In this document: positions 1 through 64,000 of the stretch, one piece after another | How the letters are laid out: every line of letters begins with the position of its first letter | Numbering within the stretch: position 1 is the stretch's first letter | Assembly (NCBI GenBank): GCA_017499595.2 | Contig: CM039001.1 | Location: 930,001-994,000, forward strand | Reading direction: 5' to 3' | Source of the DNA: Psilocybe cubensis | Lineage: Eukaryota | Length of the DNA stretch: 64,000 nt | Translations under genes and position numbers: made by a program | The notes under the pieces: generated by a model | The model's database searches: none | What the model saw: the letters and a program-made list of their open reading frames with translations, nothing else | Told to the model about the DNA's origin: nothing

Positions 1-280
1 CACCTGCCTTCCTGCAAGTTACTCACCCTCCTCTATCATAAACCCTCATCTGTCACTGCAGCAGGTTTTGAAGTTCATGCGCAAGATATTTCGCTTTACG
101 AGACATTGGTTGAGGGAGTAGGGAGCATCAAAAAAGCGATGAAAATGTTTGCAAAGCGAAACCTAGATAGTAGTACATAGCTTTTTTTGCATCGCATACT
201 CATTTTATGGTTTTGTATTGTACTAGGCAGGTTTTTTTTTATTACAGTGATTCTTAACATTGTTCTGAAGCGTCCCATTT

Positions 281-492
281 GCGACTGAACTCAGCTGAAC
301 GCGCGCAGCGACGAAAAAATCGATTTTTAGGCATGTCCGGACACAAATGGGGCCTCCCGAGGGTTGTTCCCGATTTCCGGACAAATTTTTGAAAAAATTG
401 GTAGGTCGTTCTATATCCGGACAGAAATTTTGAAAATCGCGACGGACAAAAAACCCAGAAATCGACCTTTTTCGGGAACGTCCTCTGGGCCT
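281..492. mobile_element. Probable right end (subterminal repeats and TIR) of a DNA transposon extending beyond the window start
   Basis: Repeated (C)CGGACA and AAATCG motifs at 318-465. The segment ends ...TTCGGGAACGTCCTCTGGGCCT (492), whose reverse complement AGGCCCAGAGGACGTTCCCG resembles the AGGCCCCGGGAAGCTCCCC TIR of the 49866 MITE. The left end and TSD are not visible. Confidence 0.4.
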
Positions 493-3400
493 ATTGCCAG
501 GGGTCCTGGTGACTCGCTAATCGACCGGTGGTTGTAAGCCCTGGCATTAAGACCCGTATGAAAGGATGTTCAAGGCTGTATGTAGCCTCATGGGCCTTGA
601 GCCTTCCGTGCCTGTATGCAAGTTTCAGTGGACAGATAACGCCAAAAAGTGCCCCAAGACGATACAGAAGAAAATATACAGGATAATAAGGTTCAATAAG
701 AGGGGCGGGGAGGGGGCCGAAGCTGCGGCGAGCCCTCTAAGCACCGACCGAAGTTCATTGCAAAACGTTCAAGGTCATCCAGGTCACCAGTTCGAATGTT
801 CTCGATTCTTGAGCATGAGTCAGCACAAGTTAATTGACGCACGGACAGTCGGAGCTGGGGGGCTGTAGTTTCAAGTATAGCAGATAAACAAGCTCATTGA
901 ACTCGGAGCATGTACAAAGCAAAGAAAGCCTATTTGTATTATATTACTTACAGAGTGTTATCAAAGAAGGAAGTCAGTATTCCGAGTGGTTGATGAAAGG
1001 TGTTTAAACTGTATAGCAATTGACTAAAATCATACGGGCCATGCCATGCGCGTAACCAAGTTTTTCTATCCCACAAATCTCCACGTTATATCCCGACCGG
1101 TAAGTAGACACGCTCGTGACGGCATGTCGCGTCAAAGGGCGAACAGAGCCGCCCCTTGCCTCAATTATGGGCTCAAGAGTTGCCTAAGTCCGTCATGATG
1201 CGCCTATATGGGCGTCACCCCATAGTGTACATAACCAGGCCAGTATTTTAGTTTGCCGGTATCGAGGAATATCGAACAGAGTATCGGCAAATTCAACATA
1301 ATTCCATAAAGATAGTCCTGCAATTGAGATCATCATGTTTCTCAATGATTTGCGTTGTTAAGCGTGATGCGAGGGCGAAAAAGTTGGTAGGGTCGCAGTT
1401 TTGTTGATTGGACTACGTTATCTTATTGTTATCTAGAAATATTGAAGTGGCCATGTCGTCCGCGTTCTGAATTTTGCACAAGTTGATCAAGTATCATTCT
1501 TGAGCAGGAAAGTTCCTGTGGCGGTCAATCACTGGACACTCAACAAAGTGTCCACTTCGATGGCGGCATCGAGAGAGGGTTCTAGCGTATTATTGGCCAA
1601 TCTCCCGTTATATGGTCTGATAATGTGTCGCCATATCTGTGTCATGCGAGTTGGGCGGTTGCGAATAGTAAAGTTTTGGACCGATAAATAGATTGCGAGT
1701 CATCTACAAGTAGTACCAGCCTTGACGGTTCCGCTTGAAAGGGTTAGTCGCAACGGAAATACGTCATACCGACAGCATCTGACTGTGCTTGCAGTCGTTC
1801 TGGATATCAGATGTCTCGACTACTGCGCCTACAACTCTCGGAAGGATTCGGTCCCAAGAACGCTGTAAACAAGTATCTCAGGATCAGCCGTCATCCTCGA
1901 ACACAGGGTAACGGATGGATGAATGAATGATCACATAGCATTTCTCCTGTGTTCCCTAGAGACTTGTGTCTTCCCGAGGCTATGACCTTCAGAATTTATG
2001 ATCCGATAAGATAAAATGGGGTACGATAATGAATTCTATATTCTTTTAACCATAGCAAAGATAATCATTGCTGTATCGAAGGCTTTCATTTGGTGGCTCA
2101 ATGCAGTGCGCGTCTGAGCGACACTCAAAATTCATTACCAAGTCCAGCGTCTAATTCTCATCTCGGGCATATGCTTTCCCAAGGTGTTATGGTAGTCATA
2201 GTGTATATGAAAGGCTAGTCAACAAGCATAGTTACACCTATACTTTGACATTGGTTAGAAAACTCACTGACAGGGATACCGAATTAACAAGACTCACCCC
2301 CGAAAAGGCCACCCACGCAGAATCCCAAATAACCAGTGGCGCACCGTACGTGCACGCATGCCGAGAAAAAACCAGCGCGGGGTAGACGACCCACAAGGCT
2401 AAACCCCAACACAATCCCAAAGAAGAAAATGGCAAACCTCGAAATGTGCGACAGAATGGAATCACTTTGAAAAAATCAGCGTTAAATCCGTGAAAAGAAT
2501 GGGAGAAAAACCAGAATGTGAGAAGAGAGCAAATAGACATATACATGGAGTTTGCGATAAGATTGATGGTATGAGGCTCGGATGAGAGAAAAAAAAGGTC
2601 AACAACTCAAGCTTTCTCGTCCGGGAAAAATACGATCCGGTTTCCAGCTGATGATGGATTCGCAAGGGGTGCGCTACCAGATGCTGCGCTACCCCAAAAG
2701 TCTCGTCCAAAAATAATGTCAATGTTTGATTCCGTCCCAATGAATTCGGAAAATCTCGTTCAGGTTCGTATGGCTAGCTCTAAGGGTGGGACTCGTGGAC
2801 CTGACGCAGATTTACATACTTACGCGCAGATAAGATATATTGTTTTGAAACGTGTTGTCGAGTTGATGATGTATCATGGTCTGGGTTCTGCATCTAAATC
2901 AAAAAAAAAGTGCTCAGCTTTGCGTTGGGGTCCAATATAAAATCAGGTTTGAAAGCACTGCTCAATGCTTCTTAATGCCGAAGCACATCACAATCGACTC
3001 TGATGATGAGAGAGAAAAATAATGGAGCGTAGACCCCATGATGATGGATGCTCATTAGGTTAAGGCGATCCATGGTTGGTTTTATCGTTAGCTCCGAAGA
3101 GAGGCAAACTTTGCCTTGAAACTCCATCCTTATCACTTGCTTTACAATAGCCTCGCGGCCATGGAGGACATGTTGCTCCTCTGCGAGAAGCGAATGGCAG
3201 TAAAGAGCGCAACGATTAATTCTAGTTGGAACTAGAAACAGTCGCAATGAGTCGATATCGCTGTCAATTAATAGACGTTCTTTAGAGAACTTATTATCTA
3301 TTTCGACCGATAAAAGTGGCTTAGCAGAAAAGGAATAAGAGAACACGACTCAACAGCTTTGATTTTCCATGTTCGGAGTAGTGATGACAATTTCATGATG

Positions 3401-4697
3401 TATATTGCATAGTCTTCCATAATTGAAGAAGAATCTGTTGGTCGTGCACAAAATGTAAAAGGCTGTACCTGTATACGACGATTGGCTCCAAGAGCGACGC
3501 AGGAACAAAACGATTGAGCCAACTGGGTGCGAAAATCGTTCAGACCGAAGCCAACAGAAGACTGAAATAATTAAGATAAGACATGGTGGAGACCACAAGG
3601 AGACATTCGTATGTGTTTCAGCGTTCCAACGCTAAAAGTATCTTATCCACGAAGAAGGTGATCTCATCCCCTCCTTACCCTCTGGCTGCCCCGTACGACT
3701 GTTTATAGAGTGGTGCATCAATTAGCGTGAGCGTGAGGAATGAGTATGCAGAAAATAGACAAGGACAAGCCAAAACGAGAAGGACTGAGATTGACGCACC
3801 AAGAGGCTTGACCCAAGATCTTAAGAGGCATTTCTGGCAAGTCATTGTCGGTGACGTGATTGAAGTGTGTGAGAACCGGCAAGGGCGTCTATTTTTGCTC
3901 TAAATTCTTGGTTCCTGTGTGCGGGAAGGGCCATGGGAGACTTGAAGACGAGAATACCAGAAAGAAAAAATGGCGCAGGAAAATGTCGAAACGCGACGGG
4001 CATTGGGATAATATAAAATTGGCCGAACTGCCACCAGCTCATTGAGTTGGAAAGAATGTCGGAGTGACATGGAGTAAAATACTCGGATTCGCCAGGCTTC
4101 AAGTTCAAACGCATGGACAAAGAGTACAAGCACAAGGAAAGCCAGAATTAACGATGAATGAATGACAAATGGATAGGTGCCACAGTTGCTTTAAGGCTGT
4201 AGCTGCATTGGCGAAACGCAGAGCGAGCGCTAAATAGAGGTAGCTGAGAAAGAGATGCGAGTATCTTTTGAAAGAAGGATTAGAATTGTTTCAGGGATGT
4301 GGCTTGGTGTATTCAGATAGGACGCAGATAGACTAAGAGCGCCCAGGGAGGGATAGATGGAAGGAGAGTGGCATGGACAGTGGCAGCGACGGGGGCACAG
4401 CCAGAGGCAGCTGGGGTGTTACGGAGGAGCCGCGGTGATTGGTGGACCCAGAAGAACGGGACTGTTTGGGGATGTTTGGGACGGTCGCTGAGGGGAAGAG
4501 GGTGGCTGGGGGCCTGGAGAGTGGCAGAGAGTCGGGGGCCGGGAGAACCCCATATGGAAGGCAGATGGGATCTGATCGAGTGGTGGAGATTTGAGAGGAC
4601 TTCCTTATTAGGAGAGGGAAACCCTGGCGGTTCACATCCTCAGCCATTGAAAACGACAAACGGAAATTGCAGACAGGAAGCACTCCCTTGGCTCACC

Positions 4698-6334
4698 ATG
4701 GACTCTCTCTCCTTCGACGGCTACACAACCTACTCTGACGCCTCCACTCCCCGCACTCCCTCTCCCACCGACATGCACTTTGCCCCTGATTTCAAGCACG
4801 ACATAGACCACCCCGTCCAGAACATCTTCGCACCCACTGACGATGATAATGCAGGCGCTGTTGTTGTCCCACCATCCTCTGGCCCCTATTGGTCTCAGAA
4901 CTCCTCTACAAACACACACCCGTATGCCTTTAACAACACCAGCAACAACAGCTCCCGTGGCTCTCTGCTCCAGGAGCTCTACGAGTCCGACATCCCTGAG
5001 CAGTCCCTGTCTCCCAATTTCAGCCACCAGTCCGACAACTGGTCCCAGCAGCAGCAACAGCAGCAACAACAAAGGCCTTCAGAGTTTTCGATGATGCGTC
5101 GTGCCACTTTTCCCTATGTCCGACGCGACCACGAAGACGCGATGCCGATGCAGTACGTCCAGCAGCAGCAGCAGCAGATGCAGATGATGCACTTGCAGCA
5201 AATGCAGCACGGAAATGGTATGCAATATTCGCGCGGAGAGCATCTTTACAATGAACCCCACCACATGGACTCGGCCCACGATTTCATCCCATCCATGTCC
5301 AATTCTCCCCACTCCTCATACCGCGACTTTGACGATGGCGCAAACATCAAGCTCGAAGAGGGTGCGCCCCTTATGGTCCCCTCCCAGACCTCTTTCTACC
5401 GTCCCAATTCTTCTGGCGGTGTTTGTGGCTCCATGTCGCTGTCCTATCTTTCTCCCCATACAGGTCTTCCCGTCCAACACACTGACGATGCCGCTTCAAA
5501 AGAAACCCAGTATCTCCGTCGTCGATGCTTCAACTGCCACACAACCGAGCCCCCTTCATGGCGAAGGAGTACCCTTAACCCGGGCAAGATTGTATGCAAC
5601 AAGTGTGGTCTCTACGAGCGAACCCATCTGCGACCTAGACCTCTCCGTTTCGACGAGCTCCGAGCCGGTAACAAGGCACGCAAGCAAAGCAAAGCCACCA
5701 CTGGACCTAATCCAAGTGTCAGCCCAAAGCAGTCCAAGATGGTGAAGAAGGAACCCCGCGAGTATGGCACCGGTGCTCTTCTGAGGCGCAGTTCTGTATC
5801 CTCGTCAAGTTCTGTTCATTCTGGCAGCGGCGCAAGCGACTGGGATGATAATGGTGCGTTTTCGCGACATTGAATGCGTGGCGAACCGTGTTCTGATCTT
5901 GGGTTTCCTTCATAGTGTCCATTTACTCTTCTGGGTCAGCGCCCCCGACATCTTTCAACTCTCCTATCCAGCAAAGCTACCCATTGTCACGAAGCGACTC
6001 ACAGTCGCCTCCCCGCGACGGTGGAATCCGCCTCCCCAACAACCCTCTCTCTGACATCGCGTCGATGAACGTGTCTCATGGCCCACAAAGCCAGCTCCCA
6101 ACCCCCCGAAAATCACATACCTCACCTGGAGCATACTTTGCACCATCGCCGGCTCTCTCGCAAACCCAGGCACTGCCCGGAAGTCGAAGCGGCAGCGTGC
6201 ACGGCAGTCCTGCTGTTGGCCACTCACAGCTGCAGCTGCAAACACAACCTGACTTCTTTGGACCATCGGAGAACGCGTCGGCTGTGTCGAGTCCGGGACC
6301 AGTTGCCGCTGCAGTTCCTGCTCTATCGTCATGA
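4698..6334 (+). CDS. GATA-type zinc-finger transcription factor with polyQ tracts
   Basis: Finger CFNCHTTEPPSWRRSTLNPGKIVCNKCGLY (C-x2-C-x19-C-x2-C) followed by a basic tail. ATG in CACCATGG context at 4698. One intron, 5854-5915 (GTGCGT...CATAG), joins to the 5915..6334 frame. CAG/CAA runs near 5047 and 5160. Confidence 0.9.
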
Positions 6335-9300
6335 GTCACTAGAGGCGGAGGCGGTGATGGTTGACTGAGAAGAAGAGCGACGGGTGATCAGTGTCTTGCA
6401 TTTTGGGCATTCATCACGCATTAGGTCAGCGATGAAGCTCGTCCATCCTCTGCCACCGTCAAGTTGGTCGTCGTCGTCTTATTTATTACTACACTTGCCC
6501 CTGCCCTCCTCAAAAATCTGTCGATGACTCTTCACCATCGCCGGGGCCGCCACCTTTTTTATCTATCTATTTATTCGCGTCAATACCCAAACCCTTGTAC
6601 ACAAGCACTGAACACGATTTTGTATCATCCATCTTCCTGTTTGTTGTCTTTTTCTTGTCCTTTCAACGACCCTGGCAGCCAGACTGTATTCCGAATTGAA
6701 CTGTATTTATTCGGTCCATCTTACTCCAGCCTCGACTATCTTGCGACGGACTGTTCTTTCTTTCGCCTTTGTCTTTTTCTGGCTGTCATTTTTTGCTTTC
6801 ATCTCCTCTTTCGATGCGCATTTGGGCCCGCATTCCTCTGTTGTACTATTAAAACAAAAATACCACATAGATACCTGCCGTCATCTCCTAGTCAGTAGTA
6901 CTACCCCTTCATTTATGTACAAGCTTAAGCAATCCGGCATACATATATACCTACACCCCATGCAAACATGCGATTCCCTTGCCCATTCACTTTCGTTCTT
7001 ATCTATTCACTATTTCTATTCGCTTTACACATCTTGCAATTCAACGGATCATATTCTCCTCCTGTGCTAAGTACTACATAGCCAACAACTATCGCCATAC
7101 TTGGGGCTAGAATCGCCCACCACTGCAAGCTGTCACAGCCTCGGCTGGGTGTATGTTGCCCGCCGCACCATCCATATAGTTCCACCACGTATGAAAAAAG
7201 CGAATGGGCCGGTAGTATGTTTTTTGCCTTTTGCTCCGCTGTCTACTTTCTTTTAATTAGTCATGGCCGCTATAAGTACCCACATGGTCGAAATTGAATA
7301 GAGTAGGGGGCCTCGACAGCATCCTGTGGAGAGAAATTTTAACTTGGTCCCTCATTCTTTACTTCCAAAGATACATTTCCACCGAAGATTGCCCCAAACG
7401 CTTGTGTGTGTGTGTATCCGTGCGTGTGCAAAACGTCGTCAGCATTTACTTAAGCCTAAAAAAGAGGCCACCTTCTCGTCCCAGAAGAATGTAAAAAAGC
7501 GCGATTCAAAATACAACTGTTCATTCAACCATCCATTCCAAAGCATTCGTTTGTTGAGTTGTATACTGTACCACCGAACCTTCGCCGACGTATTGTTCTA
7601 TTTTCATGTTCCTTCAGGGAGGGAAAGCACAGGGTTGCGGTCCCTTTCGACGGGTTTCCCTTGAACTTATTACGTATATTTCCTTATCTGCATTCTCCCC
7701 CTGTTCTACAGAAGAATACTTGCACGCAAGAAAACTGCCCCTTGACCCTTACTTAGCAGGCCGCGCTTAATCGCACAGTTGAAAAGGCGACTTTACTAAG
7801 CGGTACGCGTCAGGGTTTGTTTGAAACTGTGCCCTCCCTCCAAAGCAAGTGGGGAACATGAACGCACTACGCCATACACACACACCGCCAACTTCATGGA
7901 GTATCTTTTTACCACTGGAATGCACCGGGAAACGTGGAGCTCCACCGACCACACAACTATACACGTCTTCGTTCCATCCATTTCCGTACCTCGATAGCAT
8001 TCTCCCTTGACAAACAAACAGGCCCGACCAAGGTTATCTTGTCGAAGCCCGCATGCTTGTATGGCCGGTCCGGGATGCCGACCCAGAGTCTATTGACGCA
8101 TCCTGGCTCGCTAGCTAGGACGCCTGAAGGATTGTCAAAGAGCATTCAAGTGCTCCCCCAGACCAACATGAAAGCAACGCACCACTTCCCCAGGCCGAAT
8201 GAGAGATAAATATGGAAGAAAGAGAGAAAAAAATCAACGCTGTGACGCTCATCCATTACAATTACTAACGCGGTCTCCGAGCGGTTTCTTGGGCTTTTCT
8301 GGTATGCAGGCTCGACGCTGCAGATTAACCGCTGCTACGTAGACCACCCAGGCCCCATCCGTGAATGGAAACCATACTGGTGAGATCGAGAACGGATCGA
8401 AATGAGATTGACGGATCCAACTTGAATACTTTCTGGAAGGGGAAAGGAGGGGGGAAGCAGGCGCGAAGAGAGTGAAGCGGCAGCAAATTTTATCGATACG
8501 CGCACGCCATTTCGGTTGAGCGCATGCCGATGGTGATGCGTGCCCGGTGGCAGAATTGGTCCCGCCACCGCTTACTTTCCTCCACACCCCTCTTTTGTGC
8601 CATACAAATCTCACGAAGAACCAAAAAAGTAGACGCCCTCAAGACCGCCCACCGCCCACAGTCACTCCGGCGCGCCTGCAGTCGTCTTCTTACCCTTTCG
8701 CCGTCTTAAGTATGGATAATCTCCTACCGTCTTATGGGCCGTTCGGATCGCACGGCAATGACGAGCTCATTTATAATACCTTTATCTGTTCTCCCTTATG
8801 AAAACGCCTCTCACTTGGCAGCTTCGTCGGTGGGCTAAATGGATTGTAGGCTCCCCAATATGTAACACACAAACGAAAACACGCCATTTGGTCACTTGCG
8901 CCGAAAAATTCAGGTGAAATAGGCCTCGGCAACGCTCACACTCGTCCACACGGTGTAAAGAGCTTAAATTCAGACATGGACATGAGCATTTATATAAAAA
9001 GTTGACCAAAATAGAAATGCTCTAGCCTTTTCACTTTACATAAAGCCCATGGGGCAGGTAGTCCCTGAGAGCGTCGAATCCAGCTGATAATAGGCCCTGA
9101 ACTCATATGTAGCGCTAAGAGTACGACGGGACAACAGACTCCGCACGGGAAAGTTGGGTTAGGTTAGGTAGGTGTTGTCATACTGCTGACAAACTCATTA
9201 TCGCTCTAAACCACTCCTAATTTGGAAGCTTGAAGCCCCTGTCTGAAGAGTTTATACACATTATCTAGAGTCCACACTAGTCTAAGTGCAAAAGAGACAT

Positions 9301-12300
9301 TCGAGAAGGACTGGGAGGGAGCAAATTAAATCCATAATTTGTATTTACACTAGCTTGTGCCGATAAAAGCGCGTCCTGCTAATGGAACTTCCAAGCGATG
9401 AGAACAGAAATTAGAACGCGTTTATGTCATTTAGAATAACCACGAGAGGGTTGACGGTATACACGACAAACTCGTAATTTGGCGCGCGCGGCGCTGCCGC
9501 GTCAACGAGGCGCGTCGATGCATTGACCCCTATCTATATTCGCCCAGCACTTTTGCTTCCCGGACGCAGATAAGTTGCCCAAGTTACCTTATCTGCTCCT
9601 CAAAGACCTAGACTTAAAGTATACACTCACGTCACTGTAGACTTTGCCCATGAAACTCTGCAGATAAATTGGAAAGCAAGTGTTCACATGAGAAGTTCAG
9701 GCTATTTATATACACACTTCGTGAACCTAGTACGTAACTGGAATAGAGTCTGCGCCTGCGGCACGCGTGGAGAAACCTGACAAAAATTTTCCTGCTTCAG
9801 CACACGTACATGTGCGGAGCGAGGCTGAGAAATGTAAAACGAACAGATTGCAATGCAATGCGACATCCAGGGAAGTTCGTGATGACCAGGGGAACATTGC
9901 CTGTAAGCCTTCTTCACTTCTGCAGTGGAACTGCAAGTCCAGTGCACTGCACGCTGCAGTGTAAATCAAGCAACACGCCATAGAGATATGTTTGAAATCG
10001 AATGCACCTCAAAGTCGAGATTTAGTTTTCTTTCGGCAATGCAATACTATTATACCAAGTTCATTTCTACAATTTGGCGATCTTTTGTTTTAGATAATAA
10101 TTTCGTTGCCGAATGACAGGGTGAATAAAAAACTAACATGAACGTCAGAGGCTTTATCCAGCCGACGTTCACTTAACTTTATCACGGCGTACCTCTAATT
10201 CGATTGTGTAAGGTAAAGCACACCACGCTAGGCTCGGAATCCTTTAATTTACGTATTCGCAGTCACCCACCAGTGAGGCAATTGGCTATATTATTTATAA
10301 AGTCACAGTGGCGACGTCTAGTAGTTTGTGTAATCGCCGGGGCGGATCCGGATCCTATGCGCTCGGAACCTTCATATGCAGATCTTCATTGACAGTGGAC
10401 ACCCACAATTCGTGTTCCATGGATATTCGGACTTGATGATTGTTTGAAATTATCGTTCGCGATTCAAGGAAGTCATTGGTACTAAGATCGAATCCCATTT
10501 CCCGTGCTACTCACTCGATGCAAACCTGAATGTCATTGAACGCCACAGCTAGACATGACGCTCACACGCGTTCATCCGGAACCCGTTAAACCACGCTGAA
10601 TATCGGCGTCGCCAGTGCGAGACTTAGGACGCGAGTACATGAGAATTAGGTTCCTCGTCATTTTCAAAATACTACGGTGGCGTTGTGTTTGAAAAGACGT
10701 CCATGGGAGTATTCAATTCCGACTCGCGTTGCCACCATCCCCTCCGACTAACGTCCTTCATCCCAAGTGAGCAGTTAGCCTTTTTAAATGCTAGCCATTG
10801 AAGCACAATGCAGGTGGCGTGTAGGAATAAAAATATAGACCGACTTACTCGCGTCCGAAGCAATAACCAAGATCTACCACAGGGCCAAAGCCAACAGAGC
10901 CCTATTCAGGCAAATACTGTGGGTACAAAAGTACAAATATTGTGTACTGATCCCAGCCACAGGGGTTTTGACAGTCACATCGGCTTCTCTCCATGGAAGA
11001 TAGCATCTCAGGTTACGCCGGGCAGTTGGGAGTCGTTTTGTGGGTCTCTAAGAGAATGGAACTTGAAAAAAAAGAACTGACTAGCTCAATATACATAAGC
11101 ACCTTGTGTTCACCCAATTGAATCTCATGGCGTTTTTAAATTTGAAGTGTGTATTGTGGATAATATAACGACGAGACGAGTCTTCATAACCGTGTATCTC
11201 GGGGATCTATCAAGACGAGCCTTCGCCTTCTGAGATCTCAATACGACGCTCTCTTTCATAGTTCCTTTCTTCCCTCCTTGCTTCGGCAATATAAATAGAC
11301 AGTTGCTTTAAATCAATGACACCTTCCACGGTCGTTCGTTACGTGGATTGCGTTCTTTGCAAATATCTAGAAGCCAGATTCACCACGTACGGGGAGACGG
11401 CCTACTATCTAGCGGAAAACGAATTTGCGATTGTGAAGGCTTGACTCTTCCCTTTGAGATAGTTGTTTTCGCATGTTACTTTGAGCCACAACGCTGTAGT
11501 ACGCGTGGTGACATCCATTTACAAGGTGGACCTTTCACTGGGACGCTGTAAAATGACCAAGTTGTTTGCCTTTGATTGTTGTCAACATGCAAGAAATGGC
11601 GCACCTGCTAGTTCGTTGGCGTCTTAAAGGAATCAGACAGCGCACTTTTTTACTCTTCTATTGTCTTAGCCAGTGTCCATTCAGCAGGCTGTTTGATGGA
11701 CCAACAATCAGACGATTTCAGCGTGAAATACTTGACACGGGATCTTTCCTTGCGAGGTATTTCGCCGTCCTAGTCGAGTCCTCCCAAGCATACACACCGG
11801 CCTTTGGTAAGCACCATACATTTATCAGCGTTCCTTCTGAGTGCCAGACCCCCGGCGCGTCGGTTGCAACCTGCCTCTCTGTCGAATTAAATTGGTGTTT
11901 CAGTGTAGACATACTTCATGCAGCGAATTTTGAGAACGTCTGTCGAACCAACGTCCCATGTTGTCCAAACCTCTGCATTCGTGGGATGTGAGTATCTACT
12001 CGCGAGCGGGGTGCGCATGGTGGTGATGCCTTTGTCCACTTTACGGGTGCTGTTCTGCTGTTCCTGTCAAGTTGTAATACCAGTATTTCTTCGGTCACGG
12101 AATCATAAGTTCCGAATCCCGTTGGAACCCGTATTCCGGTCTTTATTTGACGTGCGATGTACTTCAAGTCAGACAAATCGACTAACTTGTGTTCCTAACG
12201 CCTTATGTCGTCCCAAGAAGTCATCACAGTATTTTGGCAGGTTTGACTCACGAATCAACTGGGTACGCTTGTGAGGTTATCAATAGCCATCCAACATTAC

Positions 12301-15300
12301 CAATTCGGAGTACTTGAGTCAATGATAGCACTGAAGCTGAGCGTTTGCTGAAGTATCCGGAACTGACAAAAATCACTGTCTGTATAGGGGAGAGTCTTCA
12401 AGGGTGTTCAAAAAACACTTCGTTGCATAACTAGAAGTATACCGCAGAAAAATGTCGCATGTACCAGATAGGCCTGTGCGCAAGTTGTACATTGTCTTCA
12501 AAGCTGTGAAGTGAGCGGATGGCAGATGCATTCAAAGTCCGCCGTATGTAATACGATTTTTTATATGGCAATAACCGGTAGAAAGCTGGCCTAGTAGTAG
12601 TACAGAAATGTCGTGCGAATTGTCTCGACTAGTAAGAAACTATCTAATGTAGGTGTCAGGGGGACCTTAATATATATATATGAATTTATCTCCTTTGGGA
12701 TTCCCAGGAATGCGGCCCGCGCTATCACCCATACGAGATTTTTGGAGTTCATTTTTGAATTCGAGAGGTGCTGGTGGAGTAGATGGTGTTAGGATTCAAA
12801 ATTTTGCACGAACATTAAAAAGGCATTCGATAAGTCTGAGAAATCTACAATACTTCTCCAAAAATAATTATGTAGTGCCGCCGCTGCGTAGAAAGATAGA
12901 CATTGCATTTCGTGAGATCAAATCACCCGAGGGAAAAATGAAAATGCAGTGGACATATTAGGCGCTCAAGCGCTCGTTGGCCAAGGGACAACTTACTCTG
13001 TGCCCACATTGCAACATATGTCATTAATAATTTAATAGAGTTGGTCAGAAATATCGTTCCAGAACAACGGGTTCCGAATCCAAGTCTTAATAATAGAATT
13101 CAGTGGCGTCCTTGCCACTGCCCGTATCTAGTCCGTATGTGAAGTCAGAACAACAATAGCGGAATATTGTATAGCTTTAATTAATTCAACGTCATTTGAA
13201 CCACAAAACATCCACATACGACGAATGTTTTGGGTCCGTGTCTTTTTCGTCTCTTTATTCCCAATTTTCACTAATCGTCTCGGATTATGGATAACGTATT
13301 CTGACTATGCCTCAAGGATATAGACTGAGTTTCGAACCGGATACCCCTTTTCCATCAAACTTATTTGCCTTTACTGGATGGACCCTCGATTTCCAGGCGC
13401 CTAATTATCGTCATATAAATTTCTTTGTGTATAAACATCCTAGCACCGTAGATTGACCATTACCAACTGTCCGCGAGATTTAACCTTCTGCCTGATGGTT
13501 AGAACTTACCCTCAACTGGCAAGGCGAATGCCAAAATATCCAAGTATGCACAACACGAAATGAATTCAAAACTTCTCCAATCGCAACGGGTATTTAGAAA
13601 TGGTTTTCGTCAAGTTATCATTCAGAGTACGAAACGCGCAGGTCAGGCGCTGCCAGTTTGTTATTCTTTTTTTAAACTCAAAATTGAAAACATGTAGCTG
13701 CGGATAGCTTTGAAATTAGGTGGATTCGGACCTTTAAGGTTGAAAAATTTTATAAACAAAGGCCCGGGATACACACGCACAGTATTTGAATATCGCGGAA
13801 GACCTGACCATCTCGCTTAATGTAGTCGCATATAGAAAGACTTGCATTTACAAAGTTAAGAGGAAGATCCCCATGTGGAGCCCAGAAATGTTCTGCGGGT
13901 GAATGCATTGCCCAGAATCTAAGTGAGGGATTTTCCCCATTCCCCGTCATGCTAGCAAGCAAGACAGAACGCTCGGAATAATTGAACGCGGCAGGTGTTT
14001 TTAGACCGCTACTCAGTGCCCTCGAAAAGCAAGTCACGGGTACATTAGAATACGTACATGAAGAGGTGAGAGCGATCGAAAACACAGAGGGGTAAACCTT
14101 CTTATCCAGTGAATGCTGAATGTTCTAATATTGGAACCCCGGCATACTCGGGGGAAGTGGCAAAGAGCTTGAAATATAGAAGCACTCAGCACAAGGTCTT
14201 TGACGTCTGGATATACTGCCACGACCACGTGGGTACCTAGGGGAATGCCGCGACAAGGCAAAACTAGGAAGAGTGTAGAACTATGGTATAGCTGCGTGGT
14301 CACAATGGTACTTGCAGCTTTCGTATCAGTATCGAAATGAAAAATACTCATTTTGACGCGCGCCGGGTAGCGTAGAAAGAGGGGGGGTTCGGGAACTCTG
14401 TGGCTCTGACCACTCATCACGGATGAACTTGGTATGTTATGCTAGTATGCCAGAAGCACTGCGTGAAGACATACAGAATGGGAGATTGAAATTTACTCCA
14501 TGTTAGTCAAGTTGGGTTCGTTTGTCTACTGCTTCCTGGACCCCTAAAGATAAAAATAAGCTACCCAAGATCTTCACCAAATCTCAACGATGCAGATAAC
14601 TTTGCGGAACGGACCATTTTAGACATACGTGGATGTACCGACACAGAATCGGAGGGCGTTGGAGCGCTAGGCAAACATGGATGGGATTTGGAGTGGCTTC
14701 CGGCGGTAAATGGAAGCCAAAGATTTCACTAAAGACCAAGGAACACCCAAAAATGAGTGTGCGCTAATACTGGCAGATGATAGCACAGTGTTCATTTTAA
14801 ACCGTGAGCAGTCATACCGCATATCCAATTGAATGTTGTCCTGATTTTCTGCCAGCGAATGCAATTACGACTAGAGAGTTTAGAGTGGGGAGCAGTACCG
14901 TAGTGGGTTTTTTGACGGATGTGCCGTGTTTTGCCGTGTGTATTTACTGCTCTGCACAATGCCACAAATTGAATTGTTGCCGTATCGTCGAATAACCGTA
15001 TTTTCTTCCGCAGTAGGCAAGTACTTTGCAATTGTAAGTGGATTGTGCCCGATAGCACGACCAAAAATAATTGTGAATGAGTTGACGGCGCAGTACTCTT
15101 GGTCCAAGTGGCCCAGAATTGGCTCACCGACCTACCCAAAATCGAACTTCGTACTCCCGTGGAAGATTTCGAAGACAGAACGCTGAATCGACGCTATGGG
15201 TGTTTCCGTCAGCGTCGGGCATTAGGTCCAGTCATAGATAGTGCGAAGCATGAATAACTTGAGGAACGCCCGTGCTAATTCTCGGCATGAGACGCAGCGG

Positions 15301-16580
15301 ATTTTCTGAGTTGGATTTCTCACTGTGCTGTGAAAGAAGCTATGGACCCGCGGCGTCATAGTTATCTAAAACTGCCCAGAAGGGCTTCGGGCGCAAGGCA
15401 CCGATTAAAGAAGTCCTTCTAAAGAGGTGAGATGTGGCCTGAACAGAAGCTCGGAGAGGGTTAGAATCAAAGTCAGAAGAGTTCAACCCGAGATCTTGCC
15501 TATTTTTGTGATCAATGTCGTGGGTCAGACGTGTCACTGTTACCGCCGATTTATTCATGACCCCTTGGCATTCTTATCCATTAGCTACAATAATTTCCCA
15601 TGACTCTGAAACTGGTACAACGATAATCACAGTACTATACGGTAAGCATTGTAATTCCTTCAGAAGGTGAAAAGTGTGATGCTGCATGCACTGACTACGG
15701 TACAGGTTGCTTTGGCGGTGCTACGCTTAGTGATTCGCCGTCTCGACAGCAACTCCGAAGGAAGGTAGTATGTAGAAAGGTAGTAGATCTAAGGTAGAGC
15801 AAATATCCACGGGGCATGTGCTTCAAATGCCCGATAAGCTGGTACGAGTGTTTTAAATTGGGATGCAATCGAAGAAGGATGGGATATCAGTATGACTCCA
15901 ATCTCGCAAATTGCAAAAGGGAGAAGTGGTCATGGATAAGGACGGCTTAACTTACAAGACGTGTATTACATTACTGTATGTAAAATGCTAGGAATAATGT
16001 AGCAATTAGAAAGTGGCGAAACTGTCATAATATCAGGGGGATGTTCAAATGCACCCATGAAACGCGACTATAATTATGCAGTGCGTAATTATCCTCTCAC
16101 CCCAGTCCAGTGCCTGTCGAGTACGGTGGAAAGGTTCTTTGGCATAGCCTTGGTGCGTCGGCCTTCTTTCCCGTATGAACGTTGTCTGTTACTGCTGCCA
16201 ATGATTATTCGGCAGGAATGACTCGAGATCCAGGTCCCGCAGGTGTCGCCCGGGATATTTGGACATCTCTATGCGATCATACCACGGGAGGTGATGTCTG
16301 ACAGCCAGAAGAATGACCCTGCCTTATTTGGCAAGAAAGGCCACGCGGTGCGCAAAGGCGGTTGCGCTACAATCTACTCTTGTGTCAACCCCTGCATGTC
16401 GTAGGTAAGAGAGAGAGAGATCCAAATGCGCGAAAACAATCACGCAATCGAAAAGGTTTTGAGGAGTCGGGAATTCTGCCGTTGGTGTGAAAATGCGACC
16501 GCTACGCAGAAACGCAGGCAATCCTGCACCACGTTCCTAGTCGAATTAGCACCTCGCTTTGGGGCCAAGCCGGATATGTG

Positions 16581-17641
16581 CTAAGTGGCGAGTTGGTCCG
16601 CCTTTAAGGGCCTGCCTCCTTGCTCGAGATCTGCGCCCTCTAAAGAGCGGGACGGGAGTTCCGTATGGCGATGCGCTTTGCCAGGGAAGAGCTTTGAAAT
16701 ATACGATAAGCCGGTTGCTGCAATTCTTGTGCCAATCCACTGTGCTAATGAAACTCCAGGCAATAAACCCATGACATCTTTAATGTCCCATATATCCCTA
16801 TGATGAGTGACGAGTCCCTGTTCATTGAAGGACAGCCGAGTGACTATCCTCAGTTTGAAATGCAGGGGAGAAGGGAATGCTAACGAGGTCCCAGGGATAG
16901 GTAAAGAGGGAGAGATAAAGGGTTGCGATAGTGAGGGTAAAACTGGAGACCCGTGTATATTTACGAGGGAGTCGGTCGAGTTATTGACAGTGTGCGATAT
17001 CGACCCTTCACGGTGGATCCCCGGAAGGACCAAAATATTAAGGGTGTGTTCAACAATTGCTTTACGGTGGCCATCTGCAGCGTTATCAAATCACTGTGCA
17101 CAACTTTTTATGCATTTGCATAACGCACCAAATGATTCGTTCTCGCAGATATCCACGACGTCAGTCCAAACCCGCAAAGCCTCAAATAGAAGGTCATTGG
17201 ACGTTGGAACCCGCAAACGAAAGAGTGTGCAAATCACGGCCAAGGGTCTCGGCACATCTACGGAGCTCAACTGGCGCGATAGCCTATGTATATCGCCTAT
17301 AACAGAGCGGGAAGTGGCAGTAATGAATGGATTTTCATAACTAGGGATCGGGTTGGATTAGACTTCGTGTGCCTAGGTGGGCGAGCAACACTAAGGACTT
17401 ACACTAAAGAATTAGAAGATTAGAATGCATTGAGCGATCAGAGAACATTATACTCACGAGCGTTAGCTTCATAGAAATTGTCCACTGTATCTGCGGACAC
17501 AGGGCTTTCTCCGTAAACTGAGTAACAGACATCGAGAGCTGTCGCGCGTGTCGACGCCGTCGAGATTTCGGGGGAGCGTGTATTCAAAGGATGCACGGAA
17601 AAGGGTATAACGTTTGTGATAGCACTGTCGTTAGACGCCAT
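16581..17641 (-). CDS. Conserved hypothetical protein, probable NTF2/SnoaL-like fold
   Basis: Spliced model: exon 17641-17458, 1-nt exon 17403, exon 17340-17129, exon 17074-16581. It gives ...FYEANALYENPF...ESFDGHRKAIVEH...RLSFNEQGLVTHHRDIWD. The YENP and LxFNxxGxVTHHRDxW pattern resembles SnoaL/NTF2-like proteins (inference). Confidence 0.75.
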
Positions 17642-18045
17642 TGAGGAGTATAGGATGTATAATGTAGGATGGATAGATGAGTGACAATATAGTGGTGCTC
17701 TGCTCAGTGCTCGCCACTCCGCTCAACTACGGTTGTGGTACCACGTGAGCCTACCTCCCCATTAGGGTGATGCCATCAAGCGAGCATAACCCCGTCTTTT
17801 CTGCTCGTAATAAACCTTGAATGATGTATGAATGATACAGCATTCTCGAGCAAAAGAATTTAATCAAAGGCGCAGTCGAAATTCAAAGCCCTGGAAGATT
17901 GGTTTCTGTACAACACATTGAGCGGCGACTCGCAAATGGCTATGACTGTCATCGTCACTTGCGTCACAGATTGATAGTCACACAAATTTCTCATTTTGAA
18001 ATTAAATATCTCGCTCTGGTACACATATAGCTTGCAGTCTTTGGA

Positions 18046-21000
18046 ATGGCCAAAGGATCGCAGCTATCACAGCTAAAAGCTGCTCTCAATAAAGCAGGGC
18101 TAACGGGACCTCCGAATAGCAAAAAAAGAAAGCGCGGTCAACCTCTAGAGAAAGACAAGGAGAAAAAAGCTGCAAAGCTCGAAGAGATCCACCAGCGTCT
18201 CAATCCTTTTGATGTCAAGGTCACAAAGTTGAAACACGATGTTGGAGGGAGAAGACTGAAGGGAATCACCGGAAGGCCTGCAAAAAGCAAGCAGGCTGAC
18301 CTTGATCAGGTACGCCAAGCGGTCGATTCCTTCTCTGGCCACCTTTACAATCAAATATCCTCAGCGCAAGAAAGTGTTGTTGAAGGAATATGAAGAAAAA
18401 GACAGAGCTGGTGGCATTGTCGATCGACGTTTCGGTGAAAATGATCCTACTATGAGCTTGGAAGAACGTATGCTGGAACGCTTCACCAAGGAGAGACAAC
18501 GGGCTTCGAAGGGAATGGCGTTCAATCTGGAGGACGAGGATGACCTCACACACTATGGTCAAAGTTTATCAAAAATGGACGACTTTGACGACGTTGGACT
18601 GGAAGAAGATAGCGACGAAGAAGATAAGCATGGTAAGGATGGAGTCTATTCCGACTAGTGCAATATAGTTATGTTGGTCTAGGTCAAATTGCCCGAGATG
18701 TTGTCAGTAGGACACATTTTGGCGGCTTTGGAGACGAACCGGAAGAAGAGGAAGAAGGGGTGCGTATAACCAATAGCTCAGTTAAGCCATTATTGACCTA
18801 TTCAACTTAGCCTGCGAGAAAGAAAACGAAGGCTGAGGTCATGGCCGAAGTAATGGCCAAAAGTAAAGAGCATAAAGTACTTTTCATCCCTCTCTTACTT
18901 ACATCAGGTAACTTACGTTTCATTGCACTAGATGCGCCGACAAATGGAACGCGACCAAGACGATAACATTCGTCACGAACTCGATAATCAATTTGCGGAT
19001 TTACGAGAACTAATTTTCGCGCCAGACCCTTCGTCTAGTGGTAGCAATATGATACCGCTTGGTGTACGAGAGGGGGGGCCATATCCCAAACCACCCGTTG
19101 ATGCCGAAACTGTAGTGACCAAACTGATTCCTACGGGCGAAGGCGATGATTATGACCAACACGTCCGAGAGTTGGCGTTTGACAAACGCGCCAAACCCAA
19201 AGATCGAACAAAGACAGAAGAGGAATTGGCATTGGAGGCAAAAGAAGCCTTGGAAAAGGCAGAAAGAAGGCGCCGAAGGCGTATGTTGGGTCTGGACGAA
19301 AGCGAAGACGAAGATGAAGGAGGAAAGGGAAAAGCGAAGCGGAAAAGAGGAGGAGACGACTTAGACGATGATTTCGACGATCCTAATGAAGACCTAAGTT
19401 TATTGGGACCAGGCCTCGGAGGTGAGGTTGCTGCGGATGAAGACGACGAAGAGGAAAGTGATGAGGATGAAGAAGAAGGTAGCGACGAAGGAGAGGAAGA
19501 AGAAGGATCGGATGAGGATGGTAATTCCGAGCTTGAAGGCTCAGATGAATCAGAAGGAGAGGAGGGAGATCATGAACAACTTGTTGCGCCTCGCAGAACA
19601 GCAAAAACAAAATCCAAGGGCAAAAAGAAGGCGAAGCAAGAACTACCTTTCACTTTTCCATGTCCCAGCAGTCACGAGGAATTCCTTGAAATCATTGAAG
19701 ACATTGACGACGACGATGTACCCGTAGTGGTGCAAAGAATACGTGCCTTGTATCATACAAGTCTAGCGGCTGATAATAAACTTAAGCTCCAGGTAGGCAA
19801 TTCCAAGTTTTCTAAAATACATTTCACATACTTTATCTGGTAACAGACATTCGCAACAATACTCATCGATCACGTCCTATATATTGCCTCTCCTCCAAAT
19901 CCCCGCTATTCCTTGATAACAGCTTTATTCCCTCACATCCTTGCCATAACGAAAGCATATCCTATTCCAATTGCCCGTCATTTCAACAGCAAACTAAATC
20001 TAATGCATAAAAACCTGAAACGAGGGCTTTCCCGTGGCCCTCTCGACCCTGATGCCAAAACATGGCCTGGAATTCCAGAGTTGTCTCTCCTACGATTAAT
20101 TGGACTTATCTGGCCGACCAGTGATCTCAACCACGCGGTTGTTTCCCCTACGCGACTTCTTTTAGGTGCATACCTTGGCTTGGGACGGGTGAGGACATTG
20201 CGCGATATTGCAAGTGGTTTGTTTTTGTCCACTCTGTTCCTGCAATACGAATCACTCTCGAAGCGACTTGTACCAGAAGTAATCAATTTCCTCCTAAATA
20301 CCGTTCTTTTCCTTGCACCGCATCCGTTTGAGCGCGTCACCGATCTTCCTGGCTCGTTCCCTTCACCCGACTTCCGATCAAAATTATGCCAAAAACTCGC
20401 CATGGATGCTAAAGTTAAAAAATCGCTCGTAGCCCGAAAGGCAAACTTGACGACACTTATGGAATCTGATGATTCAGACGAGCAGGCAAAGGCGGACTTG
20501 CTCTCGCTTTCCTTCGGATTACTTGGGGAATTTGCCGGTTTGTATAAAGGCCTTGATGGTTTCATTGAATTATATGAGCCTGTGTTAGCTGTCCTCGAAA
20601 ATCTTGATAGCAAACATCTTTTCGACGGCCACAAGGTAGAAATTTTACACATCTTCTTTTTCTTTACTTAATTTATTCTGCTACCCTAGACACAACTTGG
20701 GAAACTCGTTGACTCCCTTCAACGACTGCTCAAATTTTCACATCAAGCCAGAAAGCCGCTGTGTCTACAAGCACATAGGCCTATCCCTATCCCAACCTAC
20801 ATTCCCAAGTTTGAAACTACTACGTCGAACTACCTGCGCAGGCAAGATCCTGATCATGAAAAGAACCAGGCCTCCAAATTGCGCAACCAGTACAAACAGG
20901 AGAGGAAAGGCGCCATCAGAGAGCTGAGAAAAGACGCCAGATTCCTTGCAGGTGTGGAACAGAAGAAGCAGATTGAAAAGGATCGCGCATATAATGAACG

Positions 21001-21100
21001 CATGCGTCGTGTATTTGGGTCTATCGAAGGTGAACGGGCAGAAGAAAAGGCAATGGAGAGAGAAAAGGCCAAAGACAAGAGAAGAGCAGGCAAAAAGTAG
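18046..21100 (+). CDS. NOP14: Nucleolar protein NOP14 (40S/SSU processome), multi-exon
   Basis: [54 protein letters not shown], acidic tract, ELPFTFPCP, and C-terminal [17 protein letters not shown]. Confidence 0.93.
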
Positions 21101-21619
21101 AGGTTCTCGGGTGGTTTGCATGGTTAATCACCTATTTGACCCTGAAAGAGTCGTATATAGTGCGAATTATAAAAATCTCAGCCTTGCTTCAGGCGTTCTT
21201 GAAATACAAATTTCCAAATCAAGAAATTGGAAAAATGCCTGAAGATGTTGTAATCGAAGCTTAAAAACACTGTAATCGGGCCTGAAAACATGGTGACACT
21301 GGGAAAATAACATAATAAATTGCCTCCCGTCTTTCCGTGCAAAGTACGGGTACACTGCTAGCATGGTTAACTTTGAAAATCAAAGTTTCACATCGTTACG
21401 CTTTGCTCATCCATTAACGTCACGTGGCACATGAATTTAAGCAATCGTCGTTGTTGAAATTTCCAAGCTTTTTCACCGTTCTTTATCTCTTTATTGTGCT
21501 TCTTTGGCCCGTCTTTTTATTTGTTTTCAATTGAAACGAATCATACACAAACGGGATAACTCGAGGACGTCGTTATATACAATAACGTCGCCAATGGTTG
21601 AAATTAGCCTGACTTTGCG

Positions 21620-30277
<8,658 letters not shown>

Positions 30278-30587
30278 TAGTGTAGTTTGTACTTATCGAC
30301 TTACATACATCATATGTTTCTTTTTCTAGTTGACTCGAGCGAAAAAAACAAATAGAATATCTTCGTCAACATGAATAAAAACTCCCGAAGATAAGATTAG
30401 ATGAATATACTGGTTAGGGACTCCGTCACAACTTCAACATCATCTCACGATCCTTATGTTGTCGGTTCCTATTTACGGTTCACTTCTACAGGAACTACGC
30501 AAATAGTTGCTGTCTCGCAGACATCTTCGTCGTCAATAAGCGACACAAGGCATAACCAATAAACCGTTGGTTGGCGCAGGTTCGGCT

Positions 30588-32590
30588 ATGGGCCGCAATC
30601 CACAAGACCTTGTTGGTAGTGGTGCAAATAGTGAGTCTCCGAACAAGTTGTGCGTGGACCCATTGTGAATTTTGTATTCCAGAAGATGACACGGCATCCT
30701 CAAATTTCAAGAATATACTGCACGTCGCCTGCTTTCCGAATTTGATTGAACCTCGTGAACATACCCCTTCAGATATATATTGCCGTATTCTATCGATGGC
30801 AGGGAATGGGTTTCCCTTTTGGCCAGGCTCTACTCCAATCCTACGAGAGCCGTATACTCGGCGAACGATTGAGGTTGGAGATGTCGGATATATAAACCAG
30901 ATGGGCAACTTCGAATTCGCATTCAATCTTTTCCTCCCCTCTGATGATCCCTTGAACCAATTCAACCGAAACAAACTTCCAGAAGGGTATGTCCCATTAG
31001 ATCCTCCTTATGAGTCTGAAATCTCCAGGATACCAGGTTACTATCCGCCTGGATCTGTCATTGCGACCAAAGGCATTGACGTTCATCGACTAGGTGAAAA
31101 CCCTCTGTATGTCATTTTCCGAATTTAAATCAAATTTATTCCACTCATTGAAACTAAACTTCGCAACAGTCACCTCAAATTTACTTCTTCGGAGCCAGAG
31201 GTGGCCGTCCTTGTCCTCCCTGATGGTGCCAGAAGAGAAGATTTAGCAACGTCCCGTGTACAGGAATATTTGAAGAAACACGCTGAAAACTGGATACAAT
31301 TCTTCACCGAAGAAAATGTTTTTCGTGCAATTCCGAATGGTGGTATATATGTTATTACTGGCATTGACAAAGCAGTATCATACTCAGCATCTACCTTTCC
31401 TGGACGAGGTTATGTGGGCAACAGACGCATATCTTTTGAATATGAACACAAATTTCGGCAACTCGGCCGCAAAACGGGTATCGCCTCATACAACTGGAAA
31501 ACTTCTGAGCGTGATACCGAAGAACGATGTTTATTTTTTCGTGGAATACGGATAGGACTCTCACACCCAGAGTGGAACCTGCGAATTGACGAAGTGCACC
31601 CCGATTCCACTCCCGTCTCGGTGTTGCCCCAAGCTCCTCCCATCTCGGACCAAATTCTGCCTGCAAAACAGGACGGCAAACCTATTCAACCTGGCAGCGA
31701 CAACTATAGTAAAGGACTGGATATCGATAGCCATGACAAAGAAAATCAGGATATCGATAGCCATGACGAAGAAAATCAAGATATCGATAGCGATGACGAA
31801 GAAAATCAGAATATCGATAGCGATGACGAAGAAATTCAGGATACCGAAATCCATGACGAAGAAAATCAGGATATCGATAGCGATGACGAAGAAAATCAGG
31901 ATATCGATAGTGATGACGAAGAAATTCAGGATCCCGTTGTGGATCCCATTGTCAAAGTCCAGAATGTACGTAGTATCCATCGCCGATTCAACTAAGTCTG
32001 AAATACCTTTAGTGTTCATTTCACCCATCGGACTTAATTCTCCAGATAATGCTTTCTCAGGTATGTTTGCTTATTGGAATTTTCGAATATTTTTGACTGA
32101 AGGGCTCCTTGTATCAGTACCCTGATGCCAAAGTTGCTCTTGTTGATGACTACATATGGTCGAACGCGATAAAGCATTCCCGAAAATCCGACGATCCGTT
32201 GACTTTTAAATGTTCCCAAGGAGCCTTCGTTGCGGATTGGGGATCCCTATTGGAAAACATCTTCAAGTCACATGAAATTGTTGAGAAAGATGGTGTGTTA
32301 TGACCTATGGTATTCTCATCCGATTCAATGTTAATAAAATTAAGGAATTCTGCTTCTTACTCCGCAACGGAAAAAAAGAATTTCCTGGGTGCGTGGCATG
32401 ATCTGAAGTGTGAAAAAACTTTTATTAAATATGTTTTCCTCAGATTTGGTTGCTTCGCAATATATGGAGCCGACTGAGGCCAAAGCGACTTGCAGTGGAA
32501 CCAGCTTGGGCATCAAATCTCATCCTGGATTTGATTCGTCAGGGTGAAGCTATTAAAGGATCAGACGAGATTTTTAAAATTTGTTACTAG
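30588..32590 (+). CDS. Uncharacterised GDVG-family protein, paralog A (possible gasdermin-like core, acidic repeats, FHPSD C-terminal domain)
   Basis: Seven-exon model with GT-AG introns (e.g. 30631-30682, 31107-31169, 31966-32012, 32061-32117). Motifs GFPFWP, IEVGDVG, FEFAFNLFLPSDDPLN, VLVLPDGA, HAENW, IYVITGIDKA, FHPSD. Splice sites are conserved in copies B and C. Confidence 0.75.
31720..31929 (+). repeat. Coding 30-bp tandem repeat x7 (DIDSxDEENQ)
   Basis: Seven units of GATATCGATAGCSATGACGAAGAAAATCAG. Confidence 0.95.
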
Positions 32591-32616
32591 TGGCTGCTTG
32601 GTGGTGGCTAACATAT

Positions 32617-32843
32617 GGAAATGCGGCAAACACGAGGATTGCTCAGTAATCCTTATCAACCTCATGGCGATCTACCATTTCAAGCAATTGGCATCCAGTT
32701 TCTGACTCCGCAGGTTGGTAAAGACAGCGCTAAGCAGGTATTGACAGGTACTTTGTCGAAGTGTGTATGTTCGTGGCAAGTGCTATTTTTGGCATCATAT
32801 GTCTTGGCAATGTTTGCCAAGCCCTATTCACTAGAAGTTACTA
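32617..32843 (+). repeat. Duplicated spacer segment (paralogous to ~56545-56771), split by the transposon insertion
   Basis: Near-identical to 56545-56771. Homology resumes at 49655 against 56770. Confidence 0.9.
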
Positions 32844-34939
32844 CACAGCCGGCCAGTTGGCGAGGTCTGAACCAAGTCACGGGGACTGCAGTCAAACCTT
32901 TGGCAAACCGGAGTTAAATCATAAAATGGTACCCATTGGAATTTCCAAGTCTTGGTGACTTGGTGTTGACCCATGTGGTCATGGGTTTACCGCATGTCCC
33001 TATGCGGCAGACTTCGGTTTTAAAACACAGAATTTTTGGAGTCTGCAAAGACTTGGAAATACCTGAGTTTAGCATTTCCTTTTCAAGCACTCGTTTTTTC
33101 GAGGGGTGCAGGCGTTATTGGGTGTAAAAATCTCGCTCGATACTGCAGTTTTATAGATACAGTGGTTGGAATAAAATAATACATGGTAAAATAGGTGGAA
33201 CACAAAAAAAAGAGTGTCTGAAAAAAGTAGAACTATCACCCAGTAATCGCTACTGTGGCCACCGGCTCCACTGTCCTGTTCTCCCTCAAGCATTCCAGCT
33301 GGCATGTACCCTCCTCCGTTGTACTATGTGACCTGTTCAAGAGCTAACTCAGACAACGCCGTATGAAGAATTTGTAAAGTACGTACCGCTCGGGGCTCTT
33401 GAGTGTGGTGCCCATCGTGCCACATCGACTCCATCGTATCCTCACAAAGCTAAGCACTAGATGTTCCTGTAATTTTGGTATCAGCACAAGCTCTGTATTC
33501 AAGCCAACCGACTTACTTTTTGGGGGAATTCTTGAGGAAGGAAAGACAAGGAAATACACAAAACAAAGAATGAGGCCACAGACCGGCCATTGTTTCCCAA
33601 AAAAACCCTGCACTGCTCAGTGCACTCCTACAAATCAGGAGGTCAGATCTTTCTGACATGCACGGGTTTCACGCCAGCATTGAGCGTGTCTCAGAAAAAG
33701 CCTAGTCAAGGGCGAACAGTGCCATTGACAGAGGCAAAAAAGTGAGGGAATGGCAGAGACTTCGACGTCGGGTGACAACCGTTGACACACGATAATTCCC
33801 GAAACTTGGCATTTGTTGCCAAACAGATGTCAACTTGCATTGTGCTCAGGGGCCAAAATATCAGGAATTCAAGCCGTTGAAAGATATTGATTCAATTAAA
33901 TACAAGCTGGTACATCTACTCATTTGTAGCTTGAGAATTAAGAATGACCGCAAGCCAGTTATCATTCACAACATAACTTTCTGGGGTACCTTGCGTATTG
34001 GAGGCTTGAAGAAAAGGGTTTGAGGACGTGTGGACAAGGGGGTTAGACGGTGGGGCGGGTGATGGTGTGGTGGGTCTAGAAACTGTCGTTGACGACAGCA
34101 GCGTTGTCTTAGACGCATGTTTGTTGAACTTTAGGTCATCTTGTAGGAGCGATTCCTCAATAAATCTGTGATATATGTTAGAAAAGTTCACATAGAAAAA
34201 GGTGGGACTCACTCTCTCCATTGTGAAGATGTAAAGTCGGAACCCCATTCCAAAATACGAGTGGCAAACCATGAGTCTACCTGCGCCCAGTAATCGTTGC
34301 CGTCAGACACCCGTCCAGATGTCATCCCTTTGTTGTGCAGGGTCTTTCTTTTCTTCCCCATGATGGTATCGCATGGGCTGCCGGTTGGGCTCTCATCAAC
34401 GGTGTCAAAAGCGTCGTCGGCTTCGGGAACAGATTCATCTTGATCCCCTAGTCGTCCAACGTTTTCCCAATGGAAGCGACGCTTATCCCATCTCAGTACT
34501 AGTTCCAAAACAAAAGAGGACTTGAACTCACAAGAATTACAAAACGAATTAGATATGTCTGCTCGGAATGATGGCCTTCTCCTGTAACCCCAAGACGATA
34601 TCGAGTGATCATTTGTGAGGTGAATTGTTGCACAGTGCACTTCTTTCGGCCAGCGAGGCCGTCTCGTATCTGCACAAACGGATGATCAGTCAAAATCACA
34701 GAGGCACAGTTGAGTCATGACGTTACCTCTTTTCTGAACGTATTCCGTACCGCAGAGCATTGTCTGCGAGCTTCGGCTGACCATGCATCTTCACGACGGG
34801 GGCGGTTGATGCCAAAAACGTTGTCCATGGTATAGGCGGATGGTTTGGCCCTCATTTTTTTCTGTTTGGAAGCATAAGAACATACACCGAGTAATAAAAA
34901 GATACACCTACCTCCATGTCCGTAATCAAATTAACCTTG

Positions 34940-35389
34940 TGTCAGGGTTTCTCCAGTTTCCCCTCTTTATCTTCACAGAATTATCTTATTCTTTCATTAT
35001 CTTATCAATTATCTGATTAGATAGTTTATTTCTTTCATCACAGCCTTCTTGCTCCACTTCTTTCTAGTAAATTCTATATGATTCCTAGTCTTACTCATCC
35101 TTTTTCTATATGATGTCACTTTTATTCTTTAACCTTCCTTTATGATGTAATGTAGGGAATATTCTAGAATAGCTGTAGAGTATAAATACTGGACTTGTAG
35201 GTAGCTGTAGCTTCAGCTTCAATCTCTTAGGATATCCACTATCATTGGTGTGATCTCTTAGAACCATTGAATCTCTCTCACTCTCTTATTCTCTCTTTGC
35301 TCTTTTACTCTCCCTCTGCTCTTTCTCTCTCTCTCTTGCTTAATCTTTGTTGGTGGCCTTGTCACACTGATTATAGTGTTGCCCTGACA
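34940..35389 (+). repeat. 5' LTR
   Basis: Identical by eye to 40869-41318. TATAAATA at 35181. Confidence 0.97.
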
Positions 35390-35880
35390 GAAGATTGAAG
35401 CTCTCTCAAGACAACTCCACCATCTCTCTTTCAACACCAAACTCTTCACCTCTTCAACCTCTTCAACACCATTACCTCAACCTTCTTCCTCCACTTCCAA
35501 CCCACCAACCTCTTCATCAACCTCTTCACCAATCTTCTTACCAATCTCTACATCTCCACCAATCTTCAACATCCTCCTCAAGACCTTTCCTCAAGACCTT
35601 TGGCTCATCATCTTTCCTACTCTCTGTTGTGTGCTGTGTGTGAACTTAGTAGATAGGGATACCAACTGTTGGGGCAGACACAGTCCTACTAGTGTTCTGT
35701 TTTTGGTGGTCTAGGAAATATCCAGTAACCCTGTGATCCTAGGTTTAGAGCCCTGAGTGGTGTGACAACTGGGTATCCAGTAGATAGATATTTTTTTAGA
35801 ATACTTAGTATAGTTTCAAGGGCACTTTCAGTAGATAGCTTCTCCCACACACACATCAGAGAGCCTACCTACTCCTACCC

Positions 35881-36990
35881 ATGGACATGGACCCCTCCCA
35901 ATTGCCTCCCACCACTCCTTCTGTGGAAGAGCTCATGCATCAGGTCCAGCTCCTTACCCAAGAGTTGAATTTTCTTAGACAGCAGCAGCAGTCATTATCC
36001 ACTCCACCACACCCTCAGCAACCAGTCAGTCAGTCACCATCACCACCACCACCACCACCACCTGCTGCTCTAGATATTCACTCTTTCCCTACCCCTCATG
36101 TTGCCCCTTCCTGTTCACACTCTGCCATTAAAGTCTCACCTCCAGATCCATTTGATGGTTCTATGGAGAAGGCAGAAAACTTCCTCAGTCAGCTTAAATT
36201 ATATTTCTATGGGAAAGGGATTACAGATGACTTTCAGAAAGTTATTTGTGCTCTATCTCATATGAAAGGAGGTACTGCTGGGAAGTGGGCATATGAGAAG
36301 ACTAAAGTAATAGACAATGCTCAGTCCCAAGAAGGTCTTTGGGCTGACTTTGTTTATGAATTTAGGGAAGTGTTTGCAGATCCAGACCCCTCCAACACAG
36401 CTAAGCATAAAATGCACATGCTCAAGCAAGGCAGACAGACTGCTGATGAGTATGTTGCTAGCTTCAGGGCTCTGATCTCAGATACTGGGTATAATGATGC
36501 TGCTTTGGTAGACCAATTCAAGGCTGGGCTTAATGAAAATCTCAGGAATGCAGTCTACTATGTTCCTGACATGCCCAAAACCTTGGATGGATGGATTAAA
36601 TGGAGTACCAGGCTAGATAGGCAGTGGAGACAGAGTGAGGCCTTTACCAAGTCTCTTTCCTCCTCCTCTTCTTCTCCCTTCCTTAAAGCCCCAACTCCCA
36701 AGGCTGTTCCTAAGCCTACTCCAAATCCTCCAGTCTTTTCCAATAGCAGCTCTAGGACCTTTGGTGCTCAGGCAAAGCAACCAGATGTAGTTCCCATGGA
36801 GGTTGACTCTGGATGGAAGTCAGTTAGGCCAATTGTTTGCTTCAAGTGCAGAAAGCCTGGTCATAAGGCTGTAAACTGCAGGTCATCAGTTAACATCAAT
36901 GCTATGACCCATGAAGAACTGGCTGACTACTTTGGGAAATTAATCTTGGAAGGCAAGGAGCAGAAAGATGAGGAAAAGAAAAATTTTTAG
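35881..36990 (+). CDS. gag: Gag (retrotransposon capsid plus CCHC zinc knuckle)
   Basis: PDPFDG and LKQGRQTADEY motifs, VPMEVD, CFKCRKPGHKAVNC. Confidence 0.95.
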   Translation: MDMDPSQLPPTTPSVEELMHQVQLLTQELNFLRQQQQSLSTPPHPQQPVSQSPSPPPPPPPAALDIHSFPTPHVAPSCSHSAIKVSPPDPFDGSMEKAENFLSQLKLYFYGKGITDDFQKVICALSHMKGGTAGKWAYEKTKVIDNAQSQEGLWADFVYEFREVFADPDPSNTAKHKMHMLKQGRQTADEYVASFRALISDTGYNDAALVDQFKAGLNENLRNAVYYVPDMPKTLDGWIKWSTRLDRQWRQSEAFTKSLSSSSSSPFLKAPTPKAVPKPTPNPPVFSNSSSRTFGAQAKQPDVVPMEVDSGWKSVRPIVCFKCRKPGHKAVNCRSSVNINAMTHEELADYFGKLILEGKEQKDEEKKNF

Positions 36991-39900
36991 AAGCACCATT
37001 GGTGAAAGACATGTCCCAATGGAATAGATTTAATGTACTAGAAAATGAAATTGACAGACTTGATCCTCAGTCTTCAGATTCTGGTGCAGAAATCATGTCT
37101 TCTTCTTCCTCTCTTTCTACCTTCCCTGAAAAGATCTACATCCTCAACCATAATCCTAAAACCTCTACCCATTTGTCTGTCATCTTAAAGACAATGGACA
37201 CAGAGAAAAGGTTATCTGTTGATGCTTTGCTTGATTCTGGAGCTACTGGCCTCTTTCTGCATTCTGGTTTTGTGAAGTATCATAATCTCAACACAAGGAA
37301 ACTTCCTAGAGCCATTCCAGTCTATAATGTTGATGGTACTCTCAACAAGAGTGGCTCTATCCATGAGGAAGTAGACTTAATTATGGTACACAAAAACCAT
37401 ACAGAAAGGGCCACCTTTGCTGTTTGTGACTTGGGAGACAAATCTGCTATCATTGGACATACTTGGCTTTGGCACCATAATCCAGATGTTGATTGGAAGA
37501 CAGGGGATGTCCAGTTTATTAGATGTCCCTCTGACTGCCAAATGGAAGCCAAAAGAGCCAGAAGAAAGAGGCAGAAAATAGCTGCAGTCAAAAGGAGGAA
37601 ACTCCCTCAATTTGATGAAGAAGAAGATGATTCTATTGAAGATTCTTCTGATTCTGAGATTGAGCCTGAGGATAGAATTTTTATCTCATACCTTCATCCT
37701 CAGAAGCAGTCTATTAATGCTACTTCTACTATGTCTCAAAGATTAGCAGAAGAGTCTCATCAGCAAGCTGATTCCCCTAAGAAAACCTTTGAAGAAACTG
37801 TTCCTAAACACTATCATCAGTTTAAAGGTGTTTTTTCAAAGGAATCTTTTGATAGGCTACCAGACAGAAAGCCTTGGGATCATGCTATTGAGCTGAAACC
37901 TGGTTCTGAACCTTACAGATCCAAGATTTATCCTCTTTCTCCCAATGAACAAAAGGAACTTGATGCCTTTTTAGAGGAAAATCTGAAGTCTGGCAGGATT
38001 AGACCCTCCAAGTCACCTATGGCCTCCCCTGTATTCTTTGTCAAGAAGAAGGATGGATCTCTTAGGCTTGTCCAGGACTATAGGAAACTGAATGAAATGA
38101 CCATCAAGAACTCCTACCCCCTTCCATTGATTTCTGACATCATCACCAAACTCAGCAAAGCCAAATACTTCACCAAACTTGATGTTAGGTGGGGATTTAA
38201 TAATGTCAGAATCAAAAAGGGAGATGAATGGAAAGCAGCCTTTAGAACCAATAGAGGGCTGTTTGAACCATTGGTCATGTTCTTTGGTTTAACCAATAGT
38301 CCTGCTACCTTCCAAACTATGATGAATGATATCTTTATTGAGCTCATTGATGGAAATGTTGTCATTGTCTACATGGATGACATTTTAATTTTCACTGAGA
38401 CTCTTGATCATCATAGAGAGGTAGTCAAGCAAGTTCTGCAAATCTTAGAACAGAACAAACTCTACCTTAAAGCAGAGAAATGTGAATTTGAAAAGGAAAA
38501 GATTGAATATCTTGGACTAATCATTTCACAAGGCAGGATTGAGATGGATCCTGTCAAGGTAGAGGGAGTTTCTAAATGGCCTGAACCTGAAAATGTCAAG
38601 GATGTCCAATCATTCTTGGGATTTGTTAATTTTTATAGAAGGTTCATAGAGGATTTTGCAGACATTGCTAAGCCCCTTCATGAATTGACAAAGAAAGGAA
38701 CAGTCTGGAGATGGAGTCTTAGACAGCAGGAAGCCTTTGACCAGTTAAAGAAGAAAGTCACTTCTTCACCTGTCTTGATTTTCCCTGATGATAACAAGCC
38801 ATATAAAGTTGAAGCAGACAGTTCAGATTATGCTACTGGGGCTGTTTTATCTCAGGAAGGATCAGATGGGAAATGGCATCCTGTAGCCTTTATGTCTAAG
38901 AGTCTATCTGAAGTAGAAAGGAATTATGAGATCCATGACAAAGAGATGCTGGCTATTATCAGAGCACTAGATGAATGGAGACATTATCTTGAAGGAACCC
39001 AACATTCCTTTGAGATTTGGACAGACCACAAAAACTTAGAGTACTTTATGGTTGCCCAAAAGCTCAGCAGAAGGCAAGCCAGATGGTCACTCTTCCTGTC
39101 CAGATTTGATTTTACTCTTCATCATAGGCCTGGTAAAAGATCTCTTAAGCCAGATGCTTTGTCTAGGAGACCAGATCATAAAAAGGGAGAGAATGATAAC
39201 CAAAATGTAGTTCTCCTCAAACCTTCCTACTTTAAAATCCAGGCTCTCAAGCAGGGTCATGCTACCATTACTGGTGCAGAAAATGATCTTCTTAAGAAGA
39301 TTAGAGAAGCTAAGGAGATGGATGAAAAGGTGGTCAAGGCAGTTCAGGAGCTCAAGAAATCTTCTACCAAGAAGATTGAAGGACAGGAGTGGTCAGAAGA
39401 ACAAGGCCTTATTCTCTACAGGGGGAAGGTGTATGTTCCCAAGGACAAAGATCTTAGAAGAAAGATTGTGGAACTGCACCATGATGCCTTCATTGCTGGA
39501 CATCCAGGGAAATGGAAGACAATTGAGCTAGTCTCTAGGAATTATTGGTGGCCAGGAATGTCACATTTTATTGCAGCCTATACCAGAGGTTGTGATAGAT
39601 GTAACAGAACCAAAACCTTTCCAGCCAAACCTCTTGGCCTTTTAATTCCTACTGAGATTCCCTCTGATGTCTGGCAATGCATCTCTGTGGACTTTATTAT
39701 GGGGTTACCAGAATGTCAAGGGTATAATGCCATTATGGTGGTTGTGGATAGACTTAGTAAAATGATCCACATTATCCCTACTACAGATGAAGTCACTTCT
39801 GAAGGGACAGCCAGACTATACAGAGATTATGTCTGGAAACACCATGGCTTACCCATTAAAATTCTGTGTGATAGAGGTCCACAGTTTGTCTCAAGGTTTA

Positions 39901-40868
39901 TGAAAGAACTCAACTCAATACTTGGTATCCAGACAGCCTCATCTACAGCCTACCATCCCCAAACTGATGGTCAGACTGAAAGAGTTAACCAAGAAATTGA
40001 GCAGTATCTTAGACTCTTTATAAACCATAGACAAGATGATTGGGTTGAATGGTTAGCTCTAGCTGAATTCTCTTATAACAATAGAGTTCAGGCTTCAACC
40101 AGGCAGACACCATTCATGCTCAATAATGGCAGACATCCCAGAATGGGCACTGAACCCCTTAGAAATAGTAAAATGGACACTGTGGATACCTTTGTGAAAA
40201 ATATGGAAGAAGCCAGGAAAGAAGCAGAGTCTGCACTTAGAAAAGCTGCTGATGATATGGCTAAATTCTATAATAGACACAGAGGTACTCCAACTCAGTA
40301 CAAAGTTGGGGATTTGGTATGGTTAGATGGCAAGGACCTCAAAACTGATAGGCCCTCCAAGAAATTGGATGATAAAAGATATGGGCCTTACAAAATTACC
40401 AAAGTTATTAGCCCTAATGCCTATGAGCTTAAGCTGCCATCTACCATGAAAATCCATCCAGTGTTCAATGTGGTTAAACTTCTACCTTATCACCCAGATA
40501 TTGTAGGAAGAAAGCCTCCTTCTAGACCACCACCTGTCATTCAAGGAGAAAATCCTGAGTGGGAAGTTGAATTTATCAAGGACAGCAGACTTTTTAGAAA
40601 CAAACTTCAATATTTGGTTAAGTGGAAGAACTATCCTAATGAGGAATGCACTTGGGAGCCTGCAGAGCATTTGAAAAATGCTTCTAAGGCTATCAAGGAC
40701 TTCCATGCCAAACATCCTTCAGCACCTAGAAGGATTTCTGCTGTGACCTTTGATAGACTTTCTTTCACTCCTATTATTAACTTTACTGAACCTCCTCCTC
40801 TTCTTAAACCCTCTAAACTAACCCATCCATGTGCACATTGTGGAAAATGTGCCTTAGAGAGGGGGTGA
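36987..40868 (+). CDS. pol: Pol (protease-RT-RNase H-integrase-chromodomain), -1 frame relative to gag
   Basis: LLDSGAT, YMDDILI, EADSSDYATGAVL, HHCC zinc finger, HPQTDGQTER, GPY, chromodomain EWEVEFIKDSR...YLVKWKNYPNEECTWEP. Confidence 0.97.
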   Translation, partial: LEAPLVKDMSQWNRFNVLENEIDRLDPQSSDSGAEIMSSSSSLSTFPEKIYILNHNPKTSTHLSVILKTMDTEKRLSVDALLDSGATGLFLHSGFVKYHNLNTRKLPRAIPVYNVDGTLNKSGSIHEEVDLIMVHKNHTERATFAVCDLGDKSAIIGHTWLWHHNPDVDWKTGDVQFIRCPSDCQMEAKRARRKRQKIAAVKRRKLPQFDEEEDDSIEDSSDSEIEPEDRIFISYLHPQKQSINATSTMSQRLAEESHQQADSPKKTFEETVPKHYHQFKGVFSKESFDRLPDRKPWDHAIELKPGSEPYRSKIYPLSPNEQKELDAFLEENLKSGRIRPSKSPMASPVFFVKKKDGSLRLVQDYRKLNEMTIKNSYPLPLISDIITKLSKAKYFTKLDVRWGFNNVRIKKGDEWKAAFRTNRGLFEPLVMFFGLTNSPATFQTMMNDIFIELIDGNVVIVYMDDILIFTETLDHHREVVKQVLQILEQNKLYLKAEKCEFEKEKIEYLGLIISQGRIEMDPVKVEGVSKWPEPENVKDVQSFLGFVNFYRRFIEDFADIAKPLHELTKKGTVWRWSLRQQEAFDQLKKKVTSSPVLIFPDDNKPYKVEADSSDYATGAVLSQEGSDGKWHPVAFMSKSLSEVERNYEIHDKEMLAIIRALDEWRHYLEGTQHSFEIWTDHKNLEYFMVAQKLSRRQARWSLFLSRFDFTLHHRPGKRSLKPDALSRRPDHKKGENDNQNVVLLKPSYFKIQALKQGHATITGAENDLLKKIREAKEMDEKVVKAVQELKKSSTKKIEGQEWSEEQGLILYRGKVYVPKDKDLRRKIVELHHDAFIAGHPGKWKTIELVSRNYWWPGMSHFIAAYTRGCDRCNRTKTFPAKPLGLLIPTEIPSDVWQCISVDFIMGLPECQGYNAIMVVVDRLSKMIHIIPTTDEVTSEGTARLYRDYVWKHHGLPIKILCDRGPQFVSRFMKELNSILGIQTASSTAYHPQTDGQTERVNQEIEQYLRLFINHRQDDWVEWLALAEFSYNNRVQASTRQTPFMLNNGRHPRMGTEPLRNSKMDTVDTFVKNMEEARKEAESALRKAADDMAKFYNRHRGTPTQYKVGDLVWLDGKDLKTDRPSKKLDDKRYGPYKITKVISPNAYELKLPSTMKIHPVFNVVKLLPYHPDIVGRKPPSRPPPVIQGENPEWEVEFIKDSRLFRNKLQYLVKWKNYPNEECTWEPAEHLKNASKAIKDFHAKHPSAPRRISAVTFDRLSFTPIINFTEPPPLLKPSKLTHPCAHCGKCALERG

Positions 40869-41318
40869 TGTCAGGGTTTCTCCAGTTTCCCCTCTTTATC
40901 TTCACAGAATTATCTTATTCTTTCATTATCTTATCAATTATCTGATTAGATAGTTTATTTCTTTCATCACAGCCTTCTTGCTCCACTTCTTTCTAGTAAA
41001 TTCTATATGATTCCTAGTCTTACTCATCCTTTTTCTATATGATGTCACTTTTATTCTTTAACCTTCCTTTATGATGTAATGTAGGGAATATTCTAGAATA
41101 GCTGTAGAGTATAAATACTGGACTTGTAGGTAGCTGTAGCTTCAGCTTCAATCTCTTAGGATATCCACTATCATTGGTGTGATCTCTTAGAACCATTGAA
41201 TCTCTCTCACTCTCTTATTCTCTCTTTGCTCTTTTACTCTCCCTCTGCTCTTTCTCTCTCTCTCTTGCTTAATCTTTGTTGGTGGCCTTGTCACACTGAT
41301 TATAGTGTTGCCCTGACA
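40869..41318 (+). repeat. 3' LTR
   Basis: Copy of 34940-35389, followed by TSD CCTTG. Confidence 0.97.
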
Positions 41319-42035
41319 CCTTGTAGCATGTTCGCGTAGGCGATATAACCAGTTGCTGAGCCAGGTGTCTTATAGTAGCCTGCCAGTAGTTGATCAGTTT
41401 AGAGAATACACCACACGACCACACCGCAACCTTTTGGTTTGGAGATAAAGCAAAGCCGTTGTCCAAACGAACGGATATGTCTGCGACAACACCCTTTAGT
41501 TCGGCAATTACTGACTCATACTCGTGTAGCTGGGTGGCTTGAAGCTGGCTCCGAGACTCGATTGCCAGTATGTGTGCTAAAATGAGCATCCAGCACATCA
41601 TATTGGGTTGACTGAGGGAAGCTGAGGGCGAGGAGGTTCCAATCTAAGGCTAGTCAGATTCTACACAAGCTCACAAAGATAAAGACACACCTGATAAAGC
41701 CCGAGAAGGTGGCTTCTGCTTTGTTCTGAAATGCCAACCCTTTGAATGAGGGTGTCGATGAACAAAACAACCCAGGGCTCAAGTTGTTCACCAGGAGACG
41801 CCATTGAAATGCACGCTTGTACGGGATTTTGGTGGGTGCTGCACGGACACAGTAAGGAGCGGTTGTCGCAACTGCATCCTACCTTTATACCCCGCGAAAA
41901 AGCAGTGCTGCATTTTTGGATTCAACAAACCCGTCGCGTCGCGTCCTGTGCAAAGGCATGCAAATAATCGCCCTCGTGAAAACATAAAAATGAAATTCAA
42001 AGCCAAGAAGAATACGCACGGTACCCCCCGCCACC

Positions 42036-42876
42036 ATGGCCAATCACCCCAGTGAGCCCACGGACCCAATCGCTCTGCGCACTCCCGTTCGTAAAAGGCG
42101 AGCTCATCCGTCAGAATTGGGGTATCTGGAGCCCAGAGCAAAAAAAAGTCAGTAAACCAATCCTTTATCCATACTGAACTAATCTGACCTTGTGAACAGC
42201 TCTGACATTGCCAACCGGCGGCGACGGCTCAAACAGGTCTCCAGGCTCCATGGGCAGTGGTCAAAATGCGCACATTACCGCCGACGCTGACCCGGCGCCG
42301 CCCTTGTCTCCAACCGCATCTGAAACCATCGACCTCCGGGAGCGGCTCAGCGTCTCCGTCTCTCCTCGAAATCGCCTTTCAAAGTCCAGGAGGGCCGTTT
42401 TTGACAAGCTGGCCGAGGTTGTATCTTGGGTGGAGGAGCGAGACAGAGAGAAGAGGAAAGCACTGAAGGAGCGGGCACAGAGGAGTGCGGATGATCGCTT
42501 CGCAGCAATCGTTGCCAGAAAGGAGGCCCTAGAGCATGCGAGGGCTACGGCAGAGCAGTGCAAAATAGCGAGAGCAGGAGAGGATGCGGCAGAACAGAAG
42601 CTGCGGGATTCAGAAAGGGAGGTTCATCAGCTCAAATGGGATATGCAGGAATTCACCAAGAAGTATGAGGCCTTGGAAAAGGAGTTGGAGCAATGTGAGG
42701 CTGCAAAGGACAGGGAGGTCAATTTGAGCCGGGCAATGGAGATTCGGGGCGACTTCTTATTCAAGATGCTGGCTGACGAGCGCCGGTGGATTGACAGCCT
42801 GAAAGCAGTCTTGATAGAGCAAGGCATTGAATTGCCAGCTTATCCTGAGGGAAGAAGCAGCTTTACGGACATGTAG
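42036..42876 (+). CDS. Transposon cargo gene: coiled-coil protein of unknown function
   Basis: CCACCATGG start at 42036. Intron ~42148-42199 (GTCAGT...AACAG) joins in frame to the 42208..42876 ORF, which has a long E/K/R/A-rich heptad region. Divergent from the 41804 gene. Confidence 0.65.
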
Positions 42877-43361
42877 GGCGTTGGATTTACGTACCAGAGT
42901 CGTTGAAATGTTAGAAATGTCCTTTTTTTGCTTCAAACGTTGGCGAAAGCTTAAGGGTTATACACATGGAGGCAGGTGAGACGAAGTTCCTGTTCAAGTT
43001 CGAGAAACAGGTGAACCGACGCGCGTGTCACGTGACATCGTGACACGCTCGTTGATTGATTATTGGCACCTTGAAGGGCGCGTTTTGCGGCTTTTGTTGT
43101 TTACTCCCACCACAACCCCACCCCACCAAGACCCCCAATGATCTGCAGAGACTCCCCACACACCGGTGAGTCTCCATGCAGATCAGCATGTTTAGCGGCC
43201 CACGTTGTCTCTGAATACCCTCTCACTGTCTGAAAAGTCAGGGCTCACCCCTGGGCCGGGAGTTTCAGACAGCGAGAGGGCACAGACGGCGTGTGCCGCC
43301 GTATTATGCACACATTTTGACTACCCCGTTGACCCCGTATCGCACAGACACCAACGCCACG

Positions 43362-64000: not shown

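Follow-up and report, generated by a model that had tools for sequence, protein, structure and literature searches.

A one-base internal exon between two introns in an uncharacterised gene of Psilocybe cubensis

Results

A minus-strand gene with a candidate one-base exon

The window analysed here is a 64,000-nt stretch of the Psilocybe cubensis genome (assembly GCA_017499595.2, contig CM039001.1, positions 930,001 to 994,000 of the forward strand), and all coordinates below are positions within it unless a locus is named. A protein-coding gene on the minus strand of the window starts with an ATG at 17641-17639. The coding part of its exon 1 (17458..17641; translation MASNDS...FYEAN) ends with GAA GCT AAC GCT C, and the final C is the first base of a Leu codon. 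Intron 1 (17404..17457; 54 nt, phase 1) runs from GTGAGT to TTTAG and is separated by a single base, T 17403, from intron 2 (17341..17402; 62 nt, phase 2), which runs from GTAAGT to CCCTAG. As a one-base exon, this T would supply the second base of CTT (Leu). Exon 3 (17129..17340; 212 nt), which starts from 17340 with T TAT GAA AAT CCA, provides the third Leu base T, then YENPFITATSRSVIGDIHRL...ENESF and the first base of an Asp codon. Intron 3 (17075..17128; 54 nt, phase 1, GTGCGT...CTGCAG) leads into the coding part of exon 4 (16581..17074), which ends at the stop codon TAG (16583-16581). With T 17403 included, the coding sequence amounts to 184+1+212+494 = 891 nt, that is, 296 codons and a stop.

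Both introns around T 17403 are complete. Each has a GT donor, an AG acceptor, a normal size and a branch-like motif: intron 1 has two CTAAT motifs, 16 and 8 nt before the AG, and intron 2 has a single CTAAT, 17 nt before the AG. An initial annotation, made from the sequence alone, had placed a single-nucleotide exon here. Re-reading of the minus strand upheld its coordinates and lengths (54 nt, T 17403, 62 nt) as well as its description of each intron as having its own donor, branch site and acceptor at a typical size (GTGAGT..TAG and GTAAGT..TAG). Its claim that the T is needed to keep the reading frame held as well: without T 17403, translation runs into LVMKIHSLLPLPALL and meets a stop 15 codons on (ORF 17297..17398). 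An in-frame intron of 161 nt (17457-17297), weighed below, had been overlooked. On inspection by eye, no resemblance between introns 1 and 2 was noticed.

The AGNGTRAGT motif occurs 8 times in the window versus 3.4 times expected. By itself it is not diagnostic, because ordinary exon ends have this look, and the support for a one-base exon comes from transcript contigs and conservation, not from the motif. The nine letters found at the one-base exon, AGTGTAAGT, are also present at 57504-57512 (minus strand) and 57543-57551 (plus strand), on opposite strands and 31 nt apart; this pair may be an inverted repeat, or it may mark two features that converge or overlap and have their ordinary donors there.

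A Pfam search with the three exon translations returned no match. Full-length homologues matched the NTF2_SigF NTF2-like family (PF24840) at 13.2-21.7 bits, below the gathering cut-off of 25, which we take only as a hint that the encoded protein may be NTF2-like. The 296-residue protein is uncharacterised. Upstream lies a divergent Nop14-like gene (plus strand, from ~18040), which shares an intergenic region of ~300-400 nt with the one-base-exon gene; its first two exon-like ORFs (18031-18658, plus strand) match Pfam Nop14 (PF04147) with E values of 2.8e-11 and 7.6e-41. A plus-strand ORF antisense to exon 3 (16807-17340) gave no Pfam match. Elsewhere, the G+C content rises to 0.558 at 42001-44000 and to 0.535 at 4001-6000, compared with ~0.44 in the rest of the window.

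Transcript-like contigs keep a single base at the junction

Five sequencing runs, all of one organism, carry the stretch, and four of them (X1-X4) were compared over 16400-17800. As X1 and X2 stem from two samples of the same study, they count as one independent observation. Their contigs comprised ~19.1 Mb and ~17.9 Mb, and those of X3 and X4 ~44.6 Mb and ~46 Mb. None of the runs is on record as RNA, and the RNA label given to X1 and X2 is a guess. Each of these two runs has one contig over the region, 1650 nt in X1 and 1725 nt in X2, and both contigs are 100% identical to the window. They join 17340 to 17458, skipping 117 letters whose ends read CT..AC on the plus strand, and exactly one letter stands between the two sides of the joint, an A on the plus strand and hence a T on the minus strand. 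The same contigs join 17074 to 17129, with the 54 letters of intron 3 (again CT..AC on the plus strand) skipped. In the DNA-like runs X3 and X4, the whole stretch is unspliced with no joint, and within the 117 nt they differ from the window at 17345 only. We consider cDNA to be by far the likeliest nature of the X1 and X2 contigs, because three GT-AG introns are cleanly gone, because of the contig sizes, and because these runs hold fewer Mb than X3 and X4.

At its upstream end, the X1 contig covers 17458-17738 with 0 differing letters, so the transcript reaches to at least 17738. At the other end, the 1650-nt contig extends ~480 nt beyond 16400, about 660 nt past the stop codon (15919-16580, minus strand, approximate coordinates); either the 3' UTR is long or the contig continues into the transcript that comes next.

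The mRNA keeps one base between two excised introns, as the middle base of the Leu codon C-T-T. The mature mRNA predicted by the initial annotation is the one found in X1 and X2: exon 1 to 17458, one T, and exon 3 from 17340, with no other differences. A reading with one intron of 116 nt, displaced by a base at one border or the other, was rejected. Such an intron would leave a G on the minus strand, not the T of the contigs, and the T therefore comes from inside the 117 nt. A stwintron of the [D1,2] kind, or one with a split acceptor, was also rejected, in agreement with the initial annotation. The DNA has an uninterrupted donor 2 (GTAAGT) and acceptor 1 (TTTAG), the contigs retain the T, and the flanks in the window present neither the G then GT at the donor that [D1,2] would have, nor a split acceptor.

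Homologous proteins and public gene models

Forty-two proteins matched the exon 3 query, 25 of which are named Agaricales models. The exon 4 query returned 148 cluster representatives at E<=0.001, and the named members of this family include Suillus, Somion, Grifola, Coniferiporia, Sphaerobolus, Serendipita and Calocera. Six unnamed transcript-like homologues among the exon 3 matches have exactly one residue between ..NA and YENP, as the initial annotation had expected of homologues: I in P0004, P0020, P0021 and P0040, V in P0022, and T in P0025.

The 25 named models present a mixed picture at the same junction. One residue is found in 2 of them, two residues in 6 (SD, CQ, GI, SI, SD and SI) and longer insertions in 7; another 5 skip part of exon 3, including Psilocybe cyanescens P0023 with the 161-nt solution, and 5 lack exon 1. 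From these comparisons, 23 of the 25 named public models are wrong or incomplete at the junction. The two-residue errors (SD, SI, GI, CQ, GH and GA) can be read as the outcome of starting the predicted intron at positions +5/+6 of donor 1, where a second GT stands. One check of this donor use was made with L045, a related locus described below, which reads G/GTCAGT...AG/T (slashes mark splice borders); here GGT CA+T gives the annotated G-H of Suillus bovinus P0063. The remark in the initial annotation that one-nucleotide exons are missed by predictors agrees with the single residue seen in only 2 of the 25 models. As to their rarity, three published sources, one of them in an agaric, make such exons less unheard of than the remark implied.

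Related loci in metagenome contigs

An alignment-based scan of metagenome contigs yielded 47 related loci, in which the DNA was parsed between the end of exon 1 and TAY GAR AAY. Two introns around one base (N/GT..AG/N/GT..AG/N) are present in 38 of the 47 loci, representing 19 of 25 clusters at 90% nucleotide identity. The check proposed in the initial annotation, for AG-N-GT at the same codon in orthologues, comes out positive in these 38. The arrangement is missing in the other 9 loci. Six (L027-L030, L035 and L046) have the phase-1 intron only, followed by two codon bases; one (L017) is cDNA-like, with intron 1 absent and intron 2 retained; and two have no intron at this place, being either spliced or intronless (L002, which retains intron 3, and L021, which is truncated 7 nt upstream). 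A phase-1 intron at the place of intron 1 is found in 44 of the 47 loci, which is every locus that still has an intron there.

Among the 38 two-intron loci, the first intron measures 47-73 nt and the second 47-77 nt. All 38 have GT as donor 2, and 37 have it as donor 1. In L025 (L025:2893-3000), donor 1 reads GCGCGT and AG/T/GTAAGT is present nonetheless; a GC-AG intron is possible, as is an exon 1 end elsewhere (GTGCAG, 6 nt upstream). L045, a two-intron locus, is at the protein level 91% identical to Suillus bovinus P0063 (Boletales), and L012 is 82% identical to Phlegmacium.

Of the 38 loci, 32 have T as the middle base and 6 have C (L008, L031-L034 and L038). The codons formed at the junction are ATT, ATA, GTT, GTA and TTA, or ACA and ACT, in agreement with the I, V and T of the transcript-like homologues and with the L of CTT in the window; L008 (A/../C/../T, ACT) matches the Thr of homologue P0025. 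The only base of the exon behaves as an ordinary second codon position, with T for Ile, Val or Leu and C for Thr. In one clade of close loci (L031-L043 without L035), 7 loci have T as the exon base and 5 have C, which makes the residue Ile or Thr; the exon's single base has flipped recently here.

The cDNA-like locus L017 lacks intron 3 as well. Its T is already joined to exon 1, and the 54-nt intron 2 is retained and brings an in-frame stop (L017:314-370). The closest named homologue is Amanita thiersii P0034, which has an unexplained 20-residue read-through at the junction. L017 may be a half-spliced intermediate of the one-base-exon arrangement, and it hints that intron 1 goes first, which would fit co-transcriptional splicing. 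We set it aside as proof of a splicing order, since a genome without intron 1 would look identical, and keep it as a hint.

Alternative readings of the junction

AG-T-GT is present twice at the junction, the second time 13 nt downstream (17392-17388), and a script counted 2 candidate sites in the window. The retained T could be T 17390, with an intron 1 of 67 nt that ends in ccttAG (17392-17391) and an intron 2 of 49 nt that starts from GTTGCT (17389). The resulting mRNA is identical, and transcript contigs cannot distinguish T 17390 from T 17403. The donor GTTGCT, however, is without the G at +5 that donor 2 has in 36 of the 38 related loci, and GTAAGT, as at 17402, is the commonest donor 2 among them (13 of 38). 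Moreover, 17405-17404 is the AG that a first-AG rule would pick downstream of the branch-like CTAAT, and the layout is conserved, with a single AG-N-GT site that leaves both introns at least 40 nt long in 33 of the 38 loci. We regard T 17390 as highly improbable. A different solution is a single intron of 161 nt (17457-17297, acceptor TTATAG), which would leave Arg instead of L-YENPFITATSRSVIG, the form annotated for Psilocybe cyanescens. This intron keeps the frame (C+GC), and 5 of the 25 named models skip part of exon 3 likewise (P0013, P0019, P0023, P0024 and P0037), but the two cDNA-like contigs have their joint at 17340 and include 17340-17297, and across 36 aligned homologues YENP is invariant and TATSR nearly so. 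As an account of the junction, the 161-nt intron is barely credible; it could be a minor isoform, because contigs drop rare variants.

A further reading concerns the nature of the joined contigs themselves. With an RNA label that is only a guess, the joined contigs of X1 and X2 may come from DNA, either as a processed retrocopy or from an allele without introns, and would then be silent on splicing. Yet no joined form is seen in the DNA-like X3 and X4 of the same organism, and all three introns are excised exactly at their GT..AG borders. A retrocopy would, besides, itself stem from an mRNA carrying the T, and the transcript-like homologues, as independent evidence, have a single residue here. 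To the DNA reading we give almost no credence. In our main reading, which we hold to be very probable, T 17403 is a one-base internal exon in a gene of four exons and may be used constitutively, and its flanking introns of 54 and 62 nt are removed separately. The form with T 17403 was seen in one assembled contig per run, in X1 and X2 alike; contigs drop rare variants, so that minor isoforms could escape.

Phylogenetic distribution of the two introns

A tree of 73 rows, from which the poorly covered L047 and L026 had been left out, was built by a quick search, with SH-aLRT as its only measure of support. The window is sister to Psilocybe cyanescens. The two-intron form is found in the Suillus clade, in an unnamed clade of 12 rows (L031-L043 without L035) and throughout the Agaricales-like part of the tree, and the single-intron loci L027-L030 group with Serendipita (SH-aLRT 99). 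Two other single-intron loci, L035 and L046, are nested among two-intron loci on long branches, and their join was flagged as a long-branch meeting. Given its presence in Agaricales-like loci, Boletales-like (Suillus) loci and a third, unnamed clade, the one-base-exon arrangement appears to be old. Tentatively, the simplest history starts from the phase-1 intron alone, adds intron 2 one base further down, and has a few lineages lose intron 2 later. The loci compared include none from Calocera, at the root of the tree, so that the direction, gain before loss, is tentative too.

Discussion

The gene described here is a further case of the published one-base-exon kind; it differs in its T/C base, its spread over at least two orders and its uncharacterised family. 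The literature found, as far as the cited accounts go, comprises two one-base-exon genes described individually and a count of 13 such exons in one agaric. To these, the present gene adds a case with transcript support in the organism itself, orthologous loci that span at least two orders, and a base that is neither G nor fixed.

The closest parallel is provided by the CYP621A P450 genes of Fusarium, whose one-base exon was called the first in a fungal gene by its authors (Nelson and Syed 2026, PMC12940212). As presented in that account, the two cases have much in common: both are fungal nuclear genes in which an exon end in phase 1 and a start in phase 2 cannot be joined without one base, both have AG-N-GT between two short introns with the middle codon base lying in a conserved motif, and in both, public transcript data confirm the splice and orthologues keep the arrangement (PMC12940212). 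They differ in the base itself, which is reported as G in 24 of 24 Fusarium genes (AGGGT), where it fits both splice-site consensuses, and is T or C here, where it helps neither (PMC12940212). They differ also in distribution: the Fusarium exon is described from a P450 in one ascomycete genus, and ours belongs to an uncharacterised basidiomycete protein of Agaricales-like and Boletales-like lineages (PMC12940212).

In Coprinopsis cinerea, an agaric like the organism studied here, a long-read annotation counted 13 exons of 1 nt in 13 genes (Cell Genomics 2025, PMC12230235). There too, omitting 1-nt exons breaks gene models; the main text of that study names none of the genes and offers no comparative analysis of them (PMC12230235). 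The one-base exon of Arabidopsis APC11, tested by reporter constructs (Guo and Liu 2015, PMC4674806), is likewise a single nucleotide between two GT-AG introns that had been mis-annotated before, and is described as constitutive. APC11 is a plant gene, and the abstract of the study mentions no deep conservation across orders (PMC4674806).

As for mechanism, two ordinary U2-type GT-AG introns are removed separately, and the single base stays in the mRNA. Acceptor 1 and donor 2 stand one base apart, and the factors that bind them should exclude each other. Simultaneous recognition of both introns should be impossible because of this spacing; introns 1 and 2 would then be removed one after the other, and either order would give the same mRNA. 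In the recursive splicing of Drosophila and vertebrates, very long introns are removed through ratchet points, AG/GT, which amount to a zero-length exon and leave nothing in the mRNA. The present arrangement resembles ratchet points in its juxtaposed 3' and 5' splice sites and in the probable stepwise removal of adjacent segments, and departs from them in that one base is left and the introns are of only ~50-60 nt. As outlined in the cited reports, a stwintron is an external intron whose donor, branch site or acceptor is split by an internal intron; the external intron takes form only once the internal one has been excised, and nothing of the two stays in the mRNA (PMC12403724, PMC8469720). 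Stwintrons and the present introns share the direct contact of two U2 introns and their probably consecutive removal; unlike in a stwintron, donor 2 and acceptor 1 are intact here and one base is kept in the mRNA (PMC12403724, PMC8469720).

A fuller history is possible, to which we give somewhat less than even odds. Intron 2 would have been gained one base downstream of an older phase-1 intron, after the branching of the Serendipita-like lineage and before the split of Agaricales and Boletales, and would have persisted except where it was lost again, at least once. The base would drift between T and C like other second codon positions, so that the spliceosome would need nothing from the exon, and removal of the introns would proceed 5' to 3'.

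For annotation, the signature of two-residue errors in public gene models could serve to find further hidden one-base exons. An origin of the exon in Fusarium CYP621A by a lost base and rescue as a cryptic exon has been proposed (PMC12940212). If the joint history of gain and drift is true, the exon described here would have an origin unlike the one proposed for Fusarium, and no other one-base exon described so far would be as old or as widely conserved.

Follow-up and report, generated by a model that had tools for sequence, protein, structure and literature searches.

How can a retrotransposon with open reading frames and identical long terminal repeats (LTRs) be entirely without CpG dinucleotides while the DNA on both sides of it has them in ordinary number? 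The question arises from a 64,000-nucleotide stretch of Psilocybe cubensis DNA (hereafter the window), in which a preliminary description, made from the letters, had seen no CG in the LTRs, gag or pol of one element, arginine always encoded by AGA or AGG, and CpG-rich flanks. Our counts bear these observations out. Between positions 34940 and 41318 there are 0 CpG in 6379 bp (GC 0.41), where base composition would predict 266 and the CpG density found elsewhere in the window 300. The nearest CG to the left of the element stands at 34921 and the nearest to the right at 41333, which leaves a CpG-free gap of 6412 bp, the second-longest in the window being 148 bp. Counted in 1-kb bins, the six bins of 35001-41000 hold 0 CpG and the remaining 58 hold 27-91. 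The observed/expected ratio of CpG (CpG o/e) is 0.89 and 0.85 in the 5-kb flanks, which is ordinary rather than exceptional, and the element's value of 0 is not comparable to either.

By its sequence, the element reads as a complete, autonomous and recently integrated Ty3/Gypsy chromovirus, an LTR retrotransposon of an agaric fungus host, with the following parts:

34935-34939, no strand: left target-site duplication (TSD), CCTTG, 5 bp
34940-35389, plus strand: 5' LTR, 450 bp, TG..CA ends, 0 CpG against 13.3 expected
35181-35188, plus strand: TATAAATA box within the LTR (TATA box), some 27-34 nt 5' of where transcription putatively begins
35215-35225, plus strand: AGCTTCAATCT, putative transcript start (5' end); self-primer, complementary to the primer-binding site
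35392-35402, plus strand: primer-binding site AGATTGAAGCT, 2 nt past the 5' LTR, suggestive of Tf1-type self-priming
35881-36990, plus strand: gag, 369 aa, with Ty3_capsid, Retrotrans_gag and a CCHC zinc knuckle by domain matches
36981-36987, plus strand: slippery heptamer A_AAT_TTT, immediately 5' of the gag stop TAG (36988-36990), a probable frameshift site for the -1 frame of pol
36972-40868, plus strand: pol frame, with protease DSG, RT YMDD, RNase H, integrase zinc and core domains, SH3_Tf2-1 and chromodomain; first ATG at 37011
40856-40865, plus strand: polypurine tract AGAGAGGGGG, 3 nt 5' of the 3' LTR
40869-41318, plus strand: 3' LTR, same sequence as the 5' LTR
41319-41323, no strand: right TSD, CCTTG

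The intactness that had been claimed for the element is confirmed, as the two LTRs match at 450/450 positions, with TG..CA ends and CCTTG on each side, and neither the gag ORF (369 aa) nor that of pol (1285 aa counted from the ATG, in a 1298-aa frame open from 36972) is interrupted. Gag is matched by Ty3_capsid (3e-10), Retrotrans_gag (3.5e-09) and zf-CCHC (3.3e-04; 21.0 bits, the cutoff being 20.8). In pol, the order is PR-RT-RNaseH-INT, with the integrase after the RT as in Ty3/Gypsy: a protease, weakly matched at residues 69-153 and bearing the DSG motif, RVT_1 at 344-505, RT_RNaseH at 593-699, Integrase_H2C2 at 812-869, rve at 889-983 and, at the integrase C-terminus, a chromodomain (PF00385 Chromo, 2.5e-15, residues 1184-1233). 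The 11 nt at 35215-35225 are complementary to those at 35392-35402, and the MFE and centroid folds both pair the two segments (z -2.27), the transcription start being putative. A frameshift-stimulating structure was looked for 3' of the heptamer, where the fold does not stand out from shuffles (z -1.17); a gene broken by the insertion was looked for across the reconstructed empty site, where the only spanning ORF, of 135 aa on the minus strand, is uninformative. The sequence is present, whole or in part, in 16 runs from 8 studies, and the listing of runs for the element includes no RNA run. Run X14, which is only guessed to be RNA, gave 6 short contigs.

The total lack of one dinucleotide is just what design would give, and an assembly artefact, contamination or engineered CpG-free DNA therefore has to be weighed. 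Such an origin is hard to reconcile with a TSD of 5 bp that is perfect and lies in a fungal locus, with canonical retroelement anatomy, with the 16 runs of 8 studies, and with copies 83-87% alike that exist elsewhere; we consider its probability practically negligible. Chance is excluded as well. Synonymous shuffles that kept the element's own CpG-free codon set contained 88.1 +/- 6.7 CpG (minimum 69 in 1000 shuffles), and the non-coding part (LTR and leader, 941 bp), with 0 CpG, gave a mean of 34.0 on mononucleotide shuffling (minimum 21, again in 1000). Because C-ending codons stand 0/476 times before G-starting codons and 308/1178 times before others, the avoidance is context-dependent and is enforced at the dinucleotide level, not through codon bias. 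The arginine codons (n = 90) comprise 57 AGA, 33 AGG and 0 CGN.

What, then, removed the CpGs? One answer is passive erosion: the host methylated the CpGs, 5mC deamination turned them into TpG in a MIP-like or RIP-like manner, and purifying selection at the protein level kept the ORFs, in which case the CpG-lessness would be a scar left by defence rather than an adaptation. Signatures of CpG-to-TpG change are published for basidiomycete TEs (PMC4352252; Clutterbuck 2017 as cited in PMC11451569). The relatives of the element allow this answer to be judged. Its nearest protein relatives have 84-70% identity, the named ones all belong to Agaricales, and the named homologues in Lyophyllum shimeji, annotated 'retrotransposable element Tf2', have 55-57%. 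The scan of genome contigs yielded no close relatives and the IMG/VR scans only relatives of 33-52% identity, or none; a metagenome scan gave relatives with 42-69% identity among the matches listed.

Across the 91 relatives whose DNA was fetched, CpG o/e ranges from 0.14 to 1.22, none is CpG-free, and CpG o/e falls as TpG/CpA o/e rises (r = -0.75), which indicates that the same erosive process has acted on them. The eight loci with an ORF of at least 1000 aa have CpG o/e of 0.70-1.22; 44 of the 55 relatives of at least 4.5 kb have a longest ORF below 600 aa (median CpG o/e 0.55), and those with CpG o/e of at most 0.42 have longest ORFs of at most 530 aa. Among relatives, low CpG accompanies broken ORFs and TpG/CpA excess, and the intact ones are CpG-replete. 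The element, however, combines intactness with an o/e of 0, and for TpG/CpA it falls short of the decay trend of the 91 relatives by 1.9 residual SD. With TpG o/e of 1.22 and CpA of 1.14, against 1.16-1.19 and 1.12-1.18 in the flanks, its TpG/CpA excess is no greater than theirs, and the hallmark of a CpG-eroded TE is absent. As for the comparison with other family copies that had been suggested, the contrast stands against the 91 fetched relatives, and of the family itself one copy was readable in full.

The codons point the same way. At arginine positions common with the relatives, these have CGN 1453 times and AGR 774 times and the element has AGR at 90/90; the step from CGN to AGR requires transversions, whereas deamination of CGN yields stop, Cys, Trp, His or Gln codons. 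Opposite NCG codons of the relatives, NCT is commoner in the element than NCA or NCC, in line with its own codon usage, and no footprint of deamination is left. At the relatives' C|G codon boundaries the element mostly has T|G (2221/4711); that this is the commonest replacement speaks for erosion, and yet it fits a deamination history or simple synonymous choice alike. Furthermore, the CpG count is exactly zero rather than a few, and a random substitution would bring a CpG back in about 14% of cases, therefore zero requires continued removal. In run X13, none of the 40 listed differences from copies 83-87% alike (all 40 from that run, out of 273 in total) adds a CpG, where 4.1 would be expected (P ~0.009). 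Taking both sides together, we hold that passive erosion is an unlikely origin of the CpG-free state.

A second possibility is a pressure at the RNA level, by which CpG would be avoided in the genomic RNA or mRNA, e.g., on account of a CpG-sensing RNA-binding restriction factor, RNA stability or translation, and which would resemble the CpG suppression of some RNA viruses and HIV-1. Because the genomic RNA includes all parts of the element, both LTR halves among them, the uniform absence over LTR, leader and ORFs fits this possibility equally well, and DNA-level and RNA-level pressure are inseparable by sequence alone because every base of an LTR retrotransposon passes through RNA. Against it, the intact relatives of the superfamily tolerate CpG o/e of 0.70-1.22, the known CpG-specific system of Basidiomycota acts on DNA, and to our knowledge there is no fungal CpG-RNA sensor; we find a pressure of this kind quite improbable. 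Very improbable, in our judgement, is also a compositional relic, i.e., a family that arose in an extremely CpG-suppressed donor genome, or reached its host from one by recent horizontal transfer, so that the present host's defences would play no part. Near-identical sequence does occur in runs under several coded organism labels (A-E, word shares 0.75-0.90), but these labels may be strains of one species, and the named relatives are all from Agaricales. The remaining dinucleotide biases of the element also agree with those of the family (GpC 0.80 vs 0.75 +/- 0.06, GA 1.29 vs 1.29, TC 1.21 vs 1.21), and we know of no genome with zero CpG.

We therefore favour, as rather probable on these comparisons, that the lineage was recoded under selection, which would have left CpG-specific methylation and deamination without a substrate. 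The whole sequence, including the promoter LTR, the leader, gag and pol, would have been recoded to zero CpG over evolutionary time. In basidiomycetes 5mC is mostly CpG and located in TEs, and LTR/Gypsy families of Pleurotus are 26-59% methylated and repressed (PMC6191308 and PMC13297926). Since methylation in Basidiomycota is largely confined to CpG and methylated CpGs decay to TpG/CpA, a CpG-free element would offer methyltransferases no site. It would be spared transcriptional silencing by 5mC, methylation spreading from heterochromatin, which is the probable target of its chromodomain integrase, and the decay caused by 5mC deamination. Such selection would presuppose that the host methylates CpG in TEs and that CpG-lessness brings the element an advantage; it also implies that the element may be expressed and mobile. 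The lack of CpG gives no protection against RNAi or histone-based silencing. Beyond selective recoding as such, we put forward tentatively, and with slightly less than even confidence, that complete and heritable CpG-lessness is a stealth adaptation of an agaric LTR retrotransposon lineage against CpG-restricted DNA methylation, that purifying selection would act against each new CpG across subfamilies at least 13-17% divergent in nucleotides, and that the lineage would thereby stay active in the methylated heterochromatin targeted by its chromodomain integrase. The earlier proposal that the lineage purged its CpGs while staying active is consistent with the context-dependent codon choice and with relatives that are CpG-replete when intact and decayed when CpG-poor, and it is from these that we infer it.

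The preliminary description had also placed the element inside a TET-bearing transposon. A paralogous empty site supports the nesting, and the surroundings comprise:

32846 to about 49658, no strand: 16.8-kb insertion, a putative DNA transposon that holds the retrotransposon, the TET/JBP gene and a minus-strand ORF block; paralogous empty site at 56773/56774 in the window
43362-45047, plus strand: TET/JBP-family dioxygenase gene, HRD..H..R residues present, CpG o/e 0.97, CpG-rich as described
45089-49442, minus strand: block of long ORFs (P0123, P0124 and further ones) without Pfam match, possibly encoding a transposase; CpG o/e 0.67

Judging by homologues and a structural model, the gene at 43362-45047 is a real TET/JBP gene. 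Over residues 1-510 it is 90-97% identical to a Psilocybe cubensis protein of 510 aa; P0127 contains HRD, SHSN and ERASF (the HxD...H iron ligands and the 2-oxoglutarate-binding Arg), and in alignment A2 the columns H380, D382, H433 and R444 are invariant or nearly so. Pfam Tet_JBP (PF12851) is matched by 9 of 25 family members (best 7.3e-07), with a precomputed match on 3 of 116 homologues. The window's own TET-gene ORFs gave no Pfam match at E up to 10 and the PDB sequence and profile searches no TET match, the family being reached only through homologues and fold. The AlphaFold model, which was made for the homologue P0130 (90-97% identity to the exons in the window) and not for the window's own protein, has pLDDT 75 and pTM 0.70 and matches CcTet (8.8e-11), NgTET1 (3e-09) and TET2 (3e-06). 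For the transposase of the insertion, there was no Pfam match and the Atlas gave only unnamed basidiomycete clusters, and no similarity to a Plavaka-carrying protein was found. Among the Atlas matches of the minus-strand block, DUF6830 occurs on 19% of one cluster. Kyakuja has a 7-bp TSD and 5'-CA..TG-3' termini without TIRs (PMC12730594); a Kyakuja (KDZ) identity was rejected for the insertion, which has CA at its start but no TG at its end and has only 3-4 bases, (T)ACA, common to its borders. The gene and the retrotransposon lie 2 kb apart within the same insertion, which had been read as a stack of two opposite escape strategies. No result points to an interaction between them, and nested transposons are ordinary; we let this part go as narrative only.

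We found no published description of a CpG-free fungal retrotransposon in a literature search that covered subscription journals thinly, so an earlier report is possible; in a 2026 review of fungal methylation, the terms 'CpG depletion', 'evade', 'escape' and 'CpG-poor' do not occur. The chief transcriptional brake on transposons of Basidiomycota is considered to be CpG methylation, and the known counter-measures are either enzymatic (transposon-borne TET/JBP) or limited to a promoter (ONSEN). If our reading is true, an autonomous element without any methylatable site would take substrate removal to its limit. One genome with both CpG-bearing and CpG-free Gypsy families would then offer a natural negative control, by which the share of 5mC in TE silencing, heterochromatin spreading and mutational decay could be gauged against that of RNAi and histone marks. 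The element also shows that CpG o/e is not simply readable as the age or decay of a TE.

Among known systems, the element most resembles in anatomy the Tf1/sushi-type chromoviruses (Metaviridae), with which it has in common TG..CA LTRs, a 5-bp TSD, a CCHC gag, the order PR-RT-RNaseH-INT, SH3_Tf2-1 and a C-terminal chromodomain. Its 11-nt primer-binding site is complementary to the presumed start of the transcript, as in the self-priming of Tf1, a mechanism reportedly worked out in the Levin laboratory. It differs from the type in having no CpG, and from Tf1, which has a single ORF, in that a -1 slippery site links gag and pol, each of which has a frame of its own. With the CpG-eroded TEs of basidiomycetes it has the depleted dinucleotide in common. 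Hosts of such TEs have CpG-directed DNMT1/Masc2-class and DNMT5 enzymes (PMC4352252, PMC13297926), and CG-deficient TEs are also reported by Horns 2012 (PMC3318451) and by Clutterbuck 2017 as cited in PMC11451569. Those, however, are mutated copies with a C-to-T bias, whereas the present element is coding-intact, with identical LTRs and without TpG/CpA excess. Another parallel is ONSEN, a retrotransposon that lacks symmetric sites for maintenance methylation and escapes stable silencing (PMC3907296). There the absence is reported for an LTR promoter of about 440 bp, and here it extends over all 6.4 kb, 1655 codons included; as the fungal host would methylate almost only CpG, the loss of substrate would be near total. 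According to PMC12730594, no TET-carrying retrotransposons are known, and it is in fungal DNA transposons that carry TET/JBP (Kyakuja, Plavaka and others) that mobile elements have an anti-methylation strategy of the other kind, in which the mark is removed enzymatically, whereas in the element described here it would be the substrate that is removed.

The element, a Ty3/Gypsy chromovirus LTR retrotransposon at 34940-41318 with a GC content of 0.41, contains no CpG in its 6379 bp, against 266 expected from its base composition and 300 at the CpG density of the other 57,621 bp of the window. The preliminary description had claimed a lack of CpG in LTRs, gag and pol between CpG-rich flanks, and both points are borne out by counting, the CpG observed/expected ratio (o/e) being 0.89 and 0.85 in the 5-kb flanks versus 0 in the element. 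The nearest CG dinucleotides lie at 34921 on the left and 41333 on the right, leaving a CpG-free gap of 6412 bp (the second-largest in the window is 148 bp), so that the borders of the CpG-free zone lie 19 and 15 bp beyond those of the element. Counted in 1-kb bins, CpG is missing from all six of 35001-41000 and numbers 27-91 in each of the remaining 58.

This absence is enforced rather than incidental. AGA and AGG account for all 90 of the element's Arg codons, just as had been read by eye, no NCG codon is used, and C-ending codons number 0/476 before a G-starting codon versus 308/1178 (26%) before others. Synonymous shuffles that kept the element's own codon set gave 88.1 +/- 6.7 CpG (minimum 69 in 1000 shuffles), and the 941 non-coding bp (LTR and leader) likewise contain none versus about 34 expected (shuffle minimum 21 in 1000). 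The compensating dinucleotide excess is spread over AG (1.38), CT (1.38), TG (1.22) and CA (1.14).

The following features make up the element:

34940-35389 and 40869-41318: LTRs with TG..CA ends
Both sides of the element: target-site duplication CCTTG
35392-35402: candidate primer-binding site (PBS) AGATTGAAGCT, exact complement of AGCTTCAATCT at 35215-35225
35881-36990: gag, 369 aa, with Ty3_capsid, Retrotrans_gag and a CCHC knuckle
36972-40868: open pol frame, first ATG at 37011, with RVT_1, RT_RNaseH, Integrase_H2C2, rve, SH3_Tf2-1 and Chromo
36981-36987: slippery heptamer A_AAT_TTT in the gag/pol overlap, immediately 5' of the gag stop codon, pol being in the -1 frame
Ending 3 nt upstream of the 3' LTR: polypurine tract AGAGAGGGGG

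The open reading frames and identical LTRs (450/450 positions) agree with the preliminary description, and LTR identity together with the intact target-site duplication would point to a recent insertion. The pol protease gives a weak domain match and carries a DSG motif, which, with YMDD and the zinc-binding and acidic integrase residues, forms invariant columns in an alignment with 29 homologues. Downstream of the heptamer, the RNA fold did not differ from shuffles as regards a frameshift-stimulating structure. No tRNA-type PBS was found after the 5' LTR; AGCTTCAATCT lies 27-34 nt past a TATAAATA box within the LTR, and the MFE and centroid folds of 35215-35410 both pair the AGATTGAAGCT and AGCTTCAATCT ends, with an extended stem (z -2.27). 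This pairing of the candidate PBS with the putative 5' end of the RNA would correspond to the arrangement of Tf1-type self-priming.

A protein search with the element returned 4234 matches at E <= 0.001 (7998 candidates scored), the nearest being 84-85% identical and the named ones the 'Tf2' proteins of Lyophyllum shimeji (55-57%). CpG was compared in relatives more distant than the 84-85% identical proteins, namely at least 80 metagenome contigs (42-69% identity) and 11 IMG/VR contigs. The IMG/VR loci (L081-L091) are fungal Ty3/Gypsy retrotransposons filed in a viral collection; several of them are strongly CpG-eroded (o/e 0.14-0.25 in L087-L089), with ORFs split into pieces of at most 530 aa.

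None of the 91 fetched relatives is CpG-free (o/e 0.14-1.22), and in the first 82 of them CpG-free runs reach at most 949 bp. Where an ORF extends to 1000 aa or beyond (eight loci), o/e is 0.70-1.22. Among the 55 loci that span at least 4.5 kb, the longest ORF stays below 600 aa in 44 (median o/e 0.55), and at the lowest-CpG loci (0.14-0.42) the longest ORF does not exceed 530 aa. In this superfamily, therefore, CpG loss usually goes with decay, and intact elements are well supplied with CpG. The present element is the exception, being intact at an o/e of 0. Over the 91 loci, mean TpG/CpA o/e falls as CpG o/e rises (r = -0.75), and the element lies 1.9 residual SD under that decay trend. At Arg positions common to both, the relatives have 1453 CGN and 774 AGR codons, and opposite their NCG codons NCT is the element's commonest choice, ahead of NCA and NCC, as in its own codon usage; NCA, expected from deamination, does not lead (these counts are pooled across overlapping relatives and so are not independent). 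Passive erosion, with selection at the protein level only, is the main rival account and an unlikely one, given a CpG count of exactly zero, the transversions that Arg codons would require, the lack of a TpG/CpA excess, and the broken ORFs that accompany erosion in the relatives.

According to excerpts of published work, basidiomycete 5mC is mainly at CpG, concentrated in transposable elements (TEs) and kept up by DNMT1-RFD and DNMT5 (PMC13297926), LTR/Gypsy families of Pleurotus ostreatus are 26-59% methylated and repressed (PMC6191308), and basidiomycete TE copies bear CpG-to-TpG signatures (PMC4352252). In the present window, the CpG o/e of 0.67 in a minus-strand ORF block beside the element, versus 1.07 in Nop14, fits mild TE erosion in the host. 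A Nop14 exon is 80% identical to that of Psilocybe cyanescens and less so to other Agaricales, which places the host among the agarics, close to Psilocybe; the host genes around the repeat-rich region encode a GATA zinc-finger protein (4332-5873), Nop14 (18932-20671), an ATR-type PI3K-like kinase (24020-29700) and, on the minus strand, a YEATS-domain protein (60253-60837).

The best-supported reading, which we hold to be probable, is that the lineage was recoded under selection, leaving CpG-specific methylation and the ensuing deamination without a substrate. Since the RNA of the element contains all of its bases, pressure against CpG at the RNA level would also be compatible with the sequence; we regard it as quite improbable. 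Chromodomains of chromoviruses are associated with integration into heterochromatin. The element's chromodomain would suggest integration there, where freedom from CpG would matter most.

The element, or part of its sequence, is present in 16 runs from 8 studies, and 11 of the 16 contain 50% or more of the words sampled from it. Contigs of four runs were compared with it; in one, X13, high-depth contigs are 83-87% alike to the element. These pol-like contigs have a word depth of about 3000 versus 2-6 for the near-identical copy; that sample may contain a related subfamily in extremely high numbers. Among the 40 listed of 273 differences (all X13), none creates a CpG, versus 4.1 expected for changes of these kinds (P ~0.009), and one site shows a CA-to-TG double change of which the A>G step alone would create a CpG. 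In a family free of constraint, roughly 14% of all substitutions would be expected to create one. From these 40 differences there is modest evidence that the diverged subfamily is likewise CpG-free.

The surroundings of the element are as follows:

30432-32845, 52019-54444 and 57675-60108: three copies of a 2.4-kb unit, 90-94% alike, with long ORFs and CpG o/e 0.97-0.99
32846 to about 49658: 16.8-kb insertion containing the retrotransposon, the TET gene and the minus-strand ORF block
43362-45047: TET/JBP-family dioxygenase (TET) gene

The insertion is delimited by an uninterrupted paralogous site, 56703-56900 being the counterpart of 32775-32845 joined to 49655 onwards (empty site 56773/56774); its borders share only (T)ACA, and the two sites also differ by 34 bp at 49723-49756. 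ORFs of the 2.4-kb unit had no Pfam match, and in each unit an acidic D/E-rich peptide repeat is encoded by a tandem repeat of 30 bp, present in 7 copies at 31689-31962.

No window ORF matched Pfam Tet_JBP, and PDB sequence searches with the TET gene gave no TET match. Despite this, the claim of a TET gene is upheld through homologues and a model of one of them. ORF 44412-45047 has HRD...H...R and falls among basidiomycete 2OG-dioxygenase clusters in the Atlas, 21 of 30 matches being in a set whose exemplar cluster has PF12851 on 12% of members. By tblastn, the product of 43362-45047 is 90-97% identical to residues 1-510 of a 510-aa Psilocybe cubensis protein, Tet_JBP is matched in 9 of 25 aligned family members (best 7.3e-07), and the model of this 510-aa homologue (pLDDT 75) matches CcTet (8.8e-11), NgTET1 and TET2. 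The N-terminal low-confidence part holds a 105-bp tandem duplication (43624-43723 / 43729-43828, 88% identical) whose product is a repeated Ser/Pro-rich peptide ending KKRKR. Psilocybe cubensis has at least six paralogues of the protein, and in two Trametes homologues a Plavaka transposase domain (PF18759) is fused or adjacent.

The preliminary description had seen two opposite escape strategies stacked at one locus; the empty site sustains nesting in a TET-bearing insertion, and the co-location is evidence of nesting and not of cooperation. No transposase family was identified for the insertion. It begins with CA but has no terminal TG and no match to the 7-bp target-site duplication, in contrast to Kyakuja, for which PMC12730594 reports such a duplication and CA..TG termini; the same paper states that no TET-carrying retrotransposons are known. 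In the literature covered, which included a 2026 review and a minority of subscription journals, no wholly CpG-free intact fungal retrotransposon is described. What is already known, as far as these sources go, is the CpG erosion of fungal TEs and, in ONSEN, an LTR promoter free of CG and CHG (PMC3907296).
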